A stretch of DNA of 64,000 nt. It comes from Dehalococcoidia bacterium (GTDB taxonomy: Bacteria; Chloroflexota; Dehalococcoidia; Lucifugimonadales; UBA2985). A program made the translations under genes and the position numbers. Every line of letters begins with the position of its first letter. Within the stretch, counting starts at the first letter, position 1. Shown piece by piece: positions 1 to 64,000 of the stretch. The notes under the pieces are model-generated. The model was given only the letters and a program-made list of their open reading frames with translations. It was not told where the DNA came from and did not search any database. The stretch is from NCBI GenBank assembly GCA_034422115.1, contig DAOUJW010000005.1, positions 64,292-128,291 on the forward strand. The letters run 5' to 3'.

Positions 1-13
1 TAATTCCACCCTT

Positions 14-154
14 TTCCCGCTCATGGTGAGGCTCTCGAACCATGGGCGGATATACCACGGTCGTTGATATTCCGCTCGCCCTTCGACAGGCTCAGGACGA
101 GCGGATAATCTCTCCCCCGCTCGTGGTGAGCCTGTCGAACCATTCGAGCGGGGC
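14..154. repeat. Cluster of three REP-like hairpin units (family A); left copy of a 141-bp direct repeat bracketing the methyltransferase-HNH gene
   Basis: Units at 17-49, 72-104 and 117-151 have the form CCGCTC[AG] / short stem / GAGCYTGTCGA (or its complement) / stem / [CT]GAGCGG. Region 14-154 aligns position-for-position with 1700-1840, with about 11 mismatches counted by eye. Confidence 0.85.
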
Positions 155-224
155 TTTCCTGCCGCAAAACAACCCGTACCTCCAAGTGGTAGAATTACGT
201 CACATTCCAACCCAGGGGAAGCAC

Positions 225-1592
225 ATGACAGAACCCAACTTCAAGAACCGCACGCTGTGGACGGGCGACAACCTGGACATCATGCGCGGCCTCAACTCCG
301 AGTCCGTAGACCTCATCTACCTGGACCCGCCCTTCAACTCCAACCGCGACTACTCCGCGCCCATTGGCTCCGAGGCGGCCGGCGCAGCCTTCAAGGACAC
401 CTGGACCCTCAACGACGTAGACCTTGCGTGGCACGGGCTGATTGCGGAGGAGCACCCGGGGCTGTACGGCATAATCGACGCCGCGGGCGTTGCCCAGGGC
501 AAGGGCATGAAGTCATACCTGATAATGATGGCCGTCCGCCTTCTGGAGATGAGGCGGATTCTGAAGCCGACCGGCTCCATCTACCTACACTGCGACCCCA
601 CGGCCAGCCACTACCTGAAGCTGACTATGGACAGCGTTTTCGGGTCGGGGAACTTCCGCAGTGAGATCACCTGGAAGCGCACCAACGCCAAGGGCCTGGC
701 CTTCAAGGGCTATCCCAACAACGCCGACATCCTGCTGTACTACAGCAAGACGGATGATTTCACCTGGAAGCGTCCTTTCCGGCCCCACGACCAGGCCTAC
801 GTGGACAAGTTCTACAAGAACATTGAGCCGGAGACGGGCAGACGCTACATGCTTGATAACTTGGTGAACCCGAACCACGACCGCCCCAACCTGACCTACG
901 AGTTCCTTGGCGTCACCAGGGTGTGGCGCTGGACCCGGGAGCGGATGCAGTCGGCCTATGACCAGGGTTTGGTAGTCCAGCAGCGTCCCGGGGCGGTGCC
1001 AAGGCTAAAGAGGTATCTGGACGAGATGCAAGGCAATCCCGTGGACACCATCTGGGACGACATCAAGCCCGTTCAGCCGCGCTCTGCGGAGCGCGTGGGC
1101 TACCCAACCCAGAAGCCTATTGCCCTGCTGGAGCGCATAATCAGCGCCTCCTCAAACCCCGGCGACGTCGTCCTGGACCCCTTCTGCGGCTGCGCCACCG
1201 CGCTGATAGCCGCGGAGAAGCTGGAGCGCCAGTGGGTAGGCATAGACCTGTCGCCGGTGGCTAGGACCCTGGTGCAGCGTCGGATGGCAAATGAGCTTGG
1301 GTTTGACAGCCTTGGGGTAATCTACCGGGAGGACGTGCCAAGGCGGACGGATGTTGAGAAGCCGCCGCCCTACCGGACGCAGAAGCACACCCTCTACGGA
1401 ATGCAGGAGGGCGTATGCGCCGGGTGCGAGGTGCTGTTCCCATTCAGGAACTTCACCGTTGACCACGTTGTGCCCAGGGCCCGGGGCGGCACAGATCACC
1501 TGGAGAACCTGCAGCTTCTCTGCAACGCCTGCAACTCCCTGAAGGGCACAAAGTCGCAGGCGGAGTTCCTGGCCGCGCTGCGGAGCAGGTAG
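225..1592 (+). CDS. DNA methyltransferase (N6-adenine/N4-cytosine type, beta-class motif order) fused to a C-terminal HNH endonuclease domain
   Basis: ORF 42..1592. The first 61 codons read through repeat units, so the ATG at 225 (MTEPNFKNRTLW) is preferred. Motif IV (DPPFNS) precedes motif I (VLDPFCGCATALIAA). The C-terminus CAGCE...VDHVVPRARGGTDHLENLQLLCNACNSLKG is an HNH signature. Confidence 0.85.
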   Translation: MTEPNFKNRTLWTGDNLDIMRGLNSESVDLIYLDPPFNSNRDYSAPIGSEAAGAAFKDTWTLNDVDLAWHGLIAEEHPGLYGIIDAAGVAQGKGMKSYLIMMAVRLLEMRRILKPTGSIYLHCDPTASHYLKLTMDSVFGSGNFRSEITWKRTNAKGLAFKGYPNNADILLYYSKTDDFTWKRPFRPHDQAYVDKFYKNIEPETGRRYMLDNLVNPNHDRPNLTYEFLGVTRVWRWTRERMQSAYDQGLVVQQRPGAVPRLKRYLDEMQGNPVDTIWDDIKPVQPRSAERVGYPTQKPIALLERIISASSNPGDVVLDPFCGCATALIAAEKLERQWVGIDLSPVARTLVQRRMANELGFDSLGVIYREDVPRRTDVEKPPPYRTQKHTLYGMQEGVCAGCEVLFPFRNFTVDHVVPRARGGTDHLENLQLLCNACNSLKGTKSQAEFLAALRSR

Positions 1593-1601
1593 GGGCGCAC
1601 C

Positions 1602-1667
1602 GTCACTCCCGAGGAGTCGGGAGTCCACTCCCCACCCCTCCTGGATGTCCGTCTGCACGGGCATGAC
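1602..1667 (+). repeat. Family B two-hairpin repeat (diverged copy)
   Basis: gtcaCTCCCGAggagTCGGGAGtccac...cccctcctggATGTCCGTctgcACGGGCATgacg. It has the same architecture as the copies at 28898, 53898 and 58328. Confidence 0.7.
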
Positions 1668-1673
1668 GAAGGC

Positions 1674-1840
1674 CCGCTCGTGGTGAGCCTGTCGCGTCCT
1701 TCCCGCTCATGGTGAGGCTCTCGAACCATGGGCGGATATACTACAGTCGTTGATAGTCCGCTCACCCTTCGACACGCTCAGGACGAGCGGACTATTACCC
1801 ACCCGCTCGTGGTGAGCCTGTCGAACCATTCGAGCGGGGC
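1674..1840. repeat. Family A repeat cluster (one partial plus three full units); 1700-1840 is the right copy of the 141-bp direct repeat
   Basis: Partial unit at 1674-1694; full units at 1703-1735, 1768-1790 and 1803-1837. It is collinear with 14-154. Confidence 0.85.
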
Positions 1841-1948
1841 ATGACAAGGGCAACGCGCCCCCTCAACACCTTGACTTGGAAGCGCACGGGATAAGATACT
1901 TAACTAAATGAAGTATTTGCTTGACCAAAGAGAGGCACTCACTGCGCC

Positions 1949-2170
1949 ATGCAGCTTTCACTTAAAGATTTCGCCTTCGTCTTTCTCGTAGCCAGTTGGA
2001 CAATTGCCATCTGCAACTGGACGGGCTGCTCGTCATTCAGCCCTGACAAGTACGCAGTGTGGGAATACCCCGTCCTGCTCTCACGCATCGTCGTGATTGG
2101 CTCAGCGCTCTTTGCCGTTGGGTACGCTATTGTCAAGGTTCGCGGGTTCATGGGCGTTTCCAGAAGTTAA
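1949..2170 (+). CDS. Hypothetical small membrane protein
   Basis: 73-aa ORF with two hydrophobic stretches in an AT-richer segment (about 1860-2240). No recognisable family. Confidence 0.3.
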   Translation: MQLSLKDFAFVFLVASWTIAICNWTGCSSFSPDKYAVWEYPVLLSRIVVIGSALFAVGYAIVKVRGFMGVSRS

Positions 2171-2242
2171 ATCGATAGCTCCCTGACTTATGGGCATACG
2201 AAATCGCCGGCGTCCAGGCGCCGGGCATCAGGAGAGGTAGAT

Positions 2243-3106
2243 ATGTTTGATACAATCAAGCGGAGCTTCAGGCTGGTAAAGCTCTGTCTCCACGTTCTGG
2301 CAGTCGATAAGGAGCTGATCTTCTTTCCCATCTTCTCCTCCATAGGCGTGATCCTTGTCATGCTGACGTTCCTGGGCGTGGGGATAGGGATAGGCGCGCT
2401 GGACAGGCTCAACGCCGGGACGGTCGGCGGCGGCGACCTTGTCGTGGCCTTTGGCTTCTACGTCCTCTCCTACTTCGTCATCATCTTCTTCAACAGCGCG
2501 CTGGTGTACGCCGCCCACGAGCGGCTGGCCGGCGGCGACCCCAACATCCGCTCCGGGCTGAACGGGGCCATGCAGTCCGTTGTGACCATATTCATGTGGT
2601 CCGTCATCGCCGCAACCGTGGGGCTGATTCTGCAGATACTCTCCAGCCAGGCGCGGCAGCGGGGCGGCATTGTGGGCATGATTGCCTACTTCATCGTCTC
2701 CATGCTTGGCGCGGCGTGGTCCCTCATCACCTACTTCATTGTGCCTCTGATAGTCATTGAGCACCGCTCCCTGGGCGACTCCTTCAAGACGTCCCTCTCA
2801 ATGCTGCGCCGCACCTGGGGCGAGCAGATAGTCGCCAACTTTGGCCTCGGCATTGCGTCGCTCCTGTTCTACCTGGCCGCCGCCGCGATCATCGCTGTGC
2901 TGCTCTTCGTCCTGTCGCCCCTTGGCGGCTTCGGTGTCTTCACGGCCATAGCCATCGGCGTCGTGCTCATCGTCGGCATCTCCCTGGTGTTCGCCACGCT
3001 GAACGGCATCTACAAGGCGGCCCTGTACAACTACGCCGTGGACGGCATGGTGCCCAGCCTCTTCCCGGACGACGTAATTCGCGGCGCGTTCCGCCCTGAA
3101 CGATGA
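2243..3106 (+). CDS. Multi-pass integral membrane protein of unknown function (DUF6159-like, from memory)
   Basis: 287 aa with several long hydrophobic segments. AGGAGAGG lies upstream of the ATG. Its stop overlaps the next start (ATGA), suggesting an operon. Confidence 0.7.
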   Translation: MFDTIKRSFRLVKLCLHVLAVDKELIFFPIFSSIGVILVMLTFLGVGIGIGALDRLNAGTVGGGDLVVAFGFYVLSYFVIIFFNSALVYAAHERLAGGDPNIRSGLNGAMQSVVTIFMWSVIAATVGLILQILSSQARQRGGIVGMIAYFIVSMLGAAWSLITYFIVPLIVIEHRSLGDSFKTSLSMLRRTWGEQIVANFGLGIASLLFYLAAAAIIAVLLFVLSPLGGFGVFTAIAIGVVLIVGISLVFATLNGIYKAALYNYAVDGMVPSLFPDDVIRGAFRPER

Positions 3107-3771
3107 CGAAGCGCAGCAAGCTCGCCCTCCTTATCGACTTCGACGGCACGGTGACCGAGCGCGACATGGGCGTTCAGCTGCTGGAGGCCTTTGCCCTGGA
3201 GGACTGGAAACGCTTTGAGCCGATGCGCGAGGCGGGGCTGATTGTGGGCAAGGAGTGCCTGGCCAGCGAGTTCGGCTGTCTGCCCAGCGACCGCGAGGAG
3301 GAGATGGCCCGCTTCGTCCAGGAGAAGGCCGTCATAAGGCCCGGCTTTGAGGAGCTTGTCCGGCGCTGCAAGGAGGACGGCATTCCCCTCAAGATTTCCT
3401 CCAGCGGGCTGGGCTTCTACATACGCTCCGTTCTGGCGGCCCGCGGCCTCTCGGACGTGCCCGTGTTCAGCAGCCGCGCCAACTTCGGCGTCGGCGACAG
3501 GGTGAATGTGGAGTACAACGACTGCCCGGTCATCTGCGATTCCGTGGGTGCTTGCAAGTGCTTTCATGCGCTTAAGTATGCTGACGAGGGCTACAGGGTG
3601 GCGCTGGTGGGCGACGGCTTCTCCGACACCTGCGTCGCCGCCAAGGCCGACTACGTCTTCGCCTGCCGCAGGCTCCGCGCCCACTGCGAGGCAGAGGGCA
3701 TCCCATTCTTCCCCTTCAATGACTTCCACGACGTAATCGCCAGACTGCCGGAGCTACTCAACCAGTCCTGA
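3103..3771 (+). CDS. HAD-superfamily phosphatase (HAD-IB / MtnX-like)
   Basis: N-terminal LIDFDGTVTERD (DxDxT motif I) and late VGDGFSD motif; 222 aa. Confidence 0.7.
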   Translation: MTKRSKLALLIDFDGTVTERDMGVQLLEAFALEDWKRFEPMREAGLIVGKECLASEFGCLPSDREEEMARFVQEKAVIRPGFEELVRRCKEDGIPLKISSSGLGFYIRSVLAARGLSDVPVFSSRANFGVGDRVNVEYNDCPVICDSVGACKCFHALKYADEGYRVALVGDGFSDTCVAAKADYVFACRRLRAHCEAEGIPFFPFNDFHDVIARLPELLNQS

Positions 3772-3789
3772 GCGAGTCTAGGAAGGCAC

Positions 3790-3855
3790 CCCCCATCCCA
3801 ACCTTCCCCCGCACTGCGGGGGAAGGTACTTTCTCTCCCCCTTTCAGGGGGAGAG
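3790..3855. repeat. Family C repeat: two adjacent GC-rich hairpins
   Basis: CCTTCCCCCgcactgcGGGGGAAGG (3802-3826) and CTCTCCCCctttcaGGGGGAGAG (3833-3855). The leader cccccatcccaaccttccccc recurs at 43130-43165. Confidence 0.6.
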
Positions 3856-3880
3856 TCAGAGAGGGGGTATATCCTCACCC

Positions 3881-4693
3881 CTACTTCAGCCGCAGCCACA
3901 TCCGATACAGCTCCCTGCGAGACACCCCCGTCTCCACGGCAACCACCTCCCTCGCCTCCCTGCCGGACACGCCCCGGGCCAGCAGAGAGCGCAGCATCTC
4001 CTCCGCGTCCTCAGATGAGGGCGTATCATCCGACGGCTCCCAGCCCACCACCAGCGTGAACTCCCCTCGCGGCCGTTCGAAGTGCCCCAGAGCTTCGGAC
4101 ACGGTGCCGCGAAAGACCTCCTCGTGGAGCTTGGTGGCCTCACGTAACACGGTGATGGGCCGGTCTCCGAGGACCTCTCTCACGTCGGCCAGTGAGCGCT
4201 GTATGCGGTGAGGCGCCTCAAAGATGACCAGGGTGAAGGGCATGGCGGCCACCGACCGCAGCAGCGCCTGCCTCTCGCCTTTAGCGCGTGGCAGGAAGCC
4301 CAGGAACAGGAAGCGATCGGCGGGAATGCCGGAGACGGCCAGGGCCGCGGCCACCGCGGATGGCCCGGGGACAGAGACCACCGGGAAGCCCGCGGCCGAT
4401 GCCGCCGCGACCAGCTCAAGGCCGGGATCGCTTATGCCGGGCGTCCCTGCCTCCGAGACCAGGGCCACGTCCCCCTGCTCCAACGCCTGGAGTATCTGGG
4501 GCAGCTTCTGGCCCTTGTTGTGGTCGTAGTAGCTGGTTAGGGGCGTGTGGATGTCGTAGTGGGACAGCAGCTTGCGGGTGGTGCGGGTGTCCTCGGCGGC
4601 TATGAGGCTCACCTTCCCCAGGACGCGCAGACCCCTGAGGGTCATGTCCTCCAGGTTGCCTATGGGAGTAGCCACAACGTACAGGGTTGGCAT
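3881..4693 (-). CDS. rsmI: 16S rRNA (cytidine1402-2'-O)-methyltransferase
   Basis: MPTLYVVATPIGNLEDMTLRGLRVL...IAAEDTRTTRKLL is the typical RsmI N-terminus; 270 aa. Confidence 0.9.
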   Translation of the reverse strand: MPTLYVVATPIGNLEDMTLRGLRVLGKVSLIAAEDTRTTRKLLSHYDIHTPLTSYYDHNKGQKLPQILQALEQGDVALVSEAGTPGISDPGLELVAAASAAGFPVVSVPGPSAVAAALAVSGIPADRFLFLGFLPRAKGERQALLRSVAAMPFTLVIFEAPHRIQRSLADVREVLGDRPITVLREATKLHEEVFRGTVSEALGHFERPRGEFTLVVGWEPSDDTPSSEDAEEMLRSLLARGVSGREAREVVAVETGVSRRELYRMWLRLK

Positions 4694-4799
4694 TGGGTCA
4701 GGGGCCTCCGTCTCAAGTCAGGTGCTGGCGCGTATCCGCGCCAACAGAGTATACCAAGTCACTCAACACCCCGGTTAACAGACGCGATCTCTTTCTCTC

Positions 4800-4882
4800 C
4801 CGCTCACCCTGAGCCTGTCGAAGGGAGTGAGCGGGATATTCGGTTCCCCGCTCAAATGGTTCGACAAGCTCACCATGAGCGG
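4800..4882. repeat. Family A repeat pair (forward unit plus reverse unit)
   Basis: CCGCTCAccctGAGCCTGTCGAagggagTGAGCGG (4800-4834) and CCGCTCAaatggTTCGACAAGCTCaccaTGAGCGG (4848-4882). Confidence 0.85.
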
Positions 4883-4988
4883 GACATTGGGCCGTTGGCT
4901 CATTTCCACCCCGCCTACGCTCTTGAATGCAAGATGCTATACTGGAATCAGGCCCCCCTGACCTATCCACACACCAACGCCCACTCAC

Positions 4989-5282
4989 ATGAACATCGGA
5001 GTTTGCCGCATAGAGCTGGATCTGCCCGCCAGCCACTCGCTGAAGGACAAGCGCAAGGTGGTGCGCTCAATCGTCGACAGGGTGCGCAGCCGGTTCAACG
5101 TCGCCATCGCAGAAGTCGACAACACCGAAAGCTGGAAGACCGCCACCCTGGGCGTGACCTGCGTCAGCAACGACGGCCGCCACGCCAACGAGATGCTCTC
5201 CAAAGTGGTGCAGTTCATCGAGGGGTGCCGGGAAGAGGCCGTTCTATCGAACTACGACGTAGAGATGCTCACCGGGATGTAG
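4989..5282 (+). CDS. DUF503 family protein (YlxP-like)
   Basis: 97 aa; MNIGVCRIELDLPASHSLKDKRKVVRSIVDRVRSRFNVAIAEV is typical of DUF503. Confidence 0.8.
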   Translation: MNIGVCRIELDLPASHSLKDKRKVVRSIVDRVRSRFNVAIAEVDNTESWKTATLGVTCVSNDGRHANEMLSKVVQFIEGCREEAVLSNYDVEMLTGM

Positions 5283-5293
5283 GGTAGGCCTGC

Positions 5294-7126
5294 CTACCGC
5301 TCGATCTTGAGCAGGGCCAGGAACGCCTCCTGGGGGATGTCCACGTTGCCCACCCGCTTCATCCGCTTCTTGCCCTCCGCCTGCTTCTCCAGCAGCTTCC
5401 TCTTGCGGGTCACGTCGCCGCCGTAGCACTTCGCCAGCACGTTCTTCCTCAGCGCGCTTATGGTCTCCCGCGCGATGATGCGGTTCCCTATCGCCGCCTG
5501 TATGGGCACCTCAAACAGCTGGCGGGGTATCAGCGTCTTCAGCTTCTCCACCAGCGACTTGCCCTGGTAGTAGGCCTTGTCGCGATGCGTTATGAGCGAC
5601 AGCGCGTCGACGGGCTGGTTGTTGACCAGCAGGTCCAGCTTGACCAAGGGCGCAGCCCGATACCCGGTCAGGGAGTAGTCCATTGAGGCGTACCCCTGAG
5701 TGCGCGACTTGAGGTGATCGTAGAAGTCGACCAGCACCTCGGCCAGGGGCACCTGGTACTCCAGCAGCGCCCGCGCCTCCGACGACTGGCTGCTCTGTTC
5801 GCCCTCTGACACCGCGCCCTGCAGGTACTCCATCCGCGTGAACTCCCCGCGACGGGCCGAGACCAGCTCCATAACCGTGCCAATGTGCCTTGCGGGGGTC
5901 ACGATGCTCAGGGAGAGCAGCGGCTCCCGCATCTCCACGATGCGCTGGGCCGCCGGCAGCTTCGCAGGGCTCTCCACCTCAAGCTCCGTACCGTCGTCCA
6001 GCACGGTCTGATACGCAACGCCCGGCGCCGTCACCAGCAGGTTCAGGCCGTACTCCCTCTCAAGCCGCTCCTGTACAACCTCCATGTGAAGCAGACCCAG
6101 GAACCCGCACCTGAACCCGAAGCCCAGGGCCGCGCTGGTCTCAGGCTCATAGCTCAGGGCGGCGTCGCTCAGTTGCAGCTTCTCCAGGGCGACGCGCAGC
6201 GCCAGGTAGTCCTCGCCCTCCGCAGGATAGAGGCCGGCGAAGACCATGGGTTTCAGTGCCTGGTAGCCCGGCAGAGGCTCGGCGGTGGGCTTCCTGGCCA
6301 GGGTGATGGTGTCCCCAACCCGGCACTCCCGCACGTTCTTCAAACCGGTGGCAATATACCCCACCTCTCCCGCGTAAAGGCTCTGCACCTGGGTCAGCTG
6401 CGGGTGGAACACCCCCACCTCCAGCACGTCGCCAACGGAGCCGGTGGACATCATCACCACCTCGGTGGCTTTGCTGATGGAGCCTCCGAACAGGCGCACG
6501 TAGGCCACCACGCCCTTGTATGGGTCGTAGGCGGAGTCGAAAATCAGCGCCTTCAGAGAATCGGAGTGGCTCTTGGGAGGCGGCACCCGCTCCAAGATGG
6601 TCTCCAGAAGCTCGCCGACGCCCCGGCCGTCCTTGGCGGAGACGAATATCATCTCCTCCTCCATAAACCCGAAGGCCTGCTGAAGCTCCTCGGACACCGC
6701 CTGGGGATGGGCCACAGGCAGGTCGATCTTGTTGATCACGGGGATGATGGTCAGGTCATGCTCCAGGGCCAGGTACACGTTGGCCAGGGTCTGCGCCTGT
6801 ATGCCCTGGGTGGCGTCAACCACCAGGAGCGCGCCTTCGCAGGCGGCCAGGGCCCGGGACACCTCGTAGCCGAAGTCCACGTGACCGGGCGTATCGATGA
6901 GGTTGAGCTGGTAGTCGCCGTCCCCGTTGGCGTAGGTCATCCGCACGGCCTTGCCCTTAATGGTAATGCCGCGCTCACGCTCCAGGTCCATCTGGTCCAT
7001 GAACTGCTCCTGCATCTCGCGGGAGCTAACGGCGCCCGTAAGCTCCAGGATGCGGTCAGCCAGGGTGGACTTGCCGTGGTCTATGTGGGCGATGATGCAG
7101 AAGTTGCGAATTCGGCTGGCGTCCAT
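5294..7126 (-). CDS. lepA: Translation elongation factor 4
   Basis: 610 aa; [30 protein letters not shown] and NKIDL GTPase motifs, plus the LepA C-terminal region. Confidence 0.97.
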
Positions 7127-7191
7127 ATCAAGGCCATAGTAGCATAGGGATAGTATACCCTCAAGGCGGCCCGCCCTTACAAGAGATGCAA

Positions 7192-7219
7192 GTAGGGGCG
7201 GTTCGCGAACCGCCCCTAC
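7192..7219. terminator. 28-nt perfect palindrome (family D), probable terminator of the ABC ATPase operon
   Basis: GTAGGGGCGGTTCGCGAACCGCCCCTAC lies 30 nt downstream of the stop at 7249. An identical copy is at 43095-43122. Confidence 0.6.
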
Positions 7220-7248
7220 TCTGACCTCTATAGTCTTAAGGCGTGCGC

Positions 7249-8283
7249 TTACACGCGGATGCAGGAGACCCAGTGCTCCGGCGACACCTCACGAAGCTCC
7301 GGCACGCCGCGCTCGTTGGTGAGGCCTGCCGATTCAACGCCCATGCAATCGTCTATGGCGATGGGGCACCGGGGGTGGAACACACACCCGGCTGGTGGCC
7401 GCAGCGGGCTTGGCACGTCGCCCGTCAGCACGATGCGCTCCCGGGTCGCCTCCACAACGGGGTCGGGAATGGGCACGGCGGAGAGAAGCGCCTTGGTGTA
7501 GGGGTGCAACGGGTTCTCGTACAACTCGTACCTGTCGGCGATCTCGGCAATCTTGCCAAGGTACATCACCACGATCCGGTCGCTGATGTGCCGCACGACT
7601 GAGAGGTCGTGGGCCACAAAGAGGTACGTCAGGTCAAACTCCTGCTGCAACTCCTCCAGGAGGTTGATGAGCTGGGCCTGAATGGACACGTCCAAGGCGG
7701 ACACCGGCTCGTCGCAGGCGATGAAGCTGGGCCTCACGGCAAGGGCCCGGGCCACTCCGATTCGCTGCCTCTGGCCTCCGCTGAACTCGTGGGGGAACCT
7801 GGCCGCCATGTGGGGGTTCAGGCCCACAACGCTGAGAAGCTCCGCAACCTGATCCCTGTACTCGTTGCGGCTTCTGGTGATCTTGTGCACCACCAGCGGC
7901 TCGCCGATGATGTTTCCGGCGTTCATCCTGGGGTTCAGGGAGCCGTAGGGGTCCTGGAAGATCATCTGCATCTTGCGGCGGGCCTGTCGCAGCTCCCTGC
8001 CCTTCAGCTCTGACAGGTTCTGCCCCTCGAACATGACCTGTCCGGAGGTGGGCTGGTATACCTGGCCCAGGTGCAGGATGGTGCGGGCGGCGGTGGTCTT
8101 TCCGCAGCCGCTCTCACCCACCATACCCAGGGTCTCACCCCTGCGGATGAAGAAGCTGATGTCGTCCACCGCCTTAACGTCGGCAACGTGCCTCTGGAAT
8201 ACTATGCCCCTGGTTACGGGGAAGTATTTGACCAGGTTCTTGACGTCCAGAAGAATCTCACCCTCTTGCTTTTGCTCTGTCAT
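7249..8283 (-). CDS. Oligopeptide/dipeptide ABC transporter ATP-binding protein (OppF/DppF-like)
   Basis: Walker [10 protein letters not shown], signature FSGGQRQR and Walker B FIACDEP. The start MTEQKQEG at 8283 is preferred because it overlaps the upstream stop (TAATG). Confidence 0.9.
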
Positions 8284-9272
8284 TACCTTCTCTCCCCGAT
8301 ACCGAGTTGGTCTGAAACCCAACATGCCGCCGTGTGGCCCTCGGCCACCTCTCGCAGCGGCGGGTACTCCACGGCGCACCTGTCTATAGCGTATCTGCAT
8401 CGAGGCCTGAATGAGCAACCCGCCGGCAGTCCAATGAGGTCCGGCGGGGACCCCTCAATCGGGTCAAGCTGCTCCTTGCGGGGCTCGTCCAGCCGCGGCA
8501 CCGAGTTCAGCAGGCCGATGGTGTAGGGGTGCCGCGGGTTGGTGTATATCTCCCGGGCGGTGCCCCTCTCGATGATCTTGCCGGCGTACATAACGTTCAC
8601 GCGGTCGGCGTATCGGGCCACCACCCCCAGGTTGTGAGTGATGATAAGCACTGCGGTCCCCGTCTCCCGCCCCAGCCTCCTGACCAGCTCCAGTATCTGG
8701 GCTTGAATGGTCACGTCCAGAGCCGTGGTCGGCTCGTCGGCTATGAGCATTTTGGGGTCGCAGCTGAGGGCCATTGCAATCATAACCCTCTGGCGCATAC
8801 CGCCGCTGAACTGGTGGGGATAGTCCCTGAGACGTCCCCTGCCCTCCGGTATGCCCACCATCTCAAGAAGGTCGCCGGCCCGGTCGTTGGCAGCGGCCTG
8901 ATCCAAACCAAGGTGCAGCATCAGGGCTTCCGTAAGCTGCTTGCCTATGGTGAGCACGGGGTTCAGCGATGTCATGGGCTCCTGGAAGATCATCGCCATG
9001 TCCTTGCCCCGAATGCGCCTCATCTCTGAGTCGTCCAGGGCCAGCAGGTCCTGGCCGTTGAAGTTGACCTCGCCGGCAACGGTCCTGCCGGGCCTCTGGA
9101 TGAGACGCATAATGGAAAGGGCGCTGACGCTCTTCCCGCAGCCGCTCTCACCCACCAGCCCCAGGGTCTCCCCCTCCTCCAGGTCATAGGTGATGTTGTC
9201 TACTGCTTTTACCACTCCTTCAGGAGTGAAGAAGTAGGTCGATAGGTCCTTTACCTCCAGCAGATTGGCCAC
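8283..9272 (-). CDS. Oligopeptide/dipeptide ABC transporter ATP-binding protein (OppD/DppD-like)
   Basis: [16 protein letters not shown] and [11 protein letters not shown] motifs; 329 aa. Confidence 0.9.
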
Positions 9273-9388
9273 TATTCCCTCCTGATTTACCGTGAATCTT
9301 TATCCCCTTATTCACAGTAACCTTGAGTTGTGAGATCCCCTATGTCTACCCTCTGTATCTCCTGGCAGGAGTCCTAATCCCTTGCTCC

Positions 9389-9470
9389 TGGGGAAGAGGA
9401 GACTCGAACTCCTACGCCCTTAGGCACATGATCCTAAGTCATGCTCGTCTGCCAATTCCGACACTTCCCC
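9389..9470 (-). tRNA. tRNA-Leu (anticodon TAG)
   Basis: Reverse complement: GGGGAAGTGTCGGAATTGGCAGACGAGCATGACTTAGGATCATGTGCCTAAGGGCGTAGGAGTTCGAGTCTCCTCTTCCCCA. It has a 7-bp acceptor stem, anticodon loop CTTAGGA, a long variable arm and the GTTCGAGTC T-loop. Confidence 0.9.
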
Positions 9471-9483
9471 ACCTATCCGGCTC

Positions 9484-9556
<73 letters not shown>

Positions 9557-9790
9557 TAACTTGTGTCTCGTGGAAACCACGAAATTATCGGCGAATTTAT
9601 CACGGAATGCACTATCTGTCAAGCATTTCCACGTTGGGCGGATAGTTTAGCTGCCCTCTATCCCGTGTGCAAGCGGGTTTCCATCATACGCTACTAGCCT
9701 CCTGATTACGAAAACGTATGAATGAAGGTTTGGTTGACCTGCAATCCAGAGAAGCAGGAATCAAGGATTGGTGAAAGCCGCGCTCGCGTA

Positions 9791-12700
9791 TCAGGAAGTC
9801 GTAGTCTCGGCGCGCCCCACCCTTGCAATGCGCCCCAGCCAGCGCGGCACGGTCTCGTTGAAGATGGAGTAGACAATGGGCACCACAACCAGGGTCAATA
9901 CGGTTGAGCTGAAGAGGCCGCCGATTACCACCGTCGCCAACTCCGCGCTGATTATTCCGCCCTCTTCGTCGCTGATGGCCGCCAGGGGCAGCAGCGCAAA
10001 GCTGGTGGTCAACGCCGTCATGAGAATGGGGCGCAGCCGGACGCGGCCCCCGGTAATCAGCGCATCGTATACCGAGCGTCCACCCTGGCGCAGCTGCTCC
10101 ACAAAGGCAATCAGCACAATGGCGTTGGTCACCACTATGCCAATGAGCAGCAGGATGCCCATCATCGCCGAGAGGCTCAGGGTTCGGTCCGTTATGGCCA
10201 ACGCCGCGAGCGCGCCTATCAGCGCCAGGGGCAGGCTGGTTATGATGACCAAGGGATTCCGCAGGGAGCCGAGGCTGGCCACCATTACCAGGTAGACCAG
10301 CACTATGCCCACCGCCATTGAGATCAGGATTGCCCGCATCCCCTCCGCTATGTCTCCAAAGATGCCGCCGCTGCTGACGTTCACGCCCGGGGGCAGCGCC
10401 AGGGACGCGATCTTCTCGTCCACCAGGAGGCCTATGGCCTGGGTGTCCTCCCCGGAAAGGTCGCCCGTTATGGTGGCCGACCGCACGCCGTCGGTGCGGC
10501 TGATGGTGACTGGCCCCTTCCTGACCACAACCTCCGCCAGCTCCTCCAGGGGCGCCGCGCCGCCCGGACCGGCTATTACCAGCTTCTTGACCTGCTCTAT
10601 GCCGCCTGCGGCCTGCCGATTCCCTGCCAGCACAACGTCGGCGCTCTCGCCATCGATGACAATGCTGCTGACGGTCCGCCCCGTCAGGTACTGGCTCAGC
10701 TGTACGCCGACTTGTCTGGTGGTCAGACCGATTGCGCCGGCCCTGGACGGGTCGACCTGGATGGACACCTCGTCCCGCGCCTGGGCCACGTCGCTCTCAA
10801 GGTTTACCACCCCCTCAACGGACGAGATGGCCTCCACCAGTTGGCTGGACGCCACGGCGATGTCGTCGTAGTTTGAGCCGGTGACGCTGATCTCCACGCC
10901 GCTGGTGGGAGGCCCGGCGGTTATCTCCGTGATCCTGACAGTTCTGCCCGGCTTGTCCAGCTCCTCCCTGAGAGTGGTGGCAATGTCTTCGGGCGCGCCC
11001 GATGGCAGATTGACCAGCAGGCTTGCGTTGTTCTGTCCTCCGGGGGCGCCTCCAAACTGCAAATTGGTCTGGCCCACAGTGGCGATGTACAGGTCCGAAA
11101 TCTCGTCTATCCGCGCCTCTATCTCCTCCACTTCCTTCAGCGTATTGCCCAGGGGCGTGCCGGGAGGCAGGGCGACCTCTATCTGGAGCGACCGCTCTCC
11201 GCCTGTTGGGAAGAAGGTCACCGGGATGACGGCCAGCAGCCCCAGGCTGCCAACGGTTACCACAAAGACGGCCGCCAGGGTGATGACCTTGTGGCCAAGT
11301 GACCACCTGAGAATGGGCGTGTACACGCGCTGCAACCACGTCTCCTGGCCCAGCACCTCTTCGCCCTCGGCGACGACCTCTTCAGGCAGGTCGCCCGGCC
11401 TCAGCAAGTACGCGCCCAGCACGGGCACGGCGGTCAGGGCGACGACCAGCGACGCCAGAAGCGCGAAGGTGACGGTGAGCGCGAAGGGCTCGAAGAAGGA
11501 CCCGACAAGGCCCTCGATGAAGGCCAGGGGCAGGAACACCACCACCGTCGTCATGGTGGATGCGAAGATGGCCGGGCCTACCTCCGTCGTAGCGTCCAGG
11601 GCCGCGCGCCACCGGTCGCGACCGGCCTGGATGTGGCGGTACACGTTCTCCAGCACGACTATGGCGTCGTCCACCACGCGCCCGACGGATATGGCCAGGC
11701 CTCCCAGGGTCATGAAGTTGAGGGTCAGGTCCTGCCACGCCAGGAGCAGCACGCCGGTGAAGACGCTCAGGGGAATGGACAGCCCTATGACCACGGTGGG
11801 GCGAACGGTGTTGAACATCCCCCTTATGAAGGTGGGCCGGATGGTGAACATGAAGGCGAACACAACGGTCACGGCAAAGAGGAACCCGAAGATGCCCTCC
11901 CGCCGCAGCTTGTCAATCTGGGCCTGAATCTCCGGCCCCTGGTCGGACACCACCACCAGCTCAACGTCCGGCGGCAGCTCCGTGAGGCCGTCCAGCACCT
12001 CGCGCACGCCGTTGGACACCTCAACGGTGTTGGCGTCCGCCTCCTTGAGAATGGACACGCTGATGCTGGACTTGCCGTTGGTGCGGGAGACGGAGGTGGT
12101 CATGCCCGGACCCAGCCGGACGTCCGCTACGTCCTTCAACCGCACGGGGCCCGTCTCGGAAGCGCCGACTATCAGCTCCGCAATCTCCTCCACGGAGCCG
12201 AAGGCGTGAGTGGTCTTGGCCGGGACGGCCTGCCCGCTCTCGAAGATGAGGCCGGCGGGTATGCTCAGGTTGTTCTCCGTGAGGGCCGAGGATACCTGGA
12301 ACAGGGATACGCCGTTGGCCTGCAGCCTCTCGGGGTCCACGGATATGTTGACGCGCCGCTCCACCTCTCCCGTGACCTGGATATCCAGAATGCCGTCCAC
12401 CTCCGAGATGGCCGGGAGTATCTGCGACTGGACTATGCGCCTGGTGTCGGCGGCGTCCCGGTCGGAGATGGCGCTAAACTGGACAATGGGGAACTGGTCC
12501 GGCCTGAAGCGGCCCACGTTTGGCCGCTCAACGCCCGTCGGAAAGTTCAGGGCGGAAACGGCGGCTTCCACGTCGCTCTCGGCTGCGGCCATGTCCGTCC
12601 CGAACTTGAAGGTGGCCAGGACAATGGAGTTGCCCTCAAAGCTGGTGGACTGAATCGTCTCCAGACCCTGCATCCCGTCGATGACCGATTCCACGGGATC

Positions 12701-12895
12701 GGTGACGTCCCGCACCACCGCTTCAGGGTTGGCCGAAGGGTAGGAGGTGGTTACCGTCACCAGCGGGAACTCGATGTCCGGGAACAGGTCTACCCGCAGG
12801 GTGTTGTAGGCCGTAACGCCCGATATAAGAAGGAGGAAAATTGCCAGAAGTGTGACCGATCTCTTGCTGATGGCCGCGCCGGTGATGAATCGCAT
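9791..12895 (-). CDS. RND-superfamily efflux transporter (AcrB/AcrD/AcrF family)
   Basis: 1034 aa with the typical N-terminus MRFITGAAISKRSVTLLAIFLLLISG..., a 12-TM architecture and two large loops. No adjacent membrane-fusion or outer-membrane partner is seen. Confidence 0.9.
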   Translation of the reverse strand: MRFITGAAISKRSVTLLAIFLLLISGVTAYNTLRVDLFPDIEFPLVTVTTSYPSANPEAVVRDVTDPVESVIDGMQGLETIQSTSFEGNSIVLATFKFGTDMAAAESDVEAAVSALNFPTGVERPNVGRFRPDQFPIVQFSAISDRDAADTRRIVQSQILPAISEVDGILDIQVTGEVERRVNISVDPERLQANGVSLFQVSSALTENNLSIPAGLIFESGQAVPAKTTHAFGSVEEIAELIVGASETGPVRLKDVADVRLGPGMTTSVSRTNGKSSISVSILKEADANTVEVSNGVREVLDGLTELPPDVELVVVSDQGPEIQAQIDKLRREGIFGFLFAVTVVFAFMFTIRPTFIRGMFNTVRPTVVIGLSIPLSVFTGVLLLAWQDLTLNFMTLGGLAISVGRVVDDAIVVLENVYRHIQAGRDRWRAALDATTEVGPAIFASTMTTVVVFLPLAFIEGLVGSFFEPFALTVTFALLASLVVALTAVPVLGAYLLRPGDLPEEVVAEGEEVLGQETWLQRVYTPILRWSLGHKVITLAAVFVVTVGSLGLLAVIPVTFFPTGGERSLQIEVALPPGTPLGNTLKEVEEIEARIDEISDLYIATVGQTNLQFGGAPGGQNNASLLVNLPSGAPEDIATTLREELDKPGRTVRITEITAGPPTSGVEISVTGSNYDDIAVASSQLVEAISSVEGVVNLESDVAQARDEVSIQVDPSRAGAIGLTTRQVGVQLSQYLTGRTVSSIVIDGESADVVLAGNRQAAGGIEQVKKLVIAGPGGAAPLEELAEVVVRKGPVTISRTDGVRSATITGDLSGEDTQAIGLLVDEKIASLALPPGVNVSSGGIFGDIAEGMRAILISMAVGIVLVYLVMVASLGSLRNPLVIITSLPLALIGALAALAITDRTLSLSAMMGILLLIGIVVTNAIVLIAFVEQLRQGGRSVYDALITGGRVRLRPILMTALTTSFALLPLAAISDEEGGIISAELATVVIGGLFSSTVLTLVVVPIVYSIFNETVPRWLGRIARVGRAETTTS

Positions 12896-12973
12896 TCTCT
12901 ACTCCGCTCCGTATAGTGGTCTATAGTGGTCTTGGATTGTGAAGAAATTATCAAGGATTACGCCATAAAATAA

Positions 12974-12992
12974 CCCCCTCCCGTGGAGGGGG
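12974..12992 (-). terminator. Intrinsic terminator downstream of tRNA-Gln
   Basis: CCCCCTCC-cgt-GGAGGGGG is an 8-bp GC stem. On the minus strand it is followed by TTATTTTAT. Confidence 0.6.
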
Positions 12993-13038
12993 GCTTGACC
13001 GCCGCCAGGTTCTCTTCTCTGCTACATTCCTTGTTATC

Positions 13039-13112
13039 TGGCTGCCGAGCCTGGATTCGAACCAGGATTACCTGATCCAGAGTCAGGCGTGCTACCATTA
13101 CACCACTCGGCA
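13039..13112 (-). tRNA. tRNA-Gln (anticodon CTG), CCA encoded
   Basis: Reverse complement: TGCCGAGTGGTGTAATGGTAGCACGCCTGACTCTGGATCAGGTAATCCTGGTTCGAATCCAGGCTCGGCAGCCA. Confidence 0.9.
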
Positions 13113-13165
13113 GTAAGGGCCAGTATTTCTAGTGTAATACTTCCCCCGATTGCCGGTCAAATAAT

Positions 13166-15610
13166 TTACGGACTCAGCAGCCCCGTTTCCCTCAAATCCG
13201 GTGACCCCTCGTCGTCCGGGTGCAGGCCGGGTTCCAGGCGGTCGGCGGCTATCCCCGATATGACGCCTGCGTTGGCGTCCAGGGTGTCCAGGAGAGAGGA
13301 CACGTACTCCTCCGCCGTCTCGGTGGGCAGCCTCACAAAGTAGTCAAAGAGCCGCATAGAGGACTCGGCCCCAAGCTCTCCTTCGGTCATCAGCTCCTCC
13401 CTCAGCTCCGCCAGGTTGGGGTCCTCCAGGACCGCAAGCCACTGGATCAGGTAGCCAAGCATGTGCTCGTCCAGGCCCTGGTTCAAGCGCCATGACGCCA
13501 GCCGCCGGCTGATGAAGACGTGAAACCCCTCATAGTCCGGGTAGGAGAGGATTGTGGCGCCCGTTAGCTCCTCCAGCTTCAGCCAGAAGGCCCTCTCAAA
13601 CTGCTGGGCCTGGGCCTCCCTGATGCTGCTCAGGGTGTGCCTGGAGGCCGTGCTCTCCGCCGGGTCGGGGTAGGCGTGCCTCTGATGCACGTGGCCCATC
13701 TCATGGGCCAGGGATTGGATTACGTCGGCCAGCCCCCGCTCGGCGTCTATGGCCACCGTCGTCCTCCCGAAGCGGGGCACAGTTATCCCGACTGCCGTCG
13801 CCTTTATCCGCTCCCGCTGCTCAAAGAGGCGCGGGTACTCCGACTCCGGGCTGAGGGCGAACCTCTCCGCGAAGTAGCCGTCTATCCAGTCGTTGAACTC
13901 CGCCCTGGTGAAGAACAGAATCTCCAGGCGTTCGTCGTGGAGGCTCTGGCCGGTCAGCAGGTAGTAGCCCGCGTCCACGACGTCCAGCACCTCCCGGGAG
14001 TAGTCCGGCCCGCCTTCAAGGCTGATGGCCGGCTCCCGTATCTCAAGCAGCGACTCCAGGGCCGACAGCTTGAGCCGTAGGTCGTCTTCGCTGTAGACGA
14101 CGGGGGCAGTTTCGTCGGCCTCCACCGCGCTCCAAACAAAGGTCTTCTCATAGACGTTGTCGTCCTCGTTGGTCTCCACGACCGCGTTATCCGGGTCAAT
14201 CACCATCCTCAGGGTGTGTGGCCCCTCGTCGATGGTCACCTGGTCGGCAAGCCCGTCCCAGTCCTCGCTCCAGAGGAGGAGGTTGGAGGGCATACTGCCC
14301 TGGAACTCAAAGGTCTGGACAAGCACGTCATCGAAGTAGAGGTCTGTAGTGAAGGGAGCTGCGGCCTCCACGGTGCTGAGGTTGTGCACCGCTACGTCCA
14401 CGTAGGGCGTCCTGCCGACGACCAGTGGGTCGTCCAGAAAAGTCCCCCGCTCGTGGGAGATGCTGATGGGCGCGTCCGAGTCCATCCTCCATCCGGGAGT
14501 GAGGTTGGGCAGCGTCAGAGGCGCGGGCGGAGTTGCGTCAGGCGTATGCTCCGCGGCGGGCATCGGCGCAACCGGCCCCGTGCCCCAAGTGAACTCCCTC
14601 TCTATGGTGTTGTTGCTCTCGTCCGACTCCTCAACCGCGCCCGTGGCGTCCAGCACTACCTTCAGGGTATGGACGCCCGGCGTAACCCTGGTAACGCTCT
14701 GCAGCCTGTCCCACTCCGCACTGCCGGTGGCCTCCTCCGCCAGCAGCCCGTCCCCTTCCTGAACCGATATCAGGATGTCGTCAAAGTAGAGGTAGACCGT
14801 GACGTGCTCCCGGATGCTGGCGAGGCCCGTGTTCTGGAAGCCGTACCTGATATAGGTCGGCACGTCCACCGACAGGGGGCCGTCCGCCGCGTCCCCGGCG
14901 TAGGACGTGGCTATGAGCGAGTCACCCCAGCCGAGGGGTACCGACGGGGCCAGGTCCGGCAGCTTGACAGGGATGGGAGTTGGCTCGGGCGCGGGGAGCT
15001 CGGAGGGCAGCCAGGTGTACTCCAGCTCGTATACGTTGTCGGACTCGTCCGTCTCCGGCACCAGGTTTGTGGAGTCAACCACCAGCTTCAGGGTATGGGT
15101 TCCGGGCCGGAGGCTCAACCGCCGTGGAAGCTCATCCCAGTCGGTGAGGCTTATGAACAGGTTGGCCTCCAGATTGTTGGTAGTCCACCTCTCAACCAGA
15201 ACGTCGTTCAGGTACACGTCTATGAAGAAGGGGTAGTCTATGGGATTGGGACTGGCGTTGATCACCGCCCAGCTGAGATAGGTGTCGCCGTCCACCGACA
15301 GCGGCGCGTCGCTGCGAGGCCCGGGCGCGCCCGCGGCCACCAGCGGGAGACGCCAGCCTACGGGGGTGAAGGGAGCGACGTTGACGTTGGCCTTTCTGGC
15401 AGGCGTGGGCGCAAGAGTGGGGATGGGCGTGGGCGGCGGGGTTGGCGTCGGCGCTGGGGTGGGTGTGGCGGTGGGCGCGAGGGTGGGCGAAGGCATCGGC
15501 GACGGGCTGGGCTCCGGGGTATCGGTGGGCGCGGCCTCCGGCCCTGGGCAGCCCGTCGCCAGCAGGGCGCTTACCGCTACAATAAGGAGTAGTAGATAGC
15601 GAGTCCTCAT
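13166..15610 (-). CDS. Secreted lipoprotein with a Pro/Thr-rich linker, three CARDB-like repeats and a C-terminal HExxH metalloprotease-like region
   Basis: Start MRTRYLLLLIVAVSALLATGC (lipobox) at 15610. Linker is PTDTPEPSPSPMPSPTLAPTATPTPAPTPTPPP. Three repeats of about 130 aa end in ESDESDNVYELEYTW, ESDESNNTIEREFTW and ETNEDDNVYEKTFVW. The metalloprotease-like motif is SLAHEMGHVHQRH. Confidence 0.75.
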   Translation of the reverse strand: MRTRYLLLLIVAVSALLATGCPGPEAAPTDTPEPSPSPMPSPTLAPTATPTPAPTPTPPPTPIPTLAPTPARKANVNVAPFTPVGWRLPLVAAGAPGPRSDAPLSVDGDTYLSWAVINASPNPIDYPFFIDVYLNDVLVERWTTNNLEANLFISLTDWDELPRRLSLRPGTHTLKLVVDSTNLVPETDESDNVYELEYTWLPSELPAPEPTPIPVKLPDLAPSVPLGWGDSLIATSYAGDAADGPLSVDVPTYIRYGFQNTGLASIREHVTVYLYFDDILISVQEGDGLLAEEATGSAEWDRLQSVTRVTPGVHTLKVVLDATGAVEESDESNNTIEREFTWGTGPVAPMPAAEHTPDATPPAPLTLPNLTPGWRMDSDAPISISHERGTFLDDPLVVGRTPYVDVAVHNLSTVEAAAPFTTDLYFDDVLVQTFEFQGSMPSNLLLWSEDWDGLADQVTIDEGPHTLRMVIDPDNAVVETNEDDNVYEKTFVWSAVEADETAPVVYSEDDLRLKLSALESLLEIREPAISLEGGPDYSREVLDVVDAGYYLLTGQSLHDERLEILFFTRAEFNDWIDGYFAERFALSPESEYPRLFEQRERIKATAVGITVPRFGRTTVAIDAERGLADVIQSLAHEMGHVHQRHAYPDPAESTASRHTLSSIREAQAQQFERAFWLKLEELTGATILSYPDYEGFHVFISRRLASWRLNQGLDEHMLGYLIQWLAVLEDPNLAELREELMTEGELGAESSMRLFDYFVRLPTETAEEYVSSLLDTLDANAGVISGIAADRLEPGLHPDDEGSPDLRETGLLSP

Positions 15611-15757
15611 GGAAAAAGTGTAGCAGATACGTCTCAGCCTCAGCATTTACCTGCTATGATAGAGGTATAGGTATAGGGAGCATGACAGTTCACTAACGCT
15701 TGGCGCTTCAATCTATCTTTACGCGAGCAGTTTTAAGGGATTATTAAGAGGCAAGAG

Positions 15758-17026
15758 TTGGTCAGATCCGTCTTATACTTCGCCCTTGGCATAGCGCTGG
15801 CCCTGGTCACCCTGGTGGTCATAGCCCTGGTGGTGACCAACTTCACCGGCGACGACCCGGCGCCCGCGCCTACGGCCAATCCCTCGGCCGCGGGGCCTGT
15901 TGGACCAGACACGCAGCCCGCGCCCACGGCCACGCCTTCGGCCGCGGGGCCTGTCGGACCCGACACGCAGCCCGCGCCCACCGACTCCCCTACCGCTACT
16001 GCGCCTGACGCGCCCACGGCCCAGCCGTCGCCCACCTCCACGCCCTCGGCGAACATGGACCGCGACCTGGAGATCGTAACGCTCCTTCGCAAGGACGCCA
16101 TACCGGCCATCCTGGAGCCGGAGTTCCTGGCCGTTACCGAGGCCGACGAGCAGATGAAGGAGGACGAGCTGGTCTTGGGGATATCCATCGAGGGGGACTC
16201 ACGGGCCTACTCCGTCAACATGCTCAGCAGGCACGAGATAGCCAACGACGTGGTGGGAGGCATGCCCGTCGCCGTTACCTGGTGACCCCTCTGTTTCTCG
16301 GGCATAGTTTATGCCCGTGAGTTCGGAGAAGAGACACTGACCTTCGGCGTGTCCGGCAAGCTGGTGATGAACGCCCTGGTCATGTACGACCACCAGACGG
16401 ACTCCCTGTGGAGCCACTTCACGGGGGACGCCATTGAGGGCGACTACCTGGGCACAAGGCTGGAGCTTGTTCCGTCAACCCACACCACATGGGGCAGGTG
16501 GAAGGAGCTGCACCCCGACACCCTGGCGCTGGACAAGGGCGGGCGGTACAGCTATGACAACTACACGTCCTACTACCAGAGGTCGGACGCCGGCGTCATT
16601 GGCGAGACCGTTATCGACGACCGCCTGGCCACCAAGGACCTGGTCGTGGGCCTGGTGATCGGCGGCGAGGCCAAGGCCTACGCCTTCGACGACCTGAGCG
16701 AGCAGCCCGTGGTCAACGACGTCGTGGGAGGCGCAAACGTGGTGGTCGTTTTCGACGCCGAATCCGAGACCGGCAACGTCTACAGCCGAGACGTGGACGG
16801 CCGTACCCTGGAGTTCCGGCTGCTTGAGGACACCGGCTCAGGCGACCTGCTGATGGAGGACCTGGAGACGGGAACCCGGTGGCTGCTCCTCACGGGAGAG
16901 GCCGTTGACGGCCCCCTTCAAGGCACGCGGCTGGCGCAGGTTCCAACCAACTACTCCTTCTGGTTTGCGTGGAAGGACTGGCATCCCTCCACCGGCCTCT
17001 TTGTTCGTGACGGCGCGGCCTCCTGA
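15758..17026 (+). CDS. DUF3179-like extracytoplasmic protein with in-frame TGA (16283-16285), proposed to encode selenocysteine (UPLC in place of CPLC)
   Basis: ORFs 15758..16285 and 16349..17026 are in the same frame, with no other stop between them. The read-through product is ...NDVVGGMPVAVTW-U-PLCFSGIVYAREFGEETLTFGVSGKLVMNALVMYDHQTDSLW. The N-terminus has a TM anchor and a Pro/Ala/Thr linker. TTG start with AAGAGG upstream. Confidence 0.65.
15881..15988 (+). repeat. In-frame 54-bp tandem duplication in the linker of the first DUF3179-like gene
   Basis: PSAAGPVGPDTQPAPTAT followed by PSAAGPVGPDTQPAPTDS. The nucleotide copies 15881-15934 and 15935-15988 are nearly identical. Confidence 0.85.
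16299..16317 (+). promoter_or_regulatory. SECIS-like hairpin 13 nt downstream of the in-frame TGA
   Basis: CGGGCATA-gtt-TATGCCCG is an 8-bp stem. The apical loop starts with G, 21 nt after the UGA. Confidence 0.55.
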
Positions 17027-17150
17027 CCGGCGCGCTTGAACCCTTCAACATTCCGCCCTTTTCTGTTATAGCCTCTTAATATACTTAAGGATTGCGAAAG
17101 ATGGAGCCGTTATGATTTGGCGAATAAGACCTTGGGAGAGGTATATCCGC

Positions 17151-18377
17151 ATGACAATGGTGAAGGCTCGTGGACTTGCCGTTGGCCTGACGATGACGTC
17201 GGGGTTGGCGCTGCTCGCCGCCGGGTGCAGCGAGCCCGCCGCCACGCCCGCACCGACGTCCGAGTCAACCTCCACGCCCCAGGCCACGTCCACCCCTGCG
17301 CCCACACTCGAGCCCGTTCCCACCACCACCCCCTTCCCCCTGTCGGACACCGGCAGGGTTACCAGGGATGAGCTTGTCGCCAGGCTGCAGACCGCCGTGG
17401 TGAGGGACGGCATCCCCGCCATCCTTGATCCTCACTTCGTGCCGCCGGAGTCGGTGCCGCCGGAGTTCCGGGACACGGAGCTTGTCATGGGAATGTCGCT
17501 GAACGGCGAGAGCAAGGCCTACCCCATAGACATCCTCAGCCATCACGAGATAGTCAACGACGTGGTGGGAGGTGTGCCCGTCGCCGTCACGTGGTGACCG
17601 CTCTGCTACTCGGGCGTAGTCTACGCCCGCCAGTTCGGTGAAGAGACTCTGACCTTTGGCGTGTCCGGCAAACTGAGCATGAACGCAATGATAATGTACG
17701 ACCACCAGACGGACTCCCTGTGGGCTCACTTCACGGGTGAAGCCATCACGGGCGATTACCTGGGCACGCAGCTGGAGGTGCTGCCTGTGATGCAGACCAC
17801 CTGGGGCCACTGGCGGGATCTTCACCCCGACTCCCAGGTGCTGGCGTGGAGGATGCCAACCAATGAGGACCCCACCGGCGCGCTGGGCTTCACCTACGAC
17901 CCGTACCTGGGCTACTACGCCAGCGGCTGGGTCGGCTACGGGCGTACCAGGGAGGACAACCGCTTGGAGCAGAAGGACTTTGTGCTGGGCCTGGTGCTGA
18001 ACGACGAGTCCATGGCCTACCCCTTCAATAACCTTGTAGACCACCCCGTCGTCAACGACTCCATTGGAGGAAGGGACGTGGTGATCACCTACGAGCCTGT
18101 GTCGGACACGGGGGCAGTCTTCTCACGGGAGGTAGACGGCCGCTCCCTCACCTTCAACATCCTGGAGGAGGACGGCGCAGACGGCCTGATTATGGTCGAT
18201 GAGGAGACCGGCAGCCGGTGGCTGCTCCTGACGGCGGAGGCCGTGGATGGCCCTCTCAAGGGAACCAGGCTTGAGCAGCTGCCCGCGTTCTACTCCTACT
18301 GGTTCGCATGGGCGGACTGGAACCCCACTACCGGCCTGTTCCTCCAGGAGGGCATCCAAGAGGGCGGCTCTCCGTAG
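17151..18377 (+). CDS. DUF3179-like lipoprotein paralogue with in-frame TGA (17595-17597), proposed to encode selenocysteine
   Basis: ORFs 17112..17597 and 17661..18377 are in the same frame. The product reads ...NDVVGGVPVAVTW-U-PLCYSGVVYARQFGEETLTFGVSGKLSMNAMIMYDHQTDSLW. Lipobox LALLAAGC. GGGAGAGG lies upstream of the ATG at 17151. Confidence 0.65.
17611..17629 (+). promoter_or_regulatory. SECIS-like hairpin downstream of the second in-frame TGA
   Basis: CGGGCGTA-gtc-TACGCCCG is an 8-bp stem at the same distance from the TGA as in the paralogue. The A:T pair of copy 1 is replaced by G:C here, which is a compensatory change. Confidence 0.55.
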
Positions 18378-18547
18378 GCGGGCCCTCCAAGTCGCCTTGT
18401 ACTCCAGGCAGGCGCATCGCCTGCAGAAGGAGGCGCTATACGATTACAGGAAAGTTGGAGACGCAGCGGTACTCACACCAGTGACTGCGGCTGAACGCAG
18501 TCGAAGCGTATAGAAGGGTGGAAAACAGGATAGAGCGGAGGTAGACA

Positions 18548-19513
18548 ATGCACAGATACGTTGCAAACCGACTTATACAGGGGGCCCTCACCGGGCTGCT
18601 GGTGTCCCTGGTGATCTTCGCCATTATGCGCATCGCCCCCGGCGACGTGGCTATGATGATTGCGCTGGAGCAGAACGGCGGAGAGGCGGACCTGGTCACG
18701 GAGCCGCAGCTTGCGAAAATCCGCGAGGACGTGGGGCTTAACGCTCCCCTGCACATGCAGTACCTGACCTGGATTGGCGGCTGGGTAACCGGCGACTGGG
18801 GAAAGTCCATGTTCTCCAATGAGGGCATCTGGGGGAACTTCATGAGAAAGCTGCCCGTGACCCTTGAGCTGGCGCTTCTCTCCATTGGCCTGTCAACGGT
18901 GCTCGGTCTGCCCGCGGGCATACTTATGGCCATAAAAAAGGACACCTGGATAGACTACGTCCTGAGAATCTGGTCCCTGTCCGGCCTCTCCATACCCAAC
19001 TTCTGGCTCGCCACCATGGTGCTGGTTGTAGGGATGTACGCCTTTGACTGGAGCCCGCAGCTGGGGTTCGTCCCGTTCTTCGATGACCCCGGGGCGAACA
19101 TGAGCCAGTTCTTCTGGCCCGCCCTGATAGTGGGCTTCTCCTCCATGGTCACCAAGGCGCGGATGATGCGCTCCACCATGCTGGAGGTGCTGCGACAGGA
19201 CTACATCCGCACGGCCCATGCCAAGGGCCTGAGGAGCACGGTCGTCACCTACCGGCACGCTCTGAAGAACGCCTTCATCCCGGTAATCACCGTTGTCGGC
19301 TTCTCCATAGCGGGCATCATCGGCGGGTCTGTGATTATGGAGCGCATCTTTGTCCTGGACGGCATAGGCAACATGCTGGTGGAGGGCATGAACCAGCGGG
19401 ACTACCCCATTGTGCAGTCGCTGGTGCTGCTCTTCTCCCTGTGGATAGTGATCGTGAACCTCCTGGTGGACCTGAGCTACGGGTGGCTTGACCCCCGCAT
19501 CCGTCACGACTAG
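18548..19513 (+). CDS. ABC transporter permease (OppB/DppB-like), copy 1
   Basis: 321 aa; MHRYVANRLIQGALTG..., EAA-like region YIRTAHAKGL and C-terminal DPRIR. Confidence 0.9.
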   Translation: MHRYVANRLIQGALTGLLVSLVIFAIMRIAPGDVAMMIALEQNGGEADLVTEPQLAKIREDVGLNAPLHMQYLTWIGGWVTGDWGKSMFSNEGIWGNFMRKLPVTLELALLSIGLSTVLGLPAGILMAIKKDTWIDYVLRIWSLSGLSIPNFWLATMVLVVGMYAFDWSPQLGFVPFFDDPGANMSQFFWPALIVGFSSMVTKARMMRSTMLEVLRQDYIRTAHAKGLRSTVVTYRHALKNAFIPVITVVGFSIAGIIGGSVIMERIFVLDGIGNMLVEGMNQRDYPIVQSLVLLFSLWIVIVNLLVDLSYGWLDPRIRHD

Positions 19514-19720
19514 AGGACGAAGGGCCGTCTCCCGGACAGATGTTATGGTTCATGCTGAGGGTTAGGGCGCGGCACTGGCCCTCAGCATGGTGGAAAAGGA
19601 CAGCTCTAGTAGATGGGAGATAGCGGATAGCGAGCGGGTTTGAATTTCGATTGAATACCCGACGATATTCTCAGGATTGGTATTCTGCCCAGCCATCCTG
19701 CTCCAGTGGAGGCAACAGTC

Positions 19721-20626
19721 ATGACTTCTGAGGTTAGACCACGGGTGTCCTTGCTGGGGATCACGCTTGGATTCGGAATCGCCTTGGCATCCATAACCGG
19801 GACGCTCATATATCTTAGTATCGTCGATACTGCGGACCATGTCGATTTGACGAGACGTGATCTCGCCGCCCACGCTTCTGAGGCCAACGGTCGGCTGGAG
19901 ACCATAGAGATCAAGTTGGACTCCACGGACGGACTTGACGATCAGTTGGAGACCATACAAGGCAAGCTGGGATCCATAGACGGACTTAACGATAAGTTGG
20001 AGACTATACAGGACAAACCGGACTCAATGGACGGGCTTAACAATCAGCTGGAGACTATACAAGTCAAGTTGGACTCCATGGACGGGCTTGTTGAGGATGT
20101 TCTTGCACGAGACGAAGAAATAGAATACCTTAACAATGAGTTGAACGGGTTTAGGTCGGCTCTGGCTCACTCTGAGGTCGGTAAGGTAATTGCAGAACAG
20201 CGGGTTGCCCATCTGAGTGCAGAGAGGGACTCATTGTCAGATGATCTGGCCCGCACATCTGAAATAAAAGACGCCCTGCAATATAAGCTGGACACTTTAT
20301 CTCGGAACCCGCCACTGGTATCAGAGCCCATCGAGTCGTCCGGCAATATCGCCCCACGTGAGATCGTGTCCATCCCGATTTACGTGGATCCCCTTGCGGA
20401 GGTAAGAGGGCAAATCATCTGCAATGGCGGCGCTTGCCAGGCGTATATTCAGGACCCAAGTGGACAAAACGTTCTGGACTTAGGTGAAATCCGGCAGGCC
20501 AACTTCAGCTTTGTAGCAGATATTGGTGGGAGGTACAGTTTGGTTATCAGGAGCGCTGAGAGTAGTGGCATTTCGTACGAGGCGACCCATACAGTATTGA
20601 CCCACTACTTCTCCAGCGCTGGGTAA
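19721..20626 (+). CDS. Hypothetical membrane-anchored protein with coiled-coil tandem repeats and a C-terminal beta-rich domain
   Basis: Lies in an AT-richer segment (about 19520-20860). Has one N-terminal TM (LLGITLGFGIALASITGTLIYL) and four 17-aa repeats of the form LETIxxKLDSxDGLxxx. An alternative GTG start exists at 19706. Confidence 0.55.
   Translation: MTSEVRPRVSLLGITLGFGIALASITGTLIYLSIVDTADHVDLTRRDLAAHASEANGRLETIEIKLDSTDGLDDQLETIQGKLGSIDGLNDKLETIQDKPDSMDGLNNQLETIQVKLDSMDGLVEDVLARDEEIEYLNNELNGFRSALAHSEVGKVIAEQRVAHLSAERDSLSDDLARTSEIKDALQYKLDTLSRNPPLVSEPIESSGNIAPREIVSIPIYVDPLAEVRGQIICNGGACQAYIQDPSGQNVLDLGEIRQANFSFVADIGGRYSLVIRSAESSGISYEATHTVLTHYFSSAG
19895..20098 (+). repeat. Four in-frame 51-bp tandem repeats
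   Basis: LETIEIKLDSTDGLDDQ, LETIQGKLGSIDGLNDK, LETIQDKPDSMDGLNNQ and LETIQVKLDSMDGLVED. Confidence 0.85.
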
Positions 20627-20720
20627 GCTGATTGCTTCGTTCCGGGGCATGGGGGTATCGCATTACGCAAGGCGCTTGCTGTACAATCATTACAATCTGA
20701 TAAAATCTCCCAAAATTGTA

Positions 20721-20749
20721 TTGACTGCTCTACAAATCGCCAATACAAT
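20721..20749 (+). promoter_or_regulatory. Sigma-70-like promoter upstream of permease copy 2, embedded in a 10-bp inverted repeat
   Basis: TTGACT (20721-20726), 17-nt spacer, TACAAT (20744-20749). AATTGTATTG and CAATACAATT arms flank and overlap the promoter. Confidence 0.45.
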
Positions 20750-20866
20750 TGGCACTCAATCATAGTGTTGACAGCGTCTTCACTTCAGGCGCAACCGCCT
20801 CTGACCGGTTGAATTCAGCAAGAACGTATAACGGGTGAAGTACCAGCCTAGAGCAAGAGGTCGATC

Positions 20867-21832
20867 ATGCATAGATACGTAGCGAACCGACTAATACAAG
20901 GGGCCGTTACCGGCATACTGGTGTCTCTGGTGATATTTGCCATCCTGCGCATCGCCCCTGGCGACGTAGCGATGATGATCGCGCTGGAGATGACCGGCGG
21001 CGAAGAGGACCTGGTCACAGAGGACCAGCTGCAGAAGATCCGCGAGGACGTGGGGCTCAACGCACCCATATACATGCAGTACCTGAGCTGGATTGGCGGC
21101 TGGGTGACCGGTGACTGGGGCGAGTCCATGTTCTCCAACGAGGGCATTTGGGAGAACTTCATGAGAAAGCTCCCTGTGACCCTGGAGCTGGCGATTCTCT
21201 CCATTGGCTTGTCCACCATCCTGGGGCTTCCCGCAGGGGTGCTCATGGCTCTCAAGCGGGACACCTGGATAGACTACACCCTGAGGATATGGTCTCTGTC
21301 CGGCCTCTCCATACCCAACTTCTGGCTTGCCACCATGCTGCTGGTTATCGGCATGTACATATTCGAGTGGAGTCCCCAGATCGGCTTCGTCCCGTTCTTT
21401 GACGATCCCGGGGCGAACATGGCCCAGTTCTTCTGGCCTGCCGTCATAGTTGGCTTCTCCTCCATGGTCACCAAGGCGCGGATGATGCGCTCCACCATGC
21501 TTGAGGTGCTGCGACAGGACTACATCCGCACAGCCCACGCCAAGGGCCTGAGCGGGACCATGGTCACCTATCGCCACGCCATGAAGAACGCCTTCATCCC
21601 GGTGATCACGGTCATCGGTTTCTCCATAGCCACCATCATCGGCGGCTCCGTGATCATGGAGCGCATCTTCGTCCTGGACGGCATCGGCAACATGCTGGTG
21701 GAGGGCATGAACCAGCGAGACTACCCGGTTGTGCAGTCGCTGGTGCTGCTCTTCTCCCTGTGGATAGTGATCACCAACCTGATTGTGGACCTGAGCTACG
21801 GCTGGCTGGACCCCCGCATACGGTTCGACTAG
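20867..21832 (+). CDS. ABC transporter permease (OppB/DppB-like), copy 2 (paralogue of 18548..19513)
   Basis: 321 aa, collinear with copy 1 over its full length. Most residues are identical, and the nucleotide sequences are clearly diverged. Confidence 0.9.
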   Translation: MHRYVANRLIQGAVTGILVSLVIFAILRIAPGDVAMMIALEMTGGEEDLVTEDQLQKIREDVGLNAPIYMQYLSWIGGWVTGDWGESMFSNEGIWENFMRKLPVTLELAILSIGLSTILGLPAGVLMALKRDTWIDYTLRIWSLSGLSIPNFWLATMLLVIGMYIFEWSPQIGFVPFFDDPGANMAQFFWPAVIVGFSSMVTKARMMRSTMLEVLRQDYIRTAHAKGLSGTMVTYRHAMKNAFIPVITVIGFSIATIIGGSVIMERIFVLDGIGNMLVEGMNQRDYPVVQSLVLLFSLWIVITNLIVDLSYGWLDPRIRFD

Positions 21833-21861
21833 CCCGGCAACGAAAGTCCTGCGATTACGGC

Positions 21862-21891
21862 GAAGTCGGCTTGCAACTGCAAGCCGACTTC
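21862..21891 (+). terminator. Strong hairpin between permease copy 2 and trpG
   Basis: GAAGTCGGCTTGCA-ac-TGCAAGCCGACTTC is a 14-bp perfect stem. It has no clear U-tract, so its function as a terminator is uncertain. Confidence 0.4.
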
Positions 21892-21935
21892 CATTTAGCC
21901 AGGCAGAACGCTACAATTAGCGCTGGAGCACGGCC

Positions 21936-22499
21936 ATGATTCTGCTGATAGACAACTACGACAGCTTCACCTACAACCTGTACCAGTACCTGAGCGAGCT
22001 TGGGGCTGAGGTGGAGGTGGTGCGCAACGACCAGGCCACGGTGGAGGACGTGGAGCTCATGCGCCCGGAGAAGATCGTCATCTCCCCCGGGCCGTGCACT
22101 CCCAGGGAGGCGGGCATCTCCAACGACGTGGTGAGCCACTTCGCCGGCCGCGTGCCCATCCTCGGCGTCTGCCTGGGCCACCAGTGCATCGGCTACACCT
22201 ACGGCGGCACCGTGGACAGGGCCGGAGAGATAATGCACGGCAAGACCTCGATGATCCACCACGACGGCAAGGGCGTTTTCCGCGGCCTTCCCAACCCCTT
22301 CGAGGCCATTCGCTACCACTCCCTGGCCATCTACCGGGAGGACCTGCCGGAGGACCTGGAGGTCACGGCGTGGACGGACAAGGGCCTGATAATGGGCGTG
22401 CGGCACAAGGAGCACCACATTGAGGGCGTGCAGTTCCACCCTGAGTCCATCATGACCGTTGTGGGCAAAGACCTGCTGAGGAACTTCCTCAGCTCCTGA
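21936..22499 (+). CDS. trpG: Anthranilate synthase component II / aminodeoxychorismate synthase glutamine amidotransferase
   Basis: [26 protein letters not shown] catalytic Cys and FHPES; 187 aa. Confidence 0.92.
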
Positions 22500-22506
22500 G
22501 GCAAAG

Positions 22507-23520
22507 ATGATACAGGAAGCCATAAGCAGCGTGGTCTCCGGCCATCACCTGTCCGCTGAAGAGGCCGCCCAAGTGATGGAGGAGATAATGACGGGCGAAG
22601 CGACCCCGGCGCAGTTCGGGGCCTTTGTCACAGCCCTGCGACTCAAGGGCGAGACGCCGGACGAAATCGCCGGGATGGCGCGGGTGATGCGCGAGAAGGC
22701 CCTCCGCGTCCAGTCCGACGGCGACCTGGTGGACACATGCGGCACCGGCGGCGACGGGTCGCACACCATAAACGTATCCACCATAGCCGCGTTCGTGACC
22801 GCTGGCGCGGGGCTGAAGGTTGCCAAGCACGGAAACCGGGCCATCACCAGCGCCTGCGGCAGCGCCGACGTCATGGAGGCGGCAGGGGTGAAGGTGGACT
22901 TGGGGCCTGAGGCGGTGGAGCAGTGCATCCGGGACGTGGGCATCGGTTTCATGTTCGCTCCCACCTTCCACCCCGCCATGAGGCACGCCGGTCCTCCCAG
23001 GAGGGAGATAGGCATACGCACCGTGTTCAACATCCTTGGCCCCCTGACCAACCCCGCCGGGGCGCGCAGCCAGGTGCTGGGCGTGGCCGACGGCGCGCTT
23101 GGTGAGAAGATGGCGATGGTGCTGCTCCGACTGGGCTGCCAGCACGCCCTCGTGGTTCACGGGGAGGACGGCCTGGACGAGATATCCATAGCCGCTCCTT
23201 CACAGATATGGGAGCTGAAGGACGGCAACATCTACAACTTCAGCGTTACGCCGGAGGACCTTGGGCTGTCCCGGGCCGCCGCAAGCGACGTACAGGGAAG
23301 CTCCATAGAGGACAACCTGGCCGCAATGAACGGCGTCCTCTCCGGCGAGAGGGGCCCGGCCAGGGACATTGTGCTGCTCAACGCCTCCGCCGCGCTGGCC
23401 GCAGGCAACGCCGTCGATAACCTGAAGCAGGGAATCATGGCCGCCTCCGAGTCCATAGACAGCGGCAAGGCAATGGACAAGCTCCAAGCCCTGGCTGAGC
23501 TGAGCCAGACGCTGACGTAG
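22507..23520 (+). CDS. trpD: Anthranilate phosphoribosyltransferase
   Basis: DTCGTGGDGSHTINVST and KHGNRAITSACGSADV motifs; 337 aa. Confidence 0.95.
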   Translation: MIQEAISSVVSGHHLSAEEAAQVMEEIMTGEATPAQFGAFVTALRLKGETPDEIAGMARVMREKALRVQSDGDLVDTCGTGGDGSHTINVSTIAAFVTAGAGLKVAKHGNRAITSACGSADVMEAAGVKVDLGPEAVEQCIRDVGIGFMFAPTFHPAMRHAGPPRREIGIRTVFNILGPLTNPAGARSQVLGVADGALGEKMAMVLLRLGCQHALVVHGEDGLDEISIAAPSQIWELKDGNIYNFSVTPEDLGLSRAAASDVQGSSIEDNLAAMNGVLSGERGPARDIVLLNASAALAAGNAVDNLKQGIMAASESIDSGKAMDKLQALAELSQTLT

Positions 23521-23529
23521 GTCTCGCAC

Positions 23530-24324
23530 ATGGCTACCATTCTTGACAAGATAGTTGAGGTCAAGGCGCGGGAGGTGGAACGCCGCAAGGTGGAGGAGCC
23601 CCTTGAGGCGCTTGAGGAGCGCATCCGGTCGCTGCCCGTGCCCGCCAACCTGTCCGGCGCGCTCATGGGGGACAGCCTGCGGCTGATAGCGGAGACCAAG
23701 AAGGCGTCGCCGTCCAAGGGCCTGCTGCGGGAGGAGTACGACCCCGCGGCCCTGGCTAAATGCTACGTCGATAACGGCGCAGCGGCGGTCTCGGTGCTCA
23801 CGGAGGTAGACCACTTCCAGGGCAGCCTGGAGCACCTGTCGGCTGTCAAGGAGGTCGTCCGGCCGCACGGCATACCCGCTCTGCGCAAGGACTTCATCTT
23901 CGACCCCTACCAGGTCTACGAGGCCAGGGCCTACGGCGCGGACGCCCTGCTGCTCATAGTCGCCATACTCACGCCTGAGTGCCTCAGGGAGCTTCTGGAG
24001 ATCAGCCAGAGCCTGTGGGTGCAGGCCCTCGTGGAGGTGCACGACGAGTTGGAGCTTCAGACGGCCCTGGACGCGGGCGCGGAGATTATCGGCATCAACA
24101 ACCGGGACCTGCGCACCTTCAACACGGACATCTCCCTCACGGACCGCCTGGCGTCCCTGGCGCCCAGGGGCAAGATTGTGGTCAGCGAGAGCGGCATTCA
24201 CAGCCACGAGGACATGATGCGGCTGCGACGGGGCGGCGCTCACGCCATGCTGGTGGGGGAGGCCATTGTCACAGCCCCGGACCCGGGGGCCAAGGTGAGG
24301 GAGCTGATTCGCGGCTCCGCGTGA
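23530..24324 (+). CDS. trpC: Indole-3-glycerol phosphate synthase
   Basis: ILDKIVEVKAREV, IAETKKASPSKG and IGINNRDLRTF motifs; 264 aa. Confidence 0.95.
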   Translation: MATILDKIVEVKAREVERRKVEEPLEALEERIRSLPVPANLSGALMGDSLRLIAETKKASPSKGLLREEYDPAALAKCYVDNGAAAVSVLTEVDHFQGSLEHLSAVKEVVRPHGIPALRKDFIFDPYQVYEARAYGADALLLIVAILTPECLRELLEISQSLWVQALVEVHDELELQTALDAGAEIIGINNRDLRTFNTDISLTDRLASLAPRGKIVVSESGIHSHEDMMRLRRGGAHAMLVGEAIVTAPDPGAKVRELIRGSA

Positions 24325-24352
24325 GTCCACTCTGCGAAGGAAATCTCTCTGT

Positions 24353-25036
24353 ATGACCAAGGTAAAGATTTGCGGGCTTAGAAACATCGATGACGCGCTG
24401 GCCGCCGCCAAAGCGGGCGCGGACTTTCTGGGCATCGTCTTTGAGCCTCGCAGCAAGCGCTACGTAGGTGAAGATGAGGCGAGAGACCTAGTTAGGGACT
24501 TCCACGAGCGCTGGGGGCAGGACGGCCCTCGCTGGGTGGGCGTCTTCGCCAACCAGCCCCTTGAGGACGTGCAGCGCGTCATCGCTCACTGCGACCTGGA
24601 CATGGCCCAGTTGTCCGGCAGCGAGTCCCCGGACTACTGCCGCCAGGTGGCAAAACCGGTGATTAAGGTGGTGCACGTCAGAAGCGACGCACCGGCCCAG
24701 GACGTTCTGGCGGAGGTGGGCAACTCCCTGGCCCTGTACGAGAACGACGGCCACATGTGTATGCTGGACACCTTCAAGCAGGGAGTCCTTGGCGGCACCG
24801 GCCAGGTCTTCGACTGGGACGTGGCGCGGGAACTGGCCCGCGAACACCCTCTGCTACTGGCGGGAGGCCTTAACCGCGACAACGTCGCCGATGCCATGCG
24901 CCAGGTCGGGTCCTGGGGCCTTGACGTATCCAGCGGCGTCGAGACCGACGGCCAAAAGGACGCGGCCAAAATCGTGGACTTCATAGAGCAGGTACGGCGC
25001 GCAGACGCGTTGCTTAAGCAGAGCGCCGGGGCGTGA
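24353..25036 (+). CDS. trpF: Phosphoribosylanthranilate isomerase
   Basis: [30 protein letters not shown] and [11 protein letters not shown] motifs; 227 aa. Confidence 0.92.
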
Positions 25037-25058
25037 CGACCTCACAGAAGGCAAAAGT

Positions 25059-26255
25059 ATGACAACAGAAAAAGCCCCCCTCCCCGACTCCCTGGGCCAC
25101 TTTGGGCCTTACGGCGGCCGCTTTGTGCCGGAGACCCTGATGTCGGCGCTGGAGGAGCTTGAGAGGGAGTACGCGGCCTCCCGGGAGTCTCACCTCTTTC
25201 AAAATCGTCTCTCCGACTACAACGCCAACTACGCCGGAAGGCCCACGCCCCTCTACTTCGCCCGAAACCTGTCGGCCCAGTTCGGCGGCGCTCGCATCTA
25301 CCTCAAGCGGGAGGACCTGACCCACACCGGGGCGCACAAGATCAACAACGCTCTGGGCCAGGCGCTGCTGGCGCAGCACATGGGCAAGCGGCGCATCATC
25401 GCCGAGACGGGCGCAGGGCAGCACGGCGTTGCAACGGCCACAGCCTGCGCAATGCTGGGGCTGGAGTGCGTGGTGTACATGGGCGAAGAGGACATGCGGC
25501 GACAGGCCATCAACGTCTACCGCATGAGGCTGCTGGGAGCTGAGGTGAGGGCTGTCACGGCGGGAAGCCGAACTCTGAAGGACGCCATCAACGAGGCCAT
25601 CCGCGACTGGGTGACCAACGTGGAGACCACTCACTACCTGCTGGGCAGCGTCGTGGGGCCGCACCCGTACCCGATGATGGTGCGTGACTTCCAGTCGGTC
25701 ATCGGCGCGGAGGCGCGTGGGCAGATGCTGGAGGCGGAGGGCCGCCTGCCCGACTACGCCGTCGCGTGCGTCGGTGGAGGCAGCAACTCGATGGGCCTCT
25801 TCTACCCCTTCATCGACGACACCGAGGTCAAGCTGGTGGGCGTTGAGGCCGGCGGCAGCGGCGTCGACACCGGGAGCCACGCGTCCACTCTCGTCGCCGG
25901 GAGGCCCGGCGTGCTCCACGGCTCCATGTCCTACCTGCTCCAGGACGAGCACGGCCAGGTAATAGAGACCCACAGCATCTCCGCGGGCCTGGACTACCCC
26001 GGCGTTGGCCCGGAGCACAGCCATCTGAAGGACACGGAGCGGGCGGAGTACACCGCCGTCACCGACTCCCAGGCCCTTGAGGGGTTCCACCTGCTCTCAC
26101 GCGCCGAGGGCATCATCCCGGCCCTGGAGCCGGCCCACGCCATCTACTACGTCAGCCAGATGGCCCCCACGCTGCCCCAGGACGCGATTGTCCTGGTCTG
26201 CCTCAGCGGCCGCGGGGACAAGGACGTGGACACGGTGGCGCGCCTGGGAGAGTAG
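25059..26255 (+). CDS. trpB: Tryptophan synthase beta chain
   Basis: [32 protein letters not shown] (PLP lysine) and GGGSNSMG motifs; 398 aa. Confidence 0.97.
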
Positions 26256-26306
26256 GGACAAGGACACTTTAAGACATTCGCCTATTGACACTTATGGCAG
26301 AATAAT

Positions 26307-26328
26307 GTTAGAACACAAGCGTTCTAAC
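26307..26328. promoter_or_regulatory. Palindromic operator-like site upstream of the HD-domain gene
   Basis: GTTAGAAC-acaagc-GTTCTAAC has perfect 8-bp arms. It lies 14 nt upstream of the TTG start, just before the GAGGTG RBS. A TTGACA sits at 26285-26290. Confidence 0.4.
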
Positions 26329-26341
26329 AACGAGGTGTAAC

Positions 26342-27634
26342 TTGTTGCCTAGCCCTGCTGGGACCTTTAGAGACCCTGTTCATGGTTACATTGATGTTTA
26401 TCCACATGAGAAGACAATTATAGATACCTTCGCTTTCCAGCGTTTGCGGTGGATTCATCAACTGGGACTTTCTTCATACGTCTACCACGGTGCTGAACAT
26501 TCCCGATTTGGACATTCGCTGGGAGCAATGCATCTAGCCGGTAAGTTCACTGAGAGGCTGATACTCAAGAACAGGGGCCTGATCGAGGGAAGTTTAGGTT
26601 GGGAGTCCTCGAACTTCGATCAGAATGCTGAACAGCTTATCATGGAGGCAAGGCTGGGCGGTCTGCTACACGATATTGGCCATGCTCCATTCTCCCATGT
26701 TGGCGAAGCTGCTCTGTTCCCGGAAGGCATGGAGCATGAGGACTATAGTGCCGCTATCATAGTTTCGCCGGATCTGGGTATAGGTGAGACCATAGACACT
26801 GAACTCGAAAGGTGGGGAATCACTAAGGAACGTGTCTCAGAGATAGTAAAGAAAAAGGGAACGTACCAAGCGGGATTTGTGAGAGAACTAGTATCGAGTG
26901 CTTGGGACGTAGACAAAATGGATTATCTGCTTAGGGATTCATTGTACTGTGGCGTGCAATACGGCAACTATGACCTAGATAGATTGCTGGACACATTCAC
27001 GCTATGTGTTGAGGACTCAAGTGGTAATCTCCAGCTCGGAGTAGAGTATGGTGGGCTCCATGCGGTTGAGGGACTCATTTTAGCTCGCTATTTCATGTTC
27101 ACTCAAGTTTACTTCCATGGCGTGAGGCGCGCTTACGACTATATACTGACTGAATTCATCAAGGAACTTCTCTTGGAGGATACAGGTAAAAACCACTATC
27201 CTGAAGATGTGAACGAATTTCTAGAATGGAACGATCTGTCGGTGCTAGCGAAGGCACATGCTCGGGCAGACGCGGAAGATAAGAACCTAGCATGGAGGAT
27301 AGTGTCCAGGCAGCATCCGAAAGTTGTTTACGATACGCCTGATCATCCGGATCAGTTGCGAGCAAGTAGGGCTTTCGTCAGACTACCCGAAGAAATCCGC
27401 CACCAGTTTGGCGACTTGTTAATCTGGGCCGATCGTGCCTCCGACCATCCAGAGAAGTTCAAAACGGAGATGTTGCCGGTCTCACAAGGAGGTTCTTGGA
27501 ATGACATTAAGTACCTCTCCAGGGCATTGCAAGGTTTAGAGGAGATCAGCTTAGTCAGAGTCTACGCGGATGTACGCGGAGATGAGGATCTGAGCCAAAT
27601 AATTAGGGAATTCTGTTTTCAGTTTATGAGATAG
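26342..27634 (+). CDS. SAMHD1-like HD-domain phosphohydrolase (COG1078 / YwfO-like; possible dNTP triphosphohydrolase)
   Basis: 430 aa; FQRLRWIHQLG, HSRFGHSLG, LLHDIGHAPFSH and DKMDYLLRDSLYCGV motifs. The gene is visibly AT-richer than its neighbours. TTG start with a GAGGTG RBS. Confidence 0.8.
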   Translation: MLPSPAGTFRDPVHGYIDVYPHEKTIIDTFAFQRLRWIHQLGLSSYVYHGAEHSRFGHSLGAMHLAGKFTERLILKNRGLIEGSLGWESSNFDQNAEQLIMEARLGGLLHDIGHAPFSHVGEAALFPEGMEHEDYSAAIIVSPDLGIGETIDTELERWGITKERVSEIVKKKGTYQAGFVRELVSSAWDVDKMDYLLRDSLYCGVQYGNYDLDRLLDTFTLCVEDSSGNLQLGVEYGGLHAVEGLILARYFMFTQVYFHGVRRAYDYILTEFIKELLLEDTGKNHYPEDVNEFLEWNDLSVLAKAHARADAEDKNLAWRIVSRQHPKVVYDTPDHPDQLRASRAFVRLPEEIRHQFGDLLIWADRASDHPEKFKTEMLPVSQGGSWNDIKYLSRALQGLEEISLVRVYADVRGDEDLSQIIREFCFQFMR

Positions 27635-27643
27635 GGAGCGAAA

Positions 27644-28180
27644 ATGAGCGATACAGAATTACTTGTCAGGCGACTCGCCGCTATTCAGTGTATAGTGGAG
27701 CAATCAAAGGATATCGGCAAGACGAAGGTTCAGAAGATCATCTACTTCCTGCAAGAGGGACTCCAAGTTCCGCTTGATTACAGCTTTAAAATGCACCACT
27801 ACGGTCCCTTCTCTGATGAGATAGATAGTGGCATTTCAGCACTGCAATCTGCCGGTTACATAGAGGTGACTCACGATTCACAGGGATATGGATATCACAT
27901 TACACCCGCTTCCGAAAAGCAGCTTCCTTGGGACAGTGAGCTAGCCACGTACAAAGAAGAGATGACTAAAGCAATTCACGCTCTTAGCGTCCTAGACGCT
28001 TCAAACCTAGAGTTGTACGCAACGGTTCATTTTGTACACAACCTGTTGGATGAACCCATTAAGGAAAGCGTTGTAGACGATGTTTACAAACTTAAGCCCA
28101 AGTTTCATAGGCAGACTATCCGTCTCGCGTATGATCAACTCGTAAAGAGTGGGCTAATCATTGAGGTGCCTGACTCTTAG
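27644..28180 (+). CDS. Small YwgA-like / Panacea (SocA-like) domain-like protein
   Basis: 178 aa; GKTKVQKIIYFLQE...HHYGPFSDEIDSGISALQSAGYIEV. It starts 10 nt after the HD gene, with a GGGAGCG RBS. The family assignment is from memory of motif style only. Confidence 0.5.
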   Translation: MSDTELLVRRLAAIQCIVEQSKDIGKTKVQKIIYFLQEGLQVPLDYSFKMHHYGPFSDEIDSGISALQSAGYIEVTHDSQGYGYHITPASEKQLPWDSELATYKEEMTKAIHALSVLDASNLELYATVHFVHNLLDEPIKESVVDDVYKLKPKFHRQTIRLAYDQLVKSGLIIEVPDS

Positions 28181-28194
28181 AGATACTTTTGGCT

Positions 28195-28695
28195 TCACCG
28201 CCAGAGACGCGCCAGGTGCTCCGCCTCCTCGTCGCTGAGGGGGTAGGGGCGCTTCAGCCACCGGTAAACCTCAAACCAGCGGCCGGCCACCTTGACGGCC
28301 AGTATGGGGTCAACCTCCTCGGCCAGCACCGCCGTCTCCTCTATCTCATACAGGGTGGACAGCGGCTCGCGGAGAGCCTCCGCCTCCACGCTCATCAGCA
28401 CCTTGTTGGCGTCGTACTTGACGAAGGTCCCGCTCTTTGGGATGCCCATCGTAAGGCGCGCCACTCCCGGTATGCTGACGCCGATCTCCTTGCGCCATGA
28501 CACCCGGTAGACGTCCGACATGTGCATGAACCCGAAGAGGCCTTTCTTCAGGGGCGTCAGCTCCAGGGGCGTCGGGTGCAAGCCCAGGGTGGCCGCCCTG
28601 TTGAGGAATCGTTCGATAATCTCACGCTCTATCGCCTCTTGCGCCGCCCGCGGCGAGAAGATTGCGCCTTGACCAATCTGACTGTACGTAGCCAT
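28195..28695 (-). CDS. Hypothetical protein
   Basis: High-GC ORF convergent on the island. A GGAGGTGGAC RBS favours the ATG at 28695 (MATYSQIGQG) over 28707. No family recognised. Confidence 0.55.
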   Translation of the reverse strand: MATYSQIGQGAIFSPRAAQEAIEREIIERFLNRAATLGLHPTPLELTPLKKGLFGFMHMSDVYRVSWRKEIGVSIPGVARLTMGIPKSGTFVKYDANKVLMSVEAEALREPLSTLYEIEETAVLAEEVDPILAVKVAGRWFEVYRWLKRPYPLSDEEAEHLARLWR

Positions 28696-28897
28696 GTCCA
28701 CCTCCAAATAGCCTTGCTCTAAAGACTTGAAGTGCAGGAAGTGACAACCAGTCTAACCCACGTCAAGGGATTAGCATAGTACCCAGGCCAAATTGTAAGA
28801 ATTTTAATAACTTCACGGCCAATGCGAGTGGAAATCGCCTTCCTTGAATACGGGATATGCGCCCTGTATACTTATCAATTATCTCAACAAGTCTAAT

Positions 28898-28965
28898 GTC
28901 ACTCCCGACTTCTAGGGAGTCCACACCACGCCCCTCCTGGATTCCTGCTTTCGCAGGAATGACGG
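28898..28965 (+). repeat. Family B two-hairpin repeat
   Basis: gtcaCTCCCgacttctaGGGAGtccacaccacgcccctcctggATTCCTGCtttcGCAGGAATgacgg. Confidence 0.85.
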
Positions 28966-29035
28966 TGACGGTGTCCTTGGGTGAGACGGGCGTGGTTGCA
29001 ACTTGTTCAGAAGGTCATTAGCTCTGCTAGGTATC

Positions 29036-29947
29036 ATGGACAACCGAACCGTATCCATACGAGTGCCCGCCACCACGGCCAACCTTGGCCCAGGCTTCGA
29101 CTGCCTGGGCATGGCCCTGGACTGGTGGAACGAGGTCTGCATGAGCGTGTCCACATCTCCGGCTGTGCGCGTCGAGGGAGAGGGCGCAGGCTCCCTGAGC
29201 GCGGCTGAGGACAACCTGGTGTACCGCGCCGCGTGCGCCGCCTTCAACGCGGCTGGCGAGGAGCCTCCTGCGCTCTCGATATGGTGCCGCAACCGCATCC
29301 CCCTGGCCCGGGGCCTTGGGAGCAGCGCCGCCGCTATCGTGGGCGGGCTGGTGGCCGCCAACGCCCTCTGCCGTCGTCCCATTGACCAGGAGTGCCTGCT
29401 CAACCTGGCCGTGGACATGGAGGGGCACGGCGACAACGTCTCCCCTGCCCTGCTGGGGGGCTGCCGGGTGGTGGTGCGCGACGAAGGCCGAGTCATCGCT
29501 GAGTCAGTGCCGCTGCCGCCGGGCCTTATGGCTGTTGTCCTGGTGCCGGATGTACCGATGGCCACCAGCGAAGCGCGCGCCGTCCTGCCGGAGATGGTCA
29601 GCCGAGAAGAAGCGGTGTACAATCTGGGGAGGGTTGCGCTGCTCGTGAACAGCCTGTCGACGGGACGGCTGGACAATATGAAGGTGGCAACCCAGGACAG
29701 GCTTCACCAGCCGGCTCGCCAGGCCATATTCCCGGCCATGAAGTACGTGCTGCGGGCCGCCCTGGACGCGGGCGCAGTCGGCGCGTTCCTGTCGGGGGGA
29801 GGCTCCAGCGTCCTGGCGCTGGCAACCTCCAGGCCCATGACCATTGGTTATGAGATGATAAACGCTGCGGACAAAGTGGGCGTATCGGGGAGCCTCAAGG
29901 TGACGAGGCCGTCCCCCGTTGGCGCGCACGTGGTATCGACGGAGTGA
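29036..29947 (+). CDS. thrB: Homoserine kinase
   Basis: IRVPATTANLGPGFDCLGMAL and GLGSSAAAIVGG motifs. ATG at 29036 is preferred to the TTG at 29003. Confidence 0.92.
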   Translation: MDNRTVSIRVPATTANLGPGFDCLGMALDWWNEVCMSVSTSPAVRVEGEGAGSLSAAEDNLVYRAACAAFNAAGEEPPALSIWCRNRIPLARGLGSSAAAIVGGLVAANALCRRPIDQECLLNLAVDMEGHGDNVSPALLGGCRVVVRDEGRVIAESVPLPPGLMAVVLVPDVPMATSEARAVLPEMVSREEAVYNLGRVALLVNSLSTGRLDNMKVATQDRLHQPARQAIFPAMKYVLRAALDAGAVGAFLSGGGSSVLALATSRPMTIGYEMINAADKVGVSGSLKVTRPSPVGAHVVSTE

Positions 29948-29957
29948 TGGAGCGGAT

Positions 29958-30686
29958 ATGAGCGAACTGATTGTACAGAAGTACGGCGGAAGCTCCGTGG
30001 CCAACGCCGAGCGAATCAAGAACGTGGCCGGTCGCATAGCCCGCGCCAAGGACCGGGGCGATCAGGTGGTGGTGGTCGTATCGGCGATGGGCGACACGAC
30101 CGACGACCTCATCAGCCTGGCCTACTCGGTCAACGAGAGGCCCGACGGCCGGGAGCTTGCGCTGCTGCTGTCCACCGGGGAGATAGTGTCCTGCACCCTG
30201 GTCACAATGGCCCTGCGGTCGATGGGCTACGACGCCATCGGCCTGAGCGGAGGGCAGGCGGGCATCCAGACCACCGGCACGGACTACACTCGTGCTAGAA
30301 TAGTGGCAATAGACACGCAGCGCATTCGCAGGGAACTGGAGGAGGGCAAGATCGTGGTCGTCGCCGGGTTCCAGGGCATCACGGAGGACATGGAGATAAC
30401 CACCCTGGGACGAGGGGCGTCGGACACCACCGCCATAGCCCTGGCCGCCCAGCTGGAGGCCGGGATGTGCGAGATATACACGGACGTGGAGGGCATTTAC
30501 ACAGCCGACCCCAGGGTTGTGCCCAACGCCAGGAAGCTGGACGAGATAGGCTACGAGGAGATGCTGGAGCTGGCCGGGCACGGGGCCAAGATGAACCCCC
30601 GCTCCATAGAGCTTGGGGCGATTTACAACGTGCCCATAATGGTGGCCTCCAGCTTTGTGGACGCGCCCGGAACTTTGATACACTGA
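29958..30686 (+). CDS. Aspartate kinase, catalytic (amino-acid kinase) portion only
   Basis: MSELIVQKYGGSSVANAERIKNVA...VVVVSAMGDTTDDL. The ORF ends at GTLIH-TGA, just where full-length enzymes continue into the ACT domains. Confidence 0.85.
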   Translation: MSELIVQKYGGSSVANAERIKNVAGRIARAKDRGDQVVVVVSAMGDTTDDLISLAYSVNERPDGRELALLLSTGEIVSCTLVTMALRSMGYDAIGLSGGQAGIQTTGTDYTRARIVAIDTQRIRRELEEGKIVVVAGFQGITEDMEITTLGRGASDTTAIALAAQLEAGMCEIYTDVEGIYTADPRVVPNARKLDEIGYEEMLELAGHGAKMNPRSIELGAIYNVPIMVASSFVDAPGTLIH

Positions 30687-30693
30687 GAGAGAT

Positions 30694-31179
30694 ATGGAAG
30701 TAAGAAACAGAGTAAGAGGAGTAGCCCACGACAAGAACGTCGCCAAGATAACGGTGCTTGGCGTCCCGGACAGGCCGGGTATCGCCGCCACGCTCTTCGA
30801 CCCCCTGGCGCAGCAGGGTATCAGCGTGGACACCATCGTCCAGAACTCCAGCGTGGAGCGCATCACGGACCTCACCTTCACGGTGACCCGCGCGGACCTG
30901 CCGGCCGCCATGGACATAGTCAGGCCCGTCGCAGAAGGCATAGGCGCTAGGGACTGCGTCAGCGACGACCGCCTGGCCAAGGTGAGCATTGTCGGTACCG
31001 GGATGCAGAACCATCCCGGCTACGCCGCCCAGATGTTCCGCGCCCTGTACGAAGCCAACGTGAACATCGAGATGATCACCACTTCGGAGATACGCATCAC
31101 CTGCATTGTGGCCGAGGACATGGTGGAGGACGCCGTGCGAGCCCTGCACGACTCCTTCAGGCTTGACGAGGCCGACTAG
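30694..31179 (+). CDS. Aspartate kinase regulatory (two ACT domains) portion, encoded in the +1 frame
   Basis: MEVRNRVRGVAHDKNVAKITVLGVPDRPGIAATLF...VSIVGTGMQNHPGYAAQMF. The ATG lies 8 nt after the catalytic ORF stop. Confidence 0.85.
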   Translation: MEVRNRVRGVAHDKNVAKITVLGVPDRPGIAATLFDPLAQQGISVDTIVQNSSVERITDLTFTVTRADLPAAMDIVRPVAEGIGARDCVSDDRLAKVSIVGTGMQNHPGYAAQMFRALYEANVNIEMITTSEIRITCIVAEDMVEDAVRALHDSFRLDEAD

Positions 31180-31206
31180 ACGGCATGGGGAAGGCGGGTT
31201 CTCTTC

Positions 31207-32004
31207 TTGGCGCATCCGTTCCTTTCTATTGTAATCCCCGCCTATAACGAGGAGGTGCGGATTACCCAGACCCTGGAGACTGTGGTGGGCTATCTGCGAA
31301 GCCAGAGCTACTCCTGGGAGGTGGTTGTTGCCGACGACGGCAGCGAAGACGCAACCGCGAGTCTCGTTGAGGCCGCCGCCAACGACAACCCGGGCATTCG
31401 GCTGGTCAGCCTCGACCACCGCGGCAAGGGTTGGGCGGTGAAGGGCGGGATGCTGAACGCCCGGGGGCGATACCGCTTCCTCGCAGACGCCGACCTGTCC
31501 ATGCCCATTGAGCACCTGGAGCGATTCCTCCCTCCCCACCTCACAGAGTTCGACATAGCCATAGGCTCGCGGGAGGCGCCGGGGTCCCGCCGCTTCCAAG
31601 AGCCCCTTCGCCGTCACCTCATGGGGCGCGTGTTCAACTGGATGGTGAGGCTCCTGGCCGTCAGGGGCTTTTCCGACACCCAGTGCGGCTTCAAGTGCTT
31701 CGACGCCCAGGCCGCGGATACCCTCTTCGCGCTCCAGCGCGCCCACGGCTTCGGCTTTGACGTTGAGGTGCTGTTCCTGGCCCAGCGGCTGGGTATGCGC
31801 ATTGTGGACATACCCATTGACTGGTACTACCACGAGGGGAGCAAGGTGAAGCCGGTCAGGGACAGCTTCCTCATGCTCAGGGACATCTTCTCCGTGAGGT
31901 GGAGCCACGCCAGGGGCAGGTACGGCGACCTCAGATCTAAGGCCGGGGGCGCTCAGCCCGTGGCCAATGAGGCGGACAAGGCCCCCAACAACCTCTCGGA
32001 CTGA
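31207..32004 (+). CDS. Family 2 glycosyltransferase (polyprenyl-phosphate sugar synthase-like)
   Basis: FLSIVIPAYNEE...VVVADDGSEDAT...DADL motifs; 265 aa; non-ATG start. Confidence 0.8.
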   Translation: MAHPFLSIVIPAYNEEVRITQTLETVVGYLRSQSYSWEVVVADDGSEDATASLVEAAANDNPGIRLVSLDHRGKGWAVKGGMLNARGRYRFLADADLSMPIEHLERFLPPHLTEFDIAIGSREAPGSRRFQEPLRRHLMGRVFNWMVRLLAVRGFSDTQCGFKCFDAQAADTLFALQRAHGFGFDVEVLFLAQRLGMRIVDIPIDWYYHEGSKVKPVRDSFLMLRDIFSVRWSHARGRYGDLRSKAGGAQPVANEADKAPNNLSD

Positions 32005-32258
32005 GGCGGGACGCCGACGGCTGGTGGCGCTTCCCGGAGCACAACGACCTTCCCCCAACTGTTCTCAATCAGGGCCGTCAGGGACTCCCCTTAACCACTT
32101 CCTCTCGGCGCCGGTCTCGGACAACCCCCTCTCGCCCTTTTCCTGCTTGGAATCCCTACCTGACCCGTCTCTGCACTCTTTGTTTACTGCAAATTAACAC
32201 AAAGGTATTGCACACCTGTTGACAAGCGGTATACAATTCATCTCCCTTGGAGTAGACG

Positions 32259-33119
32259 ATGAATCTGAACACCACTGAAGACAAAGCGCGTTTGAGAAGG
32301 GACAAGGCCAAGGAAGCCATCGCCCTGGCGTTGGAGAGCCGATGGGAGGAGGCGCTGGCCCTGAACCGGGAGATCATCGCGGAGTTTCCGCGGGACGTGG
32401 AGGCGTTGAACCGCCTTGGGAAGGCCCTGTCCGAGCTGGGCCAGTACAAGCAGGCGGAGGACGCCTTCCGCCAGACCCTGGAGATTTCGCCGGCCAACAT
32501 GATAGCCAGGAAGAACATCAAGCGGCTGGCCCACCTGGGCGACAGGGACGCCCAGCCCAAGCTCAGCGCCAAGGTGGCCCCTCAGCTCTTCATAGAGGAG
32601 CGGGGCAGGACGGCAACGGTGTCTCTCAGGAACCTCCCTCCCGGCACGGCGCACCTGCCTATGGCCCCCGGCGACGCGGTGGAGCTCAAGGCGGACGGCA
32701 GCCGCATGGCCGTCGAGAACGTGCAGGGAGAGTACCTTGGAGAGATAGAGCCCAAGCTGGGGTTGCGCCTTGCCAAGTTGATTCAGGGCGGCAACAGGTA
32801 CGCCGCCGCCGTCACCGCAGTGGACGAGCACAGCCTTGTGATAATGATAAAGGAGACCTACCAGCACCCCAGCCAGTTCGGCACTGTGTCCTTCCCGGCC
32901 AAGCAGCCGGGAGACGGCGCCTACTCATACCCGGGCGCTCCTCCAGTGCCGATGGAGCTGGACCTGGAGGAGGATGAGGATACCGACCGGCCTCCCATCA
33001 TCGACTGGGACGATGAGGGTGAGGCGAACATAGCCGCGCTGCCCTCCGACGAGGACGAGGCGGTCTCCTACGTCAGCGTAAAGGACGATATCGAAGATGA
33101 GGAAGAGGAGAGGTACTAG
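32259..33119 (+). CDS. TPR-repeat protein with a highly acidic C-terminal tail
   Basis: N-terminal TPR-like helices (EALNRLGKALSELGQYKQAEDAFRQTLEISP). C-terminus is DLEEDEDTD...DDIEDEEEERY. Confidence 0.6.
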   Translation: MNLNTTEDKARLRRDKAKEAIALALESRWEEALALNREIIAEFPRDVEALNRLGKALSELGQYKQAEDAFRQTLEISPANMIARKNIKRLAHLGDRDAQPKLSAKVAPQLFIEERGRTATVSLRNLPPGTAHLPMAPGDAVELKADGSRMAVENVQGEYLGEIEPKLGLRLAKLIQGGNRYAAAVTAVDEHSLVIMIKETYQHPSQFGTVSFPAKQPGDGAYSYPGAPPVPMELDLEEDEDTDRPPIIDWDDEGEANIAALPSDEDEAVSYVSVKDDIEDEEEERY

Positions 33120-33164
33120 CCCGGCCAAAGGGCATCGCCAGATTTTGTTGCCTGCATCATAGAC

Positions 33165-33671
33165 ATGGAAACTTATCAGACCGGCGAACAGAGGACTCAA
33201 GATATACGGGTGTACTCATCCATGGAGGAGTTGGCGGCAGCCTCCGACCTCGTGGTCGTCGGCACCGTGCAGGGTGTTGTGGCCCGGGAGGTGGACTACG
33301 GAACATCAGGCGCCGGCCAGCAGAGCGGGGCGGGCATTCCCACGGTGTTCTATGGCGTTGCAGTGACAGAGACGCTGCGCGGCGAGACAAGAAGCATAGT
33401 CATTGTGGGCGCGCCGGACGCGGACGACTCTGCCATAGAGGGGGCCACGGCCCTGATGAGCGGCCAGCAGCTTCTGCTGTTCCTCAAGCAGCACACCAGG
33501 GAGGTTGCGCCGGGCATCAAGTCCTACGAGGTCTTCTTCGCGCCCGTGAGTCTGAGCAACGGCGTCTTCGACGTTCTGGAGGACGGGCTGGTGGCGCATC
33601 CGCGAATGCCCGACGCCTTTGAAGAGGCGAGCTACCGCCTCACCGAGGTCAGGGCCAAGGTTCGGCGCTAG
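33165..33671 (+). CDS. Hypothetical protein
   Basis: 168-aa ORF with ordinary codon composition. No family recognised. Confidence 0.45.
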   Translation: METYQTGEQRTQDIRVYSSMEELAAASDLVVVGTVQGVVAREVDYGTSGAGQQSGAGIPTVFYGVAVTETLRGETRSIVIVGAPDADDSAIEGATALMSGQQLLLFLKQHTREVAPGIKSYEVFFAPVSLSNGVFDVLEDGLVAHPRMPDAFEEASYRLTEVRAKVRR

Positions 33672-33748
33672 GATCGCTCCGGCAGCAGGATAACCCATCA
33701 GCATCCTCGACGCTTGGTTTTCCTCGGTGTGTCGATAGTAGCGAACAA

Positions 33749-33841
33749 CCCGCTCGCCCTGAGCCTGTCGAAGGGAGCGAGCGGGAGATTAACAGTTGCT
33801 GTGTTTCCGCTCAAATGGTTCGACAAGCTCACCATGAGCGG
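33749..33841. repeat. Family A repeat pair
   Basis: CCGCTCGccctGAGCCTGTCGAagggagCGAGCGG (33749-33784) and CCGCTCAaatggTTCGACAAGCTCaccaTGAGCGG (33807-33841). Confidence 0.85.
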
Positions 33842-33950
33842 AAACGGGAGATCTCCCCAACAGGAGTTGGAATTACCAAGTCATGCTCTTGATGGTCTCC
33901 CCTCTCCCGTGTGATATGCTATCCCCCAGCCCTTAGCGGAGGCCGCGCTC

Positions 33951-35333
33951 ATGGACCTGTCCCGGCGAGTCTACCCCCTAGACCCTCGCGAAATGACGGA
34001 GGAGCAGATTGCCGTCACCTTCGCCATGACCTCCCGCAACCCTCAGCCCTTCGACGAGATAGCCAAGGCCGTCACAGAGGAGCGGGCGGCCGACTTCCAC
34101 GAGCGATGGGTCCTCAACTACGGCCACGCCTCGGTCGCTGAGCACGCCATAGTACACATGGCGGTGGAGAACGTCTCCCGCCTGGCCTGCGACACCCTGG
34201 AGGACAACCGCCTGGCGTCCTACACGGAGAAGTCGTCCCGATACCAGGTGCTTGACCAGGGCAGCTACCACGTCCCGACGGAGCTTGAGGGCCACCCGCT
34301 CAGGGGCGTCTACGTTGATACCTGCCACGGGCTCTTTCGCTCCTACGAAGCAGCCGTTGATCAGGCGCTACAGCACCTCCGGGAGACCACGCCCCGGAAC
34401 GACGGCGAGCGGGACGCCGCCTACAACCTGCGGCTGCGCAGGGTCGCCACCGACGTGTGCCGCTTCCTGCTGCCCGCGGCCACCCTGACCAACGTGGGGG
34501 TGACAATGAACGCCCGCTCAATGGAGCACGCCATCCGCAAGCTGCTCTCCTCCGACCTGTCCGAGGAGCGGGAGCTTGGCGAGGAGCTGAAGGCGGAGGG
34601 CAGGCGCATCACGCCAACCCTCATCCGCTACGCCGACCGCAACGAGTACCTGGCCCTCACCCGCGAGTCGCAGATGGAGCGGTCGGCGGGCGACGATCCG
34701 CCGCCGGCCTTCGATGACTGCAACGCTGAGCTTGTGCACTACGACCCACAGGCGGAGTCGAAGCTGGTGGCCGCGCTGCTGTACCGCTATTCCGGTGAGT
34801 CTTACCGGGACATCTGGCGGCGCGTGGAGTCGATGTCGCAGCAGGAGCGGGAGTCCGTAATCCACGAGGCGCTGGACCGCCTGGGGCCCCACGACATCCC
34901 GGTGCGGGAGCTTGAGGTGGTAGACTACACCTTTGACCTGGTGATGGACTACGGGGCGTACAGGGAGTTCAAGCGGCACCGGATGCAGACCTACGTCCCC
35001 CAGCCTGCGACCGTTGGCCTGGGCTACATTGTGCCGGAGCTTGTGGTGGAGGCGGGAGCGGAGGGCCTGTTCCGGGAGGCCATGCAGGCCTCGGAGGACG
35101 GCTTCTACCAGCTTCTGGACCCCCTTCCGCGGGTGGCGGAGTACCTGGTGACACACGCCCACCTGCGTCGAGTGCTGTCCAGGATGAACCTCAGGGAGTG
35201 CTACCACCTGTTCAAGCTGCGCACCAGCCCCCAGGCGCACTTCACCATCCGCAGGGTCATGCAGCAGGCGCTGGATCTGGTTGTGGAGAAGCACCCGCTG
35301 CTATTCAACTACCTGAGGCTGCGGGGAGAGTAG
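33951..35333 (+). CDS. thyX: FAD-dependent thymidylate synthase-like protein with two ThyX-type halves
   Basis: 460 aa, roughly twice the usual ThyX length. The N-half has HASVAEH...SRL...YTEKSSRY but no RHR motif. The C-half has EFKRHRMQTY and FKLRTSPQAH. Confidence 0.65.
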   Translation: MDLSRRVYPLDPREMTEEQIAVTFAMTSRNPQPFDEIAKAVTEERAADFHERWVLNYGHASVAEHAIVHMAVENVSRLACDTLEDNRLASYTEKSSRYQVLDQGSYHVPTELEGHPLRGVYVDTCHGLFRSYEAAVDQALQHLRETTPRNDGERDAAYNLRLRRVATDVCRFLLPAATLTNVGVTMNARSMEHAIRKLLSSDLSEERELGEELKAEGRRITPTLIRYADRNEYLALTRESQMERSAGDDPPPAFDDCNAELVHYDPQAESKLVAALLYRYSGESYRDIWRRVESMSQQERESVIHEALDRLGPHDIPVRELEVVDYTFDLVMDYGAYREFKRHRMQTYVPQPATVGLGYIVPELVVEAGAEGLFREAMQASEDGFYQLLDPLPRVAEYLVTHAHLRRVLSRMNLRECYHLFKLRTSPQAHFTIRRVMQQALDLVVEKHPLLFNYLRLRGE

Positions 35334-35352
35334 GCAGCCCGTTGTCCTTGCC

Positions 35353-35384
35353 CCGCTCATGGTGAGCTTGTCAAACCAGAGCGG
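35353..35384. repeat. Family A single unit
   Basis: CCGCTCAtggtGAGCTTGTCAAaccaGAGCGG. Confidence 0.8.
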
Positions 35385-35458
35385 GGAGATAGCGGGTGTA
35401 GTGTGATTGCAATGCAATCATGGTATAATCGCACGACAATGCAGGCGGAGGTGCAGCC

Positions 35459-35704
35459 ATGGCAAGCATCACGGTGCGCAACCTGGATGACGATGTGAAG
35501 CGGCGGCTGCGGATTCGCGCCGCGGAGAACGGCCGGTCCATGGAGCAGGAGGCCCGGGAGATCCTGAAGCAGGCCCTGGAGGAGGAAACCGCGCCCGAGA
35601 TGGACCTTGGAACGGCTATCTATGAGCGGTTCAGGCCGTTCGGCGGCGTGGAGTTGGATATACCCCCAAGGGACCCGATGCGCGAACCTCCAAAGTTCGA
35701 CTGA
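35459..35704 (+). CDS. Ribbon-helix-helix antitoxin (FitA/VapB-like)
   Basis: MASITVRNLDDDVKRRLRIRAAENGRSMEQEAREILKQAL; 81 aa. Confidence 0.8.
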   Translation: MASITVRNLDDDVKRRLRIRAAENGRSMEQEAREILKQALEEETAPEMDLGTAIYERFRPFGGVELDIPPRDPMREPPKFD

Positions 35705-35714
35705 GCTTGCGGCG

Positions 35715-35762
35715 ATGTTCGTTCTCGACGCAGTTGTCATCAGACGGGCGACTAATCTATAA
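35715..35762 (+). pseudogene. Possible 15-codon remnant of a PIN-domain (VapC/FitB-like) toxin
   Basis: The ATG lies 11 nt after the antitoxin stop. MFVLDAVVIRRATNL-stop resembles the M-x-hydrophobic-LD-T/A-x-V start of PIN toxins. It terminates just before tRNA-Gly. Confidence 0.3.
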
Positions 35763-35801
35763 TTGGGTTAGCCGCTAGACACTGGCGGCACACCTGCAAG
35801 A

Positions 35802-35876
35802 GCGGAAGTGGCTCAGTGGTAGAGCATCTCCTTGCCAAGGAGAGGGTCGTGGGTTCGAATCCCATCTTCCGCTCCA
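35802..35876 (+). tRNA. tRNA-Gly (anticodon GCC), CCA encoded
   Basis: GCGGAAGTGGCTCAGTGGTAGAGCATCTCCTTGCCAAGGAGAGGGTCGTGGGTTCGAATCCCATCTTCCGCTCCA. Confidence 0.92.
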
Positions 35877-35887
35877 TTCTTTTTTGA

Positions 35888-35975
35888 GCCGAAGTGGCGG
35901 AATGGTAGACGCGGCGGTCTCAAAAACCGTTGGGGCGCAATCCCCGTGCCGGTTCGAATCCGGCCTTCGGCACCA
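35888..35975 (+). tRNA. tRNA-Leu (anticodon CAA), CCA encoded
   Basis: GCCGAAGTGGCGGAATGGTAGACGCGGCGGTCTCAAAAACCGTTGGGGCGCAATCCCCGTGCCGGTTCGAATCCGGCCTTCGGCACCA. It has a long variable arm. Confidence 0.92.
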
Positions 35976-36044
35976 CGAACAGACTGTCCAGCACACCTAT
36001 GCAGATCCAAAACCCTTGAAAGCGGTACTACTTATTGGTACCAT

Positions 36045-36305
36045 ATGAATATTAGTTCAAGGCATCGCCGGACCCTGGAACGCATCTTCACAAGACCGAC
36101 ACCATCCGACATCAGGTGGCCGGAGATAGAGGCGTTGATGAGAGCAGCTGGGGTAGTAGTCGTAGAGAGGTCCGGGTCTCGGGTGGGTTTTCGAAAAGAA
36201 ACGGAACGGATTGTAATCCACAAGCCACATCCAAGCTCACAGGTTAGCAAAGCCACGGTAGAAAAAATCGCTCAGTTCCTTGAGGAGATAGGAGTGACGC
36301 CATGA
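36045..36305 (+). CDS. hicA: HicA-family mRNA interferase toxin
   Basis: MNISSRHRRTLERIFTRPTPSDIRWPEIEALM...GSRVGF...IHKPHP. The upstream part of ORF 35832..36305 overlaps the tRNAs and is not coding. Confidence 0.8.
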   Translation: MNISSRHRRTLERIFTRPTPSDIRWPEIEALMRAAGVVVVERSGSRVGFRKETERIVIHKPHPSSQVSKATVEKIAQFLEEIGVTP

Positions 36306-36640
36306 TGGAGTACAAAGGGTACATTGCCAAGGTTGAGTACGACGACTCCGTTGGCCTTCTGCACGGGAGCGTGATCAACAGCGGGAGCTATCCCATTGCA
36401 ACCTGTGAGGCGGCTGACGTGGAAACGCTCAGGAAGGAATTCCGAATTTCCATTGACGAATACCTGGCCTGGTGTGCGGAGGATGGCGTTGAGCCCAAGC
36501 GGCCGTTCTCCGGCAAGCTGAACCTGCGCCTTGGACCGGACCTCCACGCGCGCGTGGCCGCGCTGGCGGCCCGGAGCGGCACGAGCATCAACAGCTGGAT
36601 TAAGGAAGCGCTGGAGCGGGAGGCGGATCTGCGGAGTTGA
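36302..36640 (+). CDS. hicB: HicB-family antitoxin
   Basis: MMEYKGYIAKVEYDDSVGLLHGSV...FSGKLNLRLGPDLHARVAALAARSGTSINSWIKEAL (C-terminal RHH). ATGA overlap with hicA. Confidence 0.85.
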   Translation: MMEYKGYIAKVEYDDSVGLLHGSVINSGSYPIATCEAADVETLRKEFRISIDEYLAWCAEDGVEPKRPFSGKLNLRLGPDLHARVAALAARSGTSINSWIKEALEREADLRS

Positions 36641-36710
36641 ACACGCATTGCCTGTGCCGCAGAAGAACGGCTATCCTATACCTAAAGAGCCATAAGTGGT
36701 AGAGAGGAAT

Positions 36711-37064
36711 ATGACAGCAATGCAGAACACCGTCCTGGCAAGATTCAGGCTTGCATTCCCGGAGAGTGCGCGATGGTATGGACCGAAACAGGGATTTGGG
36801 CACGGTGACAATGGGAATCTGTATATGAGGCTTGAGTACGCGAAGAGAGGATCAATCTATTTCCCCATTGGCGTGAACCACGCGCATATTGTGCCTAGTT
36901 GGGTCAAAAACTTCCGCCCGCGCGCGGAAGGTCTCCAGCAATGCTTAGAGGAGAATGGTGTTCCTTTAGGATGTGGAAATGCAAATAGAGACCGGTCTAG
37001 CCTTCAATATATCATTGAATCTCAGCACGCCGATGCCATCATCGCAGTCCTGCTAAACGGCTAA
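36711..37064 (+). CDS. Hypothetical protein (low-GC islet)
   Basis: GAGAGG RBS before the ATG at 36711. No family recognised. Confidence 0.4.
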   Translation: MTAMQNTVLARFRLAFPESARWYGPKQGFGHGDNGNLYMRLEYAKRGSIYFPIGVNHAHIVPSWVKNFRPRAEGLQQCLEENGVPLGCGNANRDRSSLQYIIESQHADAIIAVLLNG

Positions 37065-37130
37065 ATGGCTGAATATCTGATGGAGATCTCTACTGATGTG
37101 GTTGGAGGTAAAAAATAAGAGGGGGTAAAG

Positions 37131-37334
37131 ATGCCGAAAACGAGAGGAGTAAAAGCAATTGGCGGAGAGCCTGTCGTTATTAGCTCCCTTGGTAGTCAAT
37201 CCCTTATGCTCAGGATAGGTAAGATAGGGAGAGGAAAACCGCGATATGCTTATCTCACAGCTTCCCAAGCTCTGAGGATTGCCAGCAATATCGTGAGGAC
37301 TGTAGACGAGTTGCTAAAAGAAGAAGAGGAGTGA
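37131..37334 (+). CDS. Hypothetical small basic protein
   Basis: 67 aa with GGGGG/AAAG upstream. Its end abuts the next ORF. Confidence 0.35.
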   Translation: MPKTRGVKAIGGEPVVISSLGSQSLMLRIGKIGRGKPRYAYLTASQALRIASNIVRTVDELLKEEEE

Positions 37335-37335
37335 C

Positions 37336-37545
37336 ATGGAAACATTAGGGGCGTTGGTGTTTCTTGTTATCCTATTAGGAGTACCTATGGGCATATTGCA
37401 CTTGAGGACAAACAGGCGGCTGAGAACTATAGTAGAGTGTGGAAGTTGTAGCAACAGGATGACACTTAAAGCCTGGAAAGCGTACGGAGTTTGTCCCGTT
37501 TGTGGTAGCGACCTTTATGTTGAAACTGGTGAATTGGCTAACTAG
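37336..37545 (+). CDS. Hypothetical small membrane protein with a CxxC...CxxC zinc ribbon
   Basis: METLGALVFLVILLGVPMGIL (TM), then CGSCSNRM...CPVCGSDL. Confidence 0.4.
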   Translation: METLGALVFLVILLGVPMGILHLRTNRRLRTIVECGSCSNRMTLKAWKAYGVCPVCGSDLYVETGELAN

Positions 37546-37709
37546 AGAGATATGGCTTATTGCCTTTGCCGACCAAACCGACAGCTTTCCACAACCCCGA
37601 CAACCTCTCCCGCCTGAAGCCACCCCTCTCCAGCTACGTCCATCCGTTACGGGCTGCCCTCTACACGTCTTTCGTGGCTAATCCCCCTCCTTAGCCTCGC
37701 CCACACCCC

Positions 37710-38414
37710 CTAAGCCGGCACGGGCGTTGAGCGGCTGGCCGGGTGCGCCTCCTGGTACTCGTCGGCCAGGCGCGGGAGGTCAGAGGCCCGCATGTACGAC
37801 CAGTCGATGCTCTCAGCGGTGCTCCTGAGCATACCCACCAGCATCACAATCTCCTGACCGGCCTCGCCGGGCGGGTCCCAGAGCCACGCCAGGGTCACGC
37901 GCTCGGCGCGGTCGTCGTTGAAGATGCGCCGCAGCACCTCTATGCTGGGGTTGTGGAGGATGGCGCTGGGAAAGGCGCTGGTGGGGTCGTAGCCCTCCGC
38001 CAGCACACCTATGATGGGGTCGCGGCCGGACTCACCGAACCGCACGCCCAGGTAGCGGGCCCGGGCCGTGTTGCTGGAGTCGTCCAGGGCCCGGAGCACG
38101 CTGTCGTCCAGCCACAGGTGGTAGTCGGCTATGTCCGGGTTGGCGGGTATGGTCTGAGCCTCCGGCTGACGGACTCCTCTAAGCGGCTCAATGACCGGCA
38201 GCGCCAGTGAGCCAATCAGCCCGACGATGATGAAGAAGGCGATTGCCTTCAGCAGGAATGAGACGGGGATACCGGCGATGGTGGCCGGGCCCTCCGGCTC
38301 CGGCAGGTTGGACAGCTCCTCGATCTCGTCAGGGTCCGGGAACTCCCAGTCCTGGTAGTCGTCGTCAGGGTTTGGGGGCCTTCTTCTCACAGTGGCAGCC
38401 CACCCCTCCCCCAC
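37710..38414 (-). CDS. Hypothetical single-pass membrane protein
   Basis: Acidic N-terminus, a TM segment (FLLKAIAFFIIVGLIGSLALPV) and an extracytoplasmic domain. The first codons overlap a family B repeat, so an alternative GTG start at 38390 is possible. Confidence 0.6.
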   Translation of the reverse strand: MGEGWAATVRRRPPNPDDDYQDWEFPDPDEIEELSNLPEPEGPATIAGIPVSFLLKAIAFFIIVGLIGSLALPVIEPLRGVRQPEAQTIPANPDIADYHLWLDDSVLRALDDSSNTARARYLGVRFGESGRDPIIGVLAEGYDPTSAFPSAILHNPSIEVLRRIFNDDRAERVTLAWLWDPPGEAGQEIVMLVGMLRSTAESIDWSYMRASDLPRLADEYQEAHPASRSTPVPA

Positions 38415-38443
38415 CTGGATTCCTGCTTCCGCAGGAATGACGG
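38401..38443 (+). repeat. Family B repeat (second-hairpin module) inside a 78-bp segment flanked by 17-bp direct repeats
   Basis: cacccctcccccacctggATTCCTGCttccGCAGGAATgacgg. GGGGGCCTTCTTCTCAC occurs at both 38374-38390 and 38469-38485. Confidence 0.8.
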
Positions 38444-38578
38444 TGAAGGATAAAATGCGTCCGGGCTGGGGGGCCTTCTTCTCACGGCGATGGCCTTATG
38501 TGCTTGCATACGCTTGGCAGCACTGTGAAGTCCTTCATCATGATTGAGGTGGATAGCTCAAAGTTAGCGGCTCCATTC

Positions 38579-38672
38579 CCGCTCATGGTGAGCCTGTCGA
38601 ACCATTTGAGCGGGAATAGTGCGGGCGTATGCGCCCCTCGCTCATTTCCTTCGACAAGCTCAGGATGAGCGG
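38579..38672. repeat. Family A repeat pair
   Basis: CCGCTCAtggtGAGCCTGTCGAaccatTTGAGCGG (38579-38613) and a reverse unit ..GCTCAtttccTTCGACAAGCTCaggaTGAGCGG ending at 38672. Nearly identical in layout to 41198-41293. Confidence 0.85.
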
Positions 38673-38676
38673 AACC

Positions 38677-38712
38677 TCCACCCCTGGATTCCGGCTTCCG
38701 CCGGAATGACGG
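38677..38712 (+). repeat. Family B repeat (second-hairpin module, compensated stem)
   Basis: ctccacccctggATTCCGGCttccGCCGGAATgacgg. Confidence 0.75.
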
Positions 38713-38773
38713 CAATATGGAACTGCGAGCAAAGCCATACAAAGTCCAATCAAGTGGGGAAGTACGGCGCGGG

Positions 38774-39847
38774 CTACCGCCGGACGGCCGCCCGCTCCTT
38801 CATCACGGAGTCCACAACGTCCAGCGCGGCGTCTACGTCCTCCTGCCCAATGCCGTAGTGGGTCACGAACCGCACCCGCGAGCCGTGGGGATGGGAGCCT
38901 CGCAGGCCGCGCGCCTCCGCCTCCCGCAGGAAGCCCGGGGCGTCGCCGTCGGCAAGCTCCAGGATGACGATGTTGGTCTGGATTGTAGTCGGATCGATGA
39001 GAACGCCCGGGATGCGGCTCAGCCCCTCAGCCAGCCAGCGGGCGCTGGCGTGGTCTTCCGCCAGTCGCTCCGTCATCTCGTCCAGGGCAACCAGGGCCGC
39101 AGCCGCCAGGACGCCCGCCTGGCGCATACCGCCGCCCAGCAAGTTGCGGTTGCGGCGCGCCCTCTCAATGAAGTCACGAGGGCCGCAGACAATGGAGCCC
39201 ACGGGACAGGAGAGGCCCTTGGAGAAGCAGAACATCACAGAGTCCACGGAGCGCACAAGCTCCGCCGGGGGCAGGCCAAGGTGCACGGCGGCATTGAAGA
39301 TACGCGCCCCGTCCAGGTGCACGGCGGCGTCCCGGCGGTGGGCCATGTCTGCAATGGCGTCGGTGTACTCAGGAGTCAGCACCCGGCCGCTGCACCGGTT
39401 GTGGGTGTTCTCCAGGCACACCAGGGCCGTGCGCGGGAAGCGGGCCGACGCAGGGCGGATGGCATCCTCAATCGCCTGCGGGTCCATCGTGCCGTCCTCG
39501 GCGTTGTGAAGCTGGCGGTAGGCCACGCCGCCCAGGGTGGAGGCGCCGCCGTACTCGTACAGGTAGATGTGCGACTGGTCTCCGACGATGATCTCGTCTC
39601 CCCGCTGGCAGTGGCTCAGGATGGACGTCAGATTGGCCATGGTGCCGCTGGGGACGAAGACCGCGGCCTCCATGCCCATCATGCGCGCCACCGTTTCTTG
39701 CAGACGATTGACGGTGGGGTCGTCTCCCCAGCCGTCGTCCCCGACCTCTGCGGTTGCCATAGCCTGCCGCATGGCCGGCGTGGGATGGGTCACGGTGTCG
39801 CTGCGCAGGTCTATCTGTCTCAAGGAAGCACCTCCTAACCCATTCAT
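38774..39847 (-). CDS. ltaE: Low-specificity L-threonine aldolase
   Basis: IDLRSDTVTHPTPAMRQAMATAEVGDDGWGDDPTVNRLQE and CFSKGLSCPVGS (PLP lysine region); 357 aa. Confidence 0.9.
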   Translation of the reverse strand: MNGLGGASLRQIDLRSDTVTHPTPAMRQAMATAEVGDDGWGDDPTVNRLQETVARMMGMEAAVFVPSGTMANLTSILSHCQRGDEIIVGDQSHIYLYEYGGASTLGGVAYRQLHNAEDGTMDPQAIEDAIRPASARFPRTALVCLENTHNRCSGRVLTPEYTDAIADMAHRRDAAVHLDGARIFNAAVHLGLPPAELVRSVDSVMFCFSKGLSCPVGSIVCGPRDFIERARRNRNLLGGGMRQAGVLAAAALVALDEMTERLAEDHASARWLAEGLSRIPGVLIDPTTIQTNIVILELADGDAPGFLREAEARGLRGSHPHGSRVRFVTHYGIGQEDVDAALDVVDSVMKERAAVRR

Positions 39848-39921
39848 TCTAACATATGCCCCAAGCGACAGGCGTGCTATAGTATGGTGCAGCCATCGGA
39901 GGCGACAAGGAGCAACTCAGG

Positions 39922-40557
39922 ATGAGCGAGAGGGAGCGAATCGAGTGGGCGGACAGATGGGCGGGAGGCGACTACCAAGGCCGAAGCGCGCCGTCGCCTC
40001 TCATCATCGACTGGGCTGACCGACTGCCCAGGGGCCGCGCCCTGGACCTGGCCTGCGGCAGCGGTCGAAACGCCCTCTACCTTGCCGAGCGCGGCTTCCA
40101 GGTAGACGCAGTCGATATCGCAGAGCCTGCCCTGAAGCTGGTCCAGAACACCGCCCGGGAACGCGGGCTTTCGGTCAACACCATCCTGGCAGACCTGGAC
40201 GACCATCCCCTTCCCGCCGAGACCTACGACTTGATAATCACCAGCTTCTACCTCAACCGCAGCCTGGTACCCAGGATGCAGGACGCCCTCAAGCCCGGAG
40301 GCTTTGTGCTCCACGAGCAGCACTACGCCACCGACCACGACGTGAGCGGCCCCACGGACCCGGACTTCCGCCTGCGCTCCAACGAGCTTCTGCGGCTGTT
40401 CCCGGACTTCCGCGTGCGGTTCTTCTCGGAGGGCCTGGCGTGGGAGTCTGAGCGGGAGGGAGGCCGCCTAATTGCCCTTCAGCAGCTTGTGGCCCAGAAG
40501 CCGCCCGCTGGATTCGAGCCTCCGGCGAGCGGCGGCAGGGAGGCGCGCCTTGGCTGA
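39922..40557 (+). CDS. Class I SAM-dependent methyltransferase
   Basis: RALDLACGSGRNALYLAERGFQVDAVD (motif I); 211 aa. Confidence 0.8.
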   Translation: MSERERIEWADRWAGGDYQGRSAPSPLIIDWADRLPRGRALDLACGSGRNALYLAERGFQVDAVDIAEPALKLVQNTARERGLSVNTILADLDDHPLPAETYDLIITSFYLNRSLVPRMQDALKPGGFVLHEQHYATDHDVSGPTDPDFRLRSNELLRLFPDFRVRFFSEGLAWESEREGGRLIALQQLVAQKPPAGFEPPASGGREARLG

Positions 40558-40573
40558 CATCTCCATCACAGAG

Positions 40574-41176
40574 ATGCTCGCCGGATTTGGCGTAAGCGAC
40601 GCGGGTTCGCAGCAGTCGGCCCTTGAGGCGCTGGTCGCGGCGGGCGTGGTGTCCAGCCGCCCGAACCGCACGCGCATCGCCGCCGACAAGCGGGAGCGGG
40701 TTGGCGAGGTCCTGGCCGAGGCCTTCTTTCAGCACTGCCACAACGGGGACTGCCGCCAGCAGGCCGCCGGCGCCGGCGACCCGCGCGCCCTGCTCCTGGT
40801 CGACCAGCCCTCCTGCCAGGTGTGCGGAGGGTCCACCAACCGGAGCGCCCTGGAGCGGATGGCAAAGTCGTTGAAGAAGGCGGGGGTCAGCCGCGTGCTT
40901 GTGGTCGGCGGCACGGAGGCGCAGGCGCGGGAGATCCGCGACAACTCGCCGAACTCCGTGGAGTGGCGGTTCGTGACCACGCAGACGTCCCGAGACGCCC
41001 GGTACTACCGCAGCGACCGGGACTGGGCAGACGTGATAGTCTTCTGGGCCAGCACTCCCCTCCCCCACAAGGTGTCGCGCCACTTTGAGAGCAAGGGCGA
41101 CGGGCGAAAGGTCTCGGTGACGCGCAGGGGCGTCGCCGCGCTTGCAGAAGAGGTCAGGCAGCACCTGGAGCGGTAG
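40574..41176 (+). CDS. Hypothetical protein with a Cys cluster and a DUF2325-like C-terminal region
   Basis: CHNGDCRQQ...CQVCGGS followed by VLVVGGTEAQAREIRD...ADVIVFWASTPLPHKVS. The start is uncertain: a TTG at 40550 would overlap the previous gene. Confidence 0.5.
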   Translation: MLAGFGVSDAGSQQSALEALVAAGVVSSRPNRTRIAADKRERVGEVLAEAFFQHCHNGDCRQQAAGAGDPRALLLVDQPSCQVCGGSTNRSALERMAKSLKKAGVSRVLVVGGTEAQAREIRDNSPNSVEWRFVTTQTSRDARYYRSDRDWADVIVFWASTPLPHKVSRHFESKGDGRKVSVTRRGVAALAEEVRQHLER

Positions 41177-41197
41177 GCTACTCCCATCCTTTTTTGC

Positions 41198-41293
41198 CCG
41201 CTCATGGTGAGCCTGTCGAACCATTTGAGCGGGAAGAATTCCAGCGCACATGCCCTGCCCGCTCATTTCCTTCGACAAGCTCAGGATGAGCGG
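41198..41293. repeat. Family A repeat pair
   Basis: CCGCTCAtggtGAGCCTGTCGAaccatTTGAGCGG (41198-41232) and CCGCTCAtttccTTCGACAAGCTCaggaTGAGCGG (41259-41293). Confidence 0.85.
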
Positions 41294-41383
41294 GCAGGGC
41301 ACGCAGGCGCCCACATCGCCTGTTGGTCAATGTGCCGCAACAGGCGTATAATGCAGCCAACAGGCGAAGGGCAGGTATCCCGC

Positions 41384-43072
41384 ATGTCCTTTGAGGGTAA
41401 CTGGCAGCTCACCATAACCTCCCCGATGGGGGAGCGTCCGGCGCAGCTCTCCATCACAGAGGCCACCGGCAACCTGGAGGGGTCGCTGACCACTGGCATG
41501 GGCACGGCTCCCGTCTCAGGCCACGCCGATAACGGCTCCGTAGAGTTCAGCGCCACCGTCCAGGGACCCATGGGCGCTATGAAGCTTGACTTCACCGGCG
41601 ACGTTTCCGGCGACGAGGTATCCGGAGAGATGCAGTTTGGCCCCATGGGAAGCGGGCCCTGGCGCGGCGCACGCGTCGAAGATGAGAACGGGCAAGAGCC
41701 GGCCGCCGTGGCGTCTGGAGCCGCGCAGGGAGCAGCTGCCCAGGCCGCGGGCGGTCCGGGCAGAGGCGGCATGGGGCCTGGTGGCGCCGCCGGCACAGCA
41801 ACTATGGGCCGTCCTCCGGGCCTGGGGCTGCGCTCCTTCACCTCCCTGGGCGCGATAAAGCGCACCTTCGACTCCCTGAGTGTGCCGGCCTACCGCAACC
41901 TGTGGATAGGCTTTCTGCTCCAGATGGGCGGCATGCAGATGATGATGCTGTCCGGCGGGTACTACGTCTACGAGCTGACTGGCAGGGCCTCCCTGTTGGG
42001 AGTGGTCACGGCCTCGGGCGCGATACCGGCCGTCTCCCTTGCCCTCTTCGGCGGGGTCTTGGCGGACCGCCTGGACAAGAAACGCATCATTCAGACCGGT
42101 CAGGTTGTCACCCTGATCGCTTCGCTATTTGTGGGTGTGTCCATCACCACGGGCACAATCACGTGGGTGCATCTGCTGGCGGCGGCCTTCGTTCAGGGCA
42201 GCGTCATGCCGCTGATAATGCCCACGCGCCAGGCCATTGTCCCGCAGCTGGTGGGGATGGAGCGGCTGCAGAACGCCGTTGCCCTCAACTCCATGGTGAT
42301 GGGTCTGACCACGATGGTGGCTCCCGCCTTTGCCGGGGGCCTCATCGGCGCCCTAGGGATTGAGCTGGTCTACTACGTCATCGCCGCAATGTTTGTGGTA
42401 GCCCTCTTCTTCACACAGCTCCTGCCCAAACTGAAGAGTACGCCCACAGGCAGACAGGGCTCAATCCTGTCCGACATGAAGGACGGCTTGAAGTACGCCG
42501 CTTCAACCCGGGTGATCTTCCTGCTGCTGTTCCTCTCCTTCTCCACCATAATCCTAGCCATGCCCATACGATTCATACTCCCTGTGTTCGCCGCCGACGT
42601 GTACGAGGTTGGACCGGAGAGGCTGGGCACAATGTTGAGCGCCATTGGCCTGGGGTCCCTGTTCGGGACGCTGGTCATAGCCTTTCTGGGCAAGGTTACC
42701 CGGCGCGGCATAGCGTTGCTCCTGAGCGGAATTCTATCGGGCAGCTTCCTCGTGGGGTTCTCTGCCCTGTCCTACCTGACTCCCATATTCATAGCCGGCA
42801 TAGCTTTCCTGGTGCTGATAGGAGTTGTGCAGGCGGCAAGGATGACCCTGACCAACAGCCTGATGCTGGAGTACGCGGACCCGGAGTATCGGGGCCGGGT
42901 GTTGAGCATCTTCTCCCTGAACATGGGCCTCATGCCCGCGGGAGTGCTTCCCATAACCTTCCTGGCGGACCGGATAGGCGCGCCCCTCTCCCTTGGCATC
43001 ATGGCGGTGTTGCTAATCCTTGTGGCGACGACCATCCTGCTTTCCAGCCCGCGTCTGCGGCGTCTGGAGTAG
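41384..43072 (+). CDS. MFS transporter with an about 170-aa N-terminal soluble extension
   Basis: The 12-TM MFS body begins around FDSLSVPAYRNLWIGFLLQMGG. The N-terminal part is MSFEGNWQLTITSPMGERPAQLSITEATGNLEGSL plus a Gly/Ala-rich linker. The ORF 5' end (41204-41300) is repeat sequence. An alternative ATG exists at 41351. Confidence 0.75.
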   Translation: MSFEGNWQLTITSPMGERPAQLSITEATGNLEGSLTTGMGTAPVSGHADNGSVEFSATVQGPMGAMKLDFTGDVSGDEVSGEMQFGPMGSGPWRGARVEDENGQEPAAVASGAAQGAAAQAAGGPGRGGMGPGGAAGTATMGRPPGLGLRSFTSLGAIKRTFDSLSVPAYRNLWIGFLLQMGGMQMMMLSGGYYVYELTGRASLLGVVTASGAIPAVSLALFGGVLADRLDKKRIIQTGQVVTLIASLFVGVSITTGTITWVHLLAAAFVQGSVMPLIMPTRQAIVPQLVGMERLQNAVALNSMVMGLTTMVAPAFAGGLIGALGIELVYYVIAAMFVVALFFTQLLPKLKSTPTGRQGSILSDMKDGLKYAASTRVIFLLLFLSFSTIILAMPIRFILPVFAADVYEVGPERLGTMLSAIGLGSLFGTLVIAFLGKVTRRGIALLLSGILSGSFLVGFSALSYLTPIFIAGIAFLVLIGVVQAARMTLTNSLMLEYADPEYRGRVLSIFSLNMGLMPAGVLPITFLADRIGAPLSLGIMAVLLILVATTILLSSPRLRRLE

Positions 43073-43094
43073 CGCCGCAATCGGATATGACGAA

Positions 43095-43122
43095 CGTAGG
43101 GGCGGTTCGCGAACCGCCCCTA
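43095..43122. terminator. 28-nt perfect palindrome (family D) between convergent genes
   Basis: GTAGGGGCGGTTCGCGAACCGCCCCTAC, identical to 7192-7219. It lies between the MFS stop (43072) and the leuS stop (43193). Confidence 0.6.
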
Positions 43123-43129
43123 CGTGGTT

Positions 43130-43165
43130 TCCCCCATCCTAACCTTCCCCCACAAGCGAGGGAAG
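43130..43165. repeat. Family C repeat copy
   Basis: cccccatcctaaCCTTCCCccacaagcgaGGGAAGG; compare with 3790-3826. Confidence 0.55.
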
Positions 43166-43192
43166 GGACATTATGTGCAGACTACCCTTCCC

Positions 43193-45688
43193 CTACCCCA
43201 CCACCACGTTCACAAGGCGGCCGGGCACGTATATGACCTGCCTGACCTGGACGCCCTCCAGGTAGGGCTGCACGCGGCTGCTCTCCATAGCCAGCTGCCT
43301 GGCCTCATCCTCGGCAATAGAGGCCTCCACCTGGATGCGGTCGCGCACCCTGCCGTTCACCTGCACCACCAGGGTTATCTCCTCGTCACGGGCCAGCTCC
43401 TCGTCCCATGCCGGCAGCGTCTGGTTGTGGATGCTGTAGGCGTGCCCCGTCCGCTCCCAGAGCTCCTCGGTTACGTGCGGGGCGATGGGCGCCAGCAGGA
43501 GCAGCAGCTTCTCCACGGCGTCCCGCCAGCTTGCGGAGTCCAGCCCGCCGTCGTCCCAGGCGCGGCCCATGTGGTTGGTCAACTCCATCATGGCAGCCAG
43601 AGCGGTGTTGAACTTGAACCGCTCCATATCGTCCTCCACCTTCCTGACGGTCTTGTGTGTCATGCGCACCAGCGACCGCACGGCCTCGTCGTCCATTGCC
43701 TGCCCGTCCAGGGTCGAGGCGTCACGCTGGGCGATGTCCCAGACGCGGTTGAGCCATCGGGCCATGCCGTTGATGCCCGCATCCGACCACTCGCCGCCCT
43801 GGTCCCAGGGGCCCAGGAACATCAGGTAGGTGCGCACCACGTCCGCGCCCTGCTCCTGTACGTAGGGGTCCGGCGTGATGACGTTGCCGCGGGACTTGCT
43901 CATCTTCTGTCGGTCGGCAATTATGGTTCCCTGGTTGAACAGCCGCAGGTATGGCTCGTCGTACTCAACCAGGCCCAGGTCTCGCAGCGCCTTGTTGAAG
44001 AAGCGTGAGTACATCAGGTGCATCACCGCGTGCTCCGCGCCGCCGGTGTACTGGTTCACCGGCAGCCAGCCCCTGGACGCCTCCGGGTCGAAGGGGCCCT
44101 GGTCGTACTTGGGGCTGGCGTAACGCAGGTGATACCAGGAGGAGTCCACGAAGGTGTCCATGGTGTCCGTCTCCCTCTGGGCGGGCGCGCCGCAGCCGGG
44201 GCAGTCGACGTTCAGGAACTCCTCGTGGTACTTCAGGGGCGACTCTCCGGTGGGTCTGAACTGGGCGTCCTCTGGCAGCAGCACCGGCAGGTCCTCCTCC
44301 GGCACCGGCACAACGCCACAACCATCGCAGTACAGCATGGGAATGGGCGTGCCCCAGTAGCGCTGGCGGGAGATGAGCCAGTCCCGCAGCCTGTAGGACA
44401 CCGTGCGGCTGCCCCAGCCGCTGGCCTCAACGTGGTCGGCAATGCGCTCCTTGCCCTCGACCACAGGCAGGCCGTCAAAGGGGCCGGAGTTCACCTGCGT
44501 CCCGTCCTCAACGTGGGCTTCCGCCAGCTCTCCGCCGTCCCAGCCTGGCGGGGCGATGACGACGCGTATGTCCAAGCCGTACTTCTTGGCGAATTCGAAG
44601 TCGCGCTGGTCGTGGGCCGGAACGCCCATGACGATACCCGTGCCGTATGTGAGCAGCACGTAGTCAGCGACGAAGATGGGCACGCGATCCCCGTTCAGGC
44701 GGTTGACGGCGTAGGAGCCGGTGAAGACGCCCGACTTCTCCCGCTCCGTCGATAGCCGCTCCACTTCCGACTGCCTGCGCGCCTCCTCTATGTAGGCGTC
44801 GACCTCCGCCCGGCGGTCGGCGGTGGTCAGCCTGTCCACCAAGGGGTGCTCCGGCGCAATGACCACGAAGGTGACGCCATAGATGGTGTCTATTCGAGTC
44901 GTGAAGGTGCGGATCTCGGTCTCCTCCAGCCCGTACTCGGAGATGTCAAAGCTGATCTCCACGCCCTCGCTGCGGCCAATCCAGTTGGTCTGCATGGTCT
45001 TGATGCGCTCCGGCCAGTCCAGGAGGCCGGAGAAGTCCAGCAGCTCCTCCGCGTACCTGGTGATGCCGAAGAACCACTGCTCCAGGTCACGGCGGGAGAC
45101 GGAGGCCTCGCACCGTTCGCACTTGCCGTCGACCACCTGCTCGTTGGCGAGCACCGTCTGGCAGGAGGGGCACCAGTTGGCCGGGGCGTTGTCGCGATAG
45201 GCCAGCCCGGCCTTGTAGAACTGGAGGAATATCCACTGGTTCCACCTGTAGTACTCAGGCAGGGCGCAGATTATCTCCCGGTCCCAGTCGTAGACGGGGC
45301 CCATTGAGCTGAGCTGCTTGCGCATGTTCTCGATGTTGCCCATAGTCCACTGGTAGGGGTGGATGCCCCGGCGAATGGCGGCGTTCTCCGCCGGCAGCCC
45401 GAAAGCGTCGAACCCCATTGGGTGCAGGACGTTGTAGCCCTGCATACGGCGGAAGCGGGCGTGGGCGTCCGAGGGGGCCATGGCGTACCAGTGGCCTATG
45501 TGCAGGTCGCCTGAGGGATATGGGTACATGGTGAGCTCGTACCACTTGGGGCGGGGGTCGTCGTCCTTGACCTGGTATAGATTGTCCGTGCTCCAGCGTT
45601 CCTGCCACTTGGCGTCAAGCTCCCGGGGGTCGTATCTTCGCTCAGGGGTACGAGGCCTGGCGTCGGACGTGTTTGTTTCTTCTGGCAT
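43193..45688 (-). CDS. leuS: Leucyl-tRNA synthetase
   Basis: 831 aa; YPSGDLHIGH (HIGH) and KMSKSRGN (KMSKS). Confidence 0.97.
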   Translation of the reverse strand: MPEETNTSDARPRTPERRYDPRELDAKWQERWSTDNLYQVKDDDPRPKWYELTMYPYPSGDLHIGHWYAMAPSDAHARFRRMQGYNVLHPMGFDAFGLPAENAAIRRGIHPYQWTMGNIENMRKQLSSMGPVYDWDREIICALPEYYRWNQWIFLQFYKAGLAYRDNAPANWCPSCQTVLANEQVVDGKCERCEASVSRRDLEQWFFGITRYAEELLDFSGLLDWPERIKTMQTNWIGRSEGVEISFDISEYGLEETEIRTFTTRIDTIYGVTFVVIAPEHPLVDRLTTADRRAEVDAYIEEARRQSEVERLSTEREKSGVFTGSYAVNRLNGDRVPIFVADYVLLTYGTGIVMGVPAHDQRDFEFAKKYGLDIRVVIAPPGWDGGELAEAHVEDGTQVNSGPFDGLPVVEGKERIADHVEASGWGSRTVSYRLRDWLISRQRYWGTPIPMLYCDGCGVVPVPEEDLPVLLPEDAQFRPTGESPLKYHEEFLNVDCPGCGAPAQRETDTMDTFVDSSWYHLRYASPKYDQGPFDPEASRGWLPVNQYTGGAEHAVMHLMYSRFFNKALRDLGLVEYDEPYLRLFNQGTIIADRQKMSKSRGNVITPDPYVQEQGADVVRTYLMFLGPWDQGGEWSDAGINGMARWLNRVWDIAQRDASTLDGQAMDDEAVRSLVRMTHKTVRKVEDDMERFKFNTALAAMMELTNHMGRAWDDGGLDSASWRDAVEKLLLLLAPIAPHVTEELWERTGHAYSIHNQTLPAWDEELARDEEITLVVQVNGRVRDRIQVEASIAEDEARQLAMESSRVQPYLEGVQVRQVIYVPGRLVNVVVG

Positions 45689-46041
45689 TACGGGTCTCCT
45701 CTAATCGGTTGCACGATGTGATGAGCTCTCAAACCCGTGCACTAGGATACCACGAGTTCAGGGATGTGGTGAGCATACGGACGTATCCCGGAGAGAGGGC
45801 TGAGGGCGTAGCGGATGGAAGAGGAAACTAAAGGACAACGCAGTCCGCCCAGCGGAGCAATGCCAGAACCCCGCCTTCCGAGCGAACTACGCTTGATACC
45901 TCTGACGAAGAGATCATGAGGAAAGCATTCTATCAAGTCTGGGGCGTGGTTGCAATGCCGTGGTTGATGGTAGCCTCCCCGTCTGATATCTGGATTACGC
46001 GCCGTAAACTAACATATAAGGTCTGACCGAGAACATTCCGT

Positions 46042-46072
46042 AGAAAAGCTAAGGCTGCCTAAAGGCAGCCTT
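46042..46072 (-). terminator. Intrinsic terminator on the minus strand in an ORF-free region
   Basis: AAGGCTGCC-ttta-GGCAGCCTT is a 9-bp stem, followed on the minus strand by AGCTTTTCT. Confidence 0.55.
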
Positions 46073-46204
46073 GCGCCCTGCTGCCGAAGCACACAGGGGG
46101 TGTATTTGCACGTTACCCTACCCTGTTATGGCTGTCAAGCTCATATAAGCGCAAATGTGTCGTCGGTTAGAAGCCCTGGAGGGAAGCCGAGCCCGCCAAG
46201 CTCC

Positions 46205-46233
46205 TTGACAACCCGCCTGGTCTAAGCTATCGT
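46205..46233 (+). promoter_or_regulatory. Sigma-70-like promoter
   Basis: TTGACA (46205-46210), 17-nt spacer, TATCGT (46228-46233). Confidence 0.4.
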
Positions 46234-46239
46234 CATTCG

Positions 46240-46388
46240 CGCAACCCAGACTTGGGAAGATGTGTGCGCTTACCTATGTTCAACAATCCAGGAACCACCT
46301 CCCCCCCCCCCACATCCTTCAAGCGTGGGCATAGTCCCACAAGCGGGGCTATCGATTAGGAATCCTCTCATAGTGAGAGGGTTTTTTT
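46240..46388 (+). ncRNA. Candidate small RNA or cis-regulatory leader of about 150 nt
   Basis: Bounded by the promoter-like site and the terminator at 46364-46388. Contains CCTCCCCCCCCCCCC (C11 run at 46301-46311) and the hairpin GTGGG-catagt-CCCAC. No ORF. Confidence 0.3.
46364..46388 (+). terminator. Intrinsic terminator immediately upstream of the DUF47-Pit operon
   Basis: CCTCTCA-tag-TGAGAGG followed by GTTTTTTT. Confidence 0.65.
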
Positions 46389-46419
46389 GTGGCCGAAACA
46401 CAGAGCGTCGGAGGATGCC

Positions 46420-47052
46420 ATGAAGATATCCTTATTGCCCAGAGAAGAGAAGTTCTTCACCCTCTTCCAGCAGAGCGCGGCCAACCTCAAGGCAACCGGA
46501 GAGAAGCTGCTGGACCTCATGGAGAACTACGAGAACGTCCCGGACAAGGTGGCCGAGATCAAGCGCCTGGAGGAGGTGGGAGACAACGTCATCCATGAGA
46601 TAATGACCAGCCTCCACAGGACCTTCGTCACTCCCCTGGACAGGGAGGACATTGCCGCTCTGGGAGAACGCCTGGACGACATTGTGGACTACATGGAGGA
46701 GGCCGCCCGCCTGATGGTGGAGTACCGCATTCAGGAGTCCACGGAAAACGCCAAGGAGCTTGCCCGAATCCTGCTGCGCTGCTCGGAGACCCTGGAGCAG
46801 GCCATAGGGCTGCTGCATCTGCGAGGGGCGAAGCTCCGGGACATCCTCCCCCTTGCATCAGAGATCAACCTCCTTGAGAACCAGGCGGACCAGGTGGTGA
46901 GCCGTGCGATGGCTGAGCTGTTCAACGACGACAACGTCTCCCCCATCTACGTCATCAAGTGGAAGGAGATCTACGACCTGCTGGAGGGCGCTACCGACCA
47001 CTGCGAGACGGCGGCCAATATGCTGGAGGGAATAGTCCTGAAGCATGCCTGA
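46420..47052 (+). CDS. DUF47 (PhoU-like, TIGR00153) protein
   Basis: MKISLLPREEKFFTLFQQSAANL...; GGAGGA RBS before the ATG at 46420. Confidence 0.85.
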   Translation: MKISLLPREEKFFTLFQQSAANLKATGEKLLDLMENYENVPDKVAEIKRLEEVGDNVIHEIMTSLHRTFVTPLDREDIAALGERLDDIVDYMEEAARLMVEYRIQESTENAKELARILLRCSETLEQAIGLLHLRGAKLRDILPLASEINLLENQADQVVSRAMAELFNDDNVSPIYVIKWKEIYDLLEGATDHCETAANMLEGIVLKHA

Positions 47053-48031
47053 TGAAGCCATACTGATAATCACGATTGGACTGGCTCTGGCATACGCCTA
47101 TGGCAACGGACTGAACGACGCCGCCAACGCCATAGCCACCGTGGTATCCACACGGGTCCTGTCTCCGACGGCGGCCGTGCTCATGGGCGGGTTGATGAAC
47201 CTGGTCGGGGCGCTCACGGGAACTGCAGTGGCCAAGACCATCGGCAAAGGGATTGTAAACCCGGACCTCATGTCCCAGGAAGCAGTGATGGCGGCCATCC
47301 TGTCGGCGGTGATCTGGGTGCTCGTGGCCACGCGCTACGGCTTCCCCGTAAGCGTGAGCCACTCCCTGGTGGCGGGCGTGCTTGGCGCAGGGGTAGCCCA
47401 CGCCGGGACTGCCGCCGTCAAAGTCGGCACACTCATCAAGGTGCTGATGGCCCTGGCCTTTTCACCGCTGCTCGGTTTCGCGACGGCCTTCGTCTTCATG
47501 ATCATCATCTACTGGGTATTTCGACGAATGACGCCTCACCAGGTGACCGCCCTATTCGGCAAGCTGCAGATTCTGGCGGCGGCCTTCCTGGCCTACAGCC
47601 ACGGCAAGAACGACGCACAGAACGCGATGGGGATCATGGCCCTGGCGGTGGGCGTGTACTACGTCCAGGAGGTTGAGGTGGAGCTCTGGATGCAGCTTGC
47701 CAGCGCCCTGATGATCGGCATTGGGACCGCCCTGGGAGGCTGGAGGGTTATCCGCACCTTGGGAATGCGAGTGACCAGGCTGCAACCCGTCCAGGGATTC
47801 GCGGCCAACACCTGCGCCGCCGCCGTCATTGAGGCGGCTTCAAACATAGGGCTGCCCGTGAGCACCACCCACACCTCCAGCAGCTCAATTATGGGAGTGG
47901 GCGCAACGCGCCGGCTTTCGGCGGTGCGCTGGGGAGTCTCCCGCGGCATTCTCTGGGCCTGGCTGGTGACCTACCCCTTCTGCGCCATCCTGGGTTGGGT
48001 GCTGTCCAAGTTGCTGGGAGCGGTGCTGTAG
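47045..48031 (+). CDS. pit: Inorganic phosphate transporter, PiT family
   Basis: NGLNDAANAIATVVSTRVL and GKNDAQNAMG motifs; 328 aa. Overlaps the DUF47 gene by 8 nt. Confidence 0.9.
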   Translation: MPDEAILIITIGLALAYAYGNGLNDAANAIATVVSTRVLSPTAAVLMGGLMNLVGALTGTAVAKTIGKGIVNPDLMSQEAVMAAILSAVIWVLVATRYGFPVSVSHSLVAGVLGAGVAHAGTAAVKVGTLIKVLMALAFSPLLGFATAFVFMIIIYWVFRRMTPHQVTALFGKLQILAAAFLAYSHGKNDAQNAMGIMALAVGVYYVQEVEVELWMQLASALMIGIGTALGGWRVIRTLGMRVTRLQPVQGFAANTCAAAVIEAASNIGLPVSTTHTSSSSIMGVGATRRLSAVRWGVSRGILWAWLVTYPFCAILGWVLSKLLGAVL

Positions 48032-48037
48032 GGGATC

Positions 48038-50248
48038 CTACTCCACCTTCTCCAGTGGCGCGTAGCTGTACAGCAGCTTCTTGATACCGGACTCCCCCTT
48101 GAAGGCCACCGTCACCTCGTAGTCCTGGTCCGTTGGGGCGCAGCTGACCACTATGCCCTCTCCGAACTTGAAGTGCGTAACCCTGTCGCCGTCCTTAAAG
48201 GGCGCCTCGACCGGAACGGTATTCTGCTCTATGCCTACCGCCCTGCCCACCGACCCCGGCGCGGCTGCCTTCTGCCCGGCCATCGACATAGACGTGATGA
48301 GGCGCTGGGGCACGTCTCCCAGGAACCGGGACGGCCTTGAGGCGGAGTTGCTGCCCCAGAAGCCCCGGCGGAAGGCGCGGGTCAGATACAGCCTCTCCCT
48401 GGCTCGCGTCATGCCCACGTAGAACAGCCTGCGCTCCTCCTCCAGCTGGTCCGGGTCGTCAACGGAACGGCTGTGGGGCAGCAGGCCCTCCTCCAGCCCG
48501 ACAATGAACACCACCGGAAACTCAAGGCCCTTGGCCTGGTGCAGCGTGATGAGGGTGATGGCGTCTGTGGCCTCTTCCAGCGTATCCACGTCCGAGACCA
48601 GGGCCACTCCCTCCAGGAACGCGGAGAGCCGTTCCGACGGCTCCATTGGCCGGAACTCCCGGGCCGTAGTCCTAAGCTCCTTGAGGTTCTCCAGACGCTC
48701 CAGACCCTGCTCACCCTCGGCCCGCAGGTGGTCGCCGTACCCCGTGCGCTCCATCACGGCGTCGATAAGCTCCTCCACGCTAAGGTTTCTAGCGTACTCT
48801 ATCAGGGTGTTGATTATGTGCAGGAACCGAGCCACCGCCCGGTTGGGCCGCCCTCCGTCGTCGCCCTCCGTCGCCATGAGCTGCGCGGCGGTGTAGACGG
48901 GCACGTTGCCCATCCGAGCGGTGTGGACAAGCTGGTCCAGGGTCTTCTGCCCTATGCCCCTGGGAGGGACGTTGATGATTCGCCTCAGGCTCACCTCGTC
49001 GTAGGGGTTGTGGACAACCCGCAGGTAGGCGACCACGTCCTTGATCTCCCTGCGCTGGTAGAAGCGCAGCCCGCCGATGAGCTTGTAGGGGATGCCGTAC
49101 CGCAGGCACACCTCCTCCAAGGCGCGGGACTGGGCGTTGATGCGGTACATCACGGCGCAGTCGCCCAGCTTGCGGCCGTCGTACTGGTTCATCCTCTCGA
49201 TCTCCTGGAGCACCTGCTGGGCCTCCTCCTCCGGGTTGTACGCCTCACCCACGTACAGGGGCACTCCTCGCTCGTTCTCGGTGGTCAGCGCCTTGCCGAT
49301 GCGCCGGCGGTTGGCGGAGATGACGCCGGTTGCCGCCTCCAGTATGGTCTCGGTGGAGCGGTAGTTCTCCTCCAGGGTCACCTTCCTGACGTCCGGGTAG
49401 TCCCGCTCAAAGGAGAGGATGTTGCGGATGTCGGCGTTGCGCCATGAGTAGATGGCCTGGTCGGGGTCGCCCACCACACAGATGTTGCGATGCCTGCTCG
49501 CCAGCTGCCTGGCGATGGCGTACTGGGCGACGTTGGTGTCCTGGAACTCGTCGATGAGCAGGTACTCGAAACGGGAGCGGTACTTCTCCAAGACCTCCGA
49601 GTTATCCCGGAAGAGGACGTAGGTCTTGAGCAGCAGGTCATCGAAGTCCACTGCATTGTTGGAGTGGAGCAGCGCCTGGTATCTTAGATACACCTGGCCG
49701 ACGACCCGCTCCATGGGGTTGGGATGCCCGGGGGCGTAGTCCTCCGCCTCTATCAGCTGGCTCTTGGCGGCGGAGATGGCGGAGAGCACCGACCTGGGCG
49801 GGAACCGCTTGGGGTCGTACTCAAGCTGGGCCATTGCCTGGTCAAGCACCTCCAGCTGGTCCTCCTGGTCGTAGATGACAAAGGAGCGATCGAGGCCGGC
49901 GTAGTCGGCCTCCCTGCGCAGTATCTGTGCGCAGAGGGCGTGGAAGGTGGCGACGTTGAAGTCGCCCCGCATGTGCCACAGATCTCCGAGAAGGGGCGAC
50001 GACGGATCGCTCTGGCTCCTGCCGAACAGCCTGTCGCGCATCTCCCGCGCCGCCTTGTTGGTGAAGGTGACCGCCGCAATGCGGTACGGCATGACCCCGC
50101 ATCTCAGGACAAGGTAGGCTATCCGATGGGTGATGACACGGGTCTTGCCGCTGCCAGGGCCAGCCAGTATCAGCAGCGGCCCATCGACCGCCTCCACGGC
50201 TTCACGCTGCGCCGGGTTCAGGCTTCCTAGTATTGCGTCGTGGCTCAT
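48038..50248 (-). CDS. pcrA: ATP-dependent DNA helicase PcrA/UvrD
   Basis: LNPAQREAVEAVDGPLLILAGPGSGKTRVITHRIAYL, DEFQDTN and VMYRINAQSR motifs; 736 aa. Confidence 0.95.
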   Translation of the reverse strand: MSHDAILGSLNPAQREAVEAVDGPLLILAGPGSGKTRVITHRIAYLVLRCGVMPYRIAAVTFTNKAAREMRDRLFGRSQSDPSSPLLGDLWHMRGDFNVATFHALCAQILRREADYAGLDRSFVIYDQEDQLEVLDQAMAQLEYDPKRFPPRSVLSAISAAKSQLIEAEDYAPGHPNPMERVVGQVYLRYQALLHSNNAVDFDDLLLKTYVLFRDNSEVLEKYRSRFEYLLIDEFQDTNVAQYAIARQLASRHRNICVVGDPDQAIYSWRNADIRNILSFERDYPDVRKVTLEENYRSTETILEAATGVISANRRRIGKALTTENERGVPLYVGEAYNPEEEAQQVLQEIERMNQYDGRKLGDCAVMYRINAQSRALEEVCLRYGIPYKLIGGLRFYQRREIKDVVAYLRVVHNPYDEVSLRRIINVPPRGIGQKTLDQLVHTARMGNVPVYTAAQLMATEGDDGGRPNRAVARFLHIINTLIEYARNLSVEELIDAVMERTGYGDHLRAEGEQGLERLENLKELRTTAREFRPMEPSERLSAFLEGVALVSDVDTLEEATDAITLITLHQAKGLEFPVVFIVGLEEGLLPHSRSVDDPDQLEEERRLFYVGMTRARERLYLTRAFRRGFWGSNSASRPSRFLGDVPQRLITSMSMAGQKAAAPGSVGRAVGIEQNTVPVEAPFKDGDRVTHFKFGEGIVVSCAPTDQDYEVTVAFKGESGIKKLLYSYAPLEKVE

Positions 50249-50332
50249 CTTCTTTCACAGGGATTATAGCACCAAGGGTGTTCTCTACAGGCGTTTGTAC
50301 TTGCCATCTTTGCTGAGATAACACCCCCTTTA

Positions 50333-50420
50333 CCGCTCGTGGTGAGCCTGGTCGAACCAGAGCGGGAAGACTGCGGGTGTAGTTGCTACCGCTCTACTTC
50401 GACAAGCTCAGTATGAGCGG
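50333..50420. repeat. Family A repeat pair
   Basis: CCGCTCGtggtGAGCCTGGTCGAaccaGAGCGG (50333-50365) and CCGCTCtacTTCGACAAGCTCagtaTGAGCGG (50389-50420). Confidence 0.8.
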
Positions 50421-50541
50421 TGTCGTTCACCATAACCAACGCCTGTAGAGAATACCGCACCAGCGCTGCCCTAGACGCTTTGCGTGAGGCTCACTATAAT
50501 TACCCAGTACCCTTACACTCAGATATTGGAGAGAATTAGCA

Positions 50542-53864
<3,323 letters not shown>

Positions 53865-53897
53865 GTTGCTATGCATCCTCATCCCAAAGAAATCATT

Positions 53898-54073
53898 GTC
53901 ACTCCCGTGCAGACGGGAGTCCACACTCCACCCCTCCTGGATTCCTGCTTCCGCAGGAATGGTATACCCGCGTCTCCGTCATTCCCGCCTCCGAGCGGGA
54001 ATCTAGGGCACGTCCCAGGAGATAGCGCAGATTGCAGGGCAGGGACTCTGGATTCCTGCCTTCGCAGGAATGG
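53898..54073 (+). repeat. Family B composite: full two-hairpin element plus two extra second-hairpin modules
   Basis: gtcaCTCCCGTgcagACGGGAGtccac..ATTCCTGCttccGCAGGAAT, then ATTCCCGCctccgaGCGGGAAT (53978-54003), then ATTCCTGCcttcGCAGGAAT (54046-54073). Confidence 0.85.
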
Positions 54074-54122
54074 TTCCCTCCCCTCACACTGTAACGCCAT
54101 TGCAGGCGTACGCTGACCGTCC

Positions 54123-54680
54123 ATGAAGCTCATAGTCGGACTGGGGAACCCGGGCGAGAGGTACGCCAGGTCCAGGCACAACGTCGGGTTCATGTGTGTG
54201 GAGGCGGTAGCCGCTCTGGGAGGGATACGCCTTTCAGAAAGACGCGACGTGGTCGTCATAGGCCGGGGCTTCATTGAGGGAGAAGAGGTTGTGCTGGCAA
54301 AGCCCCGCACCTTCATGAACAACAGCGGAGAGGCGCTGTCATACCTGACCACCCGCTTTCCCGTATCCCACAGCGACCTGCTCATCATCTACGACGACAT
54401 GGACCTGCCCATGGGCAAGATACGCATCAGGCCTACAGGCAGCGGCGCCGGGCAGAGGGGCATGGAGTCGATTATAGCCGCCCTGAGGAGCCAGGACGTC
54501 CCGCGGCTCCGCATCGGCATAGGCCATCCACCGGAGGACGTGGACGAGATAAGGCACGTACTCGGTGGATTCACCTCAGAGGAGGAGCCGCTTATCTCGG
54601 AGGCCCTGACCACCGCGCGGGACGCCGTGATGGACGTGCTGGCCCACGGCCTGGACTGGGCCATGAACCGCTACAACTAG
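54123..54680 (+). CDS. pth: Peptidyl-tRNA hydrolase
   Basis: MKLIVGLGNPGERYARSRHNVGF; 185 aa. Confidence 0.95.
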   Translation: MKLIVGLGNPGERYARSRHNVGFMCVEAVAALGGIRLSERRDVVVIGRGFIEGEEVVLAKPRTFMNNSGEALSYLTTRFPVSHSDLLIIYDDMDLPMGKIRIRPTGSGAGQRGMESIIAALRSQDVPRLRIGIGHPPEDVDEIRHVLGGFTSEEEPLISEALTTARDAVMDVLAHGLDWAMNRYN

Positions 54681-55993
54681 GAGGAAGCCGCAGCCGCCGG
54701 GGTCTCTTCGGCAGGCTGAGGAGTCCCCTCCCCTACCGCCGTCTCCGCCCTCCTGACTGCCGGTATGCCTACTAGTATCGCAGTCACCAGAATGAGCGAG
54801 AAAATGCCCATTGAGGCCGTGGCACCGGGCGCGCCCCACGCCTCCGCGCTGGCTCCCAGCAACACCATCCCCACAGGCCCCATGCCGGCAGCAATCATGC
54901 GTATGCTCAGCACCCGGCCTCTAATATAGTCGGGCGAGATTATCTGCACCAGTGTGAAGTTGCTGGTCATGAATATCTGGAACAGGTACCCCACCAGCAG
55001 GACCAGGAAGAGGGAGAGGAAGTACACGGTGGAGAACGCGAAGAAGGCGATGAAGAGTCCAAGCCCCAGGCCGCCGGTTATCATGAGCGCCTTCATCTGC
55101 CCCGGTTTGCTGAAGGCCGCCACCGTCATCGAGCCTGCAATCGCCCCCGCTCCCCCCATCGCTCCCAGCCACCCCAGGCCGTCGGCGCCGACGTCAAGAA
55201 TGTCCCGGGCGAATACGGGCAGGAGCGTCATGTAAGGCATGGCGAAAATCGTGAGAACCGCTCCCATCAGAAGAAGGCCCATAAGCACGCTGTTTGTGCG
55301 CACGTAGTTTACGCCCTGTGCAATGCTGCCCAGCACAGAAGTCTGGGCGGCCACCCCAATGCCGGGGGACACGCTGGGAATCCTCAGGGGAAAGAGAATA
55401 AGGAGCGCGGGGACCAGCACAATGCAGGCCACAACGAAGCAGAACCCCATCCCATAGGAGTTGATGAGGTATCCGGCCAGAGCCGGCCCCACCAGCTGCC
55501 CGGCGCTGAAGATGGTGGTGAACAGCGCCACGCCGCTTGCCAGGTCTTTCTGGTCTACCAGGTTGCCCACCGTCGCCGCCCGGGCCGGCATCCCCAAGGC
55601 AAAGCCCACTCCGTGCAGGATGGTGAGAGCGAACAGCTGCCACACCTGGACAACGCCTGCAACTATGAGGAGCGCCAGGGCCAGCACCACCACCAGGTTG
55701 AATACCTCGCTGACTATGAGCACCAGCCTGCGATTCACCCGGTCCGCAATCACTCCGCCGAAGGCTGAGAAGACTAGCATGGGAACCATTCCCACGGCGT
55801 TGACGGCGGTCACCATAAAGGGGGAGTCGGTCAGGTCCAGTGCCAGCCAGCCGCGGGCGATCATGGTCATGAAGAAGGAGGTTATGGAGATGAGAGAGGC
55901 GGCCCAGAATATGCGGAACTGGGGGTAAGCGAAGGCACGCAGGGGCCCCAGCCGCCGGGGTGACCGCGGCTCGTTCGCCGGGGACTGTTCCAT
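54677..55993 (-). CDS. MFS transporter
   Basis: 438 aa, 12 predicted TM segments, and the motif GGVIADRVNRR between TM2 and TM3. Confidence 0.85.
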   Translation of the reverse strand: MEQSPANEPRSPRRLGPLRAFAYPQFRIFWAASLISITSFFMTMIARGWLALDLTDSPFMVTAVNAVGMVPMLVFSAFGGVIADRVNRRLVLIVSEVFNLVVVLALALLIVAGVVQVWQLFALTILHGVGFALGMPARAATVGNLVDQKDLASGVALFTTIFSAGQLVGPALAGYLINSYGMGFCFVVACIVLVPALLILFPLRIPSVSPGIGVAAQTSVLGSIAQGVNYVRTNSVLMGLLLMGAVLTIFAMPYMTLLPVFARDILDVGADGLGWLGAMGGAGAIAGSMTVAAFSKPGQMKALMITGGLGLGLFIAFFAFSTVYFLSLFLVLLVGYLFQIFMTSNFTLVQIISPDYIRGRVLSIRMIAAGMGPVGMVLLGASAEAWGAPGATASMGIFSLILVTAILVGIPAVRRAETAVGEGTPQPAEETPAAAASS

Positions 55994-56111
55994 ATCAGAG
56001 CTAATGGCGGGGCCTCACTTTCGGCGACGGGGTTTGCGCCAAGTATACGCCCTATGTCCAGCGCTACGCCAACTGGATACTCCCAAAGTGCGCAGCAACG
56101 GCCGATATTAC

Positions 56112-56252
56112 CCGCTCATCCCCGTATCAAGTACGGGGCAGGCTCTGAGCTTGTCGAAGGATATGAGCGGGTATGTCTACTTCCGAGCCCATTCCGCTCA
56201 AATGGTTCGACAGGCTCACCCCCGTATCAAGTACGGGGCAGGCTATGAGCGG
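56112..56252. repeat. Family A repeat pair, each unit carrying a nested extra hairpin
   Basis: Both units contain the inserted CCCCGTAtcaagTACGGGGcaggct (56120-56144 and 56220-56244) within the CCGCTCA...TGAGCGG frame. Confidence 0.75.
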
Positions 56253-56264
56253 AATGGGGAGGCG

Positions 56265-56292
56265 TCCTGGATTCCTGCTTCCGCAGGAATGG
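56265..56292 (+). repeat. Family B repeat (second-hairpin module)
   Basis: tcctggATTCCTGCttccGCAGGAATgg. Confidence 0.75.
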
Positions 56293-56313
56293 TTAATGGT
56301 AGGGAGGAGGCTA

Positions 56314-56389
56314 TGCCCTCAAGGGGATTCGAACCCCTGATCTCCACCTTGAAAGGGTGGCGTCCTAGGCCAGGCTAGACGATGAGGGC
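56314..56389 (-). tRNA. tRNA-Glu (anticodon TTC)
   Basis: Reverse complement: GCCCTCATCGTCTAGCCTGGCCTAGGACGCCACCCTTTCAAGGTGGAGATCAGGGGTTCGAATCCCCTTGAGGGCA. Confidence 0.9.
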
Positions 56390-56432
56390 ATGTGAATGCT
56401 GCGAGTCGTGGAGCCGCTTGCCGCCGCTATCC

Positions 56433-57467
56433 CTACGGATACAACGCCAACTGCTCCAGGCCCTCCGCTTCCGGCATGTCAAACATGAGGTTCATGTTCT
56501 GGATGGCCTGTCCCGCCGCGCCCTTGACCAGGTTGTCCAGGCAGCTCACCACCATAAGGCGGTTGGTGCGGGTGTCCACGTGCGGGAAGACGATGCAGTT
56601 GTTGTTGCCCAGGGTGTGCTTGGTCATTGGCGACGCGTCAACCACCCGGATGAAGGGTTCGTCCCGGTAGAAGTCCTTGTACAGAGACCGCACCTCGTCA
56701 ATACCCGTCTTCCCCGAGGAGATGGCCCCGTCCTTGAGCGGGACGTAGCAGGAGCTGAGGATGCCCCTTGTCATGGGTATCAGGTGGGGCAGGAAGGTGA
56801 TTTTGGGGTCGTAGGAGGGCTGGTAGTGGCGAATCTCCTGGGTTATCTCCGGCAGGTGGCGGTGGCCGTTCACGGAGTAGGCCGACACGTTCTCGTTAAC
56901 CTCAGAGAAGTGGGCGGTCAGGCTGAGGCCGCGCCCGGCGCCGGACACCCCGGACTTGGCATCGACGATGATGTCCTCCCCAATCAGCCCCTCGCGGATG
57001 GCCGGGGCCAGCGCCAGGATTGCGCCGGTGGGGTAGCAGCCGGGGTTGGCCACCAGGGTTGACCCCTTGATGTCGCTGCGGAACAGCTCCGTCAGCCCGT
57101 ATACGGAGTCCTCCAGCAGTTCCGGTTTGGGATGCTCCACGCCGTACCACTGCTCGTACTCGGAGGCGTCCTTGAGCCGGAAGTCGGCGCTGATGTCAAT
57201 CGACTTCACTCCCTTCTCCACCAAGGGAATCAGCGCCTCTGCGCTGGCCGTCTGCGGAAGGGCGGAGAACGCGATGTCGACGCTCTCGGTCACCTCGTCC
57301 AGGATTGTCAGGTCGATGTCGCCCAGGTGCGGGAAGGCCTCGCCCAGCTTCTGGCCCACAGCGCTCCTGCCGGTGACCTGGGTAAGCTCCACCTCCGGGT
57401 GGCGGTGCAGGATGCGGGCAAGCTCAATGCCGGAGTAACCCGTTACGTTTATGATTGCAGCTTTCAT
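56433..57467 (-). CDS. argC: N-acetyl-gamma-glutamyl-phosphate reductase
   Basis: MKAAIINVTGYSGIELARIL and ANPGCYPTGAILAL (catalytic Cys). GGAGGC RBS before the ATG at 57467. Confidence 0.93.
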   Translation of the reverse strand: MKAAIINVTGYSGIELARILHRHPEVELTQVTGRSAVGQKLGEAFPHLGDIDLTILDEVTESVDIAFSALPQTASAEALIPLVEKGVKSIDISADFRLKDASEYEQWYGVEHPKPELLEDSVYGLTELFRSDIKGSTLVANPGCYPTGAILALAPAIREGLIGEDIIVDAKSGVSGAGRGLSLTAHFSEVNENVSAYSVNGHRHLPEITQEIRHYQPSYDPKITFLPHLIPMTRGILSSCYVPLKDGAISSGKTGIDEVRSLYKDFYRDEPFIRVVDASPMTKHTLGNNNCIVFPHVDTRTNRLMVVSCLDNLVKGAAGQAIQNMNLMFDMPEAEGLEQLALYP

Positions 57468-57563
57468 TTTTGAAGCCTCCAGAATGGGTAGACCCTCAGT
57501 ATAACGCCTCTTTAGGCAAAGGGGCAACCTGCCGACGCCTGGGTCGACTGGTGGCGTCTCCCG

Positions 57564-58268
57564 TCAGTCCCCGTCCTCCTTCTTCTCCGTGACGGCCTCC
57601 ATGCCGCCCTGCGCCAGGAACTCCGCCGCCTCCTGCGGGTCCATCGGCTTCAGGTCGATGCCCAACGGCGAGGATATGCCGCCGGACAGCACCATCGACA
57701 TCGCCTCCGGCACGGTCATAGTCGTGTCGTAGATGTTCTCCACCGGCACCATCGCCACCCAGCCGGAGTTGGGCGTAGGCGCAGTCGGCAGGTAAATCAC
57801 GCCCACGGTCTGGCCGGAGTCGAAGGCGGTGATACCGGTGAGAAAGCCCACCATCCACGCGCCCTCCCTGGGGTACTCCACAATGACGACCCGCTTGAAG
57901 CCCGCCGCGCTGTCCCCCGTGAAGGACTCTATCAGCTTCCGGGCCGGGCCGTATATTGCCCCGACCAGCGGCACCTGCAGCATGAACTCCTGCGATGCGC
58001 GGATGGCCCGACGCCCCACGCGCTTGGTCCAGAGCAGCCCCAGCAGGTACGCCGCCAGCGCAAGGGCTATCAGCCCCAGGCCGGGGATGCTCCAGCCAAT
58101 GAGCGAGTCTATCGCCGGCCTCAGCAGCCCGTCGACGGTGTCGAAGGCCCACCTGACCAGCACGTAGGTAATGGCCACGGGAATCAGGATGAGCACGCCT
58201 ACAATCAGCGTGCTGCGTACGTGGCCCCGCAGCCTATGGAAGAAGGGTTTTTGTGGTTGGTCTGTCAT
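57564..58268 (-). CDS. DUF502 family membrane protein
   Basis: LIVGVLILIPVAITYVLVRW...; 234 aa. Confidence 0.75.
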   Translation of the reverse strand: MTDQPQKPFFHRLRGHVRSTLIVGVLILIPVAITYVLVRWAFDTVDGLLRPAIDSLIGWSIPGLGLIALALAAYLLGLLWTKRVGRRAIRASQEFMLQVPLVGAIYGPARKLIESFTGDSAAGFKRVVIVEYPREGAWMVGFLTGITAFDSGQTVGVIYLPTAPTPNSGWVAMVPVENIYDTTMTVPEAMSMVLSGGISSPLGIDLKPMDPQEAAEFLAQGGMEAVTEKKEDGD

Positions 58269-58327
58269 GGAAGGTCTCGTCCCTTATTCACGGTTCAGTC
58301 AGTTTAGGAATAGTCTGAACAAGTTCA

Positions 58328-58392
58328 GTCCACTCCCGCGAAGGCGGGAGTCCACGCCCCACCCCTCCTGGATTCCTGCCTATGCAGGAATG
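58328..58392 (+). repeat. Family B two-hairpin repeat
   Basis: gtccaCTCCCGCgaagGCGGGAGtccacgccccacccctcctggATTCCTGCctatGCAGGAATgg. Confidence 0.85.
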
Positions 58393-58472
58393 GTCATTGA
58401 AGGTGTCTTTAGGCGGGATGGTCATGTTTGTTACTTGTTCAGAGGTTTCTTAGGTCAACCGCCCCCTGGCTC

Positions 58473-58561
58473 CCGCTCACACTGAGCTTGTCGAAGTGTG
58501 TGAGCGGGAACATGAACGTCAGTTCCATCGCTCGAATGGTTCGACAAGCTCACCACGAGCG
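58473..58561. repeat. Family A repeat pair
   Basis: CCGCTCAcactGAGCTTGTCGAagtgtgTGAGCGG (58473-58507) and a reverse unit ..CGCTCGaatggTTCGACAAGCTCaccaCGAGCG (58527-58561). Confidence 0.8.
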
Positions 58562-58572
58562 TTGGAATATCT

Positions 58573-59385
58573 CTAGTCCGGGCTTGTAATCCGCGCCTTC
58601 CAGCTTGGCCTCCGCTTCTCCGCAAAGGCCCTGGCCCCCTCCGCCCGGTCCTCCGCCCCCTGCTCGCCGTACACGTCCGGCCCCGCGTTGACGTGGAAAG
58701 CGTATGGCAGGGGCAGGCCGATGGTCTTGTAGGCGTTGTGCTTCTGCCGGGCAACCGAAAGGGGCGCGCAGTCCAGTATCTTCTCCGCAAGCTCCGTGCA
58801 GTAGGACAGCAGCTCCTCCTGGGGCACAATCTTGTTGATGAGGCCCCACTTCTCGCACTCCTCCGCGTTGAGCAGCCGGGCGGTGAACAGGGCCTCCAGG
58901 GCAACGCCCATTGGGAGCATCCGGGGCAGCATGACGGTGCCCACGTGCGCGCCCAGGCCCACCCGCGCCTCCGGGCAGCCCATGCGGGTGTTCGGCGTGC
59001 CGATGCGAATGTCGCAGCAGGCCGCGATCTCGCAGCCGCCGCCCGCGGCCACGCCGTTGATGGCGGCGATGACGGGCTTGTTGTAGGTGGTCATTATAAG
59101 CTCCGGGGTCGCGACCTCCGTGGTGGTCGGCGGCATGGTGGACTCACCCGACCTGGAGCGCTCCGCCATCTCCTTCAGGTCGCCGCCGGCGCAGAAGGCG
59201 CGGTCGCCTGCGCCCGTGATGATAAGCACCCTCATTTCAGGGTCGTTGCGGAAGTCCGTGACGCCCTCCTGCAAGCCTCGGCTGATGTCCCGGCCCAGGG
59301 CGTTCATCCGCTCCGGGCGGTTCATGGTGAGGTAGGCAATCTGGCCCTTCTTCTCGTAGCTAACGTAGGGGTTGTCCCAGTTCAT
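58573..59385 (-). CDS. Enoyl-CoA hydratase/isomerase (crotonase) family protein
   Basis: MNWDNPYVSYEKKGQIAYLTMNRPERMNAL...ITGAGDRAFCAGGDL. GGAGGC RBS before the ATG at 59385. Confidence 0.85.
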   Translation of the reverse strand: MNWDNPYVSYEKKGQIAYLTMNRPERMNALGRDISRGLQEGVTDFRNDPEMRVLIITGAGDRAFCAGGDLKEMAERSRSGESTMPPTTTEVATPELIMTTYNKPVIAAINGVAAGGGCEIAACCDIRIGTPNTRMGCPEARVGLGAHVGTVMLPRMLPMGVALEALFTARLLNAEECEKWGLINKIVPQEELLSYCTELAEKILDCAPLSVARQKHNAYKTIGLPLPYAFHVNAGPDVYGEQGAEDRAEGARAFAEKRRPSWKARITSPD

Positions 59386-59484
59386 AGCGGCCTCCAAAAG
59401 CGTAGTGAGGTATCCGACGCGAGTATACGGCAGGCTCAGCGCGGGGCGCAAATGCAGCGAGGGTAAATTCGCCGATTGAAGGTA

Positions 59485-59513
59485 TTGACATCTCCCACCC
59501 GACAGGTTACACT
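59485..59513 (+). promoter_or_regulatory. Sigma-70-like promoter upstream of rpoB
   Basis: TTGACA (59485-59490), 17-nt spacer, TACACT (59508-59513). Confidence 0.4.
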
Positions 59514-59636
59514 TTCAGTCTATCGTTAATATGGCTCAAGGTATGTCCCCCATTTTTTCGCCCGGCAACTTTATTGTTGCCCTATTGTCGCGCCCGTAGT
59601 CGTCCCAAATTGCTCGGTTTTGGAGTGTGATTTAGT

Positions 59637-64000
<4,364 letters not shown>

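Follow-up and report, generated by a model that had tools for sequence, protein, structure and literature searches.

A methyltransferase-HNH fusion at a restriction-modification hot spot in Dehalococcoidia: a probable one-protein restriction-modification enzyme between secondary hairpin repeats

Among the restriction-modification (R-M) enzymes uniting methylase and nuclease in one polypeptide, the atypical BtgZI places its methylase at the N-terminus and its nuclease at the C-terminus; a methylase-first order therefore exists (PMC4081073). The rearrangements of R-M genes described by Furuta, Abe and Kobayashi (2010) comprise long target duplication, allelic substitution and chance insertion between repeats, and R-M systems are known to act as selfish elements (PMC2853133). 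Hairpin repeats of the NTS/SRM type are bound by Ssn nucleases (PMC11893778). Gmet_0936, the nearest stand-alone HNH protein of solved structure, displays weak nicking only, and a role in repair has been proposed for it. For methyltransferase-HNH fusions, no characterised family member was found in the searchable literature.

Such a fusion is encoded near the start of the window, by which the whole analysed stretch of 64,000 nucleotides is meant (positions 64,292 to 128,291 of contig DAOUJW010000005.1, assembly GCA_034422115.1, from a Dehalococcoidia bacterium). The features of the locus are collected in Table 1. A previous, sequence-only reading had proposed a single polypeptide made up of a beta-class methyltransferase and a C-terminal HNH nuclease, and this was borne out by Pfam matches, by the order of the motifs and by intact catalytic residues. 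PF01555 (N6_N4_Mtase) matches residues 28-345 (E 7e-41), and PF14279/PF01844 (HNH) match residues 398-449 (E 7e-13 and 8e-12). Motif IV, DPPFNS, is followed by motif I, DPFCGCAT, in beta-class order, while the HNH part carries the string CxxC...DH...N...CxxCN, which agrees at DH...N...CxxCN with a Cas9 HNH aligned to it. PADLOC models of Type II and Type III methylases match the protein at E 3e-60 to 1e-35, those named MTase_III at E 1e-35. The AlphaFold model has a pLDDT of 78, exceeding 85 in the methyltransferase and recognition domain, with an HNH part of low confidence (37-69); Foldseek ranks EcoP15I Mod chains first among its structural matches (E 3e-19 and 2e-18).

Table 1. Features at the fusion locus, numbered from the first letter of the window; domains of the protein are given in amino acid (aa) positions.
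Feature	Position	Strand	Description
Full-length family-A hairpin element	1..104	+	left arm to 13; '><' units 17-49 and 72-104
Left 141-nt copy	14..154	+	unit 1 17-49, spacer, unit 2 72-104 (reverse), 12-nt linker, unit 3 116-154
Ancestral solo hairpin unit	116..154	+	rare compensated-stem type CCGCTCG...CGAGCGG; orthologous units in relatives
Extended -10 promoter-like motif TGGTAGAAT	187..195	+	sequence inference; TGnTAnnAT conserved, at the same distance to the ATG
Methyltransferase-HNH fusion gene	225..1592	+	455 aa; Pfam, PADLOC, structure, homolog alignments
N-core	aa 1-150		contains DPPFNS
Recognition domain	about aa 151-290		
C-core	aa 291-360		contains DPFCGCAT
Linker	aa 361-395		
Zinc HNH	aa 396-455		
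Family B two-hairpin element	1602..1667	+	directly after the stop codon; family B core pattern present
Truncated solo unit	1673..1694	+	repeats, over 21-22 nt, the first part of unit 3 in the right copy (1802-1823)
Right 141-nt copy	1700..1840	+	partial copy
Promoter-like site TTGACT, 18 nt, GATACT	1871..1900	+	serves the downstream small-ORF/DUF6159 genes; conserved in G001 and G002

The residues D34-P-P-F, F320 and C323-A-T of the methyltransferase and C398, D413-H414, N428, C433, C436 and N437 of the HNH do not vary among 30 homologs drawn from many phyla, nor do the FxGxxT-like motif and the four Cys of the HNH. The dN/dS is 0.08-0.12 for the entire gene and 0.13-0.20 for its HNH part, which is under purifying selection.

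A longer open reading frame, starting at position 42, was rejected as the coding sequence: it runs through the repeat, and the homologs start at the Met encoded at 225. The conservation of the putative -10 motif was read from the upstream sequences of eight related loci (G003, G001, G002, G004 and L140-L143); a promoter consensus scan of the locus did not include this motif among its matches. The motif is followed by a purine-rich stretch at 213-220, resembling a ribosome-binding site. An Rfam scan detected tRNAs only, distant from the locus.

The sequence-only reading had seen no separate restriction or specificity gene, and extension of the contig upstream agrees with it, revealing purH-purM-purF followed by three small genes. 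Reading of the neighbouring genes on the contig (purH, purM, purF, small retropepsin-like and DUF5678 genes, DUF6159, HAD, rsmI) disclosed no R-M partner on either side and no adjacent res gene (SF2 helicase plus nuclease), nor is there a transposase or integrase within the flanks. The site was compared in six sister species and four further assemblies, the additional loci being found by look-up of four proteins 88.6-89.9% identical to the fusion, whose own exact sequence matched no record; every one of the compared genomes has either the fusion or another R-M system. In total, nine genomes or assemblies of the genus carry the fusion at this purF/DUF6159 site. The identity of the gene parallels that of the surrounding DNA, both in G003, the closest relative (gene 94%, flanks 93-95%), and in G001/G002 (gene 86%, flanks 83-85%). 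Since gene divergence equals flank divergence and dN/dS is about 0.1, the fusion predates the 141-nt repeats; it is vertically inherited at this site within the genus.

Three genomes depart from this arrangement. G006 has a HindIII-like R+M pair at the exact site of the fusion, and G005 a BcgI-like system at the exact site, composed of an HSDR_N_2+N6_Mtase gene and a specificity-like gene. G004 keeps the fusion with a replaced recognition domain, only 31% identical there as against 91-94% in the cores. The region between purF (plus small low-GC genes) and the DUF6159 membrane-protein gene is thus an R-M hot spot. The empty site with a single three-unit cluster, which had been expected if the gene were a cassette inserted between repeats, was not found among the sister species, where the gene or a substituted R-M system is present instead. 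In the sister genus, searched by way of the DUF6159 gene, this gene is no longer syntenic with purF.

Taken jointly, these data make it probable that the locus holds a one-protein R-M enzyme, vertically inherited at an R-M hot spot, around which the 141-nt repeats are secondary. We infer the cleavage, its dependence on the methylation state and the target motif. The recognition domain would bind a short DNA motif, the methylase would mark the copies of this motif in the host's own DNA, with N6-adenine a likelier methylated base than N4-cytosine, and the tethered HNH would nick or cut DNA carrying unmarked motifs. A modification-dependent nicking system, as had been suggested, is unlikely, since the enzyme writes the mark itself. 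The self-contained R-M reading is supported by the HindIII-like and BcgI-like systems which occupy the exact site, and by the replacement of the recognition domain in G004; the lack of a partner gene on either side and the two paralogs described below point the same way.

The protein might instead be an orphan or regulatory methyltransferase, whose HNH either has a non-restriction role (repair-type nicking, DNA binding) or is decaying. The gene is solitary, has no R partner and has stayed at one site throughout the genus; the weak nickase mentioned above, with its proposed role in repair, is the nearest solved HNH that stands alone, and phages and plasmids commonly carry HNH-less relatives of the methylase core. 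We nevertheless regard this as unlikely, given that the catalytic and zinc residues of the HNH are invariant across phyla and its sequence is under purifying selection, that complete R-M systems take the place of the gene in two species, and that another species has swapped the recognition domain, which a conserved regulatory methylase with a fixed motif would be expected to keep. In addition, the genome encodes two paralogs in which the same methylase core is joined to a different nuclease, a C-terminal Mrr_cat domain.

Database searches returned more than 8000 full-length homologs from many phyla. The fusion belongs, as a solitary member, to a large and biochemically uncharacterised family that spreads horizontally and joins a Type III Mod-like beta-class amino-methyltransferase to a C-terminal Cas9/IscB-type zinc HNH nuclease. 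The cores of homologs from other phyla are 60-89% identical to the query, which points to a recent horizontal spread. The phage derivation proposed by the sequence-only reading fits the methylase core, to which actinophage methylases are about 50% identical, but not the entire protein, as the actinophage methylases have no HNH. Several of the homologs have record names that suggest an origin in sponge microbiomes.

At about 17 of 80 homolog loci a gene for an IS1595-type transposase lies directly upstream, and at four of nine tested loci terminal inverted repeats of 25-32 nt enclose both transposase and fusion. Together with the identity of the cores across phyla and the selfish behaviour of R-M systems (PMC2853133), these associations could mean that the fusion is a selfish addiction or homing module, carried as IS1595 cargo and stabilising or spreading its carrier by post-segregational killing or by HNH breaks, with defence secondary. 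In the homing variant, breaks induced by the HNH would promote copying into unmethylated alleles. For the copy analysed here this is improbable: no transposase is nearby, the IS1595 terminal repeat motif has no match in the 64-kb window, although the genome does contain two IS1595-type genes at other places, and inheritance within the genus is stable. The biochemistry would be the same as for the one-protein R-M enzyme, from which such a module differs in selective rationale and not in mechanism.

The repeats on either side of the gene had been described as collinear copies about 92% identical, and the alignment of the two 141-nt sequences confirmed it, with 130 of 141 positions identical and no gaps. 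Between the gene and the right copy, the family B element and the truncated family A unit that had been reported are both present. The differences between the copies are uneven: six of the 11 fall in the 12-nt linker, and the third unit is identical throughout (39/39); the linker thus differs at 6 of 12 positions versus 2 of 107 in the units. Such a distribution is not explained by a simple recent copy. No other place in the genome has the '><>' layout with spacings of 66 and 34, and each copy is at most 85% identical to the next-best of about 130 family copies. As single-stranded DNA the left copy folds at -43.5 kcal/mol (z = -6.6).

The family to which these units belong, family A, is the dominant hairpin repeat family of the genome and is strongly expanded in it. 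At least 290 units were counted, and the unit pattern that yields 290 matches in the genome yields none in the shuffled genome; 88 '><' pairs and 86 solo units are found, the folding z-scores of the repeats range from -5.5 to -6.6, and core matches number 137 here versus 26 in G003. The repeats populate intergenic DNA across the genome independently of the fusion gene. Identical copies lie on different contigs, and the repeats were recently active. The consensus of 84 genome copies includes a left arm of roughly 55 nt (GGTATTCTC..TGTTGGTAATGCCAACGCC..); at this locus the full-length element starts 36 nt before the window. The arm is contained in the left copy and is absent from the right one, which is partial for this reason. 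The full-length element is an insertion polymorphism, because G001 and G002 have only 19-20 nt in its place.

The third unit of the left copy is an ancestral solo unit. G001, G002, L141, L142 and L143 have orthologues of this unit (116..154) at the corresponding position ahead of the gene, and in the analysed genome exact 39-nt matches to it are confined to the two units flanking the fusion. The truncated unit is identical to positions 116-137 (22/22), and at its place, after the family B element, G001, G002, L141 and L142 have an intact unit; it is therefore read as the left half of an ancestral downstream solo unit, split by the insertion of the right copy. The family B element itself has at least eight other loci in the genome at 84-92% identity. 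Downstream of the right copy, homology with G003 resumes at 1858 and the conserved flank returns at the promoter-like site.

On this basis a two-step origin is proposed. A full-length element would have inserted beside the ancestral 39-nt solo unit, upstream of the promoter, and a partial copy of the resulting composite would later have been placed into the ancestral downstream solo unit, most simply by break repair templated by the upstream cluster, which would leave the 21-22-nt duplicated unit fragment. The 141-nt repeats are true sister copies, but they are secondary and neither delivered nor captured the gene. Unconstrained positions differ by 14-50%, against a dS to G003 of 0.19; the duplication may thus date back to the split between G003 and the genome analysed here (G000). 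Recombination between the repeats could delete or excise the fusion gene; in a pattern search of a metagenome collection neither the deletion junction nor the intact right junction, included as a control, was matched, so that the strain is absent from this collection.

Part of the earlier cassette idea thus stands, in that the HindIII-like and BcgI-like systems at the site mark an exchangeable cassette of R-M type; the part assigning delivery to the repeats does not. In that alternative, the repeats would be the vehicle, by insertion with long target duplication of the type described by Nobusato, Furuta and Kobayashi or by integration of a circle at a repeat cluster, and the cassette would still be mobile. 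The two 141-nt copies are indeed each other's closest relatives with a unique layout, insertion of R-M genes with flanking direct repeats of more than 30 bp is documented (PMC2853133), the rare-subtype 39-nt unit stands on both sides of the gene in five genomes, and a bracketing direct repeat of some kind was detected at 8 of 80 homolog loci versus 2 of 149 shifted controls. Against this, nine genomes carry the gene at the site with divergence of vertical type and only one has the 141-nt form; the same gene is found there with other flanks (solo 39-nt units in G001, G002, L141 and L142, family B elements left and right of it in G003) or with no bracketing repeat (G004, L140, L143), so that bracketing family-A units are absent from G003, G004, L140 and L143. 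The right copy has no left arm and interrupts an older unit, sister species show substitutions and no single-copy empty site, and the repeat family is spread through intergenic DNA regardless of the gene. The sequence-only reading had itself named the gene without flanking repeats, and repeats independent of the gene, as findings that would overturn its proposal. Outside the genus, a family-A unit lies within 400 nt at none of 76 homolog loci; of the 80 homolog loci examined for bracketing repeats, none has one of 100 nt or more. Delivery by the repeats is accordingly judged quite unlikely; for the 141-nt form it is already largely refuted. An old duplication at the level of single units, linked to the arrival of the gene, is possible, with rare-type solo units on both sides in G001, G002, L141 and L142.

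Two further relations between protein and repeats were considered. In the first, which is very unlikely, the fusion would be a motor-less, Type III-like one-protein R-M enzyme that also determines where its gene is placed, through the breaks made by its HNH. The rare-subtype units around the gene in G000, G001, G002, L141 and L142 would then be scars of HNH-initiated cuts, the break-repair-like right 141-nt copy would likewise be a scar of HNH cuts at hairpin repeats, and the gene would be a bare cassette able to relocate and remodel the DNA around it with no transposase. A REPtron-like link, in which the fusion protein would act on the flanking hairpin repeats and mobilise or process them, is extremely unlikely and was rejected. 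Hairpin units flank the gene in several species, the RAYT transposase (PF01797) was not found in this genome (95% complete; control genomes positive) and yet its repeats were recently active, and small genomes of the family are devoid of both repeats and methylase homologs. Co-occurrence is nonetheless imperfect: G031 (99% complete) has 18 units and no homolog, six genomes have homologs and no units, and outside the genus no unit is near any homolog locus. Moreover, the repeats here are direct, those of REPtrons inverted, and four small GIY-YIG genes of the genome are, by analogy with the Ssn family (PMC11893778), better candidates for a hairpin-specific nuclease than the fusion.

If the function is as proposed for the one-protein R-M enzyme, the fusion would represent a compact R-M design outside the classical types, with a Mod-like methylase and a tethered HNH but neither a Res motor nor a separate R gene. 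The family is very abundant in uncultured bacteria of many phyla, with swappable recognition domains and frequent IS1595 carriage, and could supply new specificities or programmable nickases; pipelines expecting separate R and M genes would miss such enzymes. The locus is also a clean natural experiment, in which three R-M solutions and one recognition-domain swap are found at one site in one genus. As a caution, in repeat-rich genomes long direct repeats may postdate the gene they enclose and need not mark a mobile unit.

Among known systems, IS1595 transposons with passenger genes are comparable at the level of the family, about a fifth of the homolog loci adjoining a transposase and some sharing terminal inverted repeats, whereas this locus has neither. 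The repeats resemble the REP/BIME of enterobacteria and NTS/SRM in their hairpin units of about 35 nt, in their hundreds of intergenic copies and in their arrangement as solo units or pairs of alternating orientation; they differ in the longer consensus with its arm of roughly 55 nt and in belonging to a genome in which no RAYT gene was found. Among the R-M rearrangements of PMC2853133, the locus shares direct repeats longer than 30 bp (here 141 nt, 92%) around an R-M gene with no other mobility gene, different R-M types at one locus in relatives, i.e. substitution, and recognition-domain alleles. It differs in that there is no empty single-copy site and that the long repeat is younger than the residence of the gene and derives from a dispersed family; it is accordingly best described as substitution combined with turnover of the repeats rather than as target duplication.

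As in the Type IIC/IIG enzymes (MmeI, Eco57I, BcgI, BtgZI), methylase and nuclease are contained in one polypeptide with both motif sets intact, the recognition module is presumably shared, recognition domains are exchangeable and a separate R gene is absent. The usual Type IIC layout, an N-terminal PD-(D/E)XK nuclease followed by a gamma-class methylase, is not that of the fusion, to which only the methylase-first order of BtgZI is comparable. In the known members the nuclease is of the PD-(D/E)XK type and the methylase of the gamma class (of the alpha class in BtgZI), whereas the fusion joins a beta-class Mod-like methylase to a C-terminal zinc HNH. From Type III systems it differs in having no Res (helicase-nuclease) gene nearby and an HNH fused instead, and thus no ATP-driven motor. 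Type III Mod proteins (EcoP15I Mod, Mbo45V Mod) nevertheless provide the best structural match, with beta-class order and a central variable recognition domain, and, as in mod alleles, this domain is swapped while the cores are conserved.

The single polypeptide that joins a methyltransferase to an HNH nuclease at the C terminus, the two collinear repeat copies of about 92% identity around its gene, and the family B element and truncated family A unit between gene and right copy, all described in the sequence-only reading, are present in the source genome (G000; 2.31 Mb in 26 contigs; window at C5:64292-128291) and are reported in the table below. The statement that no separate restriction or specificity gene accompanies the fusion holds after reading the contig beyond the window start, where only purH, purM and purF, all on the minus strand, and small genes precede the left copy. 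Restriction, specificity and Res genes, as well as transposases and integrases, are absent among the neighbors of the fusion gene up- and downstream.

Features of the fusion gene locus and related G000 loci; window positions, unless a contig is named
Feature	Position	Strand	Remark
Low-GC small-gene stretch	-1500 to -37 (G000:C5:62790-64255)		outside the window
Direct repeat, 141 nt, left copy	14-154		130/141 identical to right copy, gap-free
Linker, left copy	105-116		12 nt
Third unit, left copy	116-154		family A
Methyltransferase-HNH fusion gene	225..1592	+	455-aa ORF
Family B element	1602-1667		between fusion gene and right copy
Truncated family A unit	1673-1694		adjoins right copy
Direct repeat, 141 nt, right copy	1700-1840		
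Linker, right copy	1791-1802		12 nt
Promoter-like region	1871-1900		of the 73-aa ORF
73-aa ORF	1949-2170		hydrophobic
Paralog	G000:C1:75253-76938		Mrr_cat domain
Paralog	G000:C10:6167-7798		Mrr_cat domain
Small GIY-YIG gene	G000:C10:5722-5940		neighbor of C10 paralog

The stretch between purF and the left repeat (49-53% GC) contains three small genes, two of them retropepsin-like (150 aa and about 117 aa) and one DUF5678-like (108 aa), and makes up, together with the R-M gene, a small variable islet. All three small genes are absent from one species of the genus (G005), the last one from another (G006), and other content is found in a third (G002). Downstream, a 73-aa ORF, a DUF6159 membrane protein gene, a HAD hydrolase gene, rsmI and lepA follow. 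The 73-aa ORF, situated after the right repeat and before the DUF6159 gene, was found only in G000 and its closest relative, G003; G001 and G002 lack it and have kept its promoter-like region.

In flank alignments, all six further species in the genus (G001-G006) share the purF...DUF6159 site, and every relative compared, including four additional assemblies (L140-L143), carries there either the fusion or another R-M system, no empty site being found. The fusion is present in G003 (97% aa identity), in G001 and G002 (89%), in L140-L143 (88.6-89.9%) and in G004, where the cores are 91-94% identical and the recognition domain 31%. In G006 the site holds a PF09518 HindIII-type endonuclease (E 4e-103) with a 326-aa N6_N4 methylase, and in G005 a 683-aa HSDR_N_2 + N6_Mtase protein with a 511-aa specificity-like protein, in a BcgI-like layout. 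The site is an R-M hot spot, in which the fusion gene is a long-standing resident. Gene and flanks have diverged alike, 94.2% vs 93-95% identity to G003 and 85.6% vs 83-85% to G001 and G002, which fits vertical inheritance since the common ancestor, with two later replacements and one exchange of the recognition domain.

The proposal of a repeat-bounded cassette was not borne out, since relatives carry the fusion at the same site with other flanks and the repeats are lineage-specific. A bracketing direct repeat of some kind was found at 8 of 80 homolog loci, three of them in genus members, vs 2 of 149 shifted controls; none of the 80 has one of at least 100 nt, and no family A unit lies within 400 nt of a homolog locus outside the genus. 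Co-occurrence of units and methylase homologs is not strict: 18 units occur in genome G031, which lacks a homolog, and six genomes show the reverse. The 141-bp repeats are a by-product of hairpin-repeat turnover in this lineage and do not mark the borders of a mobile cassette.

Family A units are hairpins, about 35 nt long, whose loop core does not vary. The unit pattern occurs 290 times in G000, vs 0 in the shuffled genome, as 88 '><' pairs (the symbols giving unit orientation), 86 solo units and a few larger clusters; a consensus of 84 aligned copies revealed that the element also has a left arm of about 55 nt. Core matches number 137 in G000, 26 in G003, 25 in G001, 40 in G002, 72 in G004, 24 in G005 and 12 in G006, and identical 91-nt pair copies are located on different G000 contigs. 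These data indicate that the family has been active recently, with a recent burst in G000 without any RAYT gene, none being present in this genome. Four small GIY-YIG genes were found in G000, whose products may be Ssn-type hairpin nucleases (PMC11893778).

The '><>' layout with spacings of 66 and 34 occurs in G000 only at the two flanks of the fusion gene. Some 130 pair-type copies are at most 84.6% identical to the left copy (median 75%), vs 92.2% for the right copy; left and right are sisters. The third unit is a rare compensated-stem variant, whose only exact 39-nt matches in G000 are the two at the fusion gene; that of the left copy is orthologous to an upstream solo unit in G001, G002, L141, L142 and L143. 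Downstream of the gene, G001, G002, L141 and L142 have a solo unit after a family B element, G004 and L140 one inverted unit and L143 none, while in G003 family B elements flank the fusion gene on both sides. Downstream of the fusion gene in G001 and G002 (loci L034 and L033), two copies of a MITE-like element of about 200 nt (GTCATTCTGAGGAGTGCAGCGACGAAGAATCC...), interspersed with family B elements and a single family A unit, fill the intergenic spacer of about 700 nt.

The left arm, present in the left copy, starts 36 nt before the window, precisely where homology to the relatives' upstream gene stops. The right copy lacks it and adjoins the truncated unit, which repeats the opening 21-22 nt of the right copy's third unit. 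In the most economical history, the ancestral gene would have had a solo unit and then its promoter ahead of it, and a family B element and then another solo unit behind it. A full-length element would next have inserted beside the upstream solo unit in the G000 lineage; a later break in the downstream one would have been mended with a copy made leftwards from the upstream unit via linker and pair, and rejoined with a 5-nt filler. Such a history would account for the identity of the third units, for the right copy having no left arm and for the truncated unit, and leaves unexplained the concentration of differences in the linker, where six of 12 positions, i.e. six of the 11 differences between the copies, are found. 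In a 23-bp hairpin that can form between units 2 and 3, the linker makes up the loop. Unconstrained positions of the copies differ by 14-50%, compared with a dS of 0.19 to G003 and 0.53 to G001, but dating is loose because the differences are so unevenly distributed. Two blocks, of 42 and 39 nt, are identical in both copies, and recombination between the copies could delete the fusion gene.

In the fusion protein, residues 28-345 match PF01555 N6_N4_Mtase (E 7e-41) and residues 398-449 the HNH models PF14279/PF01844; the motif order, DPPFNS then DPFCGCAT, is that of beta-class methyltransferases, and PADLOC models of Type II as well as Type III methylases match (E 3e-60 to 1e-35). An AlphaFold model built with 30 homologs as input has a mean pLDDT of 78, above 85 for methylase and recognition domain and only 37-69 for the HNH. 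Its best PDB matches are both EcoP15I Mod chains (E 3e-19 and 2e-18), followed by a Helicobacter Mod-like methylase, CcrM, M.BceJIV, M.RsrI and M.MboIIA. The HNH aligns with that of a Cas9 and with Gmet_0936 via CxxC...DHxxP...GG...NL...CxxCNxxKG. D34-P-P-F, F320, C323-A-T, C398, D413-H414, N428, C433, C436 and N437 are invariant in 30 homologs of many phyla. Mean identity to the query is 81% in the N-core, 73% in the C-core, 69% in the HNH and 51% (minimum 29%) in the central recognition domain, residues 151-290. Within the genus, dN/dS is 0.08-0.12 for the whole gene and 0.13-0.20 for the linker-plus-HNH part; selection therefore maintains the methylase and HNH halves alike. The fusion is most likely a self-contained R-M enzyme of unusual and uncharacterized architecture; the main argument for this, an indirect one, is that complete R-M systems take its place at the site in relatives and that its core recurs in other nuclease fusions.

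A homolog search returned more than 8000 full-length proteins of equal two-domain architecture; the 120 matches listed share 69-90% identity with the query. Species-representative genomes carrying them include Dehalococcoidia, Caldilineaceae, Binatia, Nitrospirales, Alpha- and Gammaproteobacteria, in addition to Acidobacteriota, Gemmatimonadota, Latescibacterota and Poribacteria, and several record names indicate sponge metagenomes. Isolated phages and plasmids carry the methylase core alone, at about 50% identity or less, without the HNH. At about 17 of 80 homolog loci a co-directional IS1595-type transposase gene lies 0-958 nt upstream of the fusion gene, and terminal inverted repeats of 25-32 nt surround both at four of nine loci tested; the IS1595 terminal motif has no match anywhere in the window. 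Several genomes contain paired fusion loci (L089/L090, L121/L122, L125/L127) at distant positions, with identical match statistics and adjoining IS1595-type transposases, an arrangement consistent with recent transposition.

In two G000 paralogs, a Mod-like methylase core 47-49% identical to residues 5-359 is followed by a C-terminal Mrr_cat PD-(D/E)XK domain in place of the HNH. Beside the C10 paralog lie phage-like structural genes, a small GIY-YIG gene and repeats of family B. No characterized member of the methyltransferase-HNH family was found in the literature searched, and the family is worth biochemical study. The combined enzymes given in a 2014 review of Type II systems are all PD-(D/E)XK-based, BtgZI being the sole methylase-first exception (PMC4081073); the G000 fusion shares the domain order of BtgZI, but carries an HNH instead of a PD-(D/E)XK nuclease.

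Follow-up and report, generated by a model that had tools for sequence, protein, structure and literature searches.

Two tandem DUF3179 genes of a Dehalococcoidia bacterium with an in-frame TGA and a covarying downstream hairpin: probable members of a known selenoprotein family

We analyzed a 64-kb stretch of DNA from a Dehalococcoidia bacterium of the Chloroflexota (DAOUJW010000005.1), referred to here as the window, and all positions below are window coordinates. Its plus strand carries two consecutive genes for DUF3179 proteins that are very probably selenoproteins. Gene 1 (15758..17026, 422 codons) probably starts at TTG 15758, behind AAGAGG, and stops at a TGA (17024-17026), while gene 2 (17112..18377, 421 codons) starts at ATG 17112 or ATG 17151 and stops at a TAG. 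Translation of 15758-17026 and 17112-18377 showed that both frames are open and free of frameshifts apart from a single TGA each, at 16283..16285 (codon 176) in gene 1 and at 17595..17597 (codon 162) in gene 2, both on the plus strand. We read these two triplets as selenocysteine (Sec); they fall in the same motif column, aligned with the first Cys of an invariant WCPLC motif, and the context VAVTW-TGA-PLC(F/Y)SG(I/V)VYAR is common to both genes. The sequence-only reading had described a same-frame split with one TGA in both paralogues and an identical position of that TGA in the motif, and both are seen in the translations, with VAVTW-TGA-PLC in each. In both proteins the mature chain contains a single cysteine, the partner Cys: C179, the partner in U-P-L-C, is the sole Cys of the gene 1 product, and the gene 2 product contains C165 of U-P-L-C and C39 of its lipobox, with no others.

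The read-through proteins, with Cys placed at the TGA, matched PF11376 (DUF3179) from end to end (E 1e-86 for gene 1, E 8e-94 for gene 2) with scores of 291 and 315 bits against a gathering cut-off of 27, and gene 1 covered the whole profile (1-292 of 292), TGA site included. DUF3179 was the only Pfam match of either protein; NCBIfam returned no family match and has no model for the family. It had been claimed that the TGA replaces the first Cys of a CPLC motif, with alignment to PF11376 members proposed as the check, and this alignment indeed placed Cys at the TGA column in about 100 full-length homologues. Specifically, [W/Y]-C-P-L-C was present at the column in 94 full-length homologues, C81 and C84 were invariant in the 99-sequence homologue alignment, and a few homologues had Arg or Ser at the TGA column. 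The closest database homologues (79-95% identity) were C-terminal fragments only, for which no cluster names were recorded. Their called starts are inconsistent (MNAMIMYD, MYARQF, and MLTFGV); therefore gene callers stop at the TGA, and no internal start is conserved. Since gene callers annotate two pieces and each TGA is followed 22 codons later by a GTG, these could be taken for truly split genes, each an N-terminal fragment plus a separately initiated C-terminal fragment. However, the 21 codons between TGA and GTG are conserved as protein (PLC(F/Y)SGIVYAR.FG..TLTFG) and hold the invariant second Cys, the break would fall inside the invariant CxxC motif, the orthologues differ in their called starts, and the Cys homologues are single chains; a genuine split is accordingly very improbable.

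The TGA and the hairpin that follows it were kept in both paralogues across 10 syntenic loci, half of them (5/10) from named Dehalococcoidia genomes with 68-94% identity, and OZ242025.1, which with OZ244718.1 and OZ253466.1 makes up the closest relatives, holds a 94% identical orthologue. In every related Dehalococcoidia genome found, both paralogues kept the TGA. A metagenome pattern scan for TGA-containing loci, in which the hairpin was not part of the pattern, yielded at least 120 loci. At least 90 further metagenome loci, from different projects, encode DUF3179 with a TGA at the motif column, and such genes account for at least 112 of the 145 candidates listed, which combine metagenome and window pattern matches with the syntenic loci. 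Both flanks of the TGA lie in one frame in the syntenic and metagenome loci (E 1e-100 or better against the DUF3179 HMM). This retention in both paralogues of related genomes and in at least 90 metagenome loci is in line with the Sec reading first put forward from the letters alone. It also bears on the suggestion that the TGAs arose from errors in sequencing or assembly, or that the genes are nonsense pseudogenes. Defective copies do exist in the material, as low-coverage long-read relatives show frameshift junk (L005/P0042) and one metagenome copy (L049) looks degenerate; yet the same TGA column recurs in both paralogues, in the 10 syntenic loci and across metagenome projects, the flanks are in one frame, and neither gene has further stops or frameshifts, which makes error or decay extremely improbable here.

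Each TGA is followed, after 13 nt, by an 8-bp hairpin on the plus strand, namely CGGGCATA-GTT-TATGCCCG at 16299..16317 in gene 1 (loop GUU, -11.0 kcal/mol) and CGGGCGTA-GTC-TACGCCCG at 17611..17629 in gene 2 (loop GUC, -12.4 kcal/mol), the energies being hairpin-only minimum free energies (MFE); the 3-nt loop begins 21 nt after the TGA. The 8-bp hairpins with a G-first loop had been reported at exactly these positions, and the compensatory pair said to distinguish the two copies is real as well, an A:U pair in gene 1, formed by ATA (Ile) and TAT (Tyr), standing against a G:C pair in gene 2, formed by GTA (Val) and the synonymous TAC (Tyr). The published criteria for bacterial SECIS elements comprise a loop of 3-9 nt, a stem of 4-16 bp, a spacing of 16-37 nt, a G in the first two loop positions, and an MFE of -7.5 kcal/mol or lower (PMC13188914). 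The hairpins of both genes satisfy all of these, including the spacing, whose agreement with the bacterial model had been noted before. One hairpin alone is weak evidence, because a hairpin within the same limits follows 44 of the 1894 TGA trinucleotides of the window (2.3%); the evidential weight therefore lies in conservation and covariation across about 100 loci.

In 99 distinct sequences, the helix was 85.6% paired, against 77.6 +/- 0.6 in shuffled data, and pairing was at most 49% when the partner columns were slid. Both sides changed in 6 of the 8 stem pairs, which was equalled by 1 of 500 shuffles, and both-side changes occurred in 37 cells, which was equalled by none of 500. RNAalifold recovered the same stem. 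The stem therefore covaries among relatives, as the earlier argument for selection on RNA structure had anticipated. In some compensatory changes one codon changes silently while the other alters its amino acid (GGC/GCC to GGA/UCC), and others swap Gly and Ala (GGC/GCC to GCC/GGC); Sec forms favour G..Y..A and Cys forms favour A..F..D/S. In addition, the hairpin has decayed in three of the four Cys paralogues examined, which encode the same TGIVYxR peptide with 1-4 stem mismatches, and two of these three share a metagenome sample with Sec-type copies. Conservation of the hairpin is partly confounded with that of the peptide (S/T)G-I-V-Y-A-R, and whole-segment folding z-scores were modest (-2.5 and -1.2). 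Rfam, which offers no family for comparison with the hairpin, gave no match, tRNAs aside, at gathering scores in the window or at E <= 1 in 15700-18400.

TGA ends 12 of the 33 window genes, gene 1 included, and the terminal TGA of gene 1 is without a SECIS hairpin. Reassignment of TGA as a sense codon was rejected on account of these 12 genes. The window yielded no other credible TGA-interrupted gene; all further same-frame TGA "splits" were discarded as Arg/Gly-rich off-frame ORFs typical of high-GC DNA. As for the decoding machinery, selA, selB, and selD were found neither among the 30 largest ORFs scanned in the 64-kb window nor in the fetched loci of relatives, and tRNA-Sec was found neither among the 6 window tRNAs nor, with ARAGORN, in those relatives' loci. 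BSepDB contains Dehalococcoidia MAGs with 46-49 selenoprotein genes, which supports the presence of the machinery at the level of the class. The UGA might be read through without Sec, either by a near-cognate tRNA inserting Trp, Cys, or Arg with stimulation by the hairpin or through reassignment of TGA, and the missing sel genes and tRNA-Sec among the scanned window ORFs and tRNAs would fit this, as would the Arg or Ser at the TGA column in a few homologues. This explanation is unlikely in view of the ordinary use of TGA as a stop, in gene 1 as elsewhere, and of the match of hairpin spacing, loop G-U, and stem to the bacterial SECIS model; moreover, Sec would here replace a redox or ligand Cys, the classic Cys/Sec pair, DUF3179 already stands in selenoprotein catalogues, and Sec use by Dehalococcoidia is documented.

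We thus regard it as very probable that both genes are genuine Sec-containing members of DUF3179 whose internal UGA is decoded as Sec by way of the hairpin. By the standard bacterial pathway, from which we infer the mechanism, the hairpin 13 nt past the internal UGA would act as a bacterial SECIS element, with a G+C-rich stem of 7-8 bp and an apical loop presenting G-U. SelB with GTP and Sec-tRNA(Sec) would bind this loop and deliver Sec to the UGA, giving a full-length protein of about 420 aa rather than a fragment of about 160-175 aa, and the terminal UGA of gene 1, where the hairpin is absent, would terminate normally.

Both proteins are predicted to be exported and to stay tethered to the membrane, that of gene 1 through a signal anchor and that of gene 2 through a lipoprotein signal. 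The translations show a putative N-terminal hydrophobic anchor at 15770..15838 (plus strand) in gene 1, followed by a Pro/Thr/Ala-rich linker, and a lipoprotein-type signal peptide at 17151..17228 (plus strand) in gene 2, which reads MTMVKARGLAVGLTMTSGLALLAAG and then C and includes the lipobox LLAAGC at 17211-17228; these are the export signals that had been noticed before. A lipobox-like L-x-A-C also appears near the N-terminus in the consensus of the homologue alignment, and residues 7-38 form an N-terminal helix in the AF2 model of the closest Cys homologue. Each protein consists of two homologous beta-rich modules with the W-U-P-L-C loop in the first only. In gene 1, module 1 (16145..16522, plus strand) carries this loop and module 2 (16616..16993, plus strand) has F-D-A-E-S in its place, the two being 37% identical over 126 aa (E 1e-21).

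As a stand-in for the window proteins we modelled this homologue, P0006, with AF2; the model was confident (pLDDT 90) and mostly beta, and it placed C142 where strand 135-142 ends and C145 in the turn leading into strand 147-152. Searches of the PDB by sequence and profile gave nothing significant, the sole match being a chance-level RING "CPMC" knuckle (E 2.2), and Foldseek found no match to the P0006 model in the PDB at E <= 0.001. Its best matches, all sub-threshold, were Rieske ferredoxins and NirD (E >= 0.05, probability up to 0.97, TM about 0.5 on the target), a model-based resemblance that may be taken as a lead only. Additionally, the residues H-E-x-x-N-D and D-H-Q were nearly invariant in the homologue alignment.

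We hold, with about even confidence, that the Sec/Cys pair is a working site at the outer face of the membrane, engaged in selenol/thiol-selenylsulfide cycling or in soft-metal binding. In a soil clade, genes for a TlpA-like protein, CcdA, and Sec-DUF3179 are co-directional beside an ECF sigma/anti-sigma pair; the soil contigs that show this CcdA/TlpA neighbourhood are related and not independent of one another, and the window's clade lacks it. A CcdA/TlpA-type pathway probably keeps the Sec/Cys site reduced in some lineages. With regard to function only, the U-x-x-C could be a knuckle for a soft metal (Cu, Zn, Hg, or Fe) on a Rieske/NirD-like beta module instead of a redox-cycling selenylsulfide. 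In the AF2 model the CxxC occupies the end of a strand and the turn behind it rather than the start of a helix, the weak best fold matches are Rieske ferredoxins and NirD, a metal site could be completed by the nearly invariant H-E-x-x-N-D and D-H-Q, an ArsR-type regulator adjoins one tandem array (L131), and elsewhere in the published tables, UxxC selenoprotein families transport or bind metals (PMC9312934; PMC13188914). On the other hand, the Rieske ligand pattern (CxH...CxxH) is absent, the fold matches are below significance, no metal-transport gene adjoins either window gene, and the TlpA/CcdA neighbours suit either function equally, so that a metal knuckle is a real possibility that we would not put quite at even chances. 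It is also plausible, though less likely than not, that DUF3179 forms a class of its own among extracytoplasmic selenol/thiol enzymes or soft-metal binders, with duplicated beta modules, a U/C-x-x-C hairpin in the first only and, possibly in some lineages, dedicated CcdA-TlpA reduction under ECF-sigma control. Were this true, the tandem Sec pair would be a good entry for assigning function to a widespread family. Dehalococcoidia-like organisms of sea and soil are rich in Sec forms of DUF3179.

The main practical value of these findings lies in annotation, as public calls split both genes and dozens of their relatives in two, and annotating the joined pieces as selenoproteins would put right the proteome of a lineage rich in such proteins. 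Furthermore, the pair illustrates the known principle that a SECIS element in a coding region constrains the protein sequence: the Gly/Ala swaps and the preference for Tyr over Phe go along with the stem base pairs. Neither a new recoding mechanism nor a new selenoprotein family is involved.

Several known systems invite comparison. First, the hairpins resemble the consensus bacterial SECIS of the bSECISearch model (summarised in PMC13188914) in being stem-loops in the coding region with a G-first loop and then U; the loop is 3 nt here and 5 nt in most relatives, with an upper stem of 7-8 bp. Unlike the E. coli fdhF SECIS, the core is short, with no conserved lower stem or bulged U evident, and the predicted lower helices differ between the two copies. 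Second, the proteins recall the thiol:disulfide oxidoreductases served by CcdA/DsbD (TlpA/ResA/DsbA-type, some of them Sec forms) in being membrane-tethered and extracytoplasmic with a W-C/U-x-x-C motif, and in one clade the DUF3179 gene seems to share an operon with those for CcdA and a TlpA-like redoxin. A thioredoxin-fold oxidoreductase was rejected, given that no Trx-family Pfam match was obtained and that the CxxC is at a strand end and turn in the P0006 model; DUF3179 may work like the TlpA/ResA/DsbA-type enzymes from outside their family. Third, a weak likeness to Rieske/NirD-like beta domains concerns a module of about 110 aa in which a loop containing Cys-Pro forms the tip of a hairpin, and a Rieske [2Fe-2S] protein was rejected for want of the CxH/CxxH ligand set, of sequence similarity, and of a Foldseek E below 0.05.

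The closest comparison is with the family itself. Whether Sec-containing DUF3179 proteins had been described before was a question that the sequence-only reading did not settle, and the answer is yes, since DUF3179 is tabulated as a selenoprotein family with the motif UxxC/T (PMC9312934, 2022; PMC13188914, 2026). Both catalogues credit it to Zhang and Gladyshev (Nucleic Acids Res 2007), from the Olavius symbiont metagenome (PMC1976440). Sec-DUF3179 selenoproteins are hence already known, and the pair here are real but ordinary members, because DUF3179 has been listed as a UxxC selenoprotein family since 2007. In the literature on the family we found no report of experimental Sec insertion for a DUF3179 protein, and beyond the two selenoprotein reviews the functional literature amounted to a table entry made in passing by an Idiomarina paper and a PF11376 match in a macroalgae preprint. 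The catalogued forms belong to the same Pfam family and have the same U-P-L-C motif with Sec at the first Cys of CxxC, a SECIS-like hairpin directly downstream, and abundant Cys homologues, as here. Nothing essential differs between these forms, which we take to be the "OS_HP1" of Zhang and Gladyshev 2007, and the present genes, a Dehalococcoidia tandem pair that is split in public protein sets.

The two tandem DUF3179 paralogues on the + strand, gene 1 (15758-17026) and gene 2 (17112-18377), are open in frame except for a single TGA each, at 16283-16285 and 17595-17597, respectively, and the flanking context is identical, VAVTW-TGA-PLC(F/Y)SG(I/V)VYAR. The sequence-only reading of a same-frame split by one TGA, at the same position within CPLC in both paralogues, was thus upheld. 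With Cys set at the TGA, both products matched the whole PF11376 (DUF3179) profile of Pfam (E 1e-86 and 8e-94); NCBIfam contained no model for either product. TGA is the stop codon of 12 of the 33 well-supported window genes, including gene 1, whose terminal TGA is followed by no hairpin, so the genetic code is standard. Judged from sequence, the internal TGAs of both genes are very probably read as selenocysteine (Sec).

The nearest matches in a large protein collection (79-95% identity) span 232-248 aa, cover only the C-terminal 55-58% of the query, and have called starts that disagree (MNAMIMYD, MYARQF, MLTFGV). Nearly all of about 100 full-length homologues (37-51% identity) carry (V/I)T(W/Y)-C-P-L-C at the TGA point, and both cysteines of C-P-L-C are invariant in a 99-sequence homologue alignment, so the expectation of a conserved Cys in the TGA column was confirmed. 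C-terminal fragments in near relatives together with full-length Cys proteins further off indicate that gene callers stop at the TGA and that distant relatives use Cys. A few homologues (P0031, P0114, P0026) keep the Sec-type downstream peptide despite Arg (W-R-P-L-C) or Ser (W-S-P-L-C) at this column; their codons (CGA/AGA, TCA) are one nucleotide from TGA, and they may reflect either genuine losses or errors in base calling.

The hairpins lie where they had been proposed, 13 nt after each TGA: CGGGCATA-GTT-TATGCCCG at 16299-16317 (+) in gene 1 and CGGGCGTA-GTC-TACGCCCG at 17611-17629 (+) in gene 2, with energies of -11.0 and -12.4 kcal/mol when folded alone, and the compensatory A:U to G:C difference between them was also verified. 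The bacterial SECIS model specifies a loop of 3-9 nt with G in its first two positions, a stem of 4-16 bp, a UGA spacing of 16-37 nt and MFE <= -7.5 kcal/mol (PMC13188914); the proposed fit holds, both hairpins agreeing with all four published criteria. Covariance over orthologues, suggested earlier as a check, was found in 99 distinct ungapped 45-nt sequences (helix columns 17-24/28-35). Paired cells amounted to 85.6%, compared with 77.6 +/- 0.6% after shuffling (0/500 reached 85.6%) and at most 49% with slid partners; changes on both sides affected 6 of 8 pairs (equalled by 1/500 shuffles) and 37 cells (equalled by 0/500), and the covariation score was 0.175 against 0.054 in shuffles. RNAalifold recovered the same stem. 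Individual changes included GGC...GCC to GGA...UCC, a synonymous Gly change paired with Ala-to-Ser, ACG...CGN to ACU...AGA, synonymous on both sides, and GGC...GCC to GCC...GGC, a Gly/Ala swap at the protein level. In most relatives the stem is 7 bp long and the loop is C-GUG-U, and an extra A:U pair in the window clade extends the stem to 8 bp and leaves GUU or GUC as the loop; G25 and U26 are near-invariant in the alignment.

A model-conforming hairpin follows 2.3% of all window TGAs, so a lone hairpin would be unconvincing by itself. The residues that differ between Sec and Cys forms, G..Y..A in the former versus a preferred A..F..(D/S) in the latter, are exactly those with stem-forming codons. 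In the small set of Cys-form DNA sequences compared (n=4), three paralogues, two of them sharing a metagenome sample with Sec-type copies, leave the TGIVYxR peptide unchanged, yet carry 1-4 stem mismatches through synonymous codon choice. The closest Cys-form relative, P0006 (L131:3424; TGT, motif C-L-L-C), still has an intact stem and adjoins a Sec-type copy, with an ArsR-type regulator nearby; by its sequence, it appears to have switched from Sec to Cys recently.

The gene pair was found again in 10 loci with the same neighbourhood, a divergent CARDB/HExxH protein upstream and two Opp/Dpp-type permeases, then trp genes, downstream; five are named Dehalococcoidia MAG genomes (68-94% identity; e.g., OZ242025.1), and all 10 keep the TGA and hairpin in both paralogues. 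A metagenome-contig scan for ACN-TGG-TGA-CCN-YTN-TGY-TWY, a pattern that excludes the hairpin, yielded at least 120 loci. Among 145 candidates (listed metagenome loci, window pattern matches and syntenic loci), 112 continued the DUF3179 sequence across the TGA without a change of frame, with HMM E-values down to 1e-142. At least 90 further metagenome loci thus have a TGA-containing DUF3179 gene, and these in-frame copies rule out sequencing error or a pseudogene. Such counts among the matches listed point to the Sec form as a large environmental subfamily; its sample sites, which we take from the accession series, apparently include marine, soil and sediment. Tandem DUF3179 arrays mixing Sec and Cys copies are common. 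One 673-aa homologue, P0008, joins two complete DUF3179 domains, each with W-C-P-L-C, in a single chain, a fused counterpart of the tandem arrangement here.

Each protein is internally duplicated; over 126 residues, the two modules of gene 1 share 37% identity (E 1e-21), module 2 having F-D-A-E-S in place of the W-U-P-L-C of module 1. The partner Cys of U-P-L-C is the sole cysteine of mature protein 1, and of protein 2 besides the lipobox Cys. The closest Cys homologue is predicted by AlphaFold2 with high confidence (pLDDT 90, pTM 0.86) to be mostly beta with an N-terminal membrane helix, and its CxxC is placed at a strand end and the following turn, which rules out a thioredoxin fold. Foldseek against PDB gave only sub-threshold matches, the best being Rieske ferredoxins and NirD, and PDB sequence and profile searches found nothing. 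In a soil contig clade, a TlpA-like redoxin gene, a CcdA (DsbD_TM) gene and Sec-DUF3179 follow one another on the same strand, adjoined by an ECF sigma/anti-sigma pair (loci L015, L065, L115; in part L035, L069, L085), apparently as an operon judging from gene order; other Sec-DUF3179 loci have AhpD/CMD-like or two-component neighbours. We infer that the Sec/Cys site is extracytoplasmic, must be kept reduced, and serves either in selenylsulfide cycling or in the binding of a soft metal, two options between which the window's own gene neighbourhood does not discriminate.

Every close relative keeps the divergent 826-aa protein (13166-15646, -) in synteny with the DUF3179 pair, to which it may be functionally linked. 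This protein combines a lipobox-like N-terminus and a Pro/Thr linker with three CARDB repeats and a C-terminal HEMGH (HExxH) motif. Two OppB/DppB-type permease genes (18548-19513 and 20867-21832), near-duplicates of each other, are separated by 1.35 kb in the window and by about 0.35 kb in relatives L001 and L002; the extra stretch (19514-20866) contains an ORF of 306 aa (19706-20626) without Pfam match and may be an insertion. A 20-nt palindromic hairpin, ATTCCTGC-NNNN-GCAGGAAT, occurs in six copies with perfect arms (28941-28960, 38419-38438, 53941-53960, 54052-54071, 56271-56290, 58372-58391; none expected from 100 shuffles) and resembles a repeated element of the REP or terminator kind. 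One ORF (42-1592, +) fuses an N6/N4 DNA methylase domain to a C-terminal HNH endonuclease domain. Of all window genes, only one could conceivably bear on selenium chemistry; it (39922-40557, +) encodes a SAM methyltransferase that is TehB-like and belongs to the tellurite/selenite-resistance type.

The six window tRNAs are all ordinary, with no tRNA-Sec among them or in the fetched loci, and SelA, SelB and SelD were absent from the 30 window ORFs scanned. BSepDB, restricted to species with the Sec pathway, counts 49 and 46 selenoprotein genes in two Dehalococcoidia MAGs of its top ten, one having the same UUID-style isolate name as the relatives described above (PMC13326102), which supports Sec use at class level. 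Selenoprotein tables from 2022 (PMC9312934) and 2026 (PMC13188914) already list "DUF3179 domain-containing protein, pfam11376, UxxC/T", both citing Zhang & Gladyshev 2007 (PMC1976440), so the family, motif and Sec position have been published. What remains of value is annotation repair and a possible handle on DUF3179 function; genes 1 and 2 are further members of the known Sec-containing DUF3179 family.
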